Of a DNA stretch of 64,000 bases, positions 1 through 64,000 are shown piece after piece. The notes below the pieces were generated by a model, which saw nothing but the letters and a program-made list of their open reading frames with translations, had not been told where the DNA came from and did not search any database. The stretch is from a bacterium. GTDB taxonomy: Bacteria > Patescibacteriota > Patescibacteriia > SBBB01. Position 1 is the stretch's first letter, and each line of letters starts with the position of its first letter. A program made the position numbers and the translations under genes. The stretch lies in the NCBI GenBank assembly GCA_005239895.1, contig SBBB01000027.1, forward strand, positions 376 to 64,375, read 5' to 3'.

Positions 1-774
1 ATTATTTCTAAAGCTATTGAATCTGTTTTAGGTCAATCAGTTGCAGATTGGGAATTAATTATTATTGATGATGATTCTTCAGATGATACTGAGTTGATTA
101 TTTCGCAATATATCAAACAGGATTCCAGAATAGTCTATCTAAAAATGAATAAAAAAAATAATCTGCAATCTCTAATTAATTTTGGACTCCAAGCAGCTAA
201 AGGGCAATATATAGCCAGAATTGACGATGACGATGTTTGGATAAATAAAGACAAACTTAAGAAACAAATCAACTATCTAGACAACAATCCAGAATGTAAA
301 CTAATAGGCTCTTGGGCTGTAGTTATTAATCAAGAAGATAAGGAGCTTTTTTATTACGATCTACCTTCCACTGATCAAGAAATTAGGAAACATATATTAT
401 TAAGAAATTTTTTTATTAACTCTAGTGTTGTTTTTGAAACCGAGGGTGCCCGCTTGGTTAATGGTTTTGACGAACAATTAAGTCTTAGCGGTGATTATGA
501 CATGTGGTTAAAATTAGGGAAATTAGGTAAATTATATATATGGCCAGAATATTTGACAGCCTTAAGATATGATGACAACAACCTTAGAAAGAAAAGAATT
601 ATTAGGACTAATGATTCATTACAAATCATTAGGAAATACCGCGATGCTTATCCTGGTTTTTATGTTTCTTTACTGGCCAACTATTTAAAATTAATTTATC
701 TTTTTGTTATGAGAATTGGTGTTATTGATAAATTTTTATATAGACTTAGAGTGCAGCGCAATTTTAAGTTATAA
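1..774 (+). CDS. glycosyltransferase family 2 (5' end truncated by window edge)
   Basis: Frame is open from nt 1 in the same frame as ORF 94..774. N-terminal GT2 signature (..LIIIDDDSSDDT..) and ARIDDDDVW motif present. Confidence 0.7.
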   Translation: MISKAIESVLGQSVADWELIIIDDDSSDDTELIISQYIKQDSRIVYLKMNKKNNLQSLINFGLQAAKGQYIARIDDDDVWINKDKLKKQINYLDNNPECKLIGSWAVVINQEDKELFYYDLPSTDQEIRKHILLRNFFINSSVVFETEGARLVNGFDEQLSLSGDYDMWLKLGKLGKLYIWPEYLTALRYDDNNLRKKRIIRTNDSLQIIRKYRDAYPGFYVSLLANYLKLIYLFVMRIGVIDKFLYRLRVQRNFKL

Positions 775-811
775 AATACAGGCTATTATTAGGTGTTTTA
801 ATATTGCAATT

Positions 812-2446
812 ATGTCTAAAAAGCAAAGAAAATATATTTTTGTGGTGGGAGGAGTTTTATCAGGCGTTGGTAAGGGAATAACCTCCGCTTCACTGGCCCT
901 TATTTTAAAATCAACCGGACTAAAAGTAACCGTACTTAAAATTGATCCTTATATTAATGTGGATGCTGGAACCATGAATCCTATTGAACATGGCGAGGTT
1001 TTTGTAACGGATGACGGAGATGAGACAGACCAAGATATTGGTAATTATGAGCGTTTTTTAAATACAGATTTAGGAGCTATAAATTATATGACAACCGGGA
1101 GAGTTTATTCTAGTGTCATTAATAATGAGCGATCCATGAAATATGGAGGTAAATGTGTTGAAGTTGTTCCGCATATTCCCGAAGAAGTGATTAAGCGTGT
1201 TCGTTTTGCTGCTGATCATTATGACGCGGATGTAACTATTATAGAAGTGGGTGGTACGGTGGGAGAGTATCAAAATATTTTATTTTTAGAAGCTGTGCGT
1301 ATAATGAAATTTAGTAATCCTTCTAGTGTTGCTACGGTATTAGTAAGTTATTTGCCTGTTCCCGAGCATCTGGGAGAAATGAAAACCAAACCCACTCAGC
1401 AAGCTGCTCGTTTACTGTATTCAGCTGGTATTAGTATGGATATGATTATAGCTAGGGGACACGCGCATTTAGATCAGCCCCGTTGTAATAAATTAGCGAT
1501 TGCAACCGGAGTGCATCCGAATTATATTTTTTCAGCGCCAGATGTTAAATCTATTTATGAATTACCATTAGTTTTAGATGAACAGGGAGTGGTTCCTAAA
1601 TTATTAAAGTTATTAAAATTAAGATTATATCCAAGCAAATTGGATGCTTGGAAATCTTTTGTAAAGCGTATTAAAAATAGTAAAAAAACAGCGCGTATTG
1701 CTGTGATTGGTAAATATTTTAGTACAGGCAATTATACTTTATCAGATTCATATATTTCCGTTATTGAAGCTGTGCGTCATGCTGCGTGGTATTATAACGC
1801 GCAAACAGTTTTAACTTGGTTGGATTCTGAAGTTTATGAAAAAAATCCAAACGCATTGCAAGATTTAAAAAATTACGATGGTATTATTGTTCCGGGCGGC
1901 TTTGGAACCCGTGGTATTGAAGGAATAATTCAAGCTATTAGTTTTGCTCGTAAGAATAAAATTCCATATTTAGGATTATGTTATGGTATGCAATTAGCAG
2001 TGGTAGAATTTTGTCGTAATGAGTTGGGACTAGAAGGTGCTCATACTAAAGAAATTAATAAAAAGACCAAACATCCTGTGATTGATATTAATCCTTATCA
2101 ATCTAAAAATGTAAATGCTGGACGCTATGGTGGCACCATGCGTTTGGGAGCTTATCAGTGTGAATTAAAAAAGGGGAGTTTAACTGCGAAAGCTTATGGT
2201 GCATTACAGATTTCAGAAAGGCATCGTCATCGTTATGAATTTAATAATAAATATCGCGAGCAAATCGAAACGTGTGGCATGAGTATTGTAGGCGTGAACA
2301 CCGAATCCAATTTAGTTGAAATTATTGAAATATCAGATCATCCGTTTTTTGTGGGTACTCAATTTCATCCGGAATTCAAATCGCGGCCTTTAAACCCGCA
2401 CCCTTTATTTAGAGAATTTATTAAAAAAGCCTTAGTGTTGCGTTAA
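812..2446 (+). CDS. pyrG: CTP synthase
   Basis: MSKKQRKYIFVVGGVLSGVGKGI N-terminus, synthetase domain, and C-terminal glutamine amidotransferase (GLCYGMQ, HPEF). ATG at 812 chosen inside the longer track ORF. Confidence 0.95.
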   Translation: MSKKQRKYIFVVGGVLSGVGKGITSASLALILKSTGLKVTVLKIDPYINVDAGTMNPIEHGEVFVTDDGDETDQDIGNYERFLNTDLGAINYMTTGRVYSSVINNERSMKYGGKCVEVVPHIPEEVIKRVRFAADHYDADVTIIEVGGTVGEYQNILFLEAVRIMKFSNPSSVATVLVSYLPVPEHLGEMKTKPTQQAARLLYSAGISMDMIIARGHAHLDQPRCNKLAIATGVHPNYIFSAPDVKSIYELPLVLDEQGVVPKLLKLLKLRLYPSKLDAWKSFVKRIKNSKKTARIAVIGKYFSTGNYTLSDSYISVIEAVRHAAWYYNAQTVLTWLDSEVYEKNPNALQDLKNYDGIIVPGGFGTRGIEGIIQAISFARKNKIPYLGLCYGMQLAVVEFCRNELGLEGAHTKEINKKTKHPVIDINPYQSKNVNAGRYGGTMRLGAYQCELKKGSLTAKAYGALQISERHRHRYEFNNKYREQIETCGMSIVGVNTESNLVEIIEISDHPFFVGTQFHPEFKSRPLNPHPLFREFIKKALVLR

Positions 2447-2457
2447 TTTGTAGTACT

Positions 2458-2496
2458 ACTTAGTCGCCTTGCCACTAAGTCGCCTTGCCACTAAGT
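2458..2496. repeat. REP-like hairpin, two tandem copies of CGCCTTGCCACTAAGT (ACTTAGT-loop-ACTAAGT stem)
   Basis: Directly visible tandem unit immediately 3' of pyrG. The same 23-nt hairpin recurs at 15828, 47707 and 50233. Confidence 0.7.
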
Positions 2497-2593
2497 AGAT
2501 TACACAAGGTGGATATATATTATTGCCCCACCGTCACATTTTATGCTAATATACCAAGTATTAAATCATTAAATCATTGAATCATTATTTAAT

Positions 2594-3973
2594 ATGTTAC
2601 AAAATGCAAAACAGGTTTTAGTAGTTTTATTTATTATAAGTGTGTTAGTTATTGGAATTGCTGGAAGAGAAACATTTGCATCTTCTCATCATCTTAAAGC
2701 ATCCGAAAAAATAGTTCAAAACATGATGGAGAAGTATTCTAAAATTAATTCTTTAGAGTACTCAGGAGAATTAAAAGCGCAAACTAAGGGTCATGATGCG
2801 AGCAATTTTGTGCTTAATTTTAATGGGATGTCGGATGACAAAGATGTAAAAAATATTAAAGGGGTGTTGTCCTTGAATATTGCCGCTGATCAGGCATCTA
2901 GGGGTGAATCTGCTGATGAACCTACTAAGAAGAAATTTAATTTAGGATTAGATATAAGGTTTGTTAACAAAATAGTTTACGTAAGGCTGAATAATATCGA
3001 TATTCCCTCTTTTGGTAAATCTAAAGACAAAGAAATTTCCGAGATTACTAGTCTAAAAAATCAGTGGATTAAAATTGATATTGAAGCTTTAGCAAAATCT
3101 CCAGAACTAAAAGAATTAGGTTTAGATATAAAATTTAAAGAAGCGGAAAAACAAACCGAACTATCACCAGAACGGGTTAAAAAATTAGAGGAGGTTTTTA
3201 AACAGGCAAGAATTTTTAAAGTCGTAAAAAGATTTTCTGATAAAACCATTAATAATATACCAACTTACCATTTTAAATTTGAATTTGATAAAAATGGCAT
3301 AATAGAACTAATAGCTGGTATTTCAGAGGTTATGTTCGATAAAGAATCTGGAGAGGCAAAAATGGAGAGAGGAGAAATGCTTAAAGTGTATAGTAGGAAT
3401 TTTCAAGATATAAAACTTCCTAAGGGAGAGATTTGGATAGGTAAAAAGGATTTATTACCGCATAAAATTTATTTTGGTGTTAGGCCCAAGGTTGCTGTAA
3501 AAAGCGAGTTATCTACTAGGTATGATTTTACTCTTTTATTTAAAAATTTTAATAAACCAGTTCAGGTTGATGTTCCAGCTAATACTAAATCACTAGAAGA
3601 TATTATTGGTCCTAAACTTGCTGACGCCAGGCAAAAATCGCGCGATGCTAAACGCGTAGCTGATATGAAACAATTACAAACAGCTTTAGAGCTTTATTTT
3701 ACTGAAAAAAATGATTATCCACCTACGGCTGTTATAGATGATGGTGATCCAAAAAATACTCCTTTAAAATTATCTACTGGTAATGGTTTTTCTACTGTTG
3801 CTTCAGGTACAACAAATATGGAGTTTGTTCCAGAAAATCCGCAACCCAATGGCATACCGTATGTTTATAACAGACTAAGTCCAACAGATTTCACTATAGA
3901 TTTTAGTCTTGAAAAAGGTTTCGGAAATTTGTCAGCCGGACATCATGTTACCACTTCGGGTGGTATTAGGTAA
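2594..3973 (+). CDS. hypothetical membrane-anchored protein with C-terminal type IV pilin-like globular segment
   Basis: N-terminal TM helix. C-terminal ...ARQKSRDAKRVADMKQLQTALELYFTEKNDYP... matches the conserved post-helix region of type IV pilins/pseudopilins. Confidence 0.5.
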   Translation: MLQNAKQVLVVLFIISVLVIGIAGRETFASSHHLKASEKIVQNMMEKYSKINSLEYSGELKAQTKGHDASNFVLNFNGMSDDKDVKNIKGVLSLNIAADQASRGESADEPTKKKFNLGLDIRFVNKIVYVRLNNIDIPSFGKSKDKEISEITSLKNQWIKIDIEALAKSPELKELGLDIKFKEAEKQTELSPERVKKLEEVFKQARIFKVVKRFSDKTINNIPTYHFKFEFDKNGIIELIAGISEVMFDKESGEAKMERGEMLKVYSRNFQDIKLPKGEIWIGKKDLLPHKIYFGVRPKVAVKSELSTRYDFTLLFKNFNKPVQVDVPANTKSLEDIIGPKLADARQKSRDAKRVADMKQLQTALELYFTEKNDYPPTAVIDDGDPKNTPLKLSTGNGFSTVASGTTNMEFVPENPQPNGIPYVYNRLSPTDFTIDFSLEKGFGNLSAGHHVTTSGGIR

Positions 3974-4005
3974 TATTAGTAGAAAGTCGAAGATTGCTAA
4001 TTTTC

Positions 4006-4156
4006 TTGTCATCCCCGACCTGATCGGGGATCCAGATTATGATTAAGCGTGCACGTTCCTGGATTCCCGTTTTCACGGGAATGACAGAAAAAAACTTGTC
4101 ATTCTCAAGTCCGTTCGGACATGAATGTCCTCAGGATCACGACCAGAGGATGACAA
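4006..4156. repeat. MITE-like GC-rich palindromic element (copy 1)
   Basis: Terminal inverted repeats TTGTCATCC ... GGATGACAA. Internal hairpins ATCCCCGA-N6-CGGGGAT and ATTCCCGT-TTTC-ACGGGAAT (ATTCCC-N8-GGGAAT type). Shares GCGTGCAC and GGATTCCCG modules with the copies at 38757 and 55538. Confidence 0.65.
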
Positions 4157-4174
4157 ATGAGCATTAAATAAAAT

Positions 4175-4199
4175 CACTTAGTAGCGAAACTACTAAGTG
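4175..4199. terminator. hairpin CACTTAGTAG-CGAAA-CTACTAAGTG between convergent genes
   Basis: 10-bp perfect stem between the 3' ends of the 2594..3973 (+) and 4316..4618 (-) genes. Candidate bidirectional terminator. Confidence 0.35.
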
Positions 4200-4315
4200 A
4201 ATGTAATGTTTAATCCCCACGGCATTGAATCGTGGGGATTGTGTTTAATTATAATATTTTGATTGATAGTGTTAATCAATACTGTTGTTTGTTAGGAGTA
4301 GATTTTCTGTATAAT

Positions 4316-4618
4316 TTAGATAGACTTAGATTTGGTCATTTCTTGTTTTGCTTTTTCATAGTCACTGAAGAATCCCCATGGATCTGCCTTAGGTCCTTTA
4401 TGGCCATATCCGCATACTAAAATTACGCGGTCTCCTGCTTTGGGATTATTTTGCAATTTTTCGTCGCAGAATTCTGGTGCAACCTTGCCAGCTTTTATCT
4501 TTCGACCATCATTAAAGTGATAAAAAATATCTTTACCGCTGTCATTAATAGTTATGTATCCAAAACCCCTATCACGAAAGGTTTTAATAGTACCGACTTT
4601 CATTATAGTCTTTTTCAT
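4316..4618 (-). CDS. cold-shock domain-containing protein
   Basis: MKVGTIKTFRDRGFGYI..DSGKDIFYHFND resembles the CspA RNP1/RNP2 region. C-terminal extension unknown. Confidence 0.5.
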   Translation of the reverse strand: MKKTIMKVGTIKTFRDRGFGYITINDSGKDIFYHFNDGRKIKAGKVAPEFCDEKLQNNPKAGDRVILVCGYGHKGPKADPWGFFSDYEKAKQEMTKSKSI

Positions 4619-4990
4619 TGTAATCCTCCTGTTTATTATACTATCTTACTATGAATAATATATGATCTACAAAGATTAATGTCAACTTACATGAGATCTG
4701 TATATGTATGTTTGATATAACATATGCTATGTTGGTTTTAGGATCGATTTAAATCAATGCTCTTGCCAATAAATTCTATCTGTTTTATGATATAAGTAAT
4801 CCTTAAATTTTAGTAAAACAAGTAATATGTTATATATTTGGACGGATTGTGTTTGTGATAGTGCCTAATCTAGGCCTATATTTGGGCTATATTTAGCCTT
4901 TATTTTAGGTTTAGTACATAAAATTAACATTATTTGCTTACAATTTAATTTTTTAATTTTTCATTTGCTAATTTAAGGGTTCATAATCAT

Positions 4991-6523
4991 ATGAACCAAT
5001 TTAGTGTATTTATAATTTTATTAGAAGTTTTAGTGGGTATAGTTTGTTTTTGGGTTGGTTATTTAATACGTAAGTATAAAAATGAAAGGGATATTAATTC
5101 CGCTAGTTTGCGCTCGGAGCAAATTATTTTGGATACTAAACAACAATCACAGACTATGTTGGACGACGCTCACACCAAAGTCGAAAAACTTTTGGGTTCA
5201 GCTAAAAGTGAGTCGGATAAAATTTTGAGCGGAGCTATAAGCAAACAAAGAGAGCTGGAACAGCGCGAAAGATCGTTTAGTGATCAAATGCTTAAATTTC
5301 AAGATAGGCAACAAGAGTTATATAATAAAAATATTGTTTTAGAAAAAGAGTTGTTGGACGTTAAACAGAGCAAACTCAAACAACAAGCAGAATTAGAGAG
5401 AATTAGCGGTTTGAATCAAGAAAGCGCCAAGGCTTTACTTTTAGAAAATGTGGAGCGTCAGTGTCAGGAAGATTTATTAGGTAAGCTAAAGAAAATAGAA
5501 ACTAATGCTGAAAGTGTTTTAGCGGCTAAAGCTCAAAATATTTTAATTAACGCTGTTCAAAGATGCGCCATGTCTAATGTGTCTGAAATTACTTCTACTA
5601 CATTTGTTTTGCCATCGGATGAAATAAAAGGAAAGATTATTGGAAAAGAAGGCCGAAATATTAAAACCATTGAACATTTAACAGGCGTAGATTTAATCAT
5701 AGACGATACTCCGGGAGTTATTATTATTTCCGGATTTAGTCCGGTGCGCAGACATATTGCTAAACGTGCTTTAGAAAAATTAGTTTCCGATGGCAGAATT
5801 CATCCGGCTCGAATTGAAGAAGTTATTGCGGAAGCTAAAAAAACTATTACCAATGAAATTATTAAAGCTGGGGAAGACGCGCTTGCTGAATTAGAAATTA
5901 GTGGCATTGATCCTAAATTAGTGCAGATTTTAGGGCGCTTAAAGTTTCGTACTAGTTATGGACAAAATGTTTTACAGCATTCCATGGAGGTTGCTTATTT
6001 AGCTAAATTGTTAGCTGAGGAATTAAAAATTGATCCTAAGGCTGCTGCCCTAGGCGGATTATTTCATGATATTGGAAAAACCGTTGATCACGATGTGCCG
6101 GGCGCTCACACGGTTTTGGGTTATGAAATTATGAAAAGATATGGTTTCCCTGAAGAGATTGCTTATATGGCCATTGCTCATCACGAAGATAGTCCCAAAA
6201 CTTTATTGGGCATAGTTGTTAAAACCGCTGACTCTATTTCTGGTGGTCGTCCTGGAGCTAGGGGAGATACGCGCGAAAATTACATTCAACGTTTAACAGC
6301 TTTAGAGCAGTTGGCTGGAGAATTTTCAGGCGTGTCGCATACTTACGCTATTCAGGCTGGAAGAGAATTAAGGGTGTTTGTTACTCCGGAAGAAATTAAT
6401 GATTTAGAGGCTTTTAAATTAGCGCAAGATATTGCGCGTAAAATAGAGCGCAGTTTAAAGTATCCTGGTGATATTAAAGTTACCATTATTAGAGAAACTC
6501 GCATTACGGAATACGCTCGTTAA
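4991..6523 (+). CDS. rny: ribonuclease Y
   Basis: N-terminal TM, coiled-coil, KH domain (GKIIGKEGRNIKTIEHLTG), HD domain (LFHDIGK). Confidence 0.95.
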   Translation: MNQFSVFIILLEVLVGIVCFWVGYLIRKYKNERDINSASLRSEQIILDTKQQSQTMLDDAHTKVEKLLGSAKSESDKILSGAISKQRELEQRERSFSDQMLKFQDRQQELYNKNIVLEKELLDVKQSKLKQQAELERISGLNQESAKALLLENVERQCQEDLLGKLKKIETNAESVLAAKAQNILINAVQRCAMSNVSEITSTTFVLPSDEIKGKIIGKEGRNIKTIEHLTGVDLIIDDTPGVIIISGFSPVRRHIAKRALEKLVSDGRIHPARIEEVIAEAKKTITNEIIKAGEDALAELEISGIDPKLVQILGRLKFRTSYGQNVLQHSMEVAYLAKLLAEELKIDPKAAALGGLFHDIGKTVDHDVPGAHTVLGYEIMKRYGFPEEIAYMAIAHHEDSPKTLLGIVVKTADSISGGRPGARGDTRENYIQRLTALEQLAGEFSGVSHTYAIQAGRELRVFVTPEEINDLEAFKLAQDIARKIERSLKYPGDIKVTIIRETRITEYAR

Positions 6524-6527
6524 TTTT

Positions 6528-7331
6528 ATGCTAAAAGTTATTATATTTGGTGATTTGATGGGCAAACCTAGTCGTAAAGCCCTGCGCATGATTTTACCAG
6601 ATATTAAAAAAGAATATCAGCCAAATTTAATTGTTGCTAATGTTGAAAATTTAACGCACGGTTCGGGAGTGAGTCCGGAAGCACTTAAGGAAATATCAGA
6701 ATGTGGTGTGAATTTTTTCACTTCTGGCAATCATGTTTGGAATCGAAAAAAGGATATTTATAATATTTTTCAAGAAAATAAAATTGATATTTTGCGCCCG
6801 GCTAATTATCCTCCTGGCGTGTCCGGAGTCGGATATAAAGTAATAAGTATTGACCAATATACTATATTAATGATAAATTTAATAGGAAGGGTTGGTATGT
6901 ATCAAAGTTTTGATTGCCCTTTTCGTGCTTTAGATGCTATATTAACTGAACATAAAGGTATGAAATTCAATGCTATATTGGTTGATTTTCATGCTGAGGC
7001 TACCTCGGAAAAGGTGGCTTTGGGGCATTACGCTAGTGGAAGAGTAACAGCTGTTTACGGAACTCATACTCATGTGCCTACAGCTGATGCTCATATTTTT
7101 TCTAATGGCACAGCGTATGTTACGGACATTGGAATGGTGGGACTTAAGGATTCGGTTATTGGGGTTGATAAAGTTAATATTATTAAAACCTTTTTAACTC
7201 AAATAAAAGAAGAACATATCATACCCGATAATGGTTTAGTTACTGTTAATGCCATTTATTTAACAGTTGATCCTGCAACTGGTAAAGCTCTAGATATTCA
7301 AAGAATACAGAAAGAAGTTTTAGTGTCTTAG
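6528..7331 (+). CDS. ymdB: YmdB-family 2',3'-cyclic-nucleotide phosphodiesterase (metallophosphoesterase)
   Basis: MLKVIIFGDLMGKPSRKAL ... GNHVWN ... motifs. Directly downstream of rny, as in Bacillus. ATG at 6528. Confidence 0.85.
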   Translation: MLKVIIFGDLMGKPSRKALRMILPDIKKEYQPNLIVANVENLTHGSGVSPEALKEISECGVNFFTSGNHVWNRKKDIYNIFQENKIDILRPANYPPGVSGVGYKVISIDQYTILMINLIGRVGMYQSFDCPFRALDAILTEHKGMKFNAILVDFHAEATSEKVALGHYASGRVTAVYGTHTHVPTADAHIFSNGTAYVTDIGMVGLKDSVIGVDKVNIIKTFLTQIKEEHIIPDNGLVTVNAIYLTVDPATGKALDIQRIQKEVLVS

Positions 7332-7420
7332 TTGAAGATTTTAGTAATACGGTTAAGCTGAATTTGCTTTTAATATTTTATGGGTCGAGTTTTATTTAAT
7401 AAATTGAGAGGGGGTGACAT

Positions 7421-7696
7421 ATGAATAAATTAGAATTAATAGAAACAACCGCCACAGCTACGAATTTACAGAAAAAACAAGTTGAAAATGTTTTAGAAGT
7501 TATTATTGCTACAATTGTGTCAACCTTAAAATCAGGCGGAGATGTGGCTTTAACAGGATTCGGTACGTTTACAACTTCTAAAAGAGCTGCTCGTATGGGA
7601 ATCAATCCCCAAAAGCCTGGAACTAAAATTCACATTGCGGCTCGTACGGTTCCAAAATTCAAGCCTGGCAAGGGTTTAAAAGAAGCTGTTAAGTAA
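7421..7696 (+). CDS. hup: DNA-binding protein HU
   Basis: 91 aa. MNKLELIE ... GFGTF ... RTVPKFKPGK arm. AGAGGGGG RBS 8 nt upstream. Confidence 0.9.
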   Translation: MNKLELIETTATATNLQKKQVENVLEVIIATIVSTLKSGGDVALTGFGTFTTSKRAARMGINPQKPGTKIHIAARTVPKFKPGKGLKEAVK

Positions 7697-7714
7697 ATTC
7701 ATAATTTTCATTTA

Positions 7715-7779
7715 TTGTCCCTCATATTTATCTCGTTGTAATAATTTTATATAGAGATAAACATGAGGGACAATTTTTG
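7715..7779 (+). terminator. rho-independent terminator after hup
   Basis: 20-bp stem TTGTCCCTCATATTTATCTC / GAGATAAACATGAGGGACAA (19/20 paired) followed by TTTTTG. Confidence 0.65.
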
Positions 7780-7922
7780 TAAAAATTTTATCTGAAACAC
7801 ATTTGTCCAGAATTTTTTATCCAGAATGAGGTGACGGATACAAACCCTTGCTTTTATTGGTAGTATAGTATATAATATATTACTGTTGCTAATGTAATTA
7901 TTTTGGGTTATATACTAAATAT

Positions 7923-9077
7923 ATGGATACTTTTAATGATTTATTAAAACAAGGGAAAAACGACTATCTTCAGGTGGGAGATGTTGTGAATGGTCAAGTT
8001 ATTTCTATCAGTAAATCTGAGGTTAAATTAGATTTGGATAGATTTAATATTGGTGTTATTCGCGGCAGAGAATTGTGGGGCGCGGTAGTTGATTTTAAAA
8101 ATGTGCATTGTGGAGATATGCAGAAGGTTGTGGTTTTAGATATTGATAATGAACGCGGAGAAATAGAATTAGGATGCAATGTTGATCAATACTTGCAATC
8201 TTCAGATTCTGCAGGTGCTTCAAATACGAATGGATCTAGCAGACCAGCTAGCAATGAAAAAGTTTTAGTAACCGTTACCGGAGCTAATCGTGGTGGCTTG
8301 TTAATTAAATTAAATAATTTAAGCGGATTTTTACCAGCTTCTCAACTTTCTCAAAAACATTATCCTCGCGTGGAAGCATCTAATAAAGATAAAATTTTAG
8401 AAAAATTAAATGATTTAGTTGGTAAAAAAATATATGTTCAGGTTTTGAATGTTCAAGATGACACTTTAATTGTTTCCGAAAAAAATATTGAAGATATAGA
8501 ATATTTGGAGAAAGTTAAACAATATCAGATCGGTCAAATTGTAGAAGGTGAAATTTGCGCGGTAGCGGAATTTGGCGTGTTTATAAAATTTGATGGAAAT
8601 ATGGAAGGTTTGATTCATATTTCTGAATTAACCTGGCAAAGAGTTGACCGTTTAGAGGACATTTTTAAAGTAGGTGATAAAATTAAAGCTGCGGTTTTGA
8701 ATATTGATGAGTTTAAAATATTTTTATCAGCCAAGGCTTTATTAATCGATCCCTGGGAAAATATAAATACTAAATATAATATTGGGCAGTCTGTACAAGG
8801 CAAAATAGTTAAAATTAATCCCTTTGGGTTGTTTGTTGAATTAGATCCTGAAATTCAGGGGTTGGCACACGTGTCTGAATTAGCCAATAGCAATGATATT
8901 AAGGTTGGAGATGTGCTTGATTTTACAATAATTACTATGAATCCTAAAGAGCACCGTTTAGGGCTTAGCGCTGTGTCTAAAACCAAAAACGAGAAAAAAA
9001 ATGAAGAAAATAAACCCGAACAACCAGTTGAGCAATTAGTTGAGCAATCAGTTGAAGAATTAAAACTTAATAGTTAA
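7923..9077 (+). CDS. S1 RNA-binding domain protein (ribosomal protein S1-like, multiple S1 repeats)
   Basis: Repeated S1 motifs GQIVEGEICAVAEFGVFIKF...GLIHISEL and GQSVQGKIVKINPFGLFVEL..GLAHVSEL. Confidence 0.65.
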   Translation: MDTFNDLLKQGKNDYLQVGDVVNGQVISISKSEVKLDLDRFNIGVIRGRELWGAVVDFKNVHCGDMQKVVVLDIDNERGEIELGCNVDQYLQSSDSAGASNTNGSSRPASNEKVLVTVTGANRGGLLIKLNNLSGFLPASQLSQKHYPRVEASNKDKILEKLNDLVGKKIYVQVLNVQDDTLIVSEKNIEDIEYLEKVKQYQIGQIVEGEICAVAEFGVFIKFDGNMEGLIHISELTWQRVDRLEDIFKVGDKIKAAVLNIDEFKIFLSAKALLIDPWENINTKYNIGQSVQGKIVKINPFGLFVELDPEIQGLAHVSELANSNDIKVGDVLDFTIITMNPKEHRLGLSAVSKTKNEKKNEENKPEQPVEQLVEQSVEELKLNS

Positions 9078-9126
9078 ATATTAGGTTTTTTGATACTTTC
9101 TACTTTCTACTTTTAACTTTATTATT

Positions 9127-10962
9127 ATGTTTAAAAAATTGACTAAAGAAGCCATATTTTATATTTTTATTTTTATAGCTGTAGCTATTATATTTAGTCA
9201 GTTGAGTGCTAAAAATAGACCTGAAACTAAGGTGAGTATTATTGAATTGTTAAATGAATTGAGTGATCAAAACTTAAAAAATAAAGTTGAAAAAATTGTT
9301 ATTGACGAGGATAAAGTTATTTTAGTTCCACTTGATTCTACTAGTCCTTTAAAGATTGCTGAAAAAGAGAGTCTAGACTCTTTTTCAGCTATGTTAAAAA
9401 ATTATAATTTTGATTCTAAATATTTAAAACAGATTAAGGTTGAAGTTAAACGTCCTTCTAGTTTTAGTTTTTGGATGATGAACCTTCTGCCAATTTTAAT
9501 ACCCATTTTATTGATTGGGGCCTTGATTTATATTACGATGAGGCAGGTTCAAGGTGTTAATAGTAAAGCCTTGATGTTTGGACAAAGCGGGGCTAAAGAA
9601 TTTTCTCAGGATAGTAAAAAGAAGAAAACAACTTTTCATGATGTAGCTGGATCCAAAGAAGCTAAAGACGAATTATTAGAAATTGTGGAATTTTTAAAAA
9701 TTCCACAAAAATTTATAGATTTAGGCGCGCGCACACCCAAGGGAGTATTACTAATAGGAGCGCCTGGAACAGGCAAGACCTTGCTAGCCAGAGCTGTGGC
9801 TGGAGAAGCCGGGGTTCCATTTTTTCATATATCTGGTTCGGAGTTTGTAGAAATGTTTGTGGGGGTTGGGGCGAGTAGGGTTAGAGATTTATTTCGCACT
9901 GCCAAGAAAAACTCTCCCTGTATTTTATTTATTGATGAAATTGACGCGGTGGGCAGACAAAGGGGTTCAGGTTTAGGTGGTTCGCATGATGAAAGAGAGC
10001 AAACCCTGAATCAAATTTTAGTGGAAATGGACGGTTTTGATATTAATACCAATATTATTATTATGGCCGCCACTAATCGTCCGGATGTTTTAGATCCAGC
10101 GTTGCTTAGACCAGGTCGTTTTGATCGTAGAGTTACTTTAGAGTTGCCAGATATACGAGAGCGTGAAGAGATTTTAAAAATTCATGCTATTGGTAAGCCT
10201 ATGGATGTGGGTGTAGTTTTAAAGAAAATAGCTGAAAGAACACCCGGATTTTCAGGCGCGGACTTGCATAATGTTTTAAATGAAGCTGCTATTTTAGCCG
10301 CTAGAGCAGATTTGAAACAGATTAACACCGCGCATATTTTACATAGTATAGAAAAAGTTATGTTAGGGGTAGAGCGAAAAAGTCATCTTATTTCCGATGC
10401 GGAAAAAAGAATTACAGCTTACCACGAAGCTGGGCATGCTTTAGTGGCTCATGAATTACCAAACACTGATCCGGTTCGAAAAATTTCTATTATTTCGCGC
10501 GGACGCATTGGTGGTTTTACTTTAAAACTTCCCACGGAAGATAGGCATTATCATAAACGTTCGGAATTATTAAATAATTTAACTGTGTTGTTAGGAGGTT
10601 ATGTGGTTGAAAAAGAAATATTAGGTGAGCTTACGACCGGACCTTGCAATGATTTGAAAGAAGCTACTAAATTAGCCAGGCAAATCGTAACTACTTATGG
10701 TATGTCAGACCAATTAGGCCCCCAAACCTTTAACAATCATTCGGAGTATATATTTTTAGCTCGTGAAATTTCTGAAACCAGAGAGTATAGTGAAAAAGTA
10801 GCTGAAGCTATTGATAAAGAAATTGCCAAGTTTATTAATAATGCTCAAAAAGTAGCTAAAACTATTATTTTGAAACAAAAAAAATATTTAGATAAAATTG
10901 TTGAAGTGTTATTAGAGAAAGAGACCATAGAGCAAGATGAGTTTAACGCGATATTTGTTTAA
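9127..10962 (+). CDS. ftsH: ATP-dependent zinc metalloprotease FtsH
   Basis: TM helices, AAA Walker [18 protein letters not shown] zinc motif. Confidence 0.95.
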
Positions 10963-11007
10963 TAATAGTTAAGCATTATTTGCTTAATAATAGTTAAACA
11001 TTATTTG
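10959..11007. repeat. about 2.5 tandem copies of a 25-bp unit (TTATTTGYTTAATAATAGTTAARCA) overlapping the ftsH stop
   Basis: Direct tandem repeat visible in the sequence. Confidence 0.6.
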
Positions 11008-11066
11008 TTTGGTTAAATTTAAATAAAAGTGTTTGTTTTTAAATTTATAATAAAGCCCCTAAAATT

Positions 11067-11720
11067 ATGAAAAGGGTTTATTTTGTGAGGCACGGTTTAA
11101 GCAGTGGCAATGCGGATGATGTATGGCACTCCTTATATGATCCTGATCCCTTGGTAGATCAAGGCAAAGATCAGTCTTTGTTATTAGCTGAGCGCTGCGT
11201 TAAGTTGCCCATTGATGTTATTATTTCTAGCACCATAGAAAGAGCCAAAACTACAGCTGATATTGTCAGTGGTGTAATTAAAAAACCAGTTGAATTATCA
11301 GATTTATTTATTGAGCGTCGTCGACCAAGCAATCAAATAGGTTTTTTGAAGGATTCTCCGGAGTCTAGATTTATTGGCACAACTATTTTAGAAAATTTTC
11401 ATATTGAAAACTATAGATTTTCCGATGAAGAAAATTTTGAAGATTTAAAAACTAGGGCTCATCAAGCCTTGTTGTTTTTGGAAAAGCGTCCCGAAGCAGA
11501 TATTTTAGTAATTACGCACGATTTTTTTCTTAGAATAATATTAGCTTATGTTACTTTTGGGGACTCATTGAACGGAGATGAGTGCAGACAATTTATAAAA
11601 GTTTTTTGCATGAAAAATACTGGCCTGACAATCATGGTTTTTGACGATATTCAAAAACCAGTGGCTACAAGCGCTTGGCGGGTTTATACCTGGAATGATT
11701 TTTCGCATTTACAAATATGA
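11067..11720 (+). CDS. histidine phosphatase family protein (phosphoglycerate-mutase-like)
   Basis: VYFVRHGLSSGN RHG motif. TGA stop overlaps the next gene's ATG. Confidence 0.6.
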   Translation: MKRVYFVRHGLSSGNADDVWHSLYDPDPLVDQGKDQSLLLAERCVKLPIDVIISSTIERAKTTADIVSGVIKKPVELSDLFIERRRPSNQIGFLKDSPESRFIGTTILENFHIENYRFSDEENFEDLKTRAHQALLFLEKRPEADILVITHDFFLRIILAYVTFGDSLNGDECRQFIKVFCMKNTGLTIMVFDDIQKPVATSAWRVYTWNDFSHLQI

Positions 11721-12736
11721 TTAAGTATCAAAATATAGTAGTGACAGGTGGAGCTGGTTTTATTGGGAGTCATTTTGTCAAATATATGTTGGCAAAATAT
11801 CCTCACACAAAAATTATTAATGTTGACTTGTTAACTTATTGTGGGAATTTAGAAAACATTAAAGATGAATTAAATCATTCCCGTCACATATTTTATAAAG
11901 CTGATATTGGTGATTTCAATGCTATACTTAAAATTTTACAGAAACATAAGGTTGATTGTATTGTGAACCTTGCAGCTGAATCCGATAATAACAAGGCTGT
12001 TAGTACACCTATAGATTTTGTTAAAACCAATGCTTTAGGAACCAATGTTTTATTAGAAGCAGCCCGACAATACGGTAAGTTAAAAAGATTTCATCATATT
12101 TCTACCTGCGAAGTTTTCGGACATTTATTATTAGGCAGCAAGAGTAAATTTTCAGAACAATCTAGTTATAAACCTCGTACACCGTATAATGCGAGTAAGG
12201 CTTCCGGAGATTTAATTGCCAAAAGTTATTATCACACTTTTAATCTACCACTTACGATAAGTTATGCTTGTAATAATTATGGCACGCATCAATTCCCTGA
12301 AAAAATAATTCCGGTTTTTGCCATTAAAGCTTTGCGCCATGAATCTTTGCCAATTTTTAAGTCTTTTAGCAATCAAAGAGAGTGGATACATGTTTCAGAT
12401 CATTGCAGCGCGATTGATACTATTTTACATAATGGAGTAGTTGGGGAGTCTTACAATATTGGCACTGGATTAGAAAAAACAATTATGGAAATCGCGGATC
12501 ATGTTTTATATACTCTTAAGAAACCCAAGCATTTAAAAAAAATCGTCCCGGATCGTTTAAGTCATGATACTCGCTATCTCTTAAACGCGAATAAAATTAG
12601 AAAATTAGGGTGGAAACCAAAAGTAGAATGGTCGCACGGACTGGCTCACACCTTAGAGTGGTATAAAAATAATGAAAAGTGGTGGGGCCCTTTACTCAGT
12701 AAATCCCATGCTTTAAAGACTAAAAGTAGAAAGTAA
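11717..12736 (+). CDS. rfbB: dTDP-glucose 4,6-dehydratase
   Basis: VTGGAGFIGSHF Rossmann motif, YNASKASGD catalytic YxxxK. 339 aa. Confidence 0.8.
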   Translation: MIKYQNIVVTGGAGFIGSHFVKYMLAKYPHTKIINVDLLTYCGNLENIKDELNHSRHIFYKADIGDFNAILKILQKHKVDCIVNLAAESDNNKAVSTPIDFVKTNALGTNVLLEAARQYGKLKRFHHISTCEVFGHLLLGSKSKFSEQSSYKPRTPYNASKASGDLIAKSYYHTFNLPLTISYACNNYGTHQFPEKIIPVFAIKALRHESLPIFKSFSNQREWIHVSDHCSAIDTILHNGVVGESYNIGTGLEKTIMEIADHVLYTLKKPKHLKKIVPDRLSHDTRYLLNANKIRKLGWKPKVEWSHGLAHTLEWYKNNEKWWGPLLSKSHALKTKSRK

Positions 12737-12751
12737 AAAGTAGAAAGTAAT

Positions 12752-13618
12752 ATGCGTAATTTAAAAATTTATATTTTTGGAGCGGCTGGATTTTTAGGAT
12801 CAAAATGCGCTGAGTATTTTCGGTCTTTAGGATATACTGTACTTGATCAAAGAGTTGATATTACAGATCGCAATGCTTTAAGAGTAGCTTTCAATTCAAG
12901 CCGTCCGGATGTGGCGATTAATTTAACCGGACCTCCTGTTTATCCAACTATTGATTGGTGCGAAGATAATCAAGCTCAAAGCGTTGATATGTTAGTATTA
13001 GCACCCATTGCTTTTACACTTACAGCCTTGGAATTCGGAATTTATCCCATTCAAATTACTTCGGGTTGCGTATATACTGGAGGACCAGAACATGAATTTA
13101 CTGAAGAAGACGCTCCTAATTTTTTTGGCAGTTTGTATTCGCGTTTAAGAATAGCCGGACAAATAGCTTTAGCAGATTTGCCTGTGCTGCAAGCTAGAAT
13201 TAGAATGCCTTGTTCAGTTACTTCTCATCCTCGTAATTTTTTTGATAAAATTATTTCTTATAAAAAATTAATTTCCATTCCTAATTCTTTAACTTTAGTT
13301 GAAGACTTGTGGCCAGCGTTAGATAAGTTAATTGCTTTACGACCAACGGGCATACTTAATCTTACTAACGAAGGCTATGTTGAACACTATCAAATTTTAG
13401 AAGCCTACAAAAAATATATTAATCCTGATCATACTTATGAACCTATTAGTTTAGAACAATTGCAAGGCCCAGGTGGTATTACTAAAGCTAAAAGGAGTAA
13501 TTGCGTGCTATCAGTTAAAAAAGCTCAAAATATGGGTATTAATATGCCTGCTATAAACAATGAACGTTTAAAAGAAATAATGGAGAAATATAAGCTTAGT
13601 TTAAAGAATTTTAGTTAA
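12752..13618 (+). CDS. rfbD: dTDP-4-dehydrorhamnose reductase-like (RmlD family)
   Basis: IFGAAGFLGS ... VDITDRNALRVAFNSSRPDVAINLTG pattern typical of RmlD. Adjacent to rfbB. Confidence 0.6.
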   Translation: MRNLKIYIFGAAGFLGSKCAEYFRSLGYTVLDQRVDITDRNALRVAFNSSRPDVAINLTGPPVYPTIDWCEDNQAQSVDMLVLAPIAFTLTALEFGIYPIQITSGCVYTGGPEHEFTEEDAPNFFGSLYSRLRIAGQIALADLPVLQARIRMPCSVTSHPRNFFDKIISYKKLISIPNSLTLVEDLWPALDKLIALRPTGILNLTNEGYVEHYQILEAYKKYINPDHTYEPISLEQLQGPGGITKAKRSNCVLSVKKAQNMGINMPAINNERLKEIMEKYKLSLKNFS

Positions 13619-14221
13619 AGGGCAATTTTGGTGATCATGAGATCGCGCTGGGCAATATTTTCTTCCATAATCAATTAGCCTATAAGTTAATTCAAACCAT
13701 TCTTTTTTAGGCAGTAAAAGCATCAAGTCTTTTTCTATTTTATTAGGATCAGTGTTTTTAGTTAAACCCAATATTTTGGAGAGTCTGGTAACATGGGCGT
13801 CAACTGCAATTCCTTCCACGATTTGATAAGCATTGCCCAAAACCACATTAGCTGTTTTGCGAGCTACGCCTGGTAGGGTTATGATATTTTCCATAGTATT
13901 TGGAATTTTACCTTTAAATTTTTCCTGGACTATTTTAGCGGAGTTTAATATATTTTTAGCTTTATTTTTATAAAAACCAGTTGGTTTTATATCTTGTTCA
14001 AATTCTTTTGGGCTGGCATTTAGGTAATCATTAAATTTGGGATATTTTTTAAAGAGTTTAGCAGTAACTTCATTAACTTTTTTATCTGTGCATTGACTAG
14101 AAAGTATAACCGCGACTAAAAGTTCCCAGTGATTAGAATATTTTAAAGCCATTTTAGCTTCGGGAAATAGTTTTTTTAGTTCTTTGACGATTTTTAAAGC
14201 TTTTAGTTTTTTTTGGTTCAT
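13601..14221 (-). CDS. nth: endonuclease III
   Basis: HhH-GPD (LPGVARKTANVVL) and C-terminal 4Fe-4S Cys cluster (CPARSHDHQNCPL). Confidence 0.85.
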   Translation of the reverse strand: MNQKKLKALKIVKELKKLFPEAKMALKYSNHWELLVAVILSSQCTDKKVNEVTAKLFKKYPKFNDYLNASPKEFEQDIKPTGFYKNKAKNILNSAKIVQEKFKGKIPNTMENIITLPGVARKTANVVLGNAYQIVEGIAVDAHVTRLSKILGLTKNTDPNKIEKDLMLLLPKKEWFELTYRLIDYGRKYCPARSHDHQNCPLTKIL

Positions 14222-14373
14222 ATTAACTAGCGTATTATATTCAGCAGAAATAGTAAATATTAATTTTTTTTTAAAGCTTGTGTTTTTTAGAAAAATGCTT
14301 TAATTTTTAAGGGTACTTTCAGTGTATTTCAGGGTCTATAGTAAAGTGGCATTACATATATTCGCTCCATTAT

Positions 14374-14445
14374 GGGCTGTTAGTTCAGTTAGCAGAACAC
14401 TCGATTCGCATTCGAGAGGTCACCGGTGCAATTCCGGTACAGTCC
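14374..14445 (+). tRNA. tRNA-Ala (anticodon CGC)
   Basis: Cloverleaf with acceptor GGGCTGT / ACAGTCC, G3:U70 Ala identity pair, U8A9. Anticodon loop TTCGCAT. Unusual elbow: A18 and G55, T-loop TGCAATT. CCA not encoded. Confidence 0.7.
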
Positions 14446-14632
14446 ACTAAAATTTTTCACTGCGTTCAAAATTTTAAGTAGTTCGTAGTTTGTAATTAGG
14501 GAAATGGTAAATTATTTGATTATCACATTTCATTACGATCGTGACTAGGTGTGATGTCAATTTTATAATAATTTTATGCGTCTACAACACTCTGCGATAG
14601 CAGAGCAGTGTAGACATAGAAAATTAAGAAAG

Positions 14633-15226
14633 TTATTTGTTGTATATTTTCCTCTTTTTAATAAATTGTAAAACAAGTAATAAAACAGTGGTATCAAAAA
14701 TAAAAAGATATAATGGATACGCGACATCTGTAAAGACAAAACTTTTTATTGTGAGCAATGATAATAATCCAGAAATACTTGCTGTTAGCCATACAAAATA
14801 AGTTTCACTTAGTGGGTCTTTATATGTTTTAATAATTGTTGGAAATCCAAAACAGAAATCTGCAACGATGGCGCAAATCAAGGCAAGTATAGGAAGATCT
14901 AAGGTTTGCCAAAGAACCAAACCAATAACACCAAGTATGAAGAACATGTAATCATAAATACTTACTGACCATACTCCAACTTTCTTTATTATTGAGTATA
15001 CTGCGATTAATAAACAATTTCCTGCATTGGCAAATAGAATAGCTACGGTCCACTCACTACCTTCTGCTAGCATGGCAGAAGCGCCAAGTGTGGTAATAAA
15101 TGTCCAACCAAACCAAGATAAAACATGGGGATGAGCTTTGCCTCTATGAATATCCATTATATAGGGTATTCCACCAATTAGGACAACAATTGATGAGAGT
15201 ATTCCAAATATTGCTTTGATTTCCAT
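14633..15226 (-). CDS. hypothetical polytopic membrane protein
   Basis: About 6 predicted TM helices. No recognisable family. Confidence 0.4.
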   Translation of the reverse strand: MEIKAIFGILSSIVVLIGGIPYIMDIHRGKAHPHVLSWFGWTFITTLGASAMLAEGSEWTVAILFANAGNCLLIAVYSIIKKVGVWSVSIYDYMFFILGVIGLVLWQTLDLPILALICAIVADFCFGFPTIIKTYKDPLSETYFVWLTASISGLLSLLTIKSFVFTDVAYPLYLFIFDTTVLLLVLQFIKKRKIYNK

Positions 15227-15330
15227 AGTAGTACTATTTTATCGTATTTTATTTTTTTAAAAATGATGCCCAGTCAGAACGCGTTTGTTTAAATTGTTCT
15301 GACTGGGATGCGTAGGGGACATTATAACAA

Positions 15331-15702
15331 TCAACATCTTTGATTGCACAGGTTTCTGTATGTACCAAATATAGAATACATCAGACTTAGGGTGGCTATA
15401 ACTCCCGGTAAAATTATTGGCTTGTTATGCAAGTGACAACCATATGCTAGACCTATAAATACTATGGTAATAATATTAGCTAGGGTTACGTTGTAGGCGC
15501 GGTTGTTATTATTTGGCTGAAACACAAGTTCGCTTAATACTATAAATGGTATACCCCAAATTATCACATTTGTCATGTAAAACAGTTTTAGCGATACTTC
15601 ATTTGTTACATCGTATAAAAATCCAAAAATTATTACGTTTATGCCCGCAAGTATGCTAACCCTTTTTTTGATGGTTCTTGTCAACCTGATTGTAGTTTGC
15701 AT
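15331..15702 (-). CDS. hypothetical small membrane protein
   Basis: 4 TM helices. GGGAGG RBS upstream of ATG at 15702. Confidence 0.4.
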   Translation of the reverse strand: MQTTIRLTRTIKKRVSILAGINVIIFGFLYDVTNEVSLKLFYMTNVIIWGIPFIVLSELVFQPNNNNRAYNVTLANIITIVFIGLAYGCHLHNKPIILPGVIATLSLMYSIFGTYRNLCNQRC

Positions 15703-15827
15703 TTTTACCTCCCATTATGCAATCTTTAAGGTAAGGCTCTTTATGATCCTATTATCATAGATAATGCTGCACCTTAAATCATTATATAGTTTAAAATATA
15801 ACTACCCAAAGGTCAATTATTTCATTA

Positions 15828-15850
15828 ACTTAGTCGCCTTGCCACTAAGT
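15828..15850. repeat. REP-like hairpin ACTTAGTCGCCTTGCCACTAAGT
   Basis: Identical to the unit at 2458..2496. Sits 3' of the HD gene (- strand). Confidence 0.65.
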
Positions 15851-15862
15851 GATAAATTCATT

Positions 15863-16522
15863 TTAAATTTTCCCATTCCATTCTTGGAAAAATGTATTTA
15901 GATATTCTTCCATAAATTTATGTCGATTTTTTGCCAATTTTTTAGCAGTTTTAGTATTCATTCTATCTTTCAGAAGTAAAAGTTTTTCGTAAAAATGGTT
16001 TATAGTTGAACTTTTATTTTTAAAATATTCTTTTTTTGTTTTGTGAATAGAGTGTTTTATATTTGGGTCGTACATCGGCCTGTTTTTGTGCCCGCCATAA
16101 GCAAAGGTGCGAGCTATGCCGATGGCGCCTATAGCATCAAGGCGGTCGGAGTCTTGAACAATTTGACCTTCAAGAGTTTTCATCTCGGTTTTTACACCAG
16201 CGCCCTTAAAAGACATATTAAGAATAATATCGCATACATGATCAATGGTTTTAGTTGGTACAGAATATTTTTCTCAAATTTGTTGAGCCATTTTTGGTCC
16301 AACAGTATCGTCGCCATTATAAAATTTCCAGTCAGCAATGTCGTGGAGAAGTGCTGCAAGTTCTACTATAAACATATCAGCGTGTTCTTTAGTGCCTATG
16401 TGTTTGGCCATATTCCATACTCTGACAATATGCCACCAATCGTGACCAGAGCCTTCGCCTTCAAGTATAACTTTTACCTCATCTGCTACTTTTTCAATTA
16501 TTTTTTGTTGTTTGGGATTCAT
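15863..16522 (-). pseudogene. HD-domain phosphohydrolase (YpgQ-like) interrupted by an in-frame TGA at 16274..16276
   Basis: ORFs 16274..16537 and 15863..16216 are in the same frame. Translation reads ...GPKMAQQI-TGA-EKYSVPTKTIDHVCDIILNMSFKGAG.... HD signature HDWWHIVRV...LLHDIAD...DSDRLDAIGAIG spans both pieces. Confidence 0.6.
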
Positions 16523-16540
16523 GGGTTTATTTGTCAAAAT

Positions 16541-16957
16541 TTAGACCCGATAAATACCAAGAATCAAACCAAAAATTATAAACATAACTAATTTGTATCC
16601 ACCTTGAATTAAAATTATAGTCCAAGTTTTTTTAGCAGGATAATTGTTCCATATATGCGCGCCAATAATAGTTGGCATAATAAACCCTATCCAGATCGAT
16701 AAAGCAATTTTTAAACCAGAGACCTCTTTTTCATGAAATCCTATTATATAAGCTAGAATAAAAACTTGAAATAAAGTTAATAAGAAATCTATGACACAAA
16801 GCTTTAAACAACTTTTATCGTAAGCTTCCTTTTGATCTTTTGTAACCCCAATTGTTGCAAGCCATTTTTTACTAAACAGCAATCCATACCAAATATATCC
16901 CATAATAAGAGCTAAAATAGAACACCCTAACACTGCCCAATAATTGATTGTAATCAT
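16541..16957 (-). CDS. hypothetical small membrane protein (DUF1761-like?)
   Basis: 4 TM helices. Confidence 0.35.
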   Translation of the reverse strand: MITINYWAVLGCSILALIMGYIWYGLLFSKKWLATIGVTKDQKEAYDKSCLKLCVIDFLLTLFQVFILAYIIGFHEKEVSGLKIALSIWIGFIMPTIIGAHIWNNYPAKKTWTIILIQGGYKLVMFIIFGLILGIYRV

Positions 16958-17258
16958 ATATTTAATTAAATTAAATTAAGTTAAGAATCAAATGTTGATA
17001 TTGTCATATTACGCCAAAATTAAAAAAGTCAAATTTAAGGCGTATCAATATATTGCTAGTGCATTAGGTAGATGTTATAATTTTTTAATGTTTAGGAGTT
17101 CAACTCCTAAACATATGATAGGGGTGGATCATGGTTATAAAAAACACATTTATGAAAGACAGGAAGAGTTAGCAAAAACAGTAGCGAGTTGGTTGTAGAT
17201 TTTGAAAAAATATAACGATAATACCCGCGCAGTTGAATTTGCGCGGGTTATAGTATAT

Positions 17259-17870
17259 TCAGGATTGATAGATATTTATGTTATATTTTTTATTCAAGCG
17301 ACAGAATAATTCATCCAAAGTCTTTTCCATGTTGTCAACTCTATTGTTTAGAGAGTACACTTGTTCATATGTTTTAAATTGTTGTACAAAATCTTTGCCA
17401 GTGGCAATGATACATGCGGTAATCTTTACATAGAATTGAAACATAATCTCAGCATCTGTGATTGATGGAACATGAAACGCCAAATTATAACCTTCTTCAT
17501 GGTACGGTGATCCATCCATGTAAGTTAGTGCGGGTGGATCGTAGAATGATTTCCAGATTTCGTGCATAGTACCAGTATCCCATAAAGATGGAATACGAGA
17601 TGTTAAAACAGCAAAATGTTTGTTTTGATTGCGTTCGGATGTATGATAGCGAGTATAATTATATCCATCTACTCTTGTAAGTAGTTCTATTTCATAATGT
17701 GGAAATATTGGCACTTTTCCAGTGTGCTTTTCATAGTAAAGTATAGGATCCAGCCAAAGGTCTTGTTGATTTTCAGCTCGATGAAAAACGCATTCAAATG
17801 AAATGTCAAACCGATTTCCTCTTAGACATCTCGCAAAAAGTCGCATATTTGATTCAGTGTTTTTAGCCAT
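17259..17870 (-). CDS. hypothetical protein, locally elevated GC
   Basis: 203 aa, no recognisable motif. GGAGG RBS. GC visibly higher than neighbours. Confidence 0.4.
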   Translation of the reverse strand: MAKNTESNMRLFARCLRGNRFDISFECVFHRAENQQDLWLDPILYYEKHTGKVPIFPHYEIELLTRVDGYNYTRYHTSERNQNKHFAVLTSRIPSLWDTGTMHEIWKSFYDPPALTYMDGSPYHEEGYNLAFHVPSITDAEIMFQFYVKITACIIATGKDFVQQFKTYEQVYSLNNRVDNMEKTLDELFCRLNKKYNINIYQS

Positions 17871-18143
17871 CTTTTTCCTCCATTAGGGTTGAACAACTGT
17901 CAACCACAGGCTATCACTTTATATAGAAAATGTCAATGTATTAATTATACAAAAAAATTTTTACGTAAATATAATTATAAATTTTCTTACTCTAATTACT
18001 AAATACAAATTACTAAAAGTTTTGGATGAAGATGTGGATGAGGGAAAATTTTACTCTACCATATGTCATATGATGCATAGCTTCTTCATCTTCATCTTCA
18101 TCGTGATCTTAATTTTGCGCAGTCGTGGCGAAGCAAAATTTTA

Positions 18144-18225
18144 TGGGCCAGGTGGGACTCGAACCCACAAGCCGTGAGGCACAAGATTTTAAGTCTTGCG
18201 TGTATGCCAATTCCACCACTAGCCC
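18144..18225 (-). tRNA. tRNA-Leu (anticodon TAA)
   Basis: Reverse complement folds as GGGCTAG acceptor, anticodon loop CTTAAAA, long variable arm TGCCTCACGGCTT, T-arm GTGGG-TTCGAGT-CCCAC. Confidence 0.85.
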
Positions 18226-18332
18226 TTAATACAAGATTATATTACTATTTTTTTTATATATCAATAGAGTATAGATATGATTCGAACCCAGGCTTTTAAA
18301 GAGCAACCCGGGTTCATTATAAGTGTGGTTTT

Positions 18333-19313
18333 TTAAGCCACTTGGATTTGTATGTTATGATACATCAATCCTAATTCTTTTATTTGGTTGCGCAGTGATT
18401 CACGCAACGCATTTTGATGCTTGGGGTCAATATTTTCATGCATTTTAATGCGAGCCTTACAAATCATTTGTCCATTTGGTTCGGTAGCTATTTTCATCCA
18501 TAACACTTTAGCCACTTTTTTGGTGCGATTAAGTATGCCCAAAATTTCATCTATTAGATGCGAATCTGGTTTCTGATGAATGGCTGCGGTTTTCATTTCC
18601 AGCAGCCGATTAAGAGTTTGCTTTTCTTTGCGAAGAGCCACCATTTTATAGAGCAATGCGTCATTCTTATTGATCAGATCTTGCTTGGTGCGTTTTAGAT
18701 AAGTAATATCATTCCGAATTTGTTTGGCATTACTTTGAAGCTCTTCAACTTCTTCCATATAAACCAGATAATTTTGATTTAACTTCTCCCAGATTGATTT
18801 CAGAAAGTACATACCACTCCCAACACCTAAAAATATATCTGGGAATGTGCTGTTGAAATAAACAACTAGCGTTGAACTTAGAATGGCTACTAATGAGATC
18901 AAGATGCTGTACTTCAGGTCAGTCTCATGTTCTTTTATCCATTCGCGCGTTGTATACTTTGTTAATAGATACCAGGATATTATGTTCGTACCTAGTCCTA
19001 GTATTGATACTTCTATTATCCAGTTTGTGTGAGGTAATACTGGATTTCTTTGCATTTTGCCAATTCCAGCCAGAATGATATCATTGACAATAAACATTCC
19101 AACAACAGCTGTGGCAATTAACTGAAGACCGTGTATATTTTTTTGGTCTGCATGGTTGTATAAAGCATAAATACCAGGTAATCCAGTTAGCATGTATATT
19201 CCGTTGAGACATAACGCCTTGTTATCGGTGTAAGCTCCAATTGATAACAACGTTATGCTTGTCGCACCTATGAGAATCATGAGGCATAATAACGCTATTT
19301 TTTGGTTTTTCAC
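18333..19313 (-). CDS. hypothetical membrane protein with C-terminal coiled-coil region
   Basis: N-terminal about 6 TM, then Lys/Glu-rich coiled coil. GTG start with AGGAGG RBS. Confidence 0.4.
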   Translation of the reverse strand: MKNQKIALLCLMILIGATSITLLSIGAYTDNKALCLNGIYMLTGLPGIYALYNHADQKNIHGLQLIATAVVGMFIVNDIILAGIGKMQRNPVLPHTNWIIEVSILGLGTNIISWYLLTKYTTREWIKEHETDLKYSILISLVAILSSTLVVYFNSTFPDIFLGVGSGMYFLKSIWEKLNQNYLVYMEEVEELQSNAKQIRNDITYLKRTKQDLINKNDALLYKMVALRKEKQTLNRLLEMKTAAIHQKPDSHLIDEILGILNRTKKVAKVLWMKIATEPNGQMICKARIKMHENIDPKHQNALRESLRNQIKELGLMYHNIQIQVA

Positions 19314-19486
19314 CTTTTGTTCCTCCTGTTAGTTAAATGTTGATTTTCTTGCTGTACATACTAATATACACTAATTTTAATAGCCTGTCAATGATTTGTA
19401 CTGTACACACCATGATATTTACTCTTTAAGGATTAATAGTGTAATATAGTGTAATGTGTGTGAATGAATAAGTTTTAAACTTTTTT

Positions 19487-20803
19487 ATGATTGTATTTGA
19501 TAAATTAGTATCTCTTTGTAAAAGACGAGGGTTTATTTTTTCAGGATCTTCTATTTATGGAGGATTAGCTAATAGTTTTGATTATGGTTTTTTAGGGGTA
19601 GAATTGAAAAACAATATTAAACAAGCGTGGTGGAAAAAGTTTGTGCAAACAAGAGATGATATGATTGGTATAGATGCCGCGATATTTATGAATCCTAAAG
19701 TTTGGGAAGCTTCGGGGCATTTGCAAAATTTTACAGATCCATTGGCGGATTGTAAAAAATGTCACGAACGTTTTAGACAAGATTTAGTACCGATTGAGCA
19801 CTCCACTACTTGTGGTGGTGAATTAACGGATGTGCGTAATTTTAATTTAATGTTTAAAACTACTCTGGGACCTGTGGAAGGCGAAGGTTCGGTGGTTTAT
19901 TTGAGACCGGAATTGGCGCAAGCTATGTTTGTGGACTTTAAGGAGCTATACGAAACTTATCGTTTATCTGTTCCTTTTGGCGTGGCTCAAATTGGCAAGG
20001 CGTTTAGAAATGAAATTACGACAGGTAATTTTATTTTTCGCACGCGCGAATTTGATTTAGCGGAGTTTGAATATTTTGTTGAACCCGATAAATGGGAGCA
20101 TTGGTTTAATTATTGGTTGAAAGAAATGGAAGACTGGATTGCAGAATTAGGTATTAAAAAAGATGAGACGTATTTACACGAAATACCCGATGGTGATCGT
20201 GCTCATTATTCTAAGCGAACCATTGATATTGAATATCAATATCCGTTTGGTATGAAAGAATTATATGGTTTAGCTTGCCGGTCGGACTTTGATTTAAAAA
20301 ATCATGAGAAATATAGTGGCAAAGATTTAAAATATAAAAATTTATCCACGGGAGCTAATTTTCTTCCCTATGTGATAGAGCCAACCTTTGGAATAGATCG
20401 ATCGGTTTTTGCAGTTTTAGCCAGTGCTTACTCCGAAGAAGAAGCGCCAACCACAGAAGAAGGCGAGAGTGATACGCGAGTGGTGTTAAAAATACCTAAA
20501 CATTTAGCTCCTATAAAAGTGGCAATATTACCCTTATCAAAAAAACAACCATTAATAGATAGTGCTAAAGACATAGCGAGTGAATTGCGAAAACATTTCA
20601 CGGTTTTGTACGACGAAACTCAATCTATTGGTCGCAGGTATAGACGTCAAGACGAAATTGGAACGCCTTATTGTATTACCATTGATTTTGAGACATCTAA
20701 TGATGGCTGCATTACGGTTCGTGATAGAGATACTATGCGACAAGAACGCAAAAATATAACAGAATTAAAAGATTATCTTCAATATTTATTAAATCAAGCT
20801 TAA
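19487..20803 (+). CDS. glyQS: glycine--tRNA ligase (alpha2 type)
   Basis: MIVFDKLVSLCKRRGFIFSGSSIYGG N-terminus, class II motifs (FRNEIT, GIDR). Confidence 0.9.
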   Translation: MIVFDKLVSLCKRRGFIFSGSSIYGGLANSFDYGFLGVELKNNIKQAWWKKFVQTRDDMIGIDAAIFMNPKVWEASGHLQNFTDPLADCKKCHERFRQDLVPIEHSTTCGGELTDVRNFNLMFKTTLGPVEGEGSVVYLRPELAQAMFVDFKELYETYRLSVPFGVAQIGKAFRNEITTGNFIFRTREFDLAEFEYFVEPDKWEHWFNYWLKEMEDWIAELGIKKDETYLHEIPDGDRAHYSKRTIDIEYQYPFGMKELYGLACRSDFDLKNHEKYSGKDLKYKNLSTGANFLPYVIEPTFGIDRSVFAVLASAYSEEEAPTTEEGESDTRVVLKIPKHLAPIKVAILPLSKKQPLIDSAKDIASELRKHFTVLYDETQSIGRRYRRQDEIGTPYCITIDFETSNDGCITVRDRDTMRQERKNITELKDYLQYLLNQA

Positions 20804-20864
20804 TTCCCTAGGTTTAAAAGATAAATTGTGTTATAATGTAAAATATATAATATAATTTATCTTT

Positions 20865-21983
20865 ATGATTGGTTTTTCTAAAAATCCCCAAGTTTATTTA
20901 GGAATAGATTTGGGACAAACAGGAATTAAATTAGTAGAATTAAACAAAGTAAATGAAAAACTTGAATTATCAACTTATGCTTTAGCTGAGTTTGATGAAA
21001 ATTTTTTGCAACATACAATTAAAGGTCAAAGTAGTGCCCAGGAAGTTGCGCGAGCTGTTAAATATACATGCGTTAAAGCTAAAACCAGGGGATTAAATGT
21101 CACTTCTTCCGTGCCAGCCTGTTCGGTTTTTACAGCGATACTTACAGTGCCTAATTTAAGTTTTACGGAAATGGATATTATTATTAGAAAAGAGACTAAA
21201 AAATTGATTCATTTTTCTTTAGAGGAAGTTATTGTGAGTTGGAAAATTGTAGGCACTAATCCTAATGTACAAAATATTTTATATAGCACTGTAGAACATT
21301 TAGAGAGAGTAGAAAAACCAAAAGACGAAGCTTTAACCCAAGTAACAGTTGTATTGACCGTAGTTCCTAAAAGTATCGTAACGAGATACAAAGAAATATT
21401 TCAACTGGCAGGATTAAAATTAGTAAGCCTAGAGACTGAAACCGTGGCTTTATCTAGAGCCTTAGTTGGCACAGAACAAGTATCTATACTTATATTAGAC
21501 ATAGGGGCTATTACGAGTAATATTTTTGTAATTGAAAACGGAGAGCCGGTTATAAGTAGAACCATAGAAGTTGGGGGTGTAACTATGACCGAGGCTTTGA
21601 GTAAATCTCTAAATTTAGATTTTAATTATACCGAACAATTAAAATATGATGTGGGTTTAAGTGTAACTAGTGAGGATGGAAAATCAACCATGTCTAGTGT
21701 CGTAGAACCCATTATAACCAAAATTATTGATGAAATTAAATATAGTTTAAATCTATATTACAAAGAAAATGAAAATAATAAAATTGAAAAAATAATTTTA
21801 ACTGGTGGTTCAGCTTTAGTTCCGGGGATTGATCAGTATATATCTCAATTAACTAGTTTATCGGTTTATGTTGGTGACCCTTGGTTTCACGTTGAGTATA
21901 ACAAGGCGTTACAGGGTCTTTTATATCAGATAGCGCCTCGTATGGCCGTAACCGTAGGTTTGGCTTTAAAAAATGTAATTTGA
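20865..21983 (+). CDS. pilM: type IV pilus assembly protein PilM-like (actin-like ATPase)
   Basis: LGIDLGQTGIKLVEL N-terminal actin-fold motif and overall PilM architecture. Confidence 0.65.
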   Translation: MIGFSKNPQVYLGIDLGQTGIKLVELNKVNEKLELSTYALAEFDENFLQHTIKGQSSAQEVARAVKYTCVKAKTRGLNVTSSVPACSVFTAILTVPNLSFTEMDIIIRKETKKLIHFSLEEVIVSWKIVGTNPNVQNILYSTVEHLERVEKPKDEALTQVTVVLTVVPKSIVTRYKEIFQLAGLKLVSLETETVALSRALVGTEQVSILILDIGAITSNIFVIENGEPVISRTIEVGGVTMTEALSKSLNLDFNYTEQLKYDVGLSVTSEDGKSTMSSVVEPIITKIIDEIKYSLNLYYKENENNKIEKIILTGGSALVPGIDQYISQLTSLSVYVGDPWFHVEYNKALQGLLYQIAPRMAVTVGLALKNVI

Positions 21984-21986
21984 TAT

Positions 21987-22868
21987 ATGGAAGACGAAAT
22001 ACTTATTAAAGATACCGATGGCGTATTTAAAATTTTAAAAAACAATATTTTAACTCCCGTAGTTACTTTAGAGGGTGATGATAATAATCTTTTTTCATTA
22101 AGCACCGATGCATTGTTAAAAAAAATAATTGAACTAAAAAACACTAGATTACAGAATACTTTTTCTTATCGGTTATCTTTAATAAAAGTGATATGCGAGA
22201 GGGGCATTTTAGAAAACGTTCTCTTTAATGAAAAAAAGAATTATGGCTTAGTCGAGATAGTTGAATTTGTAAAATCATTTTTAGGAACATCTCAAAAATC
22301 TTTAGAGGGTATTCAGGAGTTATCAGAAATAGGTAAAAGAATATTTCACTACGAAATAACCAATTATGTAGATTACAATCTTGATACTAAAAAGTTTGCG
22401 TTTAATGATATAGATGTTATTGATAAGAAACAAATACAAGCTATCGAAAGTTTACCTAGTTCAGATAGAATTCAAAAAGGACTAAGCGCTAGTTTGATTT
22501 TAAAATCAGCCCTTGGCAAGACTGGTAATTTAGAAGTTTTTTTGGAGTTTATTAATAAGGGGATATTTAAAACTTTATTTAATTTCGCGACTATAAATGA
22601 TTTGCAGAATAACATTAAATTGTCGGATGCTAAATTATTATTTGGATTTAGTCGTACGACTGACATTAGGGTAGATAGCAACGGTTACTTGCGGGTTTCC
22701 AATGATTGGCAAGATATAAATTTAGCCCGACTGAAGCAGTCTGGATTAAATCATGTGGCTTTTGCGAATTTAATAGCTGTGGTCTATAATATATTAGTAG
22801 GGAATAAAAAAATTGTTATGGGAGGTATAAATATTAAAGATGAAAAAGATAGAGTGGTTATTGTTTAA
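21987..22868 (+). CDS. hypothetical protein
   Basis: 293 aa, no TM. Gene 2 of the pilM-to-comF block. Confidence 0.35.
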   Translation: MEDEILIKDTDGVFKILKNNILTPVVTLEGDDNNLFSLSTDALLKKIIELKNTRLQNTFSYRLSLIKVICERGILENVLFNEKKNYGLVEIVEFVKSFLGTSQKSLEGIQELSEIGKRIFHYEITNYVDYNLDTKKFAFNDIDVIDKKQIQAIESLPSSDRIQKGLSASLILKSALGKTGNLEVFLEFINKGIFKTLFNFATINDLQNNIKLSDAKLLFGFSRTTDIRVDSNGYLRVSNDWQDINLARLKQSGLNHVAFANLIAVVYNILVGNKKIVMGGINIKDEKDRVVIV

Positions 22869-22930
22869 TATTAATTTTTTTAGAATAAATGTTTTTGAGT
22901 TTATTTAGTTTTGAAAAATATAATTAAAGT

Positions 22931-24946
22931 ATGAATCTTACTAAACAATCTTTTAATGATTTGACAAGTAGTCAGTTTCAAGATAGAGAGGTTTTTACAG
23001 CCCTGCAAGATGTTGTTTTAGATTGTGAGCGCTGGGCTCATTTAGGAGATATTTACGAGTTTTATATTATTTTAAAGCCTAAAATGAATGCTACTAAGGT
23101 TGATGGTCATTCTTTAGATATTTATTTGGAATATGAAGAATTGCTGATTAGAATGGGTTTTATTACTTTGCCGTTTCAGCCTCTTAGTGAGGTTGTAGAT
23201 TTATTTACCAAACATTTATTAGTAGCTTTAAAATTCAAAATAAACCTATTTGATAAATTTATTTTAAGATTTTTACTAAAAGATATAAAGGCTGTGCGCA
23301 CAGAACTTCAGGTTATTATTAAAGCCTTGGAAAGCAATTTGGAAATTATGGAGCCTGAAAACCCCACAATTCAACCCTACCCCATTAATTCCTGGATAAA
23401 CGACTATAAAAATTATTTAGAGAATAATAAGGGTACAACCAATACAATTGCTCAGTTTATAGATACGTTTATTACAGCCACAGTTGACGCTGATTTTAGA
23501 CAAAGAGTAAGAAGCGTTTTAAATATTTATGATTGGTTAGTAAATTACGAAGAACGTAAGCGCGCCAATACTATATCTACAGAGTTATATGTTAAAGACA
23601 ATGGTGTTTCCACTACTCGTGTTATCTCTAAAGCAGCTAACACTATTGATGTTAAAAAGAGTAATGAGGTTAGTATTCCTAAAGTTGATTATGATGCAAT
23701 TATTGATAAGGTTATTACAGAGTGTAATTTTAGTACGCAAGGAGAAATAATAGTAAAACGAGCTCGTAATATATGTTTAAGTTGTTTAAAAAATTTGCGA
23801 GATGTTGTAGATACTAAATTAATACTTATGCAGCCACAAACTAAAGGTGGTTTAGGTGTAACTGAAAAAATGGCCTATAAAATAATTAGTATGCTTACAG
23901 AGCATATTGATTTTGAATCCCAGATCCAAATTAAAAAGCCACTTCAAATGAAAATTTCTGTCACCCAATCATCTGATGCTGTTTTAGATCAATTAGAGTT
24001 AATGCCACCACCCCTAACTGTTATTTCAGTTGAACCAGAAGTGCCTGTTCCTCCGGTTGGTTCTACAACAACTGAAGAGAATGTGCTGGAAGAGAAACCC
24101 ATATTAAATCAGAATGAGTTGGTTGTTTCTTTAGAACCAGAAATACCCAATCCAATTATTACAGAGCCCACAGAACCAGTTGAGACAAGTCAAACTACTT
24201 TAAATTCTGTTGTAAATTCAGAAGTTTCTTTAGTGCCTGAAGAAGCTGTTACTGATTCTAAACAAACCAATTCACTTTTAGATCAACTAGAATTAATGCC
24301 ACCACCCCTAGCTGTTATTTCAGTTGAACCCGAAGTGCCTGTTCCTCCGGTTATTTCCACAATCACCGAAGTCAACCCACTTGAAGAAAAGCCCGTGTTA
24401 AATGAGTCAGTTATTTTTTCAGAACCAGAAATTCCAAAACAGGCTATTGTTCCAGACCCAGTAATTATTGAGACACCAACACCTGAAGCCCATCCCCTTA
24501 ATGCACAACCAATTACAAATGAAGCTGTTATACCGATTAAAGAAGAAGCTGTATCTAAAGAGATCGCGACTTCAGCAGTACTGGAAACATCCAAGGATTC
24601 GTTCAAAACCAGTCATAAATCACGAGTAATGACCCCCATTGATGAGTTGAGTGTTATGGGGTTGGTTGAATTTAGGCGTTTATCTGAAAATGCTTTTCAG
24701 GCTATGGAAAAACTTTCCAATAAATTAAAGCTTTGGGGACAAGAGTCGTTTTTAAAGCGCTTAGATGGAATAACAGCCTGGAGATCATCTCCCATACATC
24801 AGATGTATCTTGCGGTATGCAAAGAAAGTTTAAATCAGAATAAAAACCCATTTGACGTTATTAAAGCCCATAATAATCCTAAAGAGTATATCACCGTTGA
24901 TGAATATAGTGCTATAATATCTTTTAATATTAGTTTGAGAGTTTAA
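22931..24946 (+). CDS. hypothetical Pro/Glu-rich protein with internal ~98-aa tandem duplication
   Basis: DQLELMPPPL[T/A]VISVEPEVPVPPV... occurs twice. DNA repeats start at 23987 and 24281, near-identical over about 80 nt. Confidence 0.45.
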   Translation: MNLTKQSFNDLTSSQFQDREVFTALQDVVLDCERWAHLGDIYEFYIILKPKMNATKVDGHSLDIYLEYEELLIRMGFITLPFQPLSEVVDLFTKHLLVALKFKINLFDKFILRFLLKDIKAVRTELQVIIKALESNLEIMEPENPTIQPYPINSWINDYKNYLENNKGTTNTIAQFIDTFITATVDADFRQRVRSVLNIYDWLVNYEERKRANTISTELYVKDNGVSTTRVISKAANTIDVKKSNEVSIPKVDYDAIIDKVITECNFSTQGEIIVKRARNICLSCLKNLRDVVDTKLILMQPQTKGGLGVTEKMAYKIISMLTEHIDFESQIQIKKPLQMKISVTQSSDAVLDQLELMPPPLTVISVEPEVPVPPVGSTTTEENVLEEKPILNQNELVVSLEPEIPNPIITEPTEPVETSQTTLNSVVNSEVSLVPEEAVTDSKQTNSLLDQLELMPPPLAVISVEPEVPVPPVISTITEVNPLEEKPVLNESVIFSEPEIPKQAIVPDPVIIETPTPEAHPLNAQPITNEAVIPIKEEAVSKEIATSAVLETSKDSFKTSHKSRVMTPIDELSVMGLVEFRRLSENAFQAMEKLSNKLKLWGQESFLKRLDGITAWRSSPIHQMYLAVCKESLNQNKNPFDVIKAHNNPKEYITVDEYSAIISFNISLRV

Positions 24947-24970
24947 AAGTTATGATTTAAGATTTATGAT

Positions 24971-25107
24971 TTTTTTCATTCGCGTATTAGTGAAGGCTTC
25001 CTCCTACGCTTTTAGTGGAGCTTCCACCGACGCCCCAACTTCGTCAAGACTTCGATGGGTAGGCAAGGCTTTGGTGGACAAGCCGGAGGACAAACTGGAG
25101 GATAAGA
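24971..25107. repeat. GC-rich palindromic intergenic element upstream of the PrgI-like gene
   Basis: TTTTTCATTCGCG start resembles the MITE terminus TTGTCATTCCCGCG. Several nested hairpins (GTGGAGCTTCCAC; CCACC...GGTGG). Confidence 0.35.
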
Positions 25108-25114
25108 TTTAAAT

Positions 25115-25558
25115 ATGCAACAATTTACTATTCCACAATTTATTGATGTAGAATCAAAAATTATAGGCGCCATGACAACGCGTCAATTTCTTATTTGTTT
25201 ATCAGCTGGTGGTTTGTTGTATATTATTTATAAACTAGCTGATTTTACTTTATTTGTTTTTTTGGGTTTGATTATTATCGCGGTTTTTGGGGCCCTGGGT
25301 TTTCTGCCTATTAATGGAAGACCTATGCATTTTTTTCTTTTAAATTTTATGCAAACCCTGAAGAAACCCAAAACTAGAGTCTGGAATAAGCATATTTCTA
25401 AAACGGAACTCAAAAAAATTTTAGAGCGTAATTACCTGGCTCCAGTTGTTAGTCATATTATTCAACCTAAAGGTCAGTTACCGCAGAGTTCTTTGAGAGA
25501 TTTAGCCTTAGTAGTAGATACGGGCGGGGTTTATCATGGAGATAATTTATTGGATTAA
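25115..25558 (+). CDS. PrgI-family small membrane protein (T4SS VirB3-like)
   Basis: IPQFIDVESKIIGAMTTRQF N-terminus characteristic of the PrgI family. 2 TM helices. Confidence 0.6.
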   Translation: MQQFTIPQFIDVESKIIGAMTTRQFLICLSAGGLLYIIYKLADFTLFVFLGLIIIAVFGALGFLPINGRPMHFFLLNFMQTLKKPKTRVWNKHISKTELKKILERNYLAPVVSHIIQPKGQLPQSSLRDLALVVDTGGVYHGDNLLD

Positions 25559-25591
25559 AATTATTTTTAAATTATAAGATTTTTGAAAGAT

Positions 25592-26242
25592 ATGCAATCT
25601 ACACAACGTTTTTTAAATATTTCTGAAATTAGGGATAATTGTGTTATTTTAAAAGATGGTACTTTGTTGAGCGTTGTTATGGTGTCGTCAATTAATTTTG
25701 ATCTAAAGGCTGAAGACGAACAAAACGCAGTGATTTCTGGTTATGTTAATTTTTTAAATAGCATTGAATATCCTTTGCAAATAGTGATACAATCTCGCAA
25801 ATTGAATGTGGATGCGTATTTGCTAAAATTAGATAAGATTGTTAAGGCTCAAACCAATGAGCTTTTAAAGGCGCAAACCATAGATTATATTAAATATATT
25901 CGAAGCTTGCTGGAATTAGGTGAAATTATGACAAAACGTTTTTATGTTGTAGTTTCCTATAATGTTTTTAGTAATAAACAGAAAGGTTTTTGGACTAGAG
26001 TAATGGAAGTTTTTCACGCTGACGTGGTTATAAATTTAAGCGACAAGGTGTTCAAAGAGCGTAGTGAAGCCTTAAGTTTACGTACTAATCAGGTTAAAGC
26101 CGGCTTAACTAGTTTAGGTTTACAGTGTGTGGTTTTAGATACGCAAGGTTTAATAGAATTATATTATTACACTTATAATTTAGAATCATCTGAAATAGGA
26201 CAGACTTTAAAGATTGATAAATTAAATGTAGAGAGTGTTTAA
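25592..26242 (+). CDS. VirB4/TrbE N-terminal-domain-like protein (possibly 5' part of a split VirB4 gene)
   Basis: RFLNISEIRDNCVILKDGTLLSVVMVSSINFDLKAEDEQ resembles N-termini of Gram-positive VirB4 ATPases. Ends 8 nt inside the next ORF, in a different frame. Confidence 0.45.
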   Translation: MQSTQRFLNISEIRDNCVILKDGTLLSVVMVSSINFDLKAEDEQNAVISGYVNFLNSIEYPLQIVIQSRKLNVDAYLLKLDKIVKAQTNELLKAQTIDYIKYIRSLLELGEIMTKRFYVVVSYNVFSNKQKGFWTRVMEVFHADVVINLSDKVFKERSEALSLRTNQVKAGLTSLGLQCVVLDTQGLIELYYYTYNLESSEIGQTLKIDKLNVESV

Positions 26243-26249
26243 TACTATT

Positions 26250-28115
26250 ATGTTTAATTTTTTTAAGAAAAAAGCTAATCCATCTGAGGAATTATCAAAA
26301 ACCAAAGTAGATAAAGCAGATATTAAGTCTAGTGTTATAACCTCCGAAGTATTAGTCGAAGAATTTGTTTATCGTAAGGGTATTACTTCTATTAGAGATT
26401 TAATTTCTCCAGCTGCGATGGAAATAAAACCTAGGTATATTAAGCTGGGCAATAAGTTTGTGACGACTGTGTTTGTTATTACTTATCCACGTTATATTAA
26501 TGTTGGGTGGTTTAGGCCTATTATTAATTTAAATGCTACCATAGATATATCTATGTTTTTTTATCCAGTTGAAGCCGGTATTATTTTAAAACAATTAAGA
26601 GATAAGGTTGGTGTATTAGAAGCTCAACTGTCCTCGGATCATGACAAGGGTGCTCCACGCGACCCGTTGCGCGAAACAGCCTTGAGAGATATTGAAAAAT
26701 TACGAGATGATTTAACCCAAGGTGTTGAAAAATTTTTTCAATTTGGACTTTATGTAACAGTTTATACTAACACGGAAGAGGAGTTGATTAAAATGGTAAA
26801 TCTTTTAGAGTCATTATTTAATTCCAAATTAGTTATTATAAAACAAGGATTATATCAGGCGGAACAAGGTTTTATGTCAACCTTGCCGTTATCTAGCGAT
26901 GAGTTACAACTCTCATCTAACATGAATAGTTCTCCGATTGCGTCTTCTTTTCCTTTTATGTCTTCGGAATTAACATCTGATAATGGGGTGTTGTATGGTA
27001 TAAATCGCCATAATAATAGTTTAATTTTATTTGATCGTTTTTCTTTGCAGAATGCTAATTTTGCGGTTTTTGCGACTAGTGGAGCTGGTAAAAGTTATAC
27101 TATTAAATTAGAAGTTTTAAGACAGTTAATGATGGGTGTGGATGTCATTATTATTGATCCTGAAAAAGAGTATGGTCAATTATCAGCTGCTGTAGGTGGC
27201 ACCTATATTAATATTTCACTAAATTCCGAAAGTAAGATTAACCCATTTGATTTGCCCCGGGGAGCTAAAGACGTAAAAACTAGTGATGTTATACGCAGCG
27301 CGGTTATTACTGTTAAAGGACTACTGCGTTTGATGTTGGGGAGTTTTACAACCGAGGAGGATTCTTTGATGGATCGCGCCATTATTGAAACTTATGCTAA
27401 AAAAGATATTACGCCCGATGCGGACTTGTCACTCGTAGAACCTCCCATCTTGCAAGACTTGCAAAGTATATTAGAAGGTATGGATGGTGGCGCGAATTTA
27501 GTGTTAAGATTAAAAAAGTACACGGAAGGCACTTTTTCGGGATTCTTAAATAATCCCACCAATGTGGAAATTAATAATCAACTAGTGATATTTAGCGTCC
27601 GTGATTTGGAGGACGAATTGAGACCTTTAGCTATTTATACCGTAGTTAATTATATTTGGAATGTTGTGAGATCAAGTTTAAAGAAAAGAATATTAGTAAT
27701 TGACGAAGCGTGGTGGTTGATGCAACACGAAGATAGCGCTAAGTTTGTTTTTGCTTTAGTAAAAAGATGCCGAAAATATTATTTAGGAGTTACGACTATT
27801 ACGCAGGACGTGAATGATTTTTTGACTTCAATTTATGGAAAAGCCATTTTGAATAATTCCGCTATTCAAATGTTATTAAAACAATCGCCATCTTCTATTG
27901 ACTTAATTCAAAAAACTTTTTTATTAACTCAAGGTGAACGATATTTATTGCTTGAATCTGGCGTAGGTGAGGGTATTTTTTTTGCTGGGAATAAACACGC
28001 GGCGATTAAGGTTGTGGCATCTTATGTGGAAGACCAGATTATAACTTCTGATCCGCGTCAATTATTAGAAATAGAAGAAGCCAAGAAAGCCCTGGAAGAG
28101 TCTCAAGAAAAATAG
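26250..28115 (+). CDS. VirB4/TraC-like conjugal-transfer-type ATPase
   Basis: Walker A ATSGAGKS, Walker B VIDEAWWLM (DEAW), TTITQD motif. ATG at 26250 (track ORF opens at GTG 26235). Confidence 0.8.
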   Translation: MFNFFKKKANPSEELSKTKVDKADIKSSVITSEVLVEEFVYRKGITSIRDLISPAAMEIKPRYIKLGNKFVTTVFVITYPRYINVGWFRPIINLNATIDISMFFYPVEAGIILKQLRDKVGVLEAQLSSDHDKGAPRDPLRETALRDIEKLRDDLTQGVEKFFQFGLYVTVYTNTEEELIKMVNLLESLFNSKLVIIKQGLYQAEQGFMSTLPLSSDELQLSSNMNSSPIASSFPFMSSELTSDNGVLYGINRHNNSLILFDRFSLQNANFAVFATSGAGKSYTIKLEVLRQLMMGVDVIIIDPEKEYGQLSAAVGGTYINISLNSESKINPFDLPRGAKDVKTSDVIRSAVITVKGLLRLMLGSFTTEEDSLMDRAIIETYAKKDITPDADLSLVEPPILQDLQSILEGMDGGANLVLRLKKYTEGTFSGFLNNPTNVEINNQLVIFSVRDLEDELRPLAIYTVVNYIWNVVRSSLKKRILVIDEAWWLMQHEDSAKFVFALVKRCRKYYLGVTTITQDVNDFLTSIYGKAILNNSAIQMLLKQSPSSIDLIQKTFLLTQGERYLLLESGVGEGIFFAGNKHAAIKVVASYVEDQIITSDPRQLLEIEEAKKALEESQEK

Positions 28116-28136
28116 TTTATTTAATTAATCGTTATT

Positions 28137-28718
28137 ATGTCTAGTTTCACTAAAAAAATATTGATTTTGGTGGTTGTGATTTTAATAGGAGTTGGTTTAT
28201 GGGCATTCTGGACGTTTTTTTCTGAACCCTCAACATTAGAAATTTCAAATAATACAACCGTAGATCAGCCTATAAAAAAAATTATCAAACCAATCCCAAC
28301 TTCCAAGCCAGAAGCAGTTGTTAAAAAAGAAGTTAAAAAAGTTAGTCCGGAAGAGATTTTACAAACCAACCTAGTTAAAGTAGCTAGTGATTTTGTAGAA
28401 CGATTTGGTAGTTATTCCAATCATAATTCTTATGAAAATATTAAAGATTTGCAATTTGCAATGACTGAAAGTATGTGGAACAACGTTCAACCCAAGCCAA
28501 GTATTAAATCTACTCCCAAATATAGTGGCATGACCACCAAAGTTATTACAAGCAATATAATTAAATCTGATAACACTTTAGCCAAGGTAGATATCGCTAC
28601 CCAGAGGCAAGAATTTAAAGAGGGTTCTGCGCAACCTAGAGTTTTTTATCAAAATGTTTTAGTAACTTTAGTAAAAGATAATACTTCGTGGAAGATTGAT
28701 AATATCGAATGGAAATAA
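28137..28718 (+). CDS. hypothetical membrane-anchored / secreted protein
   Basis: N-terminal TM/signal anchor. No motif. Confidence 0.35.
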   Translation: MSSFTKKILILVVVILIGVGLWAFWTFFSEPSTLEISNNTTVDQPIKKIIKPIPTSKPEAVVKKEVKKVSPEEILQTNLVKVASDFVERFGSYSNHNSYENIKDLQFAMTESMWNNVQPKPSIKSTPKYSGMTTKVITSNIIKSDNTLAKVDIATQRQEFKEGSAQPRVFYQNVLVTLVKDNTSWKIDNIEWK

Positions 28719-29449
28719 TAAAAAATTTAAAATCCTTAATTTGTGCAGGCTCAAAATTAGTTTTAGATTGTTTATTCCCACTCAAATGTTTAAGTTGCTA
28801 TAAAGAAGGTAGTTGGGTGTGTTCAGAGTGCTTGCCAAAATTAAAAATTAATAATTTTCAATATTGTATTATTTGCGAAGGTCGTAATTTAGATGGCAGG
28901 GTTTGCATGGCTTGCGCTGAAAAATCTTATTTAAATGGATTACTAGTGGTATTTGATTATAAACATTATTTGGTTAAAAAGTTGATTACTACTTTTAAAT
29001 ATCAAAAAGCTCACCAATTAAAATATTTTTTAAGTGATTATTTAGTTGATTTATTGCACACAGTTTTTATACTAAACTTAGATTTAGAAAAACAAGATGA
29101 TATGGTCGTAACTTTTGTGCCTTTGCACAAAAAGCGTTTAATTGAAAGGGGATTTGATCAAGCAAATCTACTGTCTGAAATCTTAGCCCAGCAGTTGAAT
29201 TTAAATTTTACTCAATTATTAGTTCGCACGAGATATACCATACCTCAAGTAAAGTTAAGCATAGATGAACGTTTAAACAATTTACAGGGGGCGTTTAAAG
29301 TTCAAGATGCTCGCCAGAGTATTTTTAATAAAAAAGTAATTTTAGTGGATGATGTTGTTACCACTGGATCTACAATGCAAGAATGCGCTCGAGTTTTAAA
29401 ATTAGCTGGAGCGGCTGAAGTGTGGGGAATAGCTATTGCTAAAGGGTAG
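28709..29449 (+). CDS. comFC: ComF family protein (double zinc ribbon + phosphoribosyltransferase domain)
   Basis: CxxC...CxxC ribbons at the N-terminus. PRTase motif VILVDDVVTTGSTM. Confidence 0.8.
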   Translation: MEIIKNLKSLICAGSKLVLDCLFPLKCLSCYKEGSWVCSECLPKLKINNFQYCIICEGRNLDGRVCMACAEKSYLNGLLVVFDYKHYLVKKLITTFKYQKAHQLKYFLSDYLVDLLHTVFILNLDLEKQDDMVVTFVPLHKKRLIERGFDQANLLSEILAQQLNLNFTQLLVRTRYTIPQVKLSIDERLNNLQGAFKVQDARQSIFNKKVILVDDVVTTGSTMQECARVLKLAGAAEVWGIAIAKG

Positions 29450-29504
29450 TATTTTATAAATTAATGTTATGATATTAGTGTAATATAATTGTAAATTTTT
29501 ATTT

Positions 29505-29549
29505 GTAAGAAACCTGCGCGATCGCGACAGTTTCTTACATTTTTTTTAT
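29505..29549 (+). terminator. rho-independent terminator after comFC
   Basis: GTAAGAAAC-CTGCGCGATCGCGACAG-GTTTCTTAC hairpin with inner CGCGATCGCG palindrome, then A-TTTTTTTT. Confidence 0.6.
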
Positions 29550-29654
29550 TTGATTTAGTATTTTTTAAAGAAAGAGAATAAAGAAAGAGAATGTGAGTGT
29601 GGGGGTGACGAGATTTCGTTGGTCGTACCCCCGATCATAATTTGTGTCAATGAC

Positions 29655-30404
29655 TTATTGCCACTTAAGTACTTTCGCTGCCACACGGAAGCTGTAACTA
29701 TGTTGTTGTACACGGGTCTTGCGTAGGGTTATCATGTCCTTGCGTAGAGTTGTTTCTTCTTCTCTTTTTTGGGTTGCGGGGTAGAAGAAATTTACAGGCA
29801 CGGAAATTACGCGATGACCATTGGCTATTGCTATTATAGATGCATAGATTTGAACATGCTTATCGAGCGCGTCAAATTGGGTTGGATTGCAAGCTGCAAA
29901 ATATTGAGCCATTTTACAGCTAAGCGCTACAGCTCCAAAGGGTATATCAAACCCCTTTTTTCCGGTTGCCTGCGAGAAAGCTGCGTTTGTTTCTTTTTCG
30001 GCCGTAACCTGAAAGTCTGGATAACTTGACCAACTTTCCTCAGTTCGTTTTGGCATTACAATATCAGCCTGGCCTTGCTCAATTGGGGCGATTATACTTG
30101 GTATCAGGCGAACCAGATCTACTTTCTCTGGTTCCATGGCAACCAGAACGTCAGACTCATTAAATCTGTCAACGCATATACCAAACAATTCCCGTTTTTG
30201 TTCGCCAAAGGTTTTGGCGGATGAGTTATGAACATCAGCGCCAATTCTTCTAAAAGATCTAGATATTTCAGGATTGGGGGATTTGTCTACTATCAATACA
30301 TCGTATCCGAGAGCAATAGCGTTGCCAATGGTTTGGCACGCTAAATGATATCGAATTGCTTCCTGGCTTTTATACAAGCTCGTCATAACTATCTTTATAC
30401 TCAT
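29655..30404 (-). CDS. hypothetical protein, elevated GC (possibly foreign)
   Basis: 249 aa. Codon usage and GC (about 45% by eye) differ from neighbours. Weak resemblance to a nucleotide-sugar-transferase-like fold only. Confidence 0.35.
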   Translation of the reverse strand: MSIKIVMTSLYKSQEAIRYHLACQTIGNAIALGYDVLIVDKSPNPEISRSFRRIGADVHNSSAKTFGEQKRELFGICVDRFNESDVLVAMEPEKVDLVRLIPSIIAPIEQGQADIVMPKRTEESWSSYPDFQVTAEKETNAAFSQATGKKGFDIPFGAVALSCKMAQYFAACNPTQFDALDKHVQIYASIIAIANGHRVISVPVNFFYPATQKREEETTLRKDMITLRKTRVQQHSYSFRVAAKVLKWQ

Positions 30405-30770
30405 TGTGATCCTCCTGGTTTTTACTTGCGTTTCCTTGACGCGAATAACTGACTCTTATGAGCAGCGCACTAGACATCTATCTGACTATTGGCAGGATTT
30501 AGCCATCCAATGCGCTGCTCACTACAATATCCAAACAATATTTATAAATTTACAAAGAACCTATATAATTAAGCCAAAATAATTTGGATTAAGTAAATTT
30601 TAACTTAATCACCATAGCACAAAATAAGAAAAAAGTCAAGAAGTGGTGGTGTCAACACACATGACAGTTTTTTGCAAGAATAAGCATAACTTAATTCATC
30701 CGCCAAGATTTAATAAGTAAATTGTAGGAGGGTGAATTTAGGAGGATAAATCCACTACAACTAAATACAA

Positions 30771-30856
30771 GTTTAAGCGGGTAAATTAGACAAAATTAGG
30801 TATATATTTTATAATATACTAGTAATTTTTAGTACAATTTTTAGTTAAAATATAAT
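30771..30856 (+). promoter_or_regulatory. 86-bp promoter-containing segment, copy A (-35 TTAGAC 30786-30791, 18-bp spacer, -10 TATAAT 30810-30815)
   Basis: About 93% identical to 31858..31943. Sigma70-like hexamers visible. Confidence 0.4.
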
Positions 30857-30858
30857 TT

Positions 30859-31119
30859 ATGACTCTACATAATTTAGTTAAAAAAAGATCTTACTTATTT
30901 TGGTCCACCAAAAATTATAAGGGGCTTTCTAAAGAAGCGGTTTTAGAAGGAGTTTTAAATTATGGAACCATGAAAGATGTGCAAGAGGTTTTCTCTATTT
31001 TAGGCATGAACAATGCGGCTAATATTTTTTATAAACAAATAAAAAATAAACGTAACAATTATCGCCCCGAAATAAAGAATTATTTTAAATTATATTTTAA
31101 AAAATATACACCCCGTTAG
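30859..31119 (+). CDS. small conserved partner protein of an AbiEii-like nucleotidyltransferase (putative antitoxin-like)
   Basis: 86 aa. Paralogous to 52808..53032 (shared LFW.T...L.K.A..Y...K...G pattern). Immediately upstream of the NTase. Confidence 0.4.
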   Translation: MTLHNLVKKRSYLFWSTKNYKGLSKEAVLEGVLNYGTMKDVQEVFSILGMNNAANIFYKQIKNKRNNYRPEIKNYFKLYFKKYTPR

Positions 31120-31148
31120 AAGCTGTCGTTACATTTTAGAATATCAAC

Positions 31149-31811
31149 ATGCAAATTATACACAAAAAAATTAAACATATTATACCTTCAGCATCTAATG
31201 GGATGCATCCCGAAGTGTTAACTAAAAAACAAATTGAGCTATTGCCGCTGATTAAATTATTTTCTAGTAATTTTGGTTTAGTTGGAGGTACGGCGATTGC
31301 TTTACAAATAGGTCACAGAGGATCATTAGATTTTGATCTTTTTACTAATAAAAGATTTGATAATTTATCAATAAGGGAAAAGATTTTAAAATATGGAAAA
31401 ATAGAAAAAGTTTTGGTTGATCATAAAGACGAGTATACTGTTTTGATAAAAGGAACAAAAATAACATTTCTTTATTATCCTTTTCAGCTGGCATTTTCTA
31501 AAAATTTTAACAATATTATAAAAATGGCTGATCTTTTAACAATAGCAGCTATGAAAGCTTACGCTCTTGGTCGTCGAGCAAAGTGGAAAGATTATGTGGA
31601 TCTTTATTTTATTTTAAGTATTTATAGTATGGATAAAATTATTCAAAAAGCTGATAAAATATTTGGCTCTGAATTTGATCAAAAATTGTTTAAGGTTCAG
31701 TTGAGTTATTTTAAAGATATTGATTATTCCGAAAAAATAATTTATAGGGACAAATTTCAAACTAGTGATAATACCATTAAAAAAGGATTGTTAGATTTTA
31801 TTTTTAAGTAA
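31149..31811 (+). CDS. AbiEii/DUF1814-family nucleotidyltransferase (type IV TA toxin-like)
   Basis: GLVGGTAIALQIGHRGSLDFDLF N-terminal NTase motif. C-terminal R.KWKDYVDLYFIL motif of the AbiEii family. Confidence 0.6.
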   Translation: MQIIHKKIKHIIPSASNGMHPEVLTKKQIELLPLIKLFSSNFGLVGGTAIALQIGHRGSLDFDLFTNKRFDNLSIREKILKYGKIEKVLVDHKDEYTVLIKGTKITFLYYPFQLAFSKNFNNIIKMADLLTIAAMKAYALGRRAKWKDYVDLYFILSIYSMDKIIQKADKIFGSEFDQKLFKVQLSYFKDIDYSEKIIYRDKFQTSDNTIKKGLLDFIFK

Positions 31812-31857
31812 ACCAATAAAATTAATTAATAAAGTTTTAATACAACGAGGTTAATAA

Positions 31858-31943
31858 GTTTAGGTGGGTAAATTAGACAAAAACAGGTATATATTTTATA
31901 ATATACTAGTAATTTTTAGCACAATTTTTAGTTAAAATATAAT
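31858..31943 (+). promoter_or_regulatory. 86-bp promoter-containing segment, copy B (-35 TTAGAC 31874-31879, -10 TATAAT 31897-31902) upstream of aspS
   Basis: Direct repeat of 30771..30856. Confidence 0.4.
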
Positions 31944-31952
31944 GTATTATAC

Positions 31953-33737
31953 ATGCTTAGAACACATACTTGTGGTGAATTAAGGTTAAAAAACGTCAAT
32001 ACGGTTGTTACTTTGTCTGGATGGGTATCCAGTATTCGTAACCACGGAGGTTTAATTTTTATGGATTTGCGCGATCATTATGGTATTACGCAAATAGTTT
32101 TTGATCCTCAAAAAAATACTTCTAATATTAATTCTATAGTTGAAGAAATTGGTTTAGAGTGGGTTGTTAAAATTACAGGTAAAATTATAGCCAGACAATC
32201 CGATGTTGTTAATTCAAAAATATCCACGGGTGAAATTGAAATCTTAGCCCAAGAAATAGAAGTTTTAAGTAAGTCAATAATATTGCCATTTGAAATTAGT
32301 GATAAGACCGATGCTGTAAATGAAAATTTGCGGTTGAAGTATAGATACCTGGATTTGCGACGCTCAAAGTTGCAAAACATTTTAAGTATTCGAGATAAAT
32401 ATATTCAACATATTCGTAATTACTTTCATGCTAATGGTTTTATGGAAGTTCAAACTCCAATTTTAGCTAATTCTTCTCCGGAAGGCGCGCGGGATTTTTT
32501 AGTGCCCTCTCGTTTATATCCTGGAAAATTTTACGCCCTACCTCAAGCTCCGCAACAATTTAAACAACTTTTAATGGTGGGTGGTATAGATAAATATTTT
32601 CAAATTGCGCCATGTTTTCGCGATGAAGATCCTCGCCTGGATCGTCATTATGGAGAGTTTTATCAATTGGACATGGAAATGAGTTTTGTGGAGCAAGAAG
32701 ATGTTTTTGCTATAATGGAACCACTTATGAAAGAATTGATAGAAAAATTTAGTTCTAAAAAAATTTGTAATCTATTGCCCAATGGTAATTTTCAGAGACT
32801 AACTTGGAAAGAAGCCATGGAAAAATATGGTTCTGATAAGCCCGACCTGCGTTTTGGTTTAGAAATTATTAAAATAGATGATTTGGTTGAAAATTCTGGT
32901 TTTGCAGTATTTGATAAGGTTTTAAAAAACAAAGGAGTTGTGCATGCTCTTAAAATAGATGGGGGGGCTAAGTTCACGCGTTCTGAATTGGATAATTTTG
33001 AAGTCTTAGCCAAGAAAAACGGAGCAGGCGGGTTAGCGTATCTTACTTTAAATAATGATGCGTTGGTTTCACCTTTAATTAAATTTTTAGGCGAACAAAA
33101 GTTGCGAGAAATTGCAACTAAGGTTAAGGCCCAAAACGGAGATGTAGTTTTTTTTGCAGCTGATGATTTTGTAAAAGTATGTAGTATTTTAGGCGCAGTG
33201 AGGAGTCAGGCTGCTAATCTTTTGGGATTGAAAGATAATGCTAGGGTGGCCTTGGTGTGGATTGTTGATTTTCCCATGTATAGTTATTCGGAGATTGAAA
33301 CTGACAAAATTGATTTTTCTCATAATCCATTTTGTATGCCCCAGGGAGGACTTAAGGCTCTTCAAGAAAAGTCACCTTTAGAAATTTTGGCTTATCAATA
33401 TGATTTAGTGTTTAATGGTTTTGAAATTTCTAGCGGGGCTATACGCAATCACGATCCCGAAATAATGTACGAAGCTTTTAAAATAGCTGGATACACTCGA
33501 GAGCAGGTTGATAATAAATTTAGATCTATGATTACTGCTTTTACTTACGGAGCTCCACCTCACGGAGGTAATGCGCCAGGCATAGATCGTATTTTAATGT
33601 TATTAAACGATGTCGATTCAATACGCGATATTTATGCGTTTCCTAAAGATGGTCAGGGTAAAGACTTAATGTCTAATGCGCCGAGTTCCGTTGAACCCAA
33701 TCAGTTGAAAGACCTTCATTTGCGTTTGGTAGACTAA
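31953..33737 (+). CDS. aspS: aspartate--tRNA ligase
   Basis: MLRTHTCGELR N-terminus, OB fold, class II motifs (FRDE, GGNAPGIDR). Confidence 0.95.
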   Translation: MLRTHTCGELRLKNVNTVVTLSGWVSSIRNHGGLIFMDLRDHYGITQIVFDPQKNTSNINSIVEEIGLEWVVKITGKIIARQSDVVNSKISTGEIEILAQEIEVLSKSIILPFEISDKTDAVNENLRLKYRYLDLRRSKLQNILSIRDKYIQHIRNYFHANGFMEVQTPILANSSPEGARDFLVPSRLYPGKFYALPQAPQQFKQLLMVGGIDKYFQIAPCFRDEDPRLDRHYGEFYQLDMEMSFVEQEDVFAIMEPLMKELIEKFSSKKICNLLPNGNFQRLTWKEAMEKYGSDKPDLRFGLEIIKIDDLVENSGFAVFDKVLKNKGVVHALKIDGGAKFTRSELDNFEVLAKKNGAGGLAYLTLNNDALVSPLIKFLGEQKLREIATKVKAQNGDVVFFAADDFVKVCSILGAVRSQAANLLGLKDNARVALVWIVDFPMYSYSEIETDKIDFSHNPFCMPQGGLKALQEKSPLEILAYQYDLVFNGFEISSGAIRNHDPEIMYEAFKIAGYTREQVDNKFRSMITAFTYGAPPHGGNAPGIDRILMLLNDVDSIRDIYAFPKDGQGKDLMSNAPSSVEPNQLKDLHLRLVD

Positions 33738-33768
33738 TTTTGGCAATAATCCTAAATTATTTAAAAAA

Positions 33769-34285
33769 TATGCAACTGCTTTCTCAGATTACAAGTTTAC
33801 TGTTTATTAATCCTCAACCCTTAAGTATTAAAGCCCTAGCTAAAATATTAGAAGTTTCTTCGCAGGAGGTAGAGGAGGCTTTAGTTGAGCTTATAAAGAA
33901 ATACAATACTGATAAAACTTTGGGTCTTCAAATTTTAAGACAAGAAGACAAGGTGCAAATGGTCACAGCCGCAGACAACTCCAAAATTATTAGTAAATTT
34001 ATTAATGAAGAGTTAAGCGGTGATTTAACTTTACCGCAACTTGAAACCCTGGCGATTATTGCTTATCGAGGCCCGCTTCCTAAATTAGATATAGACACTA
34101 TTAGAGGCGTTAATTGCAGTATTATCTTAAGAAATTTAATAGTGCGCGGTTTAATTGAAGAAAGTATAAACTCTAAAAAAAATGAAAGTTTCTATACTAT
34201 TACTTTAGATTTTTTAAGGTTATTAGGAATTAGTAGTATTAAAGAACTTCCGGAATATGAAAGATTAAATACTTTAACTATATGA
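33769..34285 (+). CDS. scpB: segregation and condensation protein B
   Basis: Tandem winged helix. LETLAIIAYRGPLPKLDIDTIRGVNCSIILRNLIVRGLIEE. Confidence 0.8.
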
Positions 34286-35544
34286 TTGATACTTTATTAA
34301 ATTATTTAGGCACTACGAGTGAGCACACGATTTATTTCTTGGCATTTGTTGTGGCATTTGTGGAGTCATTGCCAGTTATTGGTATTGTTTTTCCAGGAAT
34401 AATAGTGGTTGTATTTTTAGGGTTTTTAGCTAGTAATGGTAACGATATTAGTTTTTGGATGATTGCTTTTTTTGTAAATTTCGGGTTTATCGTTGGCGAG
34501 TGTATTAGTTATATTATAGGTAGATATAATTTGCATCATATATTATTAAGCCATTTTAGTTTGTTTAATACAGAGCGTTTAGATAGTTGTAGACAGTTTT
34601 TTAAAAAACATGGCGGAAAAAGTATATTGGTTGGACGCTTTGTCGGTGTGGTAAGACCATTTATTTCTTTAACTGCTGGATTAAGTTATATGCCAATTTG
34701 GAGATTTTTATTTTATACCGTTGTTAGTACGTTTTTATGGTCAATATTATATTTGATTATTGGTTATACAGTTGGTATTAATACTTATCTTTTAAATAAT
34801 CTTACAACGGTTTTCTCTGTTATTGCGCTAGTGTGCGTTGTTTCAGGGTTGTTTTGTTATTATGTTATGCGTAGTAAATATTGGTGTGAATATATAGTTA
34901 ATTTACAACGGATCTGTAAGAAATGTTTTGTCAATAAATATTTTTTTATTAGTTTTATTTTGGGGGTGCTGTCTATTTCTTGGACTATGTTAAAAATCAA
35001 TGGTTTGTTAGTTGATGTTGATACTGATTTATTATTTTTAGCACGTTCGTTACATAACGAAACATTGACTTTATTAATTATAATCATTACAGAGTTGGGA
35101 TCATTTAAGATTGGCGTCCTGGTAATGTTAATTTTGTCTGGATATTTATATCTTAAACATAAATCTTTGGTATCCATAATTTATACCAACGTATTTTTTA
35201 TAGTAATGTGCTTGTTAAACTCATTTATTAAGATATTTTTTGATATTTCTCGGCCTCCTCTTGAGAATCGGTTGGTTTCAGCTATTAGTTATTCATTTCC
35301 ATCTGGTCACGCTTTGGTTTCAATGGTTGTATATGGTTTGATGGCTTATTTTTTAATTCATAGTTTAGAAAATGGATATTTAAAAATATTTGTTTTAAGT
35401 ATATTTTCTGTATTAATTTTATTAATTGGTTTTAGTAGAGTATATTTGCAAGTGCATTGGCCATCGGATATTATAGGTGGGTATTTATTAGGCGCTACGG
35501 GTTTATACTTCTTCTGGGGCGTATTACGCAAATTTAGTAATTGA
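34282..35544 (+). CDS. membrane protein, DedA/SNARE-associated domain fused to PAP2 phosphatase
   Basis: VGRFVGVVRPFISLTAGLSYMP (DedA). SFPSGHA and RVYLQVHWPSD (PAP2 motifs). Confidence 0.6.
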   Translation: MIDTLLNYLGTTSEHTIYFLAFVVAFVESLPVIGIVFPGIIVVVFLGFLASNGNDISFWMIAFFVNFGFIVGECISYIIGRYNLHHILLSHFSLFNTERLDSCRQFFKKHGGKSILVGRFVGVVRPFISLTAGLSYMPIWRFLFYTVVSTFLWSILYLIIGYTVGINTYLLNNLTTVFSVIALVCVVSGLFCYYVMRSKYWCEYIVNLQRICKKCFVNKYFFISFILGVLSISWTMLKINGLLVDVDTDLLFLARSLHNETLTLLIIIITELGSFKIGVLVMLILSGYLYLKHKSLVSIIYTNVFFIVMCLLNSFIKIFFDISRPPLENRLVSAISYSFPSGHALVSMVVYGLMAYFLIHSLENGYLKIFVLSIFSVLILLIGFSRVYLQVHWPSDIIGGYLLGATGLYFFWGVLRKFSN

Positions 35545-35551
35545 AGTTTAT

Positions 35552-37456
35552 ATGTCTATTAGCGAAGAAGTTAAATCCAAATTAGATATTATTGAAATAA
35601 TATCTGAATCCATATCTTTAAAAGCCAGTGGAAATAATTGGAAGGGCATTTGTCCTTTTCATGCGGAAAAAACACCTTCTTTTATGGTATCTAAAGACAA
35701 GCAAATTTGGCATTGTTTTGGATGTGGTGAAGGCGGAGATGTTTTTGCGTGGTTGATTAAAAAAGAAAACATTGACTTTCCGGAAGCTTTAAAAATTTTA
35801 AGTCAAAGAGCAGGAGTAAAATTAGTTCACCAGGATCCGCAGGTTCAAAGCCGAAAAAATTTATTAATTGATATTTGCAGTACGGCAGCTGAAATTTGGC
35901 ATAAAGTTTTGTTAACCACCGAGGCTGGTAAGCCAGCTTTAGAGTATTTATCTAGGCGTGGAATTCAATCCGAGGATATAGAGGATTGGAAAATAGGCTT
36001 TGCTCCTAATAGTTATGATTTTTTATTGAAAAATTTATTATTAAAAAAATATCGTTTAAACGATATTTTTGAAGCGGGATTGATAACTTTAAAAACTAAT
36101 AAATCTAGTTCAGACGCTCAGAATTATTATGATTATTTTCGTCGTCGTATAATATATCCTGTTCGTGATTTGCATGGTATGATTGTTGGGTTTGGTGGAA
36201 GATTTTTGGACAATGAAAAAGACAATGTGGACGCAATTGAAAAACTAGGGCCTAAATACGTAAATACAAAAGAAACCGTATTATATCAAAAAAGTAAAGT
36301 GCTTTATGGTATTGATTTTGCTAAAGATGCTATTCGGAAAAATGATTTTGTGATTTTAGTGGAAGGGTATATGGATGTTATCGCGTCTGCTAGATGCGGT
36401 GTTAAAAATGTGGTAGCTTGTAGTGGTACAGCTTTAACCTTGGACCAAATTCAATTATTAAAGCGTTATACTAATAATATCACTCTGGCATTTGATATGG
36501 ATTTAGCGGGTAGAAACGCTAATCAGCGTGGCATAGATTTAGCTTTAAATGCATCTTTAGATATTAAGGTGGTTATATTGCCAAACAAGTTTAAAGATCC
36601 AGACGAATGTGTGGTTTTTGATAATGGTAAGACTTGGCAAGCAGTGATTTCTAATCGTATTAGTGTATTTGATTATTATTTTATTTTAGCGTATCAAAAT
36701 AAGAACTTAAATAATATTGACGATAAACGAGCTATAGCTTCTATACTGTTACCGGTTTTATCCAAGATTAGTGACCCTATTTTATTTGATACTTATTTGC
36801 GTAGATTATCTAAAGATTTAGATATTTCTCAAAATGTTTTAAATGAAACTTTATCAAAATTTAAAACTGTATTAAAAAATCAAGCTGTTCAGGCGGTGCC
36901 TAAATTAAAAACCCAAGATACTAAACCAGCGGTTCTAAAAACTAGACAATTAATGAGCGAAGAGAGGTTATTAGCTATTTTATTGAAATATCCCAAATAC
37001 TTACCTTACACTATTGATAGATTAGAAGTTCAGACTATAGAGCACAACACCTTAAAAGAGCTTTACAGACAATTATTGATTTATTATACTAAGCTAGATA
37101 GTTCGGGGGTTGGCCTAGATGGCCTTACTATAGATAGCTTGATACTTTGGTTAAAAAGTGAGGTTGACGAAAAACTTAGCGCAAGTTTAGAATCTCAAGT
37201 AAATATTTTATTATTATTGTCGGATGAAAAATACAGCGCTTTTACTGATAAAGAAATTCATGGCGAAGTTTTGACGCTTATTACATTTTTAAAGCAAACT
37301 TATATTCGTAAAAGATTAAAAGAAATAGAAAAAGAAATTTCTATTATTGAACGTGATAATAAATTAAATAGTTCGAATCCTCAAAATTGCGAAGCTCTCT
37401 CTGCAGAATATCAAACTTTGAGCAAATCGCTTAATAATTCTAAAACCAACTCTTAA
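35552..37456 (+). CDS. dnaG: DNA primase
   Basis: CPFHAEKTPSF...CFGCG zinc ribbon. TOPRIM EGYMDVIA. Confidence 0.9.
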   Translation: MSISEEVKSKLDIIEIISESISLKASGNNWKGICPFHAEKTPSFMVSKDKQIWHCFGCGEGGDVFAWLIKKENIDFPEALKILSQRAGVKLVHQDPQVQSRKNLLIDICSTAAEIWHKVLLTTEAGKPALEYLSRRGIQSEDIEDWKIGFAPNSYDFLLKNLLLKKYRLNDIFEAGLITLKTNKSSSDAQNYYDYFRRRIIYPVRDLHGMIVGFGGRFLDNEKDNVDAIEKLGPKYVNTKETVLYQKSKVLYGIDFAKDAIRKNDFVILVEGYMDVIASARCGVKNVVACSGTALTLDQIQLLKRYTNNITLAFDMDLAGRNANQRGIDLALNASLDIKVVILPNKFKDPDECVVFDNGKTWQAVISNRISVFDYYFILAYQNKNLNNIDDKRAIASILLPVLSKISDPILFDTYLRRLSKDLDISQNVLNETLSKFKTVLKNQAVQAVPKLKTQDTKPAVLKTRQLMSEERLLAILLKYPKYLPYTIDRLEVQTIEHNTLKELYRQLLIYYTKLDSSGVGLDGLTIDSLILWLKSEVDEKLSASLESQVNILLLLSDEKYSAFTDKEIHGEVLTLITFLKQTYIRKRLKEIEKEISIIERDNKLNSSNPQNCEALSAEYQTLSKSLNNSKTNS

Positions 37457-37471
37457 TATTTTATTATTTGT

Positions 37472-38722
37472 ATGCCAAAAATAAAAAAGAAACTTAAAGT
37501 TAACAAAAAAAAGTTATTGGTTGTTAAAAAGAAACTTAAAGTTAACAAAAAAAAGCTGTTAGTTACTAAAAGCAAGAGCAGTTTTAAAAAACATAAAAAA
37601 CACTACAAGTTCCACAGGCCATTAAAGAATCTTAAAAAACCAGTGGTTGTTTTTGATCAAGCTGTAGCTCAGGCTTTGTTTAGAAAAGGAGAGGTGAGAG
37701 AGTTTATTACTTATCAAGAATTATTGTATGCTTTTACAGATGTCGAAGAGTATTTAGATGATTATTTGCGCTTTTTAGATTCTTTAGAAGCTCGCGGTAT
37801 AGAAATAAGAGAATCAGCTACGGAGTTTTTAAATTCGGAGCCTAAAAAAATAAAATTAAAGAATGAACCAGTTTATATTGGCAAGGGTTTGGATTTAGTT
37901 CAAGACCCTTTACAAATTTATTTAACGGAAATTGGAAATACTTCTTTATTGGATAGTGTCAATGAAACCATATTAGCTAAAGAAAAAGAAAGCGGTTCTA
38001 TGGATGCTAGGGCTAAGTTAATTAAAGCGAACTTACGTTTGGTTGTTTCTATTGCTAAAAAATTTGTGGGTAAGGGTTTGTCGCTTTTAGATTTAATTCA
38101 AGAAGGTAATATTGGAATTTTTAAGGCGGTGGAAAAATTTGAGTATCGCAAGGGTTACAAATTTTCCACTTATGCGACCTGGTGGATACGTCAATCTATT
38201 ACGCGCGCCTTAGCTGATCAGTCTAGGATTATTCGCATTCCAGTTCACATGGTTGAGAATATTAATAAATTGCAGCAAGTTCAAAGGCAGCTGGTGCAAG
38301 ATTTAGGGCGCGAATCATTTTTGGAAGAAATTGCCACGGAAATGAACGAAGATATTGACCGCGTTAGATATATTATTAAGATTTCGCAAGACACACTGTC
38401 GTTGGCTACTATTATTGGCAATGACGACGACGAAAGCACCTTAGAAGATTTTATTGAAGATGTAAAAAATGTTCGTTCGGATACAGCCGCGAGTTTGGAA
38501 ATTTTAAAAACCTACATTCGCGATGTTTTGAGTAGTTTAAAACCCAGAGAGCAGAAAATTTTATCTATGCGGTTTGGTTTAGCCGATGGTATTTCCCATA
38601 CCCTGGAAGAGATTGGTCAAGAGTTTAAAGTAACGCGGGAAAGAATTAGGCAGATTGAAGCTAAGACTATTGAAAAAATTCTTAAACATAGGGACATTAA
38701 AAAATTAGAAGATTTTTATTAA
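37472..38722 (+). CDS. rpoD: RNA polymerase sigma factor RpoD with Lys-rich repetitive N-terminal tail
   Basis: Region 2 [17 protein letters not shown]...TYATWWIRQ, region 4 HTH. N-terminal [27 protein letters not shown] encoded by a ~42-bp tandem repeat at 37487..37554. Confidence 0.9.
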
Positions 38723-38756
38723 TCCGTTGCATGATTTTTTGTCATTGCTGTTTTTT

Positions 38757-38940
38757 TGTCATTCCCGCGAAGGCGGGAATCCAGGAGCGTGCACACTTAT
38801 CATTATTGTTTCGATCGTACGAAATACCAAACTCCAATTGCACTGAGACTCTCAGAGTCGAATACTTGAGGGTCTTCAGACCCGATGGGATTCAAAATTT
38901 TAATAAAAAACCTGGATTCCCGCCTGCGCGGGAATGACAG
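38757..38940. repeat. MITE-like GC-rich palindromic element (copy 2)
   Basis: TGTCATTCCCGCGAAGGCGGGAATCCAGG at the 5' end and CCTGGATTCCCGCCTGCGCGGGAATGACAG at the 3' end (inverted ATTCCC-N8-GGGAAT hairpins). Internal GAGACTCTCAGAGTC palindrome. The 68-aa ORF inside it is spurious. Confidence 0.7.
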
Positions 38941-39042
38941 GGCGGATATTTTAATCAAGCAAGTAAGTTATATAATAATTACTTAGTCTTGATATTTATA
39001 TAATGATTATTGTATGATATTTAATACCAGTTAAGATAATAT

Positions 39043-39117
39043 TCCGGTGTAGCGCAGCGGTAGCGCAGGTGCCTGTTAAGCACTTGGTCGCAGGTTCGAA
39101 TCCTGCCACCGGAGCCA
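39043..39117 (+). tRNA. tRNA-Asn (anticodon GTT), CCA encoded
   Basis: TCCGGTG acceptor, GCGC-AGCGGTA-GCGC D-arm, anticodon loop CTGTTAA, T-arm GCAGG-TTCGAAT-CCTGC, GCCA 3' end. Confidence 0.9.
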
Positions 39118-39120
39118 TCT

Positions 39121-39186
39121 TACGCTAAAGCTACAGAATGGCTGACGCCATCTTACGCTAAAGCTACAGAATGGCTGACGCCATCT
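39121..39186 (+). repeat. two tandem 33-bp units (TACGCTAAAGCTACAGAATGGCTGACGCCATCT), each ending with a copy of the tRNA-Asn 3' end GCCATCT
   Basis: Perfect direct repeat immediately 3' of tRNA-Asn. GCCATCT occurs at 39114, 39147 and 39180. T-run follows. Confidence 0.7.
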
Positions 39187-39331
39187 TTTTGTTAAAATCG
39201 CAGTTTTACTGTAGTAATCAAATTTATTGTTAGTTTAAAATATAGACAAAATCAAAATATTTTGGTAGCCTAAATTTAGTCAAAAAACTAGGAACAAAAC
39301 ATCCAAATCTAAAATTTTAAGGAGGGGCTTG

Positions 39332-39955
39332 ATGAAAAAGGAAATTAAGAAAATTTTTGTATTAGATGAGTTCACAAACGGACACAGAGCTGCAAGGGTT
39401 TTTATGAAACAGTATAGTTGGTTAGAATCAGAATATGAGATTGTTTTTTGTGGTAACCATGCGAATGTTTTGAAACAGCTCCAGAAACGACGCGCTTACG
39501 CTGTAGTTCCTGTTCATAACTCTATTGCGGGGAATATTAAAGAAGTAACTAGAAAACTAGCAATGATGAGAAATAATGGATATATTTTGGAGGAAATAGG
39601 GTGTCTTGATCTTCAGGTTGATCATTGCCTCTTAGCACATCAGAACGTGCAGAGACCTGAGGATTTAGAAGGCGTAATGTCACATAAACAAGTGATTCGG
39701 CAGTGTAGACGATTTCTAGATAAAATCGATATTAAACACGACAAACGAAAAACAAGTGATTCAACAACTGGCAAGGCCATAAAAATTATTACCAAACTAG
39801 GTTGCGAATGCAAAATTGGGATTATTGCTTCCCAGGAAGCTGCGGAAGCATACAATCTTAAAATTTTAGCTAAGAATATCCAAGATGTTCTTAATAATAA
39901 GACCACGTTTCTGCTTCTTGAAAATAAAACACTGATTAAGCGAGTTACGGAATGA
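39332..39955 (+). CDS. prephenate dehydratase-domain protein (no ACT domain)
   Basis: AVVPVHNSIAGNI and NKTTFLLLE match PDT motifs (vPiENS..G.. ; N.TRF). AAGGAGGGG RBS. Confidence 0.5.
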   Translation: MKKEIKKIFVLDEFTNGHRAARVFMKQYSWLESEYEIVFCGNHANVLKQLQKRRAYAVVPVHNSIAGNIKEVTRKLAMMRNNGYILEEIGCLDLQVDHCLLAHQNVQRPEDLEGVMSHKQVIRQCRRFLDKIDIKHDKRKTSDSTTGKAIKIITKLGCECKIGIIASQEAAEAYNLKILAKNIQDVLNNKTTFLLLENKTLIKRVTE

Positions 39956-40221
39956 GGGCCGATGATTTGTTTCGGTCCTCATTTAAGATATTGTTCAGGT
40001 TGTAAATTAATAGTCAGTTAAATTAAGTGCCGAGCAAGTTAATATTTACTTTTTTAAAATTTGTGTTAATTTTTTTTGAAAAAATAAAAAAATAAAAATG
40101 CTTTTAGAGATTATATAAAAATAAAAGTTAATAAAAATGACAAGGCCGAGTTTCGCGATAAAGTTACTGCGAAACCCGGCTTAAGATAATTTAATGTTCC
40201 AGTTTTTAATACTGTTGTTGG

Positions 40222-41553
40222 TTATTCCAGAAACATGGGGATTTTTTCGCCTCGTGTCAAATCCTCGCGTGTCTCTCGTACCCGTATTATATAATACTGC
40301 TCATCGTCAACCAATATTTCCGGCACACGTGGTCTTGCGTTATAGTTAGAGGCCATAGCAAGACCATATGCCCCTGCGCTCATTATAGCTAAAAGCTCAT
40401 CGGGCATCACTTCTGGCATAGTACGATCCTGCGCCAGAAAATCGCCTGACTCACAAATTGGCCCTACAACATCCACCACTTCATGTCGCCTTTCATTTTT
40501 TGCTACTGGTAAAATATGGTGATACGCCTCGTATAGTGAAGGACGGATTAGGTCGTTCATAGCAGCATCAACAATAATGAATTTTTTTGCATCGGTTGTT
40601 TTAGTATAAATCACGCGAGTTACCAAAATACCAGCATTCGCCACAATTGATCGCCCGGGCTCCATAATAATGGAGCAGCCACTGGCTTTCAGAATCGGTA
40701 GAATGTTTTTGGCAAGTTCAGTAGGATTTGGAGGTGTTTCTTGATCATATTGCACCCCTAATCCTCCACCAATATTCCAATAACGGATATCAAACCCATC
40801 TGATTGGATAAGCTCGCTCATTTTTTTAATGGCAGCGATAAACGGTTTGACGGTGGTTAGTTGTGAGCCGATGTGGGAATGAACCCCAGTCACATTGATG
40901 TGGTTCAATCGTCCAGCCAATTTGTACAAAGGTAAGACGCTGGAATGAGCTATGCCGAATTTACTCTTTTTTAAACCTGTGGAAATATAAGGATGTGTTT
41001 TTGGGTCCACATCCGGGTTGACCCGCAAGGCAACGGAGGCTTTTTTACCACACGACTTTGCAGCTGCGTCAAGCGCAATCAATTCCTGTTCTGATTCCAC
41101 GTTAAATAAAAGGATACCGGCTTGTAAAGCCTCACACATCTCTTCCTTTGTTTTTCCAACGCCTGCAATAACAATTTTTTCAGGTGAAATTCCAGCTTTT
41201 AATGCTAGGTAAAGTTCACCGCCGGAGACAATATCCACTCCTGCTCCTTCTTTTCCTAAAAGGTGAAGCACTGTCAGGCTAGAATTAGCCTTCATCGCAT
41301 AAGCAATTATGTGCGGCACAGTTGAGAAAGCTTTTTGGTATGTGATAATTTGTTTCCGTAATGCACCAGCGCTGTAAAGATAAAACGGTGTTCCTATATC
41401 TATTGCTATTTTCTCAACAGGAACATTCTCACAATAGAGTTGACTTGTTTTGTATGGGAAATATTGATTGTACACGATTCTCCTTTCAAAAGAAGTATTC
41501 CACTGTTTAGTGGAAAGTTCTTTTTTTACCAAAATGATTTTTATTTTACGCAC
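40222..41553 (-). CDS. lysA: diaminopimelate decarboxylase
   Basis: Fold-III PLP decarboxylase: YAMKANSS, GGGLGV, CESGD. GTG start. GC clearly above the genome background. Confidence 0.8.
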   Translation of the reverse strand: MRKIKIILVKKELSTKQWNTSFERRIVYNQYFPYKTSQLYCENVPVEKIAIDIGTPFYLYSAGALRKQIITYQKAFSTVPHIIAYAMKANSSLTVLHLLGKEGAGVDIVSGGELYLALKAGISPEKIVIAGVGKTKEEMCEALQAGILLFNVESEQELIALDAAAKSCGKKASVALRVNPDVDPKTHPYISTGLKKSKFGIAHSSVLPLYKLAGRLNHINVTGVHSHIGSQLTTVKPFIAAIKKMSELIQSDGFDIRYWNIGGGLGVQYDQETPPNPTELAKNILPILKASGCSIIMEPGRSIVANAGILVTRVIYTKTTDAKKFIIVDAAMNDLIRPSLYEAYHHILPVAKNERRHEVVDVVGPICESGDFLAQDRTMPEVMPDELLAIMSAGAYGLAMASNYNARPRVPEILVDDEQYYIIRVRETREDLTRGEKIPMFLE

Positions 41554-41754
41554 TTACGTAAAACAAACTAGCTCCTTGGTGAAGAACTAGTTTATATTTA
41601 GTAATTTTTTTTAATTACTACGTATAAACAAAATCTTCACTAATATTTTTAATCGACAATTTTATTCATTTTGTTTGATAAAGTTTTGTGTGGTACAGGG
41701 CTAATTTATGAGCTAGCCCTGTACCTTGAATATAAATGTAAAGGAAGGGTTTTG

Positions 41755-42933
41755 TTACCTTCCTGTAATTCCAGCCTTTTCCATCCGATCAACCGCCTCC
41801 AAAAGACGCGTTGTTGGGGAAGTGAGAGTCATGCGGATAAATCCTTCTCCTGCTTCTCCAAATCCAATACCAGGTGTTGCCACAATTGATGTCTCGGCAA
41901 GGAGTCGGGACGCGAATTCAGCTGATAATGTATGGGAAGGAATTTTAATCCAGACATAAAAACTGGCCTTGGGTGATTCAATTTGAAATCCCAGTTTTTG
42001 AAGACCTGGAACCAAGACGTCACGACGTTCTTGATAAATTCTTCGAATATTGTTTAATATGTGGTCTTCCGTTTTTAAAGCAGTTATTCCTGCCTCTTGT
42101 ATTGCCTGAAAGACCCCCGAATCCAGATTGCTTTTAACCTTCAGGAGCGCTGCCAATGCTTCTTTATTTCCTACAGCAAAACCAATGCGCCATCCAGTCA
42201 TGTTAAACGTCTTAGAAAGGGAGTGAAACTCAATTCCAACTTCTTTAGCTCCGGGAACTTCCAGAAAACTTAAAGGACGGATATCGTTATAGTAAATTTC
42301 CGAATAAGCTGCGTCATGACAGATCAGGATATTGTAGCGGTTAGCAAAAGCAACGACTGATTCAAAAAATTCGCGAGTTGCGACCGCTGTTGTTGGATTA
42401 TTGGGAGAATTGATGAAAAACATTCGGGCTTTCCTGGCCACTGATTCTGGAATGGAGTGCAAATCAGGTAGAAATCCGTTTTCTTCAAGAAGGGGAACAA
42501 AATAAGACTCGCCCCCGGCAAAGAGAGTTCCGGCATGGTAAACTGGATATCCAGGGTCGGTCATTAGGGCTGTATCACCGGGATTGATAAAAGCCAATGG
42601 TGCATGACCAATTCCTTCCTTTGATCCAATTAATGTAACCACTTCGGTATAAGGATCTAACGCGACATTAAATCGCCCTTGATACCATTGCGCCACGGCC
42701 TCACGAAAGGATGGCATACCTTCGTAAGACGGATACTGATGATTTTTAGGAATGGCTGCTGCTCTCTGTAATCGCTCAATAATTGACGTGGGAGTAGGCA
42801 GGTCTGGATCGCCGATGCCTAAGTTGATAACATCTTTTCCTTCGCGGATCGCTTCCTGCTTCATTGCATCAATTGCGGCAAAAAGATAAGGGGGAAGCTT
42901 TTTAATACGGTCGGCTGGAATAACTTTTGTCAT
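41755..42933 (-). CDS. dapL: LL-diaminopimelate aminotransferase-like class I aminotransferase
   Basis: KKLPPYLFAAIDAMKQEAIREGKDVINLGIGDPDLPTP matches the DapL N-terminal signature. AAGGAGG RBS before ATG at 42933. Elevated GC. Confidence 0.6.
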   Translation of the reverse strand: MTKVIPADRIKKLPPYLFAAIDAMKQEAIREGKDVINLGIGDPDLPTPTSIIERLQRAAAIPKNHQYPSYEGMPSFREAVAQWYQGRFNVALDPYTEVVTLIGSKEGIGHAPLAFINPGDTALMTDPGYPVYHAGTLFAGGESYFVPLLEENGFLPDLHSIPESVARKARMFFINSPNNPTTAVATREFFESVVAFANRYNILICHDAAYSEIYYNDIRPLSFLEVPGAKEVGIEFHSLSKTFNMTGWRIGFAVGNKEALAALLKVKSNLDSGVFQAIQEAGITALKTEDHILNNIRRIYQERRDVLVPGLQKLGFQIESPKASFYVWIKIPSHTLSAEFASRLLAETSIVATPGIGFGEAGEGFIRMTLTSPTTRLLEAVDRMEKAGITGR

Positions 42934-43216
42934 GGTATACCTCCTTTGTTTTTCCACACCCAATAAGTGGAGTTTATCTACTCACTGGCTATTTCCAGTG
43001 ATAGTAGGGCTGTGCTGTTTTCAGTAAAGACCTTAAATTATTAATACAGTATTTAATTTTTGTCAACTTTTTGCTAACAATACTTGTTTTTTTAAAAAAT
43101 TGTGTTAATCTGTAATTAATAGGTTTAATTAACAGGAAGGCTGCCAAAATTACTTTTTGGCAGGAAACTGAAACAACATTGGCTGATGTTAAGCCAGCAA
43201 AGAAAAGGAGGAAATA

Positions 43217-43714
43217 ATGATAATTACAATTTCAGCAGACAGGGTTCGAGAGCTTATTCAACTTCTGAAAAGAAATCAAGAGTTAGATACTGGATATGAG
43301 TATTTAGAAGCTGAGACAGGATACGGTTTCATTATAAAAAATATGACGCCACAGTTTGGGGAGATAAACAAGCTGTTAGATAATAGGGAGCACATTGCTT
43401 TCTTAGATCATATGAAATTACGTGTTGAGTTGGTCACAGGAAACCTTGCGGTTTTTTTATTCCAAAACTTCGTGTCACTCACAATAGATTATTCTAAGAT
43501 GATTGAAGGGGCAAAACCGATATTTGAATATCACCCTTCATCAGAATCAGAAAATTATGTATCTATCAGGAGATATCTCACTGTTGACGACTATAGTGAC
43601 AATGATTCATTAATAAAGATGATTCAAAAAATGATTGAGGAGTGCAAACGTGTTTATCAGGAGTATCACAAAGAGCCTGAGCCAGCGATCATACCTTCTG
43701 TCCTTGGTGCTTAA
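43217..43714 (+). CDS. hypothetical protein
   Basis: 165 aa, AAGGAGG RBS, no motif. Confidence 0.35.
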   Translation: MIITISADRVRELIQLLKRNQELDTGYEYLEAETGYGFIIKNMTPQFGEINKLLDNREHIAFLDHMKLRVELVTGNLAVFLFQNFVSLTIDYSKMIEGAKPIFEYHPSSESENYVSIRRYLTVDDYSDNDSLIKMIQKMIEECKRVYQEYHKEPEPAIIPSVLGA

Positions 43715-43817
43715 TAACGGATGGCTGAAATTTCTATTTGTATCATTTATTGAAACGGGGGAGTTTTTCAAAGACTCCCCCAAAATGCAAAAAACATTTT
43801 ATTAGTGAAGATAATTT

Positions 43818-44969
43818 ATGAAATTTTTTTCATTTGCAGACAAACGTGAAATATATCGAATACATGTTTTACATTCACTGCGCGGTTTCGCGTCGTCAAT
43901 AATAAGCGTCTATGTTCCTATCTTTCTTTTAACCTTGGGGTATTCGTTATCAAAAGTCATTATATTTTTTATTGTTTTTCACATTACGGGTTTATTATTT
44001 ACCATTTTTGTTTGTCCGATCCTAATTCGCAAATTGGGTCCAGTGCGACTTATAAAAATTTATTATCCCCTGGAAATTAGTTATCTTATTTTACTTAACT
44101 TTCTCTCAGCTTTTCCGTCTTTGTTTTTTGTTATAGCTATAATGGGAGGTCTGGCAATGTTTTCTTATTGGATTCCGGTTAAGATTCTTTTAATCAAAAA
44201 AGCAGAAAAAGAAAAAATGGGAAGTGACTTGGCAAACTTTTTCGTGCTACCAAAAGTATTTGGGATTATCGGACCGCTTATAAGCGCTGGCCTTATACCA
44301 CTCATTGGATTCTGGCCCGTATTTTTAATAGCTATATCCATATTAGTTTTTTCATACTTGCCACTAATTGGTATTAGTGGTAGGGAGATAATACAAAATT
44401 TTGATATTAGATTATCTCGAGTATGGAGTAAATTACGCGAAAGAAAATCATTATTTATACTGGAACTCTTTGACGATATCGTTGGACAGTCGGAGTGGTT
44501 CTGGGGAATTTTTGTTTTTCTTATTATTGGAACCCTTGAAGCTCCTGGGATTGTGGGAAGCCTCAATACTTTAGGTAGCATTATATTTACGATCATAGTT
44601 GGAAAATATGCCAACAAAAATTCTAAGGTTTTAGTACCAATTGCTTCAGTATGTATAGCCATAGTATGGATCGCGCGCGTATTTATTGAAAAAGCTTTAT
44701 CAGCATATCTTATTACTATTGTTGCTTCGTTTGTTATGACATTCTTTTTGGTGTCTTATTTTAGTACGATTTATCGCACGGTGAAAAATCAGCAAGAGGA
44801 GGAATTTCTTATTTTGCGAGAAATACCAATGGTTTTAGGGCGTCTTATTGTTTTTGGAGCAATTTTAATCACTGCCAACAGTCCGCGCTTGTTTTTTGCA
44901 CTCCCTATTTTTGCCACACTCGTATTCCTGGTAGTATTTATGTCAACTAGAGATAAGTTAGCAGCGTAA
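43818..44969 (+). CDS. MFS-type transporter-like membrane protein
   Basis: About 11-12 TM helices, 383 aa. Confidence 0.45.
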   Translation: MKFFSFADKREIYRIHVLHSLRGFASSIISVYVPIFLLTLGYSLSKVIIFFIVFHITGLLFTIFVCPILIRKLGPVRLIKIYYPLEISYLILLNFLSAFPSLFFVIAIMGGLAMFSYWIPVKILLIKKAEKEKMGSDLANFFVLPKVFGIIGPLISAGLIPLIGFWPVFLIAISILVFSYLPLIGISGREIIQNFDIRLSRVWSKLRERKSLFILELFDDIVGQSEWFWGIFVFLIIGTLEAPGIVGSLNTLGSIIFTIIVGKYANKNSKVLVPIASVCIAIVWIARVFIEKALSAYLITIVASFVMTFFLVSYFSTIYRTVKNQQEEEFLILREIPMVLGRLIVFGAILITANSPRLFFALPIFATLVFLVVFMSTRDKLAA

Positions 44970-44974
44970 ACTAT

Positions 44975-45014
44975 GTCTACACTCACTTCGGCGCGGCCGC
45001 GCTGAGTTGTAGAC
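44975..45014. terminator. GC-rich nested hairpin GTCTACA...CGCGGCCGCG...TTGTAGAC
   Basis: Directly 3' of the MFS gene. Paralogous hairpin at 50191..50222. Confidence 0.5.
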
Positions 45015-45098
45015 GGGACAATGTTTAGTTACTTAACAGTCTGACCACTAAGTAATAGTAGGTTGAAATCTATTAAGAGAAATGGTAGAATTCAAAAT

Positions 45099-45644
45099 AT
45101 GTCTATAAAAATTACTTATTTTGTTCATGGCACTAGTATTGATAATGAAACAGAAATTTCATCTGGGTGGTCTGATGTTGGACTTTCAGAATTAGGTGTA
45201 AAGCAATCAGTTGATTTAAAAGAAAAAATTAAAGATAAAAAATTTGATGTTGTGTTTTGTTCGGACTTGAAACGAGCTGTAGATTCAGCAAAGCTAATAT
45301 TTGAGGGTGAAGTATCGATTATTCCTGACACGCGATTACGAGAGTGCAACTACGGCCTATATACTTCCCAGCCATCGAGTATTGTTGAGCCTATGCACGA
45401 AAAGAGGATAACCGATAAATTTCCAAATGGTGAGAGTTATGAGGATATAAAAGCAAGAATTAACGATTTTCTAAATTTTCTAAAACAAAATTATGATGGC
45501 AAAAGTATTGCTATAGTTGCCCATAAGGCTCCACAACTTGCATTTGATGTTTTACTTAAAGATAAAACTTGGGAAGAAGCGTTTAGGGAAGACTGGCGTA
45601 AAACAAAAGCCTGGAAACCAGGCTGGGAATATATTATGCGTTAA
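45099..45644 (+). CDS. histidine phosphatase family protein with RHG-to-VHG substitution
   Basis: KITYFVHGTS in place of the canonical RHG. Otherwise PGM-family-like (SDLKRA, IVAHKAP). Confidence 0.5.
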   Translation: MSIKITYFVHGTSIDNETEISSGWSDVGLSELGVKQSVDLKEKIKDKKFDVVFCSDLKRAVDSAKLIFEGEVSIIPDTRLRECNYGLYTSQPSSIVEPMHEKRITDKFPNGESYEDIKARINDFLNFLKQNYDGKSIAIVAHKAPQLAFDVLLKDKTWEEAFREDWRKTKAWKPGWEYIMR

Positions 45645-45678
45645 GCTTACTTAATTATAAAAGTATATAATATTCAAA

Positions 45679-47622
45679 ATGTCTGATAAAACAAATTTAA
45701 AACATATTTTAATAGTTGTCATTTTAGCTATTTTATTTAGCGGAGGTTTGGTTTGGCAATTTTTGTTAGTACCCAAAGAGTCTTTTTCAGCTATAGACGA
45801 ATCTAATTTATCTAAATTACCAACCAAAGAAATTACGGAGACTTATGATCCCAAGTGGTTTGGAGAATACGTACCGGTTATGAAAGGTGAAGCTGCAAAT
45901 TATAATTATGCTGATCCGGATGCTTTGACATTGCCATCCGGTTATCGTTTATACGTAGAAGAAATGGGAAAACACCAGATTGTGAGTTTTTTCTCTAAGG
46001 ATGGTATTAATTGGAGTCGTGAGACAGGAGTGCGCGTTCATAATGCAGCTTTTGCAGATGCAATATATTTACCTGATGGTCGCGTAAGGATTTACTTTCA
46101 AGGTTTTAAAGCTATTAATAGCGCAATTTCAAATGACGAAGGTTTGTCATTTACTGCAGAGGACGGGGCGCGTGTTCCAACCGGTTGGCACGGAGAACTT
46201 GATGTTGATAATGTTGCTGCGCCAAGCGTTGTGCGTCTAATAGACGGTCGCTATCGTATGTACTATATTGGTCGAAAAATAGATGTTTCATATTGCAATA
46301 ATGTAAAGCACGTTATACTTTCGGCAATTTCTAATGATGGATTAAATTTTAGTCCTGAAAATGGTGTGCGTGTGGCTCCGGAAGATTGGCCTATTACTGC
46401 TCAAATGAAACATTGTAAATGGAGTTACATTGATGGTCCTGAGGTAGTATTGACATCCGAAGGAAACACCAAGCTTTATTTTTGGGGAGCATGCGATGGA
46501 ATTTGTTTGAGTACTTCAAAAGATGGACTAAAGTTTGAGAGAGTTGGTTCAATATTTTCAAATACTCAATTACCAACTGCTCCTAAAGGAAATGCTGGTG
46601 ATCCAGCTACTTTGCAGCTTAAAGATGCGCAGTTATTATTTTACAATAGTGTGCAGAATAATTATCAGAGTGTGTTTATCGCTAAACAAGTGGCGTCTAC
46701 TATTATACCCTTAAAGACTTCAGTTGAAACACCTCAGAAAACAAAAGAGCCAGAGCAAGAATCAAAGAAAAAAAGTTCATCTATTGAATACAAATTTCCA
46801 CCAGTCGTTAATTTTGTAGACACTGCTAGAGATGGTCCCTGGAGTAGAGATTTATGGGTAACTGAGAGTAGTGACGCCACTAATTTTAAGAAAGCTAAAA
46901 TTTTTGTGGAAAGAGCTGGCGTACCTAGTATTACTAGAGATAATAAAGATAGGCTTGTTGTTGCTTTTCAATGGTTTCCAAAAAATAATAAACAAAGTTT
47001 TGATCAAGTAGCTCTGGTTTTTTCAAAAGATTATGGAAAAACTTGGTCGCAACCTCAGCCTATGAAAATTGCAAACTTTCCTCAAGGCTATATGAGGCCT
47101 TTTGATCCCACCATTATTTCTATACCCAACGGTAAAATTCGTATGTACTTTACATCCAAACCTCAAGCTAGTCAGCCATCAATATTTTCAGCTATTTCTG
47201 AGGATGGTATTAATTATATATTTGAGCCAGGAGAAAGGTTTGGGGTGAGGGGTGAAATGGTGATTGATTCAGCAGTTGGTAGAATTGGCAATACTTGGCA
47301 TTTACTTTCGCCGGTTAATATTAAGGGAACTAGGGGCACTGCTTATCATGCGGTTTCAACTGACGGGCTTAGTTTTTCTACCAAGCCAAATATTAAATTT
47401 CAAAAGGATGTTAATTGGATAGGTAATTTATTACTATTTAACAATGGTTTAAGATTTTATGGTTCTAGTCCTAAGATTTGGTGGACATTTACCCAAAAAG
47501 GCGAGAAGTGGACCGAACCGAAATATACGAACATTGTGGGTGGTGATCCAGCCATAATCAAACTTTCTAATAAAAAATATTTAATGATTTATGTTGGTCA
47601 ATCTAAAAAAAGACTGAATTGA
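45679..47622 (+). CDS. secreted BNR/Asp-box repeat protein (sialidase/glycoside-hydrolase-like beta-propeller)
   Basis: N-terminal TM/signal. About 7 Asp-box-like repeats (SKDGINWS, SNDEGLSF, SNDGLNFS, SKDGLKF, SKDYGKTWS, SEDGINY, STDGLSFS). Confidence 0.5.
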   Translation: MSDKTNLKHILIVVILAILFSGGLVWQFLLVPKESFSAIDESNLSKLPTKEITETYDPKWFGEYVPVMKGEAANYNYADPDALTLPSGYRLYVEEMGKHQIVSFFSKDGINWSRETGVRVHNAAFADAIYLPDGRVRIYFQGFKAINSAISNDEGLSFTAEDGARVPTGWHGELDVDNVAAPSVVRLIDGRYRMYYIGRKIDVSYCNNVKHVILSAISNDGLNFSPENGVRVAPEDWPITAQMKHCKWSYIDGPEVVLTSEGNTKLYFWGACDGICLSTSKDGLKFERVGSIFSNTQLPTAPKGNAGDPATLQLKDAQLLFYNSVQNNYQSVFIAKQVASTIIPLKTSVETPQKTKEPEQESKKKSSSIEYKFPPVVNFVDTARDGPWSRDLWVTESSDATNFKKAKIFVERAGVPSITRDNKDRLVVAFQWFPKNNKQSFDQVALVFSKDYGKTWSQPQPMKIANFPQGYMRPFDPTIISIPNGKIRMYFTSKPQASQPSIFSAISEDGINYIFEPGERFGVRGEMVIDSAVGRIGNTWHLLSPVNIKGTRGTAYHAVSTDGLSFSTKPNIKFQKDVNWIGNLLLFNNGLRFYGSSPKIWWTFTQKGEKWTEPKYTNIVGGDPAIIKLSNKKYLMIYVGQSKKRLN

Positions 47623-47706
47623 TGTTCCCTTGAACTAACAATATGTTTTATAATTTTAGCAGTCAAAAAATTCAGGGACTTTATACTAAGAGAGCATTCA
47701 AAAGTT

Positions 47707-47729
47707 ACTTAGAAGCAAGGCACCTAAGT
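47707..47729. repeat. REP-like hairpin ACTTAGAAGCAAGGCACCTAAGT
   Basis: Inverse-orientation variant of the 2458/15828 unit. Confidence 0.6.
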
Positions 47730-47762
47730 TTTACAAAAATAAATATATTTTAACTTAATATT

Positions 47763-48677
47763 ATGAAAACAATTGTAACTGCCGAAGCTAAGGGAGCAGA
47801 CATAGATGTATTTGCTTGCGCTGTTGCATATGCTGAATTATTGAGCCTTGAAGGTAAAGAATCAATTCCGGTTATTCCTGGAATGTTTACGGCCAGTGTT
47901 ACGCCTTCCATACTTGCTTGGGGCGCAAAATACGAAACCATCTATAGTTCCGATGGTTCTGAAAATTTTGTATTAGTAGATATTTCTGATCCGGATCAAT
48001 TCCCAAGTTTCGTTTTTCATAATCGAATTAGTGAAATATATGATCATAGAAGTGGACACGAAACATATTGGAAGGATAGAATACAAAATAACGCTCATAT
48101 TGAAATGGTTGGCGCGTGTGGAACACTTATTTGGGAACAATTTAAAAAGCGCGCAAAAGAAAAGGATATTAGTATGGTCTCTGCAAAATTATTACTGGCA
48201 TCCATTGTTTCTAATACCCTGGCTTTTAGATCCCTAAATGTTACGGAACGAGATAAAGTTGCGTATGCTGAATTGAGTGCCATCACTGGGCTTTCGGAAG
48301 AGTGGATTCAAAAATATTTTTTAGAGCAAGAAGATATTTTATTAAAAAATTTTGAGCAATATTTGCGGGCTGATACTAAAGTATTTAAAACTGCTTCAGG
48401 TGATTTTGCAATTGGTCAAATTGAAATATGGGATGCGACTGATTTATTGAACACCAGAAAAAATGAACTGGATCACATTATGTCTGAATATGAATCTATG
48501 CCTTGGATTGTTAACATTCCTAATATTTCAAAAGGATTTAATTATGTATATTCAAAAAGTTTGCGGGGCAAAGAAATCATAGAAAAAGTATGTGGTTTAA
48601 AATTTGAGAATGATATTGCTACTACCAAAGGTTTACTTATGCGAAAATATCTCATGAAAGTTTTGAGGGAAGTGTAA
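47763..48677 (+). CDS. DHH-family protein resembling family II inorganic pyrophosphatase with degenerate motifs
   Basis: ...DIDVFACAVAYAEL (DxD kept, upstream His/Asn lost), DHRSG instead of DHH, SNTL instead of SDTL. Length 304 aa as for PpaC. Confidence 0.4.
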   Translation: MKTIVTAEAKGADIDVFACAVAYAELLSLEGKESIPVIPGMFTASVTPSILAWGAKYETIYSSDGSENFVLVDISDPDQFPSFVFHNRISEIYDHRSGHETYWKDRIQNNAHIEMVGACGTLIWEQFKKRAKEKDISMVSAKLLLASIVSNTLAFRSLNVTERDKVAYAELSAITGLSEEWIQKYFLEQEDILLKNFEQYLRADTKVFKTASGDFAIGQIEIWDATDLLNTRKNELDHIMSEYESMPWIVNIPNISKGFNYVYSKSLRGKEIIEKVCGLKFENDIATTKGLLMRKYLMKVLREV

Positions 48678-48752
48678 TTAGAATTTAATTTTTTGCTTTT
48701 TCTTCGGTTTTATATAACATATAGTTTAGAAAGGTTAAAATAATTGTTTTTT

Positions 48753-49424
48753 ATGAAAAAGATTCAACTTCCTACAGATAAAGCACATAGAATTTTGGCT
48801 CCACGGATAGCATATATAGTTACCACTGTTGATAAACTAGGACGAGTAAACGCAGGTTCTTTCTCAAATCTAACTTCAGTTTCGACTGATCCAGAAAGAT
48901 TAGTACTCGCTGTTTATAAAGCATGGGACACAATAAGAAATATTAGAGCAACGCGTGAATTTGTTGTGAATGTTCCATCAAAAAATTTACTTAGAGAAGT
49001 TTGGATTTGTGGAGATAAATACGCAGGTAATCCAATTCCACCTGGTATTGATGAACTGAAGATCGCAGGGCTTACAGAAATATCGAGTAAGAAGGTAAGG
49101 CCGCCACGTGTTGCCGAGTGTCCTATGCATTTGGAATGCAAAGTTGTTTGGATTAAAAATGTAGGAGACCATTATTTGATTTTGGGCGATATAGTTTCAG
49201 CTTCGTATACTCACGGTGTTTTTGATCAAGATTTTATTCAGATTATTTCAAAAACTTTGCCGTTAATGGAAATCTCGCGAGATTTTTTTACTTCTCCTGG
49301 AAAGGTTGTCACTGTGGGTCGAAAAGAAGTGCGAAAAATAGTAAACCAAGAGTTAGAGAAAATGAATATAAAAGTTTCAAAAAAGTTAAAGATTTACAAG
49401 ATGCTTCGTTGGAGTGAAGAGTAG
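48753..49424 (+). CDS. flavin reductase-like FMN-binding domain protein
   Basis: PRIAYIVTTVDKLGRVNAGSFSNLTSVSTDP pattern of the flavin reductase-like domain. Confidence 0.6.
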   Translation: MKKIQLPTDKAHRILAPRIAYIVTTVDKLGRVNAGSFSNLTSVSTDPERLVLAVYKAWDTIRNIRATREFVVNVPSKNLLREVWICGDKYAGNPIPPGIDELKIAGLTEISSKKVRPPRVAECPMHLECKVVWIKNVGDHYLILGDIVSASYTHGVFDQDFIQIISKTLPLMEISRDFFTSPGKVVTVGRKEVRKIVNQELEKMNIKVSKKLKIYKMLRWSEE

Positions 49425-49464
49425 AAATACTAGACATTTTCTAAATTAATTATTAAAACCCATT

Positions 49465-50094
49465 ATGATTAAAGCCATACTTTTTGATATTGACGGTGTT
49501 TTGTTAGATTCTTTTGAGGCAAATTTGAAATTTTTTCAAGATTTGATGCTTAGAGCTGGTTATCGCGCGCCTACACGCGAAGAATTTCCAGTAATTTTTC
49601 ATTTAAGTTTGATGGATGCAGTTAGGACTCTTACTAAGTCTGATTCAGAAGAAGAAATTAAAAGAGTATGGGAAATGGGTTATAAGCGCGAAGTTTCATA
49701 TCCTGTAGAATTATTAAATATGCCAGACGGAGCTGATAAGACCATAGCAATATTGAGTAAAAACTATTTACTTGGAATTGTTACTAGTAGAATTAAAGAA
49801 GCTGTTTATGAATCTTCTAAGCTTGCTCGTCTTGAGAAGTATTTTAAGATTGCTGTTGCGTATCAAGATACTATAAATCATAAGCCTCATCCCGAACCAT
49901 TACTTCTTGCAGCTAAAACATTAGAAGTAAATCCCAAAGAGTGTGTTTATATTGGTGATGTTGAAAACGATATTAAAGCTGCTCGCGCAGCTGGAATGAA
50001 AGTTATTATTTATTCTAAACAACAATTTAGTGAAGCTGATAAGTGTACTTCGGTATTTACCAAATTACCGGAATTAATACTAGCGTTGAAGTAA
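49465..50094 (+). CDS. HAD-IA family hydrolase
   Basis: ILFDIDGVLLDS motif I. GDVENDIKAA motif. Confidence 0.75.
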   Translation: MIKAILFDIDGVLLDSFEANLKFFQDLMLRAGYRAPTREEFPVIFHLSLMDAVRTLTKSDSEEEIKRVWEMGYKREVSYPVELLNMPDGADKTIAILSKNYLLGIVTSRIKEAVYESSKLARLEKYFKIAVAYQDTINHKPHPEPLLLAAKTLEVNPKECVYIGDVENDIKAARAAGMKVIIYSKQQFSEADKCTSVFTKLPELILALK

Positions 50095-50190
50095 AATATA
50101 AGTTTTGGATCAACATAGATGAAAATGTCAATGGAAATTATATTGATACTAGGGCTGAAATAAAAATTATTTAATAATGCAAGCCTCTAT

Positions 50191-50255
50191 CTACAACTAA
50201 ACGCGGTCGCGCCGAGTTGTAGGCAATCAATTACTTAGGAGCAAGGCACCTAAGT
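50191..50255. terminator. compound element: CTACAACT-AAACGCGGTCGCGCCG-AGTTGTAG hairpin followed by REP-like ACTTAGGAGCAAGGCACCTAAGT
   Basis: 3' of the HAD gene. Same two-part arrangement as 44975..45060. Confidence 0.55.
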
Positions 50256-50328
50256 AAACTATTGCGTGTTAATTTTTTAATGAGTAGTATAAATTTACTA
50301 GGTTTGTTTATTATAATTTTAAATAAAT

Positions 50329-50916
50329 ATGAAAACAAGGTTTATTATTGTTGGTGGCTATCCTCATAAAGCCGCGGATGAAGGAAAAGCATTTTGTGAA
50401 GAAGTTGTTAGAGGTTTTCATAATCCAGTTAAGGTTCTTAGTTGTTTATTTGCGCGTCCAATAGAAAATTGGAATATAGCCTTTGCACAAGATAGAGAGT
50501 TTTTTACAAAACATTTATTTAATATAGAAATTGATATCCAGCTAGCTAAACCAAAAACATTTACCGAACAAGTAAGATGGGCAAATTTGATATATATTCG
50601 CGGTGGCACATCAACGCATGCATTGATTGCATTGCTAAAACAGAGCGGTGAATGGCAAAAGGAGTTGATAGGAAAAACAGTTGCTGGTTCGTCTGCAGGA
50701 GCAGAAGCCATGGCGACACATTATTACAATATTGACGATTTAAAACTTGATAGTGGATTAGGGTTAGTTCCAGTTAAAGTAATTGTTCACTGGCGCTCAG
50801 ATTATAACGCACCAAATGTTGATTGGGATAAAGCATACTCAGAGTTACAAAATTATAAAGAAAGTTTGCCAATTCTTACTCTAGCCGAAGGTCAGTTTGA
50901 GGTATATGAAAAATAA
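50329..50916 (+). CDS. peptidase S51 (dipeptidase E / cyanophycinase-like) family protein
   Basis: IRGGTSTHAL and GSSAGAEAM motifs. Confidence 0.6.
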   Translation: MKTRFIIVGGYPHKAADEGKAFCEEVVRGFHNPVKVLSCLFARPIENWNIAFAQDREFFTKHLFNIEIDIQLAKPKTFTEQVRWANLIYIRGGTSTHALIALLKQSGEWQKELIGKTVAGSSAGAEAMATHYYNIDDLKLDSGLGLVPVKVIVHWRSDYNAPNVDWDKAYSELQNYKESLPILTLAEGQFEVYEK

Positions 50917-50918
50917 AT

Positions 50919-51251
50919 ATGCGTCGTAAAATTTACAACAAATTAATAAGAGATAAAATACCTGAGATTATTAAAAAGAATAAGGCTGTTCCTAAAGTTT
51001 TAGTTTTGAACGCTAAGCAATTCAAAATTGCGTTAAAAGAAAAACTAATAGAGGAAGCGAAAGAATTATTAGCAGCCAAAACTAATAAAGAAATTTTAAA
51101 TGAATTAGCAGATATTTTTGAGTTATTAGAGTCAATTGCCTTAAATAATAATATAACCATGAATCAAATTAAAAAACAAAAAGAGAAAAAGAAAAAAGAG
51201 CAAGGTGGTTTTGATAAAAAACTTTTTTTGAAATATGTTGATGAACTATAA
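50919..51251 (+). CDS. MazG-like nucleotide pyrophosphohydrolase (small all-alpha NTP-PPase)
   Basis: YNKLIRDKIPEII ... EE.KEL ... ELADIFELLE ... GGFDKK pattern. Confidence 0.55.
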   Translation: MRRKIYNKLIRDKIPEIIKKNKAVPKVLVLNAKQFKIALKEKLIEEAKELLAAKTNKEILNELADIFELLESIALNNNITMNQIKKQKEKKKKEQGGFDKKLFLKYVDEL

Positions 51252-51370
51252 GGATGCATAATTTTAAGTTTAATTTTTTTTGATTACAAGCATCAACTAC
51301 TCTTGACAAAGTGTCAATTATCCTGTATAATATATACTTGTTAGTTGAAATTTTGATTTAACAGGCTAAG

Positions 51371-51506
51371 GCGACGGTAGCTCAGCGGTAGAGCGCTTGT
51401 TCAGTATAGAGGAGAGTCACCGTCACACTTTTTGGTCGTAATTAATGACCGAAACTCTTTACGTTTTACGACAAGAGGTCGGGGGTTCAAATCCTCCTCG
51501 TCGCTC
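51371..51506 (+). tRNA. tRNA-like gene interrupted by a ~63-65-nt insertion in the anticodon loop (candidate intron; isotype unresolved)
   Basis: Canonical acceptor GCGACGG/TCGTCGC, U8A9, D-arm GCTC-AGCGGTA-GAGC, anticodon stem CTTGT (51396-51400) / ACAAG (51471-51475) separated by 70 nt, variable AGGTC, T-arm GGGGG-TTCAAAT-CCTCC. Confidence 0.5.
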
Positions 51507-51525
51507 CTAGCCTTAAAAAGATTGA

Positions 51526-51603
51526 GGCAATGTAGCTCTATTATGAGCACTTTCTGTTCGCAGAAAGGGGATTACGGGTCAATGATTCGTAATTGCATTG
51601 CCT
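51526..51603 (+). ncRNA. candidate small structured RNA / complex terminator downstream of the interrupted tRNA
   Basis: Closing stem AGGCAATG/CATTGCCT enclosing three hairpins, including CTTTCTG-UUCG-CAGAAAG tetraloop and ATTACG...CGTAAT. U-rich tract follows. Confidence 0.25.
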
Positions 51604-51709
51604 TTTGCCATATTTATTATTTTTGTTTTAAAATTTTAGGGTTTTTATTTATTTTGATCTTGAAAATATCACGGACGCCATAGCACACTGAATTAAATGC
51701 TATGGCGTT

Positions 51710-52591
51710 TTAGTATAGTTCGAATTGTAGTTCAGGTTTACCAAACTCTTTTAAGGTGTGTTTAACCGAAGCTTCAGCTGCCGCACGGAGTTTGTTAGGA
51801 TTTCTGGTTAGTTCGTGTATATCCATATTAGGTGGCCAAAGAATATGTATATTCTCAGCATTATTTGCAAAATCAATTCCTTTAACAAAGTTTTGATGTC
51901 GCAAAAGTGTTTTTGTTTTTATAACACTGGTTAAGTGTGTTAAAAACAAATTTACGAATATACGTTCAGTGAAAGTTGCTATGTGTTTTTTTTCTTGGGG
52001 ACAATTTGGTAACACCAACACATGAGTTGGTGAAAAGTCTCTCATTACTTTTTGAATTGGAAAAGGTAAAGCTATACCTCCATCCATATAAAGACCATTA
52101 TTAACTTTTAAGGGTTTTTTGTATGCTAGGGGTATGGCTGAAGAAGCATATAGTGCTGACCAAGGTGATGGGTTGGCTTTTTTTACATCTAGAAAATGTC
52201 CTGTTCCGTTTATATCTGTTACTCCCACAAAAAAATCAGATGTTGTCCTGTAAACTGCATTGATATCTAATTTTTTAGATCCCATGGAAGTAGTATTTTC
52301 AATTATCGAGGCATTCATCAAGAAAGGAAAGTTTTTAAGGGATATATATTTTGAAGAGGCGAAAGGTTTATAGTAGATTGAATTACCTGTTTTAATTGAT
52401 TCTAGTCCTGCTAAATGATATGCTCCTACCCATGCTCCTGTTGAAATGCCTACGACAATGTCAACGGCATATCCTAGTCCCATAAGGTGCAACGCGTAAC
52501 AAGCTGCCGCGCTATTAACACCCAGATTACCTCCTCCCAAAATGAGGAGAAGTATTTTAATGTTTTTGTGCCGAGGATCATTAGCATCCAT
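51710..52591 (-). CDS. patatin-like phospholipase
   Basis: GGGNLG oxyanion motif, GISTGA (GxSxG) nucleophile elbow, DGG. ATG at 52591 preferred over the track's TTG at 52642. Confidence 0.75.
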   Translation of the reverse strand: MDANDPRHKNIKILLLILGGGNLGVNSAAACYALHLMGLGYAVDIVVGISTGAWVGAYHLAGLESIKTGNSIYYKPFASSKYISLKNFPFLMNASIIENTTSMGSKKLDINAVYRTTSDFFVGVTDINGTGHFLDVKKANPSPWSALYASSAIPLAYKKPLKVNNGLYMDGGIALPFPIQKVMRDFSPTHVLVLPNCPQEKKHIATFTERIFVNLFLTHLTSVIKTKTLLRHQNFVKGIDFANNAENIHILWPPNMDIHELTRNPNKLRAAAEASVKHTLKEFGKPELQFELY

Positions 52592-52770
52592 TAATTGTTT
52601 TTTCTTCCAAATCTGCGTAATTACAGTTTTTTCTGTGTTCAATGCATCCTCCTTTCTGGTCAGTTGTTTTTCTGTTTAGTTGTTAACACCGAAACGATAA
52701 AATTATAGTAGTATGTATTAAGTGACAAGTCAAGATCATAAATTGTGATATGGCATATCTAAATTTGAGA

Positions 52771-52799
52771 TTGACAATTTGAGTAGATTTTGATATAAT
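52771..52799 (+). promoter_or_regulatory. consensus sigma70-type promoter (-35 TTGACA 52771-52776, 17-bp spacer, -10 TATAAT 52794-52799)
   Basis: Perfect hexamers. ATG at 52808 lies about 8-9 nt after the -10, implying a leaderless or near-leaderless mRNA. Confidence 0.5.
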
Positions 52800-52807
52800 T
52801 TAATTAT

Positions 52808-53032
52808 ATGAAATTAAGACCAGAGTTATTTTGGGATACGAATATTAAAAATATTGATTTAAGAAAACATGCTCAGTATATTATTGAAAAAGTAGCTGAT
52901 TTTGGTCACGATAATGAAGTGCGCTGGGTATTAAATTTATATAGTAAAAAATTATTAAGAAAAGTTATTGCTAAATCTAGGTGTTTACGTCCCGAAACAA
53001 AAGCTCTATGGGTTTTACTATTAAAAAAATAA
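52808..53032 (+). CDS. small conserved partner protein of an AbiEii-like nucleotidyltransferase (paralog of 30859..31119)
   Basis: 74 aa. LFWDTN... pattern shared with the first copy. Confidence 0.4.
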   Translation: MKLRPELFWDTNIKNIDLRKHAQYIIEKVADFGHDNEVRWVLNLYSKKLLRKVIAKSRCLRPETKALWVLLLKK

Positions 53033-53046
53033 ACAATAATCAAGAT

Positions 53047-53712
53047 ATGGTTTTGGGTGATGTACATTGGCATTATGAAACATTACCGCGCAGTACAAAA
53101 AAGGCTTTTATTTTTTTGTCTGAACAAAAGTGGTTAAAAAAGTCAAATTGGTATTTAGCTGGTGGTACGGCTTTAGCTCTTTGGTGTGGCAATCGTAAAT
53201 CTTTGGATTTAGATTTTTTTATTAAAGATAAAGATTTTACTGACAATCAGGTCTTGAAATATTTTATAGGAAATAAAAATTGGAAACTTGAATTAAATAA
53301 AGAGAATACAATATTTGCAAAATTATTTAATGCTAAAATAAGTTTTATTAGTTATCCATTTTTTGAACCTAGACAGGATTTAGTGTGGCATGGGTCGGTT
53401 CGTGTATTGCATCCGATTGATATTGCAGTTATGAAAATTATAGCCATATCTCAGCGCGGTAAAAAGAGAGATTTTTTTGATTTATATTGGTGCGCTCATA
53501 ATATTGAACTTTTGACAAGAACAATTAAAAGACTTAAAGTCCAATATCCATTGGTTGTGCATAATTACCATCATATTTTAAAAAGTTTAGTATATTTTGA
53601 TGATGCAGAAAATGATCCTGAGCCAGAAATTTACTTTAATGCCAGTTGGAGTAAAGTAAAAAAGTTTTTTACTAAAGAGATTTCTATTATTGCGGATCGT
53701 ATTTTGCGTTAA
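53047..53712 (+). CDS. AbiEii/DUF1814-family nucleotidyltransferase (second copy)
   Basis: AGGTALALWCGNRKSLDLDFF and RGKKRDFFDLYW motifs. ATG at 53047 chosen (track ORF opens at GTG 52981, overlapping the small ORF). Confidence 0.6.
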   Translation: MVLGDVHWHYETLPRSTKKAFIFLSEQKWLKKSNWYLAGGTALALWCGNRKSLDLDFFIKDKDFTDNQVLKYFIGNKNWKLELNKENTIFAKLFNAKISFISYPFFEPRQDLVWHGSVRVLHPIDIAVMKIIAISQRGKKRDFFDLYWCAHNIELLTRTIKRLKVQYPLVVHNYHHILKSLVYFDDAENDPEPEIYFNASWSKVKKFFTKEISIIADRILR

Positions 53713-53717
53713 AATGA

Positions 53718-54416
53718 TTAATTAGTGAGTAAGACTGTTTTGGATCGCATAATTTTTTCAGCTTTTTTTAAATCTTCAGGATAACCAATAGGAATCCAAA
53801 AATTAGCTTTAACTGCTATAATTTTATACTCTTTAGCCAATTGAGCCAAAGAATCAGTGATATAATATTCTCCATTAGAATGTTGAATCAATGGATATTT
53901 AAAAATTCTATAATCTAAAATTAGAGCGCCGGTTATTATTAAATTAGATTCAGGTTTTTTGGGTTTTTCAGTAATTTCTAAAATTTTGTTATTTTTATCT
54001 ATGGTTACAACCCCGAATTGTTGAGGATTTTTTACAGATTTTACAGATACAGCCAGAGGATATTTTAATAGTTTTTCCAAATCTTTTTTAGAGTGAAGAT
54101 CATCACCATTAAGCATTAAAAATTTTTTCTTCCCTAAAAGTCTTTTACAAAGATGAAGGGCGTGCGCTGTTCCAGTTGCTTCTTTTTGTTCAATATATGT
54201 GATTTTAAATCTTCCAAATTTTTTACCAAAATATTTTTTTATGATTGGATTCAAATAACCAATTACTAAAATAACTTCATCTATTTCGTCTGGCAGGGTA
54301 TTTAAAATATGGCAAAGCAATGGTTTATCTAAAAGTTTAACCATGGCTTTAGGGCAACTATTTGTAAGGGGTCGCATGCGAGTTCCGTTGCCAGCAGCTA
54401 AAATGACGGCGATCAT
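53718..54416 (-). CDS. sugar-phosphate nucleotidyltransferase (NTP_transferase domain)
   Basis: MIAVILAAGNGTRMRPLT...PK.M signature. Confidence 0.75.
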   Translation of the reverse strand: MIAVILAAGNGTRMRPLTNSCPKAMVKLLDKPLLCHILNTLPDEIDEVILVIGYLNPIIKKYFGKKFGRFKITYIEQKEATGTAHALHLCKRLLGKKKFLMLNGDDLHSKKDLEKLLKYPLAVSVKSVKNPQQFGVVTIDKNNKILEITEKPKKPESNLIITGALILDYRIFKYPLIQHSNGEYYITDSLAQLAKEYKIIAVKANFWIPIGYPEDLKKAEKIMRSKTVLLTN

Positions 54417-54688
54417 AAAATATAATATTATTAAAAATTATTTTTTAAACCTTAAATTTGCTGGGCTTGTCCAGCCGTAGATTTATACTTGATATGTGTA
54501 GTTAACAAATAAGCAGTAATAATCTTACTCAGATATAGATAAATTTATTCTGAAATCTACAGCCGGGTTGACTAAAATAACTATAAATAATATATTAACA
54601 CAAAGCTAGCATAACTAGCTAGAAAAAAGTAGAAACCTATACTGCATTGAGTGGTATGGTTAATACTTTATAACCAAGGAGGCATGTC

Positions 54689-55036
54689 GTGAAGAAAAAC
54701 GGAAATAAGTTTGGTGTTTGGAACTGTTTAGTTGTGTCTGTATTAGTGTTAACAATGATTTATCTAGAGAAATCATTGTTAAAAGCAGTGGTTATTGCCA
54801 TTGAACTAAGTGCGATTGTTAATATGGTATTACCATATTTTGTTTTTAAGAGAATATTGTTGGGTCGTTTTTCAATCAGTATTGGTTTTATGAGTGCCAT
54901 GTCTTTTATTCCAATTTGGAGTTTGGCCTATCCTTTTTGGTACGCGCGACCCAATTTGTTTTATGTTATGATGGTTGTGATTGTAACTGCGTATTGCGGA
55001 TGTATTTCCCGTGTGTATCTGCATTACAGTCAATAG
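54689..55036 (+). CDS. hypothetical small membrane protein
   Basis: 3 TM helices. Hairpin CCCCTTCGGC...GCTGAAGGGG at 55059-55098 downstream. Confidence 0.35.
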   Translation: MKKNGNKFGVWNCLVVSVLVLTMIYLEKSLLKAVVIAIELSAIVNMVLPYFVFKRILLGRFSISIGFMSAMSFIPIWSLAYPFWYARPNLFYVMMVVIVTAYCGCISRVYLHYSQ

Positions 55037-55537
55037 TAGTAAATTTAAGGAGATATTAATTTTACCCCTTCGGCTTATTTTATTATGGCTGAAGGGGTAT
55101 CTTGTGTTTAATTTTTAATATTAAAAAAGTCGATATTAAATCGACTGCTTATAACGCAAGACTTCACGCATTTGGCCTGTATTTTTTGGCTTTTATAACC
55201 AGTTTGAGTTATGTTTTGAAAAAATTCAAATAACCTTACTATCAATATTCTTCTTTTAACGACTTATGGTCCTAAAAAGCGTATAATGAAAGCTAACTCA
55301 ATTAGATTTTACCTGCCTTACGTAAACGAACGATAAGACATGACTCAAATCTTGTATACAGTTGTTGTCCCAAAAAATGTACCAAATAGTGAAGCTTGCT
55401 CCAATTACACTAGTAATTGGATATTATTATTATAACACAGGCTATTTAAGGGCGCAATAGCTTGTCAAGACCTGGGGTAGAATTAAGAATTACGAATCAA
55501 GGTTTTAAGCGTTAATTTAAGCTTATTACTGTCTTGT

Positions 55538-55840
55538 TTGTCATTCCCGCGTTCAGCCTTCGTTCAGCCTTCGTAGCCATAGGCTACTATGGCGCGGAGT
55601 AGGCTAGCCGTAGCTACTACGGTCGCTTACGCTCCATAGCTTCAGCGACGGAGCGCGAAGTAGGCCAGGCGGGAATCCAGGAGCGGATTCATTAAAAATA
55701 AACCTGGATCCCCGGGTCAAGCCCCGTTAGAGATTATAAAAACCAATGTTATCTATTTTAGATACAACTATGATTACTAGCTTATTTAATTACAAGTATC
55801 AGGTATAGATCTCTAACGGGGTCAAGCCCGAGGATGACAG
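55538..55840. repeat. MITE-like GC-rich palindromic element (copy 3, about 300 bp, nested)
   Basis: TGTCATTCCCGCG terminus ... GGATGACAG terminus. Internal palindromes GCCATAGGCTACTATGGC and CCGTAGCTACTACGG. GGGAATCCAGGAGCG module. 14-bp inverted repeat GCCCCGTTAGAGAT / ATCTCTAACGGGGTC flanking a 67-bp AT-rich core. Confidence 0.65.
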
Positions 55841-55930
55841 AAAAAATAATAATTTTATTACTTTCTATCCTTCAGGTTTAAAACCCTCAGGCCTTCGGCT
55901 CTGAGGCTCAGGCTTGAAGAGACCTTCGGC

Positions 55931-56698
55931 TTAAATCGTGAGGATTACAGGTCCATTATCTGTAATTACAATAGTGTGTTCAAAGTGAGCTGCTAAACTA
56001 TGATCGGAGGTTGCGTATGTAAATCCATCGTTTAGAAGTTGAACTTCCCAAGACCCCACATTAACCATAGGTTCAATAGCCAAAACCATTCCGGTTTGTA
56101 ATTTAATATCTTGAGAATATTTGCCTATAAAATTAGGAATCATAGGTTCTTCGTGAACGTTTTTTCCAACCCCATGTCCAACTAAAGCCTTTACAACTGA
56201 AAAATTATTTTTTTCAACATAATGCTGGATAACGGTTGAAATATTTTTTATACTATTGCCAGGCTTGGCTTCTTGTATTCCAACCAACATAGCTTCTTGT
56301 GTTACTCTAATTAATTTAGAAGCTTGATTAGAAATATTGCCAACCCCAACAGTTACAGCGTGGTCGGTAAAATATTCTTTATATTTCATTCCAATATCTA
56401 TACTAATAATATCTCCGGGTTTTAAAGTTTTAGCTGGCAGAGCTGGGCAGTGCACAACGTGATCATTGATGGATGCGCAAATTGTGGTGGGATAGGGGGT
56501 TGAGTGTTTTTTAATTTTATATCCCTTAAAAGATGGTACTCCTCCAGTTTTTAAAATTAACTGTTCAGCGTATTCATCTAATTGTTGAGTTGTGACTCCA
56601 GGTTTAACCAACTCCAGTATTTTTCGTAAAATATCAGCCAAAAGTTTGCCACCTTCGCTAATAATTTTAATTTCTTCCGCATTATAAATATTTATCAT
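55931..56698 (-). CDS. map: type I methionine aminopeptidase
   Basis: Pita-bread metal ligands. HGVGKNVHEEP, LAIEPMV. Confidence 0.9.
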   Translation of the reverse strand: MINIYNAEEIKIISEGGKLLADILRKILELVKPGVTTQQLDEYAEQLILKTGGVPSFKGYKIKKHSTPYPTTICASINDHVVHCPALPAKTLKPGDIISIDIGMKYKEYFTDHAVTVGVGNISNQASKLIRVTQEAMLVGIQEAKPGNSIKNISTVIQHYVEKNNFSVVKALVGHGVGKNVHEEPMIPNFIGKYSQDIKLQTGMVLAIEPMVNVGSWEVQLLNDGFTYATSDHSLAAHFEHTIVITDNGPVILTI

Positions 56699-57942
56699 AT
56701 TTTAGTTTGAATATCTGTGGTTTTAGATAGAATTTTTCCTTTATATAATTGAGTTGTAATAATATCTCCGGGTTGAACCTGCGAAATATCTTTAATAATC
56801 AAGTTGTCAAGATAAGTGATGCTATATCCTTTAGAAAGGATAGTCAAGGGGTTTAGGTTGTTTAATAAACTTAATTTATGATCAAGGTCTCGTTGGGCGT
56901 TTTGTAAGTTATGTTGAATCATAGTGATTAATTTTAAATTGAGATTTAATATAGTCTGGGACTTTAATAGTAAAAATTGTGCGTAAGTTTTTACAGTTCT
57001 TTTATAATGTTCGTAAACTAAAATAGCCCGGTGAGAGAATTTAGCAAAAACATATTCGATTTTATCTACATAGTTAGATATGTTATTTGAGTGTTGTTTA
57101 ATAATATAGGATACGTGCGTGTGAGCCATGTGTGTATAATTGTTTATTTTATTTTGTATTTCTAGGCGATCAGGCACAACGATCATCGCGGCATTAGTTG
57201 GGGTTGACGCGCGACAATCCGCTACTAGATCTGCGATGGTAATGTCTCTTTCGTGCCCTATTCCAGTTAGGACTGGTATTTTAGATCCAAAAATAGCGCG
57301 GGCTACACTTTCTAAATTAAACGCTTGTAAGTCAGCTAAAGATCCACCTCCACGAGTTAGAATTATTACATCCACTAAATTTTGTTGATTCAAATATTTT
57401 ATAGCTCTAACTATTTGGGATTCAGCGGATGGTCCTTGGACAGCTACCGGTGCTAAATAAATTTGTAATCCTGTCCATCTATTATTTAAAATTCGTAAAA
57501 TATCAGTGTACGCCGCAGCATCTTTAGAGGTAATTATACCAATTGTATTTGGAAAAGTTGGCAAGGGGCGTTTGCGTTCGAGGTTAAACAAGCCTTCCGT
57601 TGTTAATTTAGCTTGTAAAATTTGAAAAGCCCTGAGGAGCGAACCTTGTCCCAGCAATGTAATACTGGAAACGCGAACATGAAACATTCCTGAAGTTTGA
57701 AATAAAGAAGGGGTTCCTGTAATTTGAACCTCCATACCATTTTCAATTTCAACCTTCAACTCCCAGATCATAGCAAAACACAACACCCTCGATTTTTTGT
57801 CTTTTAATTCAAAATACACGAGACTATCGCGGCTGATTTTAAAATCCGCAACTTCTCCGTACACGTTTATTTCTCCTATTAATTCGCCTAAGGTATTTTT
57901 CACCAATTCATTGAATTGAGAAACACTTAAACCTGTTTGCAT
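56695..57942 (-). CDS. xseA: exodeoxyribonuclease VII large subunit
   Basis: N-terminal OB fold (GEVADFKISRDSLVYFELKD), catalytic core. ATG at 57942 with AAGGA RBS (track ORF extends to 58020). Confidence 0.8.
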   Translation of the reverse strand: MQTGLSVSQFNELVKNTLGELIGEINVYGEVADFKISRDSLVYFELKDKKSRVLCFAMIWELKVEIENGMEVQITGTPSLFQTSGMFHVRVSSITLLGQGSLLRAFQILQAKLTTEGLFNLERKRPLPTFPNTIGIITSKDAAAYTDILRILNNRWTGLQIYLAPVAVQGPSAESQIVRAIKYLNQQNLVDVIILTRGGGSLADLQAFNLESVARAIFGSKIPVLTGIGHERDITIADLVADCRASTPTNAAMIVVPDRLEIQNKINNYTHMAHTHVSYIIKQHSNNISNYVDKIEYVFAKFSHRAILVYEHYKRTVKTYAQFLLLKSQTILNLNLKLITMIQHNLQNAQRDLDHKLSLLNNLNPLTILSKGYSITYLDNLIIKDISQVQPGDIITTQLYKGKILSKTTDIQTKI

Positions 57943-57979
57943 AATTATATTAAAAATCCTTGTAAGGAAAGTGTGATTA

Positions 57980-58231
57980 CTAGTCGGTATTATTTTCGGA
58001 GTCAGAATCTTGGAATACAATATTTATATCATTCTCATCAAATGTTTGTTTAATGGTTTTAACTGTGTTCTCTATTTCATTTAGTCTTTTTTTAAGTTGC
58101 TGCGCCAATTCCATTCCATGTTTAAATTTTTTTAAAGTTTCGTCCAGATCAGTTGGGTTGGTTTCTAGAAATTCCGTGATTTTTTGCAACTCATTCAATG
58201 TTTTTTCAAAGTTAAATTTTTTGTCAGACAT
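57980..58231 (-). CDS. xseB: exodeoxyribonuclease VII small subunit
   Basis: 83 aa. FEKTLNELQKITEFLE helical XseB signature. Confidence 0.75.
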   Translation of the reverse strand: MSDKKFNFEKTLNELQKITEFLETNPTDLDETLKKFKHGMELAQQLKKRLNEIENTVKTIKQTFDENDINIVFQDSDSENNTD

Positions 58232-58354
58232 ACCAAATAAAAATAATTGAAAATAAATGTTACTTATTTAATGATAAATTACTTATTTCACATTGTCAAT
58301 TTTTGTTAGCGATGCTACAATAATAGTGTCGCAATCAATAATTAATAATAAGTT

Positions 58355-58882
58355 ATGTTAGATATAGATGTAATTTTGCAACATTTAGATTTAGAGCATG
58401 GTATCAGTGTGGCGGATTTGGGTTGCGGTGGTTGCGGTCATTTTTTGTTTCCCATTAGCGCTAAAGTAGGTAATAGTGGAAAGGTATATGGCATTGATAT
58501 TCTTAAACCTAACTTAAGTGCTTTACGCGGTAAAATCAACACTCAAAGAGCTTCAAATATTGAATTATTGCACGGAGATATTGAGCAATATAAAACTTTA
58601 TACCTTGAACCTCAAACTATAGATCGCGTTTTATTAGTTAATACCTTGTTTCAAATGAAATCTTTAGGTGATGTTTTGAGAACGATTGCATATTTATTGC
58701 ATCCGTTAGGTAAATTAGTAGTTGTAGATTGGGATACAAATATTAAACATCAGTTAAGTTCTGCGGTTGCTTCTAAACACACCCAAGCCGATCTAAAAAT
58801 GCAAGCTGCTAAACACGGATTAAAAGAATTGCAAGTATTTAATCCTTCTAAATATCATTACGGAACAATAATGGGATACTAA
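58355..58882 (+). CDS. class I SAM-dependent methyltransferase
   Basis: VADLGCGGCGHF motif I. Confidence 0.6.
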   Translation: MLDIDVILQHLDLEHGISVADLGCGGCGHFLFPISAKVGNSGKVYGIDILKPNLSALRGKINTQRASNIELLHGDIEQYKTLYLEPQTIDRVLLVNTLFQMKSLGDVLRTIAYLLHPLGKLVVVDWDTNIKHQLSSAVASKHTQADLKMQAAKHGLKELQVFNPSKYHYGTIMGY

Positions 58883-58930
58883 ACAGAAAACAGGATTTAG
58901 CTTGTAGCTTGTAGGTTAGGATTTAAGATT

Positions 58931-58972
58931 TAAAAGCTAAAAAGCTAAAAAGCTAAAAAGCTAAAAAGCTAA
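58931..58972. repeat. microsatellite (AAAAAGCT)x5
   Basis: Visible tandem 8-mer between the methyltransferase gene and yraN. Confidence 0.8.
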
Positions 58973-58980
58973 TTCCTAAT

Positions 58981-59358
58981 ATGTTAAATAATAATCAGAA
59001 ATTGGGTGCTTATGGTGAATCTTTAGCTGAACAATATCTTGAGCAAAAGGGTTATAAGATTTTAGAAAAAAATTTTAGAAGCAAATTTGGCGAGATTGAT
59101 TTGATTGCCAGGCATTTAAATGTTTTAGTATTTATTGAAGTTAAAACTCGCGTTAATCGATCGTACGGTCTTCCCGAAGAAGCTATTCATAAAAAGAAAC
59201 AATTAAGCTTATTAAAAACTTCTAAATACTATTTGCTAAAAAATAATTTAAAGGATGTTATTTGTCGTATTGATGCTGTGGCGTGTGAATTTATGGACGA
59301 TGACCTGACAAGGTTTACTTTGCGTCATTTTGAAAATATAATAAATGATAATCATTAA
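58981..59358 (+). CDS. yraN: YraN-family (UPF0102) endonuclease
   Basis: GAYGESLAEQYLEQKGYKILEKNFRSKFGEIDLIA...VFIEVKTR. Confidence 0.8.
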   Translation: MLNNNQKLGAYGESLAEQYLEQKGYKILEKNFRSKFGEIDLIARHLNVLVFIEVKTRVNRSYGLPEEAIHKKKQLSLLKTSKYYLLKNNLKDVICRIDAVACEFMDDDLTRFTLRHFENIINDNH

Positions 59359-59362
59359 AAAT

Positions 59363-59824
59363 ATGTTATATATTGGAGCGGATCATAGAGGTTTTGGTTT
59401 AAAAAAGATCATAAAAATCTATTTAACAAAGCTGGGTTATAGTTTTAAAGATTTAGGCAATACTAAGCTTGATAAAACTGATGATTATCCAGATTTTGCC
59501 AAATTAGTTGCCCTGGCAGTTAGTAAGAATCCCGAAAAAAATCGTGGCATTGTTATATGTGGATCAGGAGCGGGTGTTTGTATTACGGCTAATAAAATTA
59601 AAAAAATCAGAGCAGGTTTGGCTACTAATGTTAATATGGCTAAAGCTGAAAAGGCAGACGACAATATTAATGTGTTATGTATTGCGGCTGATAGCACCAC
59701 AGCGGTTATGACTAAAAAAATAATCAAAACATGGTTGTCAACTAAATTTGCTGGCTACAAGCGATATAAAAGAAGAATTAAAAAAATAATTAGGATAGAA
59801 AATCGCAAGGACGTTAGTGTTTAA
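59363..59824 (+). CDS. rpiB: ribose-5-phosphate isomerase B
   Basis: MLYIGADHRGF ... IVICGSGAGVCITANK. ATG at 59363 chosen. Confidence 0.85.
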   Translation: MLYIGADHRGFGLKKIIKIYLTKLGYSFKDLGNTKLDKTDDYPDFAKLVALAVSKNPEKNRGIVICGSGAGVCITANKIKKIRAGLATNVNMAKAEKADDNINVLCIAADSTTAVMTKKIIKTWLSTKFAGYKRYKRRIKKIIRIENRKDVSV

Positions 59825-59892
59825 CAGAAATTTTGCATATTTTTGCGCGCCCCATGATCATTCTTCCCATATTAATGAATAATAAAATAAAT

Positions 59893-60525
59893 ATGATAAT
59901 CATTCCAGCTATTTTAACTAAAGACGAAAATACACTAAAACAAGAATTATTAGCTTTAGAGCAAAACCTATTGATTAAATGGTCCCAAATTGATATTATG
60001 GATAATGCTTTCGTGCCTTATAGTAGTATAAGTTTAGGGTTTTTTAAAAATATTTCAACTCGATTATTTTTAGAAGCTCATTTAATGGTTATTAAACCTG
60101 ACGATTATTTGAATTTATGTTACGAGGGTGGATTTAAGAGAGTAATTTTTCATATTGAATCTCAGGTTGAATCATTGGAATTTATTAAAAGGGTTAAATT
60201 ATTAGGATTAGAAGTTGGAGTGGCTTTGAACCCCGAAACACCATGTTCAAAAATTGAACCCTTGATACCATATGTAGATTTAGTTTTATTTTTAGGAGTG
60301 CATCCTGGTCAGCAAGGGCAAACATTTGTTAAAGATGTGTTGACCAAGATTAAAGAATTTCGGAAGAGTTATCCCCATGTTTTAATATCCGTGGATGGAG
60401 GGGTGCATTTAGATAATGTGCATGATTTTAATCAGAGCGGAGTGAACATGGTTATAATGGGTAGTGCTTTATGGAAAAATAATGAATTAAATTCTAATTT
60501 AATTAAAGCTTACAATAGTTTATAA
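59893..60525 (+). CDS. rpe: ribulose-phosphate 3-epimerase
   Basis: IIPAILTKD ... IDIMDNAFVP ... HLMV ... VDGGV. ATG at 59893 chosen. Confidence 0.85.
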   Translation: MIIIPAILTKDENTLKQELLALEQNLLIKWSQIDIMDNAFVPYSSISLGFFKNISTRLFLEAHLMVIKPDDYLNLCYEGGFKRVIFHIESQVESLEFIKRVKLLGLEVGVALNPETPCSKIEPLIPYVDLVLFLGVHPGQQGQTFVKDVLTKIKEFRKSYPHVLISVDGGVHLDNVHDFNQSGVNMVIMGSALWKNNELNSNLIKAYNSL

Positions 60526-60534
60526 TATTTTTTT

Positions 60535-61164
60535 ATGAAAATACTGAGCAAAGTTACTTGTTTTGGATATTCAGGTAGTAAGGTTACCGATAGTATATAT
60601 CAAGAAGTTTATGATGTGGCTAATTTGATTGCTAAAGAGGGTTTAACTATTGTGAATGGTGGTTTTGAGGGTATTATGGAGGCCGTGAGTCATGGCGCTA
60701 GAGTTGCGGGTGGGCATGTTATTGGAGTTACATTTTATCCCAAAGAAGCTACGCACTTTGAAGGTGGAACCTTAAGTCCCAACCCCTGGATTGATGAAGA
60801 AATTAAAACCCCTCATTATGTTGCTCGAACCTTAAAATTAATTGAATTAGGTGAAATATATATTGTGTTTAATGGTGGAACTGGAACCATTTCGGAGTTT
60901 GGTTTAGCTTGGGGTTTAGCTAGAATTTATTATGGAAGACATAAGCCTTTGATTTTGTACGGCGATTTTTGGCATGATATTATAGAAACGTTTCAAAGAA
61001 ATATGTTTTTGCGCAAAGAAGATCTTAAAGCAATTAAAATTGTCATTACACCCGAAGAAGTTGTAAAAGCTCTTAGGGTTTATGATAAAATTTTAGTGAA
61101 ACGCAGACAAGAATCAGGTGCTAATTTTCGAGGAGTTAGCCCTGAAGATCCATTTAATATATGA
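60535..61164 (+). CDS. LOG-family (TIGR00730) Rossmann-fold nucleotide-binding protein
   Basis: GGFEGIMEAVSHGA (GGGxGxMxA-type) and PGGxGTxxE-like motif. Confidence 0.75.
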   Translation: MKILSKVTCFGYSGSKVTDSIYQEVYDVANLIAKEGLTIVNGGFEGIMEAVSHGARVAGGHVIGVTFYPKEATHFEGGTLSPNPWIDEEIKTPHYVARTLKLIELGEIYIVFNGGTGTISEFGLAWGLARIYYGRHKPLILYGDFWHDIIETFQRNMFLRKEDLKAIKIVITPEEVVKALRVYDKILVKRRQESGANFRGVSPEDPFNI

Positions 61165-61195
61165 CACCTGATACCTGATATTTAACATTATATTT

Positions 61196-63208
61196 ATGAA
61201 TTTTGCTGAATTAGCTCGAAAATTAAATATACTGCCAAATGATTTGCGAGACAAATTACCAGTCTTAGGTTTTGATATTGGTCGCAAGGCTGTTAAAGTA
61301 GACGACCGTATCGCGTTAAGAATATTAAATGAATGGCCGGTTTTAAGTAAGAGGTTTGCGCCAGTTGAAGAAGTTGACCGCAGCCAAATTCAAGAGCAGG
61401 TTCTTAAAAGTATTGTTAAATTACCACTGGTTTTAACTGTTAAAGAATTATCGCAAAAATTACAAATTCCATTATCAAAACTTATGGTAGAGTTGATGAA
61501 TAATAGAATTTTAGCGTCTTTAAATGAGCGCATAGATTTTGAGACTGCTAGTATTATTGCTCAAGATTTTGGTATTAAAGTTGAATTAGAAGAAGAGGTG
61601 GTAGATGATCATTTAGATCAATCTGGGGCCGACTTGGCAAGTAAAATTGATTCTCGTTTGGCTGGTATTAAAAAAGAGCAATTAAAAGTTCGTCCTCCTA
61701 TTGTGGTATTTATGGGTCACGTTGATCACGGTAAAACAACTTTATTGGATGCTATTCGTAGTACAAATATTGTTACTAAAGAAGCTGGGCGTATTACGCA
61801 GCATATTGGAGCGTATCAAGTTAGTAAACAAGGAAGATTAATAACATTTTTAGACACACCTGGTCATGAAGTGTTTATGGCTATGAGATCGCGGGGAGCT
61901 AAAATTGCAGATGTGGCTGTTTTAGTTGTGGCAGCGGATGATGGAATTCAAGAACAAACCAAAGAAGTTGTTAAAATTATTGAGGCTGCGAAAATTCCCG
62001 TATTGGTTGCGATTAATAAAATAGATAAACCCACGGCCAATATTCAATTAGTAAAAAGTGGCTTAGCGGAATTAAATTTAACTCCGGAAGAATTCGGTGG
62101 GCACACTATTTGTGTTCCTGTATCAGCAAAAGCTAAGACTGGAATTGACGAATTGCTGGATATGATTTTATTTGTAGCTGATTCTTTAAAAGATGAATTA
62201 TTGGTAAATTATGACGACAAAGTTTTGGGTACGGTTATTGAATCTTATATTGATCCTCGCGAAGGCGTTTCCACAACTATAATTGTGCAGCATGGCACTT
62301 TGCATGCTAAAGATTCCATTGTTATTGCGGGAAATTTGTATGGCAAAATTAAAGCTTTAAAGAATTTTTTAAATGAACCTGTTAAAAAAGCTGGACCTTC
62401 TATGCCTGTAAAAATTTTAGGATTAAAAGCTTGCCCAGCTGTCGGAGAAATAGTAGAAACTGAAACTGCAAATATAAAATTAGAGACCGTAGCTAAGCAA
62501 AAACTGGCTTCCAAATCCATGGAATTACATAAAACATCTTGGCAAGAAGTTCAATCTGGGAAACCTAGCGCTGTTAAATCTAAGATTAGTGAGTCTGATT
62601 TTAAAATTTTAAATATTGTGCTTAAAGCCGACAAATATGGATCTTTAGAAGCTATTATTACTTCTTTGGATAAATTTAATATTGAAAAACCCAAATTAAA
62701 AATAATTAGCAGTGGTTTAGGTAATATACATGAGAATGATATTTTAAAAGCCAAAGCGTCCAACGCTATTATAGTTGGTTTTCATATTAATATTACTCAA
62801 AATGTTTTAAAAATTATTGATGATCAAAAAGTTGAAGCTAAGACCTACGATGTTATTTACAATCTTTTGGATGATGTTTCTAAAAATTTAGATAAATTAG
62901 CTGGGCAAGTTTTGACAAAAATCGAGGTTGGAAAATTATTGGTTAAAAAAATATTTAGAGATAATGGTAAAGTGTGTTTATTGGGTGGAGTTGTTCAGAG
63001 TGGACAGGTGGAAAACAAATTAAAATTTAATGTTCAAAGAAGTTCAGGCGATATAATCACAGGATCAATTTTAAGTATGCGCTCTGGAGCGGAGGATGTT
63101 TCTTTAGTTGTTACGAATGAAGAATGTGGAATACAAGTAAAAAGTAACAGTCCTTTAAAATCCGGCGATGTATTAGAAATATATAGAGAAGAAATGGTCC
63201 AAGCCTAA
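61196..63208 (+). CDS. infB: translation initiation factor IF-2
   Basis: G domain VVFMGHVDHGKTTLLD, DTPGH, NKID. C-terminal beta-barrels. Confidence 0.95.
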   Translation: MNFAELARKLNILPNDLRDKLPVLGFDIGRKAVKVDDRIALRILNEWPVLSKRFAPVEEVDRSQIQEQVLKSIVKLPLVLTVKELSQKLQIPLSKLMVELMNNRILASLNERIDFETASIIAQDFGIKVELEEEVVDDHLDQSGADLASKIDSRLAGIKKEQLKVRPPIVVFMGHVDHGKTTLLDAIRSTNIVTKEAGRITQHIGAYQVSKQGRLITFLDTPGHEVFMAMRSRGAKIADVAVLVVAADDGIQEQTKEVVKIIEAAKIPVLVAINKIDKPTANIQLVKSGLAELNLTPEEFGGHTICVPVSAKAKTGIDELLDMILFVADSLKDELLVNYDDKVLGTVIESYIDPREGVSTTIIVQHGTLHAKDSIVIAGNLYGKIKALKNFLNEPVKKAGPSMPVKILGLKACPAVGEIVETETANIKLETVAKQKLASKSMELHKTSWQEVQSGKPSAVKSKISESDFKILNIVLKADKYGSLEAIITSLDKFNIEKPKLKIISSGLGNIHENDILKAKASNAIIVGFHINITQNVLKIIDDQKVEAKTYDVIYNLLDDVSKNLDKLAGQVLTKIEVGKLLVKKIFRDNGKVCLLGGVVQSGQVENKLKFNVQRSSGDIITGSILSMRSGAEDVSLVVTNEECGIQVKSNSPLKSGDVLEIYREEMVQA

Positions 63209-63210
63209 TA

Positions 63211-63262
63211 GGATTGCAGGCGGGAATCCAGATTTATGCGTGAATTTCGAATTTCGAATTTT
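63211..63262. repeat. partial MITE-like element (GGATTGCAGGCGGGAATCCAG...) plus GAATTTC microrepeats
   Basis: Shares the GCGGGAATCCAG module with 38757 and 55538. Confidence 0.45.
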
Positions 63263-63267
63263 GAATT

Positions 63268-63846
63268 ATGAATATGGAAAAAAAGTTTACACCACCAGAA
63301 GGCTCTGAAATCTTAATAAGAAATCTTGAAAGAAGGCAAGATTTTTTGGCGCGTGTAAGCCATAAGGAAAAAGAAGAAATACCAGAGATTGTAATTAAAG
63401 ATACTTTTCTGCGTTTTTTAAAGCAAAAATACAAAAATTTAAGTGAAGATGAAATTCATGATTTGAATAATCGAGTTTTTATGATGTTAAACAGAGCTGC
63501 TTCTATTGCTAATAAAAAACAAGATACAGCTCCAGTTACTTCTATGTTTTCCTTTACTAAAAAAGGTGTAGTTGGTATTTTAGAAAAAGAATATCAGGAA
63601 TTCAAAAATCAAATGAAGAGTATCATTGAATTATGCGAACAATACAAAGTGTCTCTAAAATCTATTACTGGTATGCAATATGGTTTGGGTATGCCTGATA
63701 TTGTTGAGCTTACAAAATTAGTTCAATGGTGCAAAGATAAGGGTATAGATTTAAAGTCCATTACTGGCATGCAGAATGGTTTGGGTACGCCTGACGTTGC
63801 AAGACGAATAGAATTATTAAAGTTAATAAAAAGATCTACTGTTTAA
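63268..63846 (+). CDS. hypothetical protein with internal ~20-aa repeat
   Basis: LKSITGMQYGLGMPDIVELTKL / LKSITGMQNGLGTPDVARRIELLKL. Confidence 0.35.
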   Translation: MNMEKKFTPPEGSEILIRNLERRQDFLARVSHKEKEEIPEIVIKDTFLRFLKQKYKNLSEDEIHDLNNRVFMMLNRAASIANKKQDTAPVTSMFSFTKKGVVGILEKEYQEFKNQMKSIIELCEQYKVSLKSITGMQYGLGMPDIVELTKLVQWCKDKGIDLKSITGMQNGLGTPDVARRIELLKLIKRSTV

Positions 63847-64000
63847 CAAAAGAATACTTGTTGTGCATGTATTTTAATCAATAAAATCAATAAAAACTCA
63901 ATATTATTTATTTGGAGAAGGTTTAATTATTGTGTTGGCTTTAAGCTGTAGTGTTGCGTTAAATACTAATTGTAATAGGAATAATAATTGCACACGCTTC

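Follow-up and report, generated by a model that had tools for sequence, protein, structure and literature searches.

A tRNA-shaped RNA with a folded rod in place of its anticodon loop in a Patescibacterium: a candidate non-decoding tRNA mimic

What does a tRNA gene encode when a long structured stretch stands where its anticodon loop should be? The question is raised by a locus in the 64-kb stretch of Patescibacterial DNA analysed here (the window), for which the original prediction had proposed a BHB-type or other small intron. The analysis points instead, with an estimated probability of about 0.4, to a predicted expressed, non-decoding tRNA mimic, or an RNA that uses the tRNA as a scaffold. 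A tRNA mimic of the bacterial Y RNA kind, which was absent from the original prediction, appears on comparative grounds to be at least as likely as the readings given there.

The tRNA body and the rod in its anticodon arm

The elements of the tRNA-shaped RNA, with the evidence for those of the rod in brackets, are as follows.

51371-51505, + strand: tRNA-shaped RNA, with acceptor stem, D arm, split anticodon stem, variable loop and T arm
51371-77 / 51498-504, + strand: acceptor stem, GCGACGG / TCGTCGC, six Watson-Crick pairs and one G.U
51380-94, + strand: D arm, GCTC-AGCGGTA-GAGC
51396-51400, + strand: anticodon stem 5' strand CUUGU, pairing with ACAAG at 51471-75
51401-51470, + strand: 70-nt stretch replacing the 7-nt anticodon loop (sequence, RF00005 alignment, fold)
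51411-17 / 51454-60, + strand: helix H2, 7 bp, GGAGAGU / ACUCUUU (fold of the isolated arm)
51418-51430, + strand: 13-nt 5' bulge, CACCGUCACACUU (fold of the isolated arm)
51431-51453, + strand: terminal hairpin H3, UUUGGUCGU, loop AAUUA, AUGACCGAA (fold of the isolated arm)
51454-51463, + strand: 3' strand of H2, then UUACG, like the UUAYCG/CUAC junction of tRNA-embedded Y modules and YrlA
51471-51475, + strand: anticodon stem 3' strand ACAAG, partner of CUUGU at 51396-51400
Variable loop, + strand: AGGTC (sequence)
51481-97, + strand: T arm, GGGGG-TTCAAAT-CCTCC
51505, + strand: discriminator T (U73); CCA is not encoded

The tRNA ancestry of this sequence is backed by the score of the Rfam tRNA model. 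RF00005 matches at 51371-51505 with 49.7 bits (gathering score 29; E = 1.2e-7 over the whole window), the alignment spans the full 71 model positions (1-71), and 69 nt are counted as an insertion inside the anticodon loop, in agreement with the original prediction of a tRNA-like gene with all four arms. The acceptor 5' strand GCGACGG is followed by U8-A9, and the elbow nucleotides are intact (G18-G19, the T-loop UUCAAAU, U8-A14 and G15-C48), so that 51371-51505 has the cloverleaf of a canonical tRNA, with its four arms and tertiary nucleotides. An identical copy of the RNA is present in a second, independent assembly (L241). ARAGORN, one of the checks proposed at the outset, did not call the gene at 51371-51505 when run on the window.

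The nearest ordinary tRNAs to this body are those for Val, Thr, Pro and Gly, and the perfect 5-bp anticodon stem CUUGU/ACAAG recurs in an ordinary tRNA-Pro(CGG) from a different locus. G1-C72, C2-G71, G3-C70 and U73 resemble glycine identity elements; since the RNA has no anticodon, its amino-acid identity is not assignable.

The two halves of the anticodon stem (CTTGT/ACAAG) lie exactly 70 nt apart, as had been stated. The isolated arm (51396-51475) is predicted to fold as a single continuous rod that consists, in order, of a 6-bp anticodon stem, GUA/UAC, a 7-bp helix, the 13-nt 5' bulge and a 9-bp hairpin. Both the AGAGT...ACTCT stem and the GGTC-GTAATTAAT-GACC hairpin pointed out by the original prediction recur in this fold, the former within H2 (51413-17 / 51454-58). 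In the same predicted fold H3 comprises 9 bp (51431-39 / 51445-53) and carries on its 3' arm the sequence GACCGA (51447-52), similar to GGUCCGA, the motif contacted by Ro60. The bulge contains CACCGUC, to which GACGGU in the 5' strand of the acceptor stem is complementary, and this alternative pairing is seen in the minimum free energy (MFE) folds of longer constructs. The isolated arm has z = -2.0, with equally good folds in 5/200 shuffles; the value is -2.9 for the arm with its flanks (51364-51512) and -5.15 for the 306-nt transcript region. According to these folding models, the insert is a rod predicted to stack coaxially on the anticodon stem rather than a random interruption.

No second copy of 51401-51470 occurs in the window, nor was an insert-like sequence found among some 370 fetched loci and the phage collection. 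A short frame (GUC...UAAUGA) runs within the insert without a start codon; stop codons are common in AT-rich sequence.

Candidate intron, tmRNA and repeat identities

The contention that the insert falls below the size of a group I intron was borne out: its 63-70 nt compare with 184-894 nt for bacterial tRNA group I introns (Nakagawa et al. 2026, PMC13011429). The candidate was rejected on this size and on the missing match to the model of the P1-P9 core (RF00028); no Rfam intron family, group I or group II, matched within 51200-51700 at E <= 1. The group I intron tRNAs of Patescibacteria and Cyanobacteria share with the window RNA the phylum, an interruption of the anticodon loop and their being missed by standard finders; they differ in matching RF00028 with a P1-P9 catalytic core at 184-894 nt, and in that excision gives back a canonical anticodon loop, which is not so for the window insert (PMC13011429). 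Introns of this kind obey a rule by which the last base of the 5' exon is U and the last base of the intron is G (PMC13011429). The boundaries 51400|51401 and 51463|51464 fit it, as a two-base condition easily would by chance.

A BHB intron was likewise rejected. The explicit motif search that had been called for (3-nt bulges on both strands, with a 4-bp helix between them) yielded a single candidate under strict rules, at 51404/51469, which rests on GAGG/UUUU (three G.U pairs and one A-U) and whose splicing would leave a 13-nt loop. Archaeal and eukaryal BHB tRNA introns are also short (tens of nt), structured and placed in the anticodon arm, and our pattern scans recovered many true archaeal BHB-type intron tRNAs; in contrast, the host here is bacterial, as judged from the sigma-70 promoter and Patescibacteria-type proteins, and the BHB is not credible. 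Bacteria have no known tRNA splicing endonuclease (bioRxiv 10.1101/312249), and no gene for an RtcB-type ligase was found in the 64-kb window.

The outcome of any excision bears on intron models in general. With the canonical 37/38 placement the loop begins U-C-A-G-U-A and has C33, as originally noted, and removal of 51401-51463 leaves UUUUACG, with C37. Every trimming to a 7-nt loop yields either C33 or C37, against the U33 and purine 37 of a canonical loop. As no excision restores a canonical loop, the RNA would be unable to decode, and as the loop is replaced by a folded rod, a non-decoding look-alike is most likely, rather than an intron-bearing tRNA. The BHB-type or other small intron of the original prediction was thus not sustained, given a weak, G.U-built BHB, no match to an intron model and no excision that restores the loop.

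We nevertheless weighed a real tRNA carrying a new small intron outside groups I and II and the BHB type, either self-spliced or cut by a nuclease and joined by a ligase, and consider it very improbable. The complete tRNA body, the perfect anticodon stem and the U...G termini of 51401-51463 speak for it, as does the unusual frequency of tRNA introns in Patescibacteria (PMC13011429). In addition, many insert-bearing tRNAs of phages and bacteria keep an intact 7-nt loop by the insert, so that such inserts could conceivably be spliced out. Against it stand a length far under the group I range, the missing Rfam intron and convincing BHB matches, the lack of an RtcB gene in the window, and junctions that are all defective (C33, or the UUUUACG loop with C37 and the stop-reading anticodon UUA); an extended leader-trailer helix, described below, also counts against normal end processing.

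Two further candidates were discarded. A tmRNA or mini-tmRNA disagrees with an acceptor stem that has G3-C70 (not G3.U70) and with a full D arm, and neither ARAGORN nor Rfam made a tmRNA call. A repeat, MITE or IS remnant disagrees with a sequence that is single-copy in the window and has no terminal inverted repeats; the window analysis also revealed no target duplication around the insert.

Predicted promoter, transcript and downstream element

The tRNA-shaped RNA lies within a longer predicted transcription unit.

51303-51331, + strand: sigma-70 promoter, TTGACA, 17-nt spacer, TATAAT (12/12 consensus positions)
51364-51368, + strand: leader GGCUA, pairing with trailer UAGCC at 51508-51512
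51524-51605, + strand: second cloverleaf-shaped four-way junction (MFE -36.6 kcal/mol, z -5.4)
51675-51711, no strand assigned: hairpin ACGCCATAGCA...TGCTATGGCGT, then TTTT (sequence)

The promoter sits 40 nt upstream of the tRNA-shaped RNA, with a predicted transcription start at about 51338. The window (64 kb, both strands, i.e. 128 kb) has just one other perfect sigma-70 match, at 52771, ahead of a DUF6922/AbiEii gene pair. Three ordinary tRNAs are also encoded in the window; the ordinary tRNA-Leu gene has an 11/12 promoter at the equivalent position. Pairing of leader and trailer lengthens the acceptor helix past the tRNA ends in both the MFE and the centroid folds of 51364-51512.

Downstream, the element at 51524-51605 is built of a closing helix, UA-GCUC..GAGC-A, a 7-bp stem with a UUCG loop and an 11-bp hairpin, and is followed by a U-rich tract. 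None of 200 shuffles (0/200) was as stable. It has no Rfam family match, and no homologue was found in the collected loci, the synteny loci or the phage collection. The element is probably co-transcribed with the tRNA-shaped RNA, and the hairpin at 51675-51711 is likely a two-way terminator common to the convergent patatin gene; a relative (L246) has a similar hairpin 3' of its patatin gene.

The DUF6922/AbiEii pair, a toxin-antitoxin pair, lies about 1.3 kb from the tRNA-shaped RNA. Relatives of the AbiEii toxin modify tRNA 3' ends, but apart from this proximity nothing was found to connect the toxin with the RNA.

This arrangement allows a different role for the tRNA shape, namely as a processing or stability signal: cuts by RNase P or RNase Z might free or stabilise the 51524-51605 RNA, or RNase III might excise the rod as an intervening sequence of the rRNA style and leave a nicked tRNA. 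A single promoter serving two tRNA-derived structures that are only 20 nt from each other and lack an intervening terminator, the downstream structure being the more stable (z -5.4), is consistent with the former. As to the latter, a rod stands here in place of a terminal loop, intervening sequences of bacterial 23S rRNA likewise replace terminal loops, and a rod-armed tRNA-like element lies in the 23S rRNA gene of L210. The need of a processing signal for a 70-nt structured arm is left unexplained, leader-trailer pairing would impede RNase P, and the downstream element is itself without homologue in the searched loci, so that we regard this role as improbable.

Relatives of the RNA and comparison with known systems

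In order to place the RNA, a genome-wide, a metagenome and two viral pattern scans were performed, which recovered hundreds of insert-bearing tRNAs, none of them related to the window insert. The genome-wide pattern allowed 2-4 nt between TAGCTCAG and GGTAGAGC, which put the 7-nt D loop of the window RNA outside its reach; the metagenome and viral scans used a pattern that admits this loop. Synteny searches through the patatin, peptidase-S51 and MazG-like neighbours found the RNA absent from all related loci examined, including those beside the closest homologues of all three flanking genes (63-92% amino-acid identity). BLAST against phage genomes returned only a 30-nt match to the D arm. Two apparent likenesses were dismissed. 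The 9-mer GACCGAAAC recurs in phage L258, but chance alone should produce some four 9-mers in common within the set of collected inserts; the GUC..GAC..CGAAAC likeness to L210 came from a post hoc regular expression. Locus L210 is the one whose 23S rRNA gene contains the similar rod-armed tRNA-like element, which is AT-rich. As no relative of the window RNA was found, there is neither covariation nor conservation to serve as evidence for its function.

The orphan status of the RNA, by sequence, covariance model and synteny, speaks for the alternative named in the original prediction, a disrupted or decaying tRNA, non-functional after insertion or expansion of some 63-70 nt in the anticodon loop, with the old promoter still active. 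Such decay would also fit the destroyed anticodon loop, the missing ARAGORN call, a variable neighbourhood that includes the patatin gene and the DUF6922/AbiEii pair, and a gene order around the locus that differs in all relatives examined. However, the promoter is perfect, all conserved tertiary nucleotides of the tRNA body are kept, the insert continues the anticodon stem as a rod instead of disrupting it, leader and trailer are complementary, and a stable second structured element follows downstream; the insert also has no terminal inverted repeats, target duplication or further copy in the window. In a genome so compact and AT-rich (34% GC), a stretch of about 300 nt would not usually be expected to lie dead. 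We consider a pseudogene unlikely, if a real contender; in that event the locus would be a minor curiosity.

Under the preferred reading of a non-decoding tRNA mimic, the predicted transcript from the consensus promoter would contain a complete tRNA body, which may make the RNA stable and allow tRNA-binding enzymes to reach or recognise it, with a second tRNA-derived cloverleaf coming downstream. The rod would be the functional part, perhaps a protein-binding or base-pairing module, and its layout seems to be that of the tRNA-embedded Y-RNA modules beside Ro60/Rsr-type genes. By analogy with these, the RNA could anchor a partner protein on tRNA-like substrates or enzymes, or it could be a decoy that engages tRNA-targeting enzymes. 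This reading draws on the intact tRNA body, the promoter, the stacked rod, the inability to decode, the existence of module-bearing tRNAs with a similar layout and motif, and the identical copy in a second assembly; the missing relatives, the negative family models, the differing details of the motif and the lack of a partner gene in the window count against it. If functional, it would mean that a genome-reduced Patescibacterium spends one of its strongest promoters on a tRNA look-alike that does not decode, pointing to an unrecognised RNA-protein partnership or to such a decoy, in a group whose RNA biology is already unusual for its frequent rRNA and tRNA introns.

A body used in this manner has an engineered counterpart in the 'tRNA scaffold' RNAs that Ponchon and Dardel are said to have described in 2007, in which a structured RNA takes the place of the anticodon loop. 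The tRNA scaffold body supplies folding, processing and nuclease resistance. Those scaffolds are synthetic, whereas the window RNA is a natural locus with a putative payload.

The pattern scans revealed that complete tRNAs with 40-90-nt anticodon-arm modules are common in bacteria of many phyla and in phages, with 73 phage loci of insert-bearing complete tRNAs. The acceptor stems of these module-bearing tRNAs covary, many phage and bacterial members keep an intact 7-nt anticodon loop beside the insert, and many adjoin TROVE+vWA_Ro60, DUF2828/DUF7788 or RtcB genes, much as Y RNAs do. Examples beside Ro60/Rsr, DUF2828 or RtcB come from Nostoc (L120, L071), Sorangium (L037), Bacteroidota (L069, L142), Lachnospiraceae (L046, L090) and phages (L263, L262). 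Full-length tRNAs bearing modules of the Ro60 type or another escape ordinary tRNA finders, and they bear on the origin of Y RNAs from tRNAs and on the targets of RtcB/Ro60 'RNA repair' loci. It is conceivable, if fairly unlikely, that the window RNA belongs as a working RNA to this large and essentially undescribed class of complete tRNAs, which have their own acceptor stem and a functional anticodon-arm module; it would then be the first representative from Patescibacteria, and its partner would be something different from a neighbouring Ro60. In a variant of the proposal it would be a tRNA with a new mini-intron that is neither group I/II nor BHB.

That Ro60 specifically binds the window RNA we consider decidedly unlikely. 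The Ro60 contact motif is GGUCCGA, in YrlA GNCGAAN0-1G (Chen et al. 2014, PMC4201824). In the window RNA, GACCGAAAC (51447-55) on the 3' side of the terminal hairpin has 5/6 bases of the GUCCGA in GGUCCGA, with A for U at the second of these six positions; the C of the window motif is paired, not bulged, and GNCGAA is not exactly matched. A relaxed structural descriptor, running from outer helix and 5' bulge through a GNCCGA-bearing hairpin and return strand to UUA(Y)C, matched the window once (51412-51464), with 0.245 matches expected per random window, a descriptor written post hoc from the window sequence and recalling 16/32 known members. The covariance models R2 and R3 of Ro60-linked modules, of which R2 recovers distant members of myxobacterial, actinobacterial-type and phage origin, gave nothing for 51396-51475, even in an unfiltered search down to E <= 10. 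Neither TROVE/Ro60 nor DUF2828 proteins were found among the window ORFs by the Rsr HMM and BLASTP.

A classical, permuted YrlA was rejected, since the topology is wrong and RF02553 has no window match at its gathering score or at E <= 1; the same model gave positive matches in L044, L039, L009 and L074. YrlA (RF02553; PMC4201824; Wang et al. 2018, bioRxiv 10.1101/312249) nonetheless shares several properties with the window RNA, namely tRNA-like D and T arms with their tertiary nucleotides kept, no anticodon loop and hence no decoding, an anticodon stem prolonged, beyond a UA-containing junction, by a long helix that has an internal loop or a bulge, and a GNC(C)GA motif in the distal helix. 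In contrast, YrlA is circularly permuted, with its ends in the Ro60-binding helix and a loop-closed acceptor stem, whereas the window RNA ends at the acceptor stem and has a loop-closed distal helix. YrlA genes also share their strand with rsr at a distance of at most 4 kb, and published Y RNAs lie equally close to Ro60 (PMC4201824), whereas no TROVE gene accompanies the window RNA across 64 kb. The primary YrlA papers of 2014 and 2018 describe tRNA-like Y RNAs only as circularly permuted and make no mention of the non-permuted form, which we find next to Ro60 genes of cyanobacteria, myxobacteria, Bacteroidota, Firmicutes and phages (PMC4201824; bioRxiv 10.1101/312249).

The non-permuted, tRNA-embedded form, encoded as independent small genes or as members of arrays, is a further close comparison. 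Its modules branch off the 5' strand of the anticodon stem (at about 29/30) and keep the 7-nt loop, whereas the rod replaces the loop: in the window RNA the entire 5' strand CUUGU precedes the insert and the predicted fold has no 7-nt loop. Their motif includes a bulged C and an invariant GCCG, as opposed to a fully paired ACCG (G to A) in the window. The two nevertheless agree in being independent small genes, in ending at a 7-bp acceptor stem with canonical D and T arms, and in a module of 40-90 nt in which an outer helix leads to a 5' bulge ending in YUUG, then to a terminal hairpin whose 3' arm bears GNCCGA, and finally to a UUAY junction.

Anatomy of the tRNA-like gene

The RNA encoded at window positions 51371-51505 (+) is clearly derived from a tRNA. 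It was aligned over all 71 positions of the Rfam tRNA model at 49.7 bits (gathering score, 29; E = 1.2e-7 over the whole window), with 69 nt assigned to an insertion in the anticodon loop. Every detail of the original prediction of a tRNA-like gene with a structured anticodon-loop insert was recovered in this alignment, in the sequence and in the fold of 51396-51475, including the perfect 5-bp anticodon stem, whose halves are exactly 70 nt apart. ARAGORN, one of the suggested checks, made no call for the gene when run on the window. CCA is not encoded, which is uninformative, being missing also from two of the window's three ordinary tRNA genes.

Parts of the tRNA-like gene (from sequence) and of its rod (from the isolated fold), all on the + strand
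Acceptor stem: GCGACGG/TCGTCGC
U8-A9: after the acceptor 5' strand
D arm: GCTC-AGCGGTA-GAGC
Anticodon stem: CTTGT (51396-51400)/ACAAG (51471-51475)
Variable loop: AGGTC
T arm: GGGGG-TTCAAAT-CCTCC
Discriminator: U
Rod part 1: anticodon stem plus a U.G pair
Rod part 2: GUA/UAC mini-helix
Rod part 3: 7-bp helix, 51411-51417/51454-51460
Rod part 4: 13-nt bulge in the 5' strand, 51418-51430
Rod part 5: 9-bp terminal hairpin, 51431-51439/51445-51453

Folded in isolation, 51396-51475 forms a single rod (z-score of -2.0 from 200 shuffles, 5 of which were as stable). The bulge sequence CACCGUC (51418-51424) is complementary to GACGGU of the acceptor 5' strand (51373-51378), and in MFE folds of longer constructs this pairing forms at the expense of the D arm and acceptor stem, which may reflect either an alternative conformation or chance.

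A BHB-type intron had been proposed, a reading discarded after an explicit motif search of the insert, in which the lone in-register candidate has a GAGG/UUUU central helix and would leave a 13-nt loop. No Rfam group I or II intron family matched at E <= 1, and the 70-nt insert is, as anticipated, too short for a group I intron, those of bacterial tRNAs, many of them in Patescibacteria, spanning 184-894 nt (PMC13011429). A tmRNA identity (ARAGORN and Rfam searches) and a repeat or mobile element as source of the insert were also rejected. Excision at the canonical 37/38 site gives U-C33-AGU-A, in agreement with the C33 expected for that placement, and removal of 51401-51463 gives UUUUACG, with anticodon UUA and C37; no excision yielded a usable anticodon loop. 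The RNA in its unmodified form cannot decode. A truly new mini-intron appears quite improbable.

Expression signals, flanks and conservation

Features flanking the tRNA-like gene
51303-51331, +: predicted promoter, TTGACA-17-TATAAT, consensus match
51524-51605, +: cloverleaf-shaped four-way junction, MFE fold
52771-52799, +: second perfect sigma-70 consensus promoter

The promoter at 51303-51331 is one of only two perfect sigma-70 matches on both strands of the 64 kb, and an 11/12 promoter precedes the ordinary tRNA-Leu gene at the equivalent relative position. The second perfect match precedes a toxin-antitoxin pair, DUF6922 and AbiEii (a nucleotidyltransferase toxin; 52808-53712), located 1.3 kb from the tRNA-like gene. 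A GGCUA leader (51364-51368) is predicted to pair with a UAGCC trailer (51508-51512), giving a longer acceptor helix.

The window RNA is genuine and, for a bacterium, unusual. An intact tRNA body, a consensus promoter and a coaxial rod in place of the loop would be most simply explained by an expressed tRNA mimic that does not decode, a reading to which we assign a probability of about 0.4. Folding, stability and recognition would come from the tRNA part, with the rod as payload, binding a protein or acting as a decoy by analogy with the tRNA-embedded Y RNA modules of bacteria and phages.

The four-way junction at 51524-51605 begins 20 nt 3' of the tRNA-like gene and is strongly folded (-36.6 kcal/mol, z -5.4, none of 200 shuffles equally stable), the full 306-nt region having a fold z of -5.15. 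Its first arm (UA-GCUC...GAGC-A) is tRNA-like, D- and T-loop motifs being absent; a 7-bp stem with a UUCG cap and an 11-bp hairpin complete it, and a U-rich tract lies 3' of it. Searches gave neither an Rfam family match nor a homologue. This cloverleaf would favor a processing-signal or intervening-sequence-like role for the window RNA, as would a similar AT-rich tRNA-like element within a 23S rRNA gene (locus L210), yet we consider such a role unlikely. The L210 element (1650-1766, -) lies inside a bacterial LSU rRNA match (1-3348, -) and has a rod (GUC..GAC..CGAAAC) in place of its anticodon loop; since this 23S gene is ~860 nt longer than the matched part of the model, the element is apparently located in an rRNA insertion.

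Upstream of the tRNA-like gene are genes for a peptidase S51 and a MazG-like pyrophosphohydrolase, and downstream a convergent patatin gene, followed by DUF6922/AbiEii and a nucleotidyltransferase; an RNA function is evident for none. Homologues bear Patescibacteria or Parcubacteria names, and window GC is 34%. The contigs retrieved for homologues of patatin (55-65% identity), peptidase S51 (63-67%) and the MazG-like protein (77-92%) do not carry the window RNA, and gene order differs from the window in all of them. No evidence of conservation was found among the sequences and contigs compared, a similar insert being absent from ~370 fetched loci and the phage collection; the sole other copy, in an independent assembly (L241), is identical and probably from the same population. 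With the RNA an orphan and its neighborhood variable, a disrupted tRNA gene is still a serious rival to the tRNA mimic, albeit one we hold somewhat unlikely.

Insert-bearing tRNAs in other bacteria and phages

Collections of genomes, metagenomes and viruses were scanned for a D-arm consensus and a T-arm consensus 65-95 nt apart. The matches comprised many tRNA-like genes of bacteria and phages that carry 40-90-nt inserts, together with archaeal intron-containing tRNAs and integration-site duplications. Some matches are junctions of tandem classical YrlA genes, recognized by the Rfam YrlA model and adjoining rsr and rtcB. Numerous further matches are entire tRNAs that possess a 7-bp acceptor stem of their own, in which compensatory changes are abundant (18 sequences). 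Their inserts run in conserved order from an outer helix through a 5' bulge with CUUG at its end and a hairpin with 3' arm G-N-C-C-G-A and a bulged C to a return strand and UUAYCG, followed by the remaining anticodon stem and a 7-nt loop. This bulged helix corresponds to the Ro60-binding helix of Y RNAs, whose motifs are GGUCCGA/CUUGAC in vertebrate Y RNAs and GNCGAA in YrlA (PMC4201824).

TROVE+vWA_Ro60 genes directly adjoin such tRNAs in Nostoc, Sorangium, Kofleriaceae and others, often as arrays, with up to ~7 copies directly upstream in cyanobacteria and myxobacteria. Five Ro60-linked loci, L120 (5096-5517; rsr at 5511-7196), L071 (6803-7211), L052 (4334-5070), L037 (367-489) and L004 (6846-6973), hold non-permuted complete tRNAs with the CUUG../..GNCCGA helix and bulged C inserted in the anticodon-stem 5' strand, an anticodon-like 7-nt loop being retained. 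In both primary YrlA papers the RNAs are presented as circular permutations of a tRNA whose acceptor stem is closed, with "much longer" acceptor stems in cyanobacteria; neither was found to describe the non-permuted form.

A Bacteroidota variant (UUACC..GGUCAA..UUACUUC; L069 1602-1843, L142 156-251, L205, L124, L041 2132-2245) also retains the anticodon loop and is found where tRNA arrays end; RtcB genes occur within a few kb of it, and the DNA fetched contained no TROVE gene. A Lachnospiraceae and phage family in which (A)CAGCAA follows a hairpin (L046, L058, L061, L075, L090, L098, L108, L225, L283, L291, L299), consistently adjoins DUF2828+DUF7788 proteins, which cross-match the Ro60 profile weakly. 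Phage tRNA-like genes with 40-70-nt inserts (73, in viral loci L264-L366; e.g. L354 2004-2361, L270 8973-9084, L271 6456-6572, L274 11620-11738) span several further sequence families, such as ..GCAUAUAACGUUCCUA.. in a tRNA(UCC)-like gene; these further families had no Ro60, RtcB or DUF2828/DUF7788 neighbor in the DNA fetched, and their inserts matched no Rfam family. The wider occurrence of full tRNAs with modules of Ro60 and other types, in bacteria as in phages, may merit more attention than the window locus.

Comparison with Y RNA modules

Covariance models built from Ro60-linked members only and iterated twice recover myxobacterial-type members and phage members L262 and L257, and report nothing in the window insert at E <= 10 with filters off, a failed membership test that is not decisive because the models are sequence-heavy. 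A relaxed structural descriptor, composed after the window sequence was seen and recalling only half of known members, gave one window match (51412-51464), against 0.245 per Markov-random window. TROVE, DUF2828 and RtcB genes are absent from the 64-kb window; published examples of Y RNAs are encoded no more than 4 kb from Ro60 (PMC4201824). Specific binding of Ro60 by the rod, proposed by analogy, is unlikely.

Like the tRNA-embedded Y modules, the window RNA combines a tRNA body, its termini at the acceptor stem, with a long arm, and both run in the same order from helix through 5' bulge, hairpin (GACCGA in its 3' arm) and return strand to UUAC. However, the motif C is paired in the window RNA and bulged in the family, an A stands where the family has the invariant G of GCCG, and the window module replaces the anticodon loop, whereas that of the family branches from the 5' strand. 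The window RNA is best filed as a tRNA-like non-coding RNA with YrlA as its closest known counterpart, rather than as a new category.

Follow-up and report, generated by a model that had tools for sequence, protein, structure and literature searches.

Two overlapping genes lie on the forward strand at 52808..53712 of the 64-kb window (the whole stretch of DNA that was analysed), at the positions that the original prediction gave for the ORFs of 52762-53712. The first (52808..53032) encodes a basic protein of 74 aa (pI ~10) that belongs to the family DUF6922 (PF21956) and is proposed here to be the partner and antitoxin of the second gene product. The second gene (53008..53712) encodes a nucleotidyltransferase (NTase) of the DUF1814/AbiEii family, the proposed toxin. 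Its pI is 9.5, and it has 234 aa when read from ATG 53008, the start in the Logan gene call, and 221 aa when read from the alternative ATG 53047, the start in the NCBI gene call. From ATG 53008 the NTase ORF overlaps the small gene by 25 nt, and the conserved NTase start across related loci corresponds to this codon. The frame is open from GTG 52981 to 53712; GTG 52981 itself, which would give 243 aa, is not favoured as a start because homologue alignments begin at about residue 6-8 of the 221-aa form. The GC content of the module is slightly lower (~28-29% versus ~33%), which is not diagnostic, and no flanking repeats of note surround it, in contrast to a paralogous module in the same window.

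The pair is preceded by a sigma-70-type promoter (52771..52799, forward strand) that agrees with the consensus at 12/12 positions. It consists of a -35 element TTGACA at 52771-52776, a 17-nt spacer and a -10 element TATAAT at 52794-52799, which ends 8 nt before ATG 52808. The perfect TTGACA-17-TATAAT claimed at about this distance is thus confirmed, and it gains a TG extension at 52791-52792, separated by one base from the -10. Perfect TTGACA-N17-TATAAT sequences occur twice in the 64-kb window, compared with 0.04 expected from shuffles. Judged from this spacing, transcription would start at 52806..52808 on the forward strand, at or within ~2 nt of the A of the ATG. Comparison across loci lends strong support to the leaderless transcript that had been predicted. 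Among 68 loci collected with the small protein as seed, 54 have a TGnTATAAT-type -10 that ends 5-10 nt before the start codon, with the TG extension present in 50 of the 54, whereas a TG-extended -10 at such a distance precedes only 24/438 control ORFs in the same loci (~5%) and 1/60 in the window. The same placement is found in 42/66 metagenome loci and likewise in three distant family members, including those from Actinobacteria and Atribacteria MAGs. The commonest gap between -10 and start is 6 nt (33/68 loci), too short for a Shine-Dalgarno sequence to fit in these homologues. Expression of the small gene from a leaderless mRNA is therefore well supported as a prediction from sequence, and this design seems to belong to the DUF6922 gene family as such, being conserved over many Patescibacteria.

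The 74-aa protein matches the Pfam model DUF6922 well above its gathering threshold (E 1.9e-16, 59.7 versus 27 bits). It has 48 close homologues with 64-100% identity, while a search with the family profile retrieved 1607 clusters at 50% identity. The family has 470 confirmed matches in species-representative genomes. Its AF2 model (pLDDT 90.6) is fully folded, with helices at residues 22-32, 35-44, 47-56 and 62-73, and the protein is confidently predicted to form a compact four-helix bundle carrying a conserved LFWD motif. The fold and sequence searches that had been suggested for it were run, and neither found a solved relative in the PDB; there was no fold match to MenA1 (8an5) or to AbiEi/MenA4, and the AbiEi models of Pfam and PADLOC did not match the partner of the NTase. 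The earlier description of a partner that does not look like a wHTH and is much shorter than AbiEi holds, in that the predicted bundle is neither wHTH, AbiEi nor MenA1. The further description as an undescribed short antitoxin stands in part. The name DUF6922 occurs in none of the papers searched, and they contain no mention of a function of DUF6922/PF21956 or of a tie to DUF1814, and likewise none for NetFlax together with AbiEii; however, the family is already catalogued in Pfam, and MenA1 is a precedent for a short partner.

In some members of the family, DUF6922 is preceded by an additional N-terminal segment (wHTH, RHH-like or beta-strand). These add-ons represent a modular architecture typical of antitoxins and favour the toxin-antitoxin (TA) reading. 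In the stand-alone small protein no DNA-binding domain can be recognised, and there is thus no clear sign of classical autoregulation. A very unlikely alternative is that DUF6922 is solely a transcriptional regulator of the operon, acting through a small helical DNA-binding domain, and that any neutralisation of the NTase comes from elsewhere. Such a role would suit a basic protein encoded, as many repressors are, by the first gene of its operon, and a 12-nt palindrome (52789..52813) spans the -10 and the ATG. The regions upstream of homologues show no evident conservation of this palindrome.

The NTase is matched by Pfam AbiEii/PF08843 (E 2.9e-17, 63.9 bits against a threshold of 22.5) and by 13 PADLOC AbiEii models. 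Numbered on the 221-aa form (start ATG 53047), residues G40, T41, S52, D54, D56, K130, R137, D142 and D145 do not vary among 26 homologues. Motifs I and II read AGGT41ALALWCGNRKS52LD54LD56FF, which follows the Pol-beta pattern of hG[GS/T] with DxD 9-13 residues later. The C-terminal block K..R....D..D, a putative counterpart of MenT motifs III and IV (the catalytic Lys and the R...RD..D block), is invariant in the same 26 homologues, and an RD.FDL block aligns with JHP933 in a profile search. The shared motifs that had been noticed in the NTases of both modules are real, and GGT, SxDxD and K..R....D..D are their invariant parts. The best Foldseek matches of the AF2 model (pLDDT 91.8) in the PDB are JHP933, MenT4 and MenT1 (E 5e-6 to 3e-5, probability 1.0, TM ~0.5-0.57), followed by weaker matches to the aminoglycoside and lincosamide nucleotidyltransferases ANT(2'')-Ia and LnuA and to CCA-adding enzymes. 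Identity to characterised MenT and JHP933 proteins is only 12-18%, and a PDB sequence search with the NTase or its family profile gave no significant match, JHP933 being the sole one approached (E 0.16). By its motifs and model, the protein is an AbiEii-family NTase with apparently intact catalytic motifs and a predicted bi-lobed, MenT/JHP933-like fold. Within GGT, T41 occupies the G-[ST] position and, by motif position only, would be equivalent to the MenT/AbiEii phosphoacceptors T39, S78 and T65.

The linkage between the DUF6922 gene and the NTase gene is near-obligate. Seeding with the small protein yielded 80 loci; in 76 of them an NTase homologue, or what remains of one, lies close by, and in 67 it is a full-length gene directly downstream. 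Seeding with the NTase, in a set of the 80 best full-length matches that is accordingly biased against degraded genes, placed the small gene directly upstream in 78/80, and the other two loci stop at a contig edge; among the 78 loci with upstream room, there is no intact NTase without the small gene. Four distant DUF6922 members, namely those of an Actinobacteria MAG and an Atribacteria MAG, a 127-aa form and a wHTH-fused form, adjoin an AbiEii gene directly downstream in 4/4 cases, each in a different genomic context. Co-occurrence of the small ORF with DUF1814 genes, which the original prediction had put forward as a check, is borne out by these counts (67/80, 78/78 and 4/4). The unit at 52808..53712 is a real, widely conserved two-gene operon found mostly in Patescibacteria.

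Two readings of the small ORF as a piece of the NTase are rejected. It does not look like a duplicated segment of that protein, since hhalign of the two protein alignments (A1 against A2) gave a probability of 0.1%. Nor is it a fragment of a longer fused NTase, the possibility raised at the outset: the NTase starts 25 or 28 nt before the stop codon of the small gene in 60/67 loci, the two frames differ, and this out-of-frame overlap is conserved. Fusions of DUF6922 and NTase in one ORF are rare (4 among the 150 representatives listed), and the four are singleton clusters, each on 1-2 contigs, that could be frameshift artefacts. Rare as they are, these fusions suggest physical contact of both proteins.

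Gene loss in this pair runs in one direction. In five loci the small gene is intact while the neighbouring NTase has lost its catalytic core, and in six further loci with an intact small gene the cognate NTase is absent or present only as a remnant, which gives 11/80 in all; the reverse was never seen. This one-sided decay fits an antitoxin and its toxin. It would be hard to explain for a mere helper, the role left to DUF6922 if the NTase were no toxin but a conditionally useful enzyme of RNA 3'-end tailing or repair, or of small-molecule or antibiotic nucleotidylation, with the small protein as a positive cofactor or specificity subunit. The weaker Foldseek matches agree with such an enzyme, as do the basic character of both proteins, expected for nucleic-acid binders, the compact folded domain of the small one and the rare fusions, which fit an obligate subunit. 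The best family and fold matches, however, belong to the toxin clade AbiEii/MenT/JHP933, and the patchy distribution, the presence of several diverged copies in one small genome, the arrays in tandem and an insertion scar resemble selfish or defence cassettes, so that this account is unlikely.

The orphan small genes also oppose a reversed polarity, as in type VII MntA-HepT, where the small protein would be the toxin and the NTase a modifying antitoxin. NTase antitoxins do exist in MNT-HEPN systems, but an intact orphan small gene, as in the 11/80 loci, would be lethal if its product were toxic. The 74-aa protein, moreover, has no HEPN match in Pfam and no Rx4-6H motif in its sequence, and the NTase is of the DUF1814 type and falls in that toxin clade, not in the minimal MNT clade. 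Reversed polarity is therefore extremely improbable.

A paralogous pair exists at 30859..31811, as had been stated. It comprises a strongly diverged DUF6922-like small gene (30859..31119, forward strand, 86 aa) and a second AbiEii-family NTase gene (31149..31811, forward strand, 220 aa), and a 92-nt direct repeat brackets this cassette. The second NTase matches Pfam AbiEii (E 2e-9, 38.2 bits) and is 33% identical to the first (E 4e-14). The small genes are related weakly by profile: the 86-aa protein matches Pfam DUF6922 below the cut-off of 27 (E 0.0049, 16.8 bits), its hhalign probability of 96.9% was obtained against a DUF6922 alignment (A3) in which it is itself 1 of 104 rows, and the 74-aa and 86-aa proteins are too diverged for BLASTP. 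Its place beside an NTase gene lends the 86-aa protein further support as a family member. Homologues of the 86-aa small gene adjoin NTase genes in two further loci (L068, L117). Several diverged copies per genome, including tandem arrays, occur in the 64-kb window and in loci L018, L023, L068 and L117. The patatin-like phospholipase next to the 52808..53712 module had been taken to form a small defence islet with it. This is rejected as a conserved association: tblastn detected patatin as a neighbour in 0/160 related loci (80 + 80) and the PADLOC models gave no match, so there is no evidence for such an islet. A phage origin was likewise set aside, as the small-protein alignment found nothing in viral contigs and neither protein matched PHROGs.

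Among known systems, MenAT1 of Mycobacterium tuberculosis (MenT1 Rv0078A, MenA1 Rv0078B) is similar in several respects. In both, a very short partner gene immediately precedes that of a short-form DUF1814 NTase, and the partner lacks a DNA-binding domain. MenT1 (8an5, 8an4) is among the best structural matches of the NTase, and its phosphoacceptor T39 has a position in the G-[ST] motif similar to that of T41, the putative counterpart here. MenA1, a 68-aa antitoxin of a DUF1814 toxin, sets the precedent for a short partner; its structure is a long helix plus a second, short one, with part of the chain disordered (PMC10435456). DUF6922, however, is predicted to be a compact four-helix bundle with LFWD, the NTases are ~12% identical, and PDB sequence and fold searches found no homology of DUF6922 to MenA proteins (MenA1 or COG5340 MenA3/MenA4). 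AbiE and MenAT3/MenAT4 share the toxin family PF08843, the catalytic motifs, the partner-first order and overlapping or close ORFs. Their AbiEi/COG5340 partners differ in having an N-terminal wHTH and a C-terminal domain over ~200 aa or longer, and the NTase of 53008..53712 is ~60-80 aa shorter than AbiEii and MenT3. COG4861 (MenA2) is described as much larger than its toxin (PMC7450476). The closest solved structure is JHP933 from the Helicobacter pylori plasticity zone (4o8s, 4ok0; Foldseek E ~5e-6, TM 0.55). Its G-x-T...DLDF and RD.FDL motifs align with those of the NTase (profile E 0.16), whereas identity is 16-18%. The promoter arrangement recalls mycobacterial leaderless TA operons, in which the first gene, that of the antitoxin, begins at the transcription start. 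Cortes et al. in 2013 reportedly found TA modules over-represented among leaderless transcripts in M. tuberculosis. The difference is that the leaderless start here is apparently a property of the DUF6922 family, other ORFs in the same loci rarely having it.

These comparisons make a TA-like bicistronic operon of the AbiE/MenAT type the favoured reading of the module, with DUF6922 probably a so far undescribed antitoxin of the NTase, as argued from genomic sequence. Acidity or partial disorder is common among antitoxins; the basic pI of both proteins here (10.1 and 9.5) and the fully folded prediction for the small one therefore speak against this reading. In the TA scheme, the extended -10 promoter would start transcription at or next to the small-gene ATG, as the conserved spacing indicates, and yield a leaderless mRNA. 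The NTase gene overlaps or closely follows the small gene, and no separate ribosome-binding site is obvious for it, so its translation is probably coupled, and under such coupling the small partner would stay in excess. The NTase, whose Pol-beta-type active site looks intact, would by homology attach nucleotides to the 3' end of an RNA. Its likeliest targets would be tRNA acceptor ends, as for MenT1, MenT3 and MenT4, and their modification would stop translation. The 74-aa DUF6922 protein would be the cognate neutraliser, through direct binding to the NTase.

DUF1814 toxins pair with unrelated antitoxin families, and antitoxin-induced auto-phosphorylation at T39, S78 or T65 neutralises them (PMC10435456, PMC11375011, bioRxiv 10.64898/2026.01.19.700257). 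Speculatively, DUF6922 may push T41 towards the bound nucleotide and so cause self-phosphorylation of the toxin, as in MenA1/MenT1, MenA3/MenT3 and AbiEi/AbiEii. A still broader proposal holds that DUF6922 is a hitherto unrecognised, structurally unrelated antitoxin class and the main partner of short-form DUF1814/MenT toxins in Patescibacteria, that it acts by T41 auto-phosphorylation, and that its leaderless start senses phage takeover. As a whole this proposal is rather doubtful. If it were true, induced auto-phosphorylation would be common to at least three unrelated antitoxin folds, and a family-wide leaderless antitoxin would tie the TA balance to the capacity for leaderless initiation, making it a sensor of phage takeover.

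DUF6922 would add a new partner family to a known toxin family, the DUF1814 NTases. DUF1814 toxins such as AbiEii and MenT are under active study, which includes the claim that unrelated antitoxins all induce toxin auto-phosphorylation; a large third partner family would offer a direct test of that claim. If the antitoxin role holds, a Pfam DUF also gains a function, and the conserved leaderless design is a clean natural case for leaderless initiation in uncultured lineages. PADLOC and similar tools call an AbiE system only when AbiEi is present, so DUF6922-NTase modules would probably escape them. The TA and defence content of Patescibacteria, whose small genomes are often said to hold few defence systems, could be undercounted as a result.

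The module at 52808..53712 (+) comprises two genes. The first, encoding a 74-aa protein (52808..53032), matches Pfam DUF6922 (PF21956; E 1.9e-16, above the gathering score), and the second, an ORF open from GTG 52981 to 53712, encodes a nucleotidyltransferase (NTase) that matches AbiEii/DUF1814 (PF08843; E 2.9e-17) as well as 13 AbiEii models of PADLOC. The ORF listing and Pfam bear out the originally predicted layout of a small ORF followed by an AbiEii-like NTase; neither ORF has a match in NCBIfam. The small partner had also been noted as far shorter than canonical AbiEi, and PADLOC finds no AbiEi in it.

Whether the small ORF is kept beside DUF1814 genes elsewhere had been set beforehand as the refuting test of the original prediction, and kept it is. 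Forty-eight proteins are closely related to the small protein (64-100% identity), all of them stand-alone, 74-92 aa long and belonging to DUF6922. Scanning one genome per species gave 470 confirmed stretches; 80 loci were kept, nearly all from Patescibacteria MAGs and a few from Coprothermobacterota and Troglogloeales MAGs. An NTase homologue or remnant lies nearby in 76 of these 80 loci, and a full-length NTase gene directly downstream in 67. In the reciprocal NTase-seeded scan of metagenome contigs, a DUF6922 gene stands directly upstream in 78 of 80 loci, the other two stopping at a contig edge. When 1.84 billion cluster representatives were searched with the family profile, 1607 DUF6922 clusters matched (E <= 1e-3). 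Four distant members were inspected on their contigs: two come from MAGs, of Actinobacteria and of Atribacteria, one is a form of 127 aa and one a wHTH-fused form of 183 aa. All four have an AbiEii gene of 202-207 aa directly downstream, amid housekeeping genes that differ from member to member. Reciprocal linkage and these distant pairs therefore make pairing with an NTase a property of the whole DUF6922 family. Among the 150 representatives listed, four have DUF6922 and AbiEii joined in a single ORF; all four form singleton clusters, found on 1-2 contigs each, and may therefore be true fusions or frameshift artefacts. Such rare cases leave unchanged the picture of two separate overlapping genes, with the small ORF a gene of its own.

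The perfect consensus promoter expected about 8 nt before the small gene is present on the plus strand, with TTGACA at 52771-52776, a 17-nt spacer and TATAAT at 52794-52799, 8 nt from the ATG; a TG at 52791-52792 adds an extended -10 element. The 64-kb window holds two perfect TTGACA-N17-TATAAT sites against 0.04 expected from shuffles. Homologous loci support the further prediction of a leaderless transcript. The upstream sequence is long enough for comparison in 68 small-gene-seeded loci. In 54 of them a -10-like hexamer, agreeing with TATAAT in at least 5 of 6 positions, ends 5-10 nt ahead of the start codon, 50 of these with the TG extension, and in 33 the distance is exactly 6 nt; each other offset from 0 to 59 nt accounts for at most 4 loci. 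In several of the 14 exceptions, such as L001, L008, L035 and L051, this arrangement is seen at the preceding in-frame ATG instead. In contrast, of the remaining ORFs in these loci that reach 150 codons, 47/438 have a hexamer so placed (24/438 with TG), and of the ORFs in the AT-rich window, 17/60 do (with TG only 1/60). The arrangement recurs in 42 of 66 NTase-seeded metagenome loci, 37 of them with TG, and in three of the four distant members. The -35 element is often weak in homologous loci, which fits reliance on an extended -10. Sequence comparison thus gives good support to a leaderless small-gene transcript with its predicted start at the ATG.

A palindrome with 12-nt arms, TTTGATATAATT-A-AATTATATGAAA (52789..52813), spans the -10 element and the small-gene start codon. 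It could be an operator or AT-rich chance, and shows no evident conservation in homologous loci. Elsewhere in the window, a -10-like hexamer also stands 5-10 nt ahead of the first ATG of a few genes, such as 45099..45644 (+), where TGGTAGAAT is followed by 7 nt before the start; at aspS (31953), TATAAT is followed by 9 nt. Leaderless transcripts may therefore extend to some housekeeping genes of the source organism.

The nearest NTase ATG lies 25 or 28 nt before the small-gene stop, in another frame, in 60 of the 67 loci with a full-length NTase, and is made up of the small protein's conserved Leu-Trp codons. In the window this ATG is 53008 (234 aa, the Logan gene call); a second at 53047 (221 aa, the NCBI gene call) is present because the window's gene has about 13 extra codons. 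Either is a possible start, and neither is preceded by an obvious Shine-Dalgarno sequence. GTG 52981 is not favoured, since homologue alignments, beginning at about residue 6-8 of the 221-aa version, and the overlapping ATG point further 3'. The predicted NTase model (pLDDT 91.8) is closest to JHP933 (4ok0, 4o8s), MenT4 (6y56) and MenT1 (8an5, 8an4), and the family profile matches JHP933 weakly, with active-site motifs aligned. Nine residues are invariant in 26 homologues (G40, T41, S52, D54, D56, K130, R137, D142, D145), from which the NTase would be expected to be catalytically active.

Decay of the pair is one-sided. The small gene is full-length in five loci whose NTase lacks its central catalytic part (L002, L012, L019, L050, L065), and intact in six where the cognate NTase is absent or only a remnant (L048, L068, L079, L080, L018, L023), some of which adjoin a further, complete module from a different subfamily. 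The reverse case, an intact NTase lacking the small gene, did not turn up in the 80 NTase-seeded loci, though these, as the best full-length matches, are biased against degraded genes. Such a pattern would be expected of an NTase that does harm when its partner is missing. Were the small protein a mere helper of the NTase, intact small genes would not be expected beside lost NTases with the reverse not seen; its being the toxin of the pair is argued against by its intact gene in loci without a functional NTase.

Some DUF6922 proteins carry added N-terminal segments. For instance, representative P0143 has a weak HTH_11/DeoR-type wHTH and P0103 a segment that is RHH-like by eye. Six members from other lineages (P0116, P0120, P0130, P0140, P0156, P0170) share an extension of about 45 aa, "M.I..K.I.GK.YAYL..R.G..V..YLG" ("KIGxKxYAYL..R.G..V..YLG"), which has no Pfam match and could represent a small DNA-binding module of beta-sheet type. 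Antitoxins are usually built of an optional DNA-binding module and a constant module, and by this analogy the constant DUF6922 suggests itself as the toxin-contacting part.

A patatin gene (51710..52642, -) is divergent from the module, and the two had been taken for a small defence islet. This is not borne out: patatin was found in none of 160 related loci and matches no PADLOC model. The module was not found on viral contigs, its proteins have no PHROG match, and it is slightly poorer in GC than the DNA around it. A paralogous small ORF and NTase lie at 30859..31119 and 31149..31811. The predicted paralogy holds for the NTases (33% identical); BLASTP cannot align the small proteins, which are related by a weak match of the second to Pfam DUF6922 and by hhalign (96.9%, against an alignment that includes that sequence as a row). 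The paralogous pair is real but old. A 92-nt direct repeat (30769..30860 and 31856..31947; 93% identical, 1087 nt apart) carries the aspS promoter region and exactly brackets this cassette, its first copy ending on the first two bases (AT) of the small-gene start codon and its second 6 nt short of the aspS ATG (31953). This arrangement resembles an insertion scar, the aspS promoter region having been duplicated when the cassette inserted. Elsewhere, modules of different subfamilies adjoin in tandem or convergently (L068 888..2085, L117 3001..4043, L018 4001..5141, L023 4001..5263), and some of these arrays include a small gene that is an orphan. The orphan in L068 is of the first type and comes immediately after a homologue of the second window module (54% and 60% identity). 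Tandem subfamilies and a bracketing repeat are traits of mobile toxin-antitoxin or defence cassettes.

The window's only other perfect promoter (51303..51331) lies 40 nt upstream of a full-length Rfam tRNA match (51371..51505, +; 135 nt, 49.7 bits), in which the region of the anticodon loop is longer by about 63 nt, an insert much too small to be a group I intron; ARAGORN makes no tRNA call there. Just upstream of the tRNA match is a 110-aa ORF (50919..51251, +) with a weak PRA-PH (MazG-like pyrophosphohydrolase) match (E 1.6e-4).

DUF1814 toxins pair with unrelated antitoxin families, namely COG5340 (AbiEi, MenA3, MenA4), COG4861 (MenA2) and the 68-aa MenA1 (PMC7450476, PMC3968373, PMC10435456). 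MenT toxins extend tRNAs by nucleotides at the 3' end, and MenA1, MenA3 and AbiEi reportedly neutralise through induced toxin auto-phosphorylation (T39, S78, T65) (PMC11375011; bioRxiv 10.64898/2026.01.19.700257). The window's NTase belongs to the same Pfam family as MenT and most plausibly would work like it. The module is not AbiE in the strict sense, because no AbiEi partner was found in it, and its DUF6922 partner has no homology to the characterised MenA proteins. The literature searched, roughly 8 million papers, holds no mention of "DUF6922" or "PF21956". The module is real, strongly conserved, made of two genes and probably leaderless. On balance we lean towards a toxin-antitoxin pair of MenAT/AbiE-like type whose partner family is new and uncharacterised, and infer toxicity, neutralisation and substrate; that both proteins are basic, and that the small one is fully folded and in its stand-alone form has no DNA-binding domain, may count against this reading. 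The toxin family, DUF1814/MenT-type, is already known, and what would be new is DUF6922 as its partner family.
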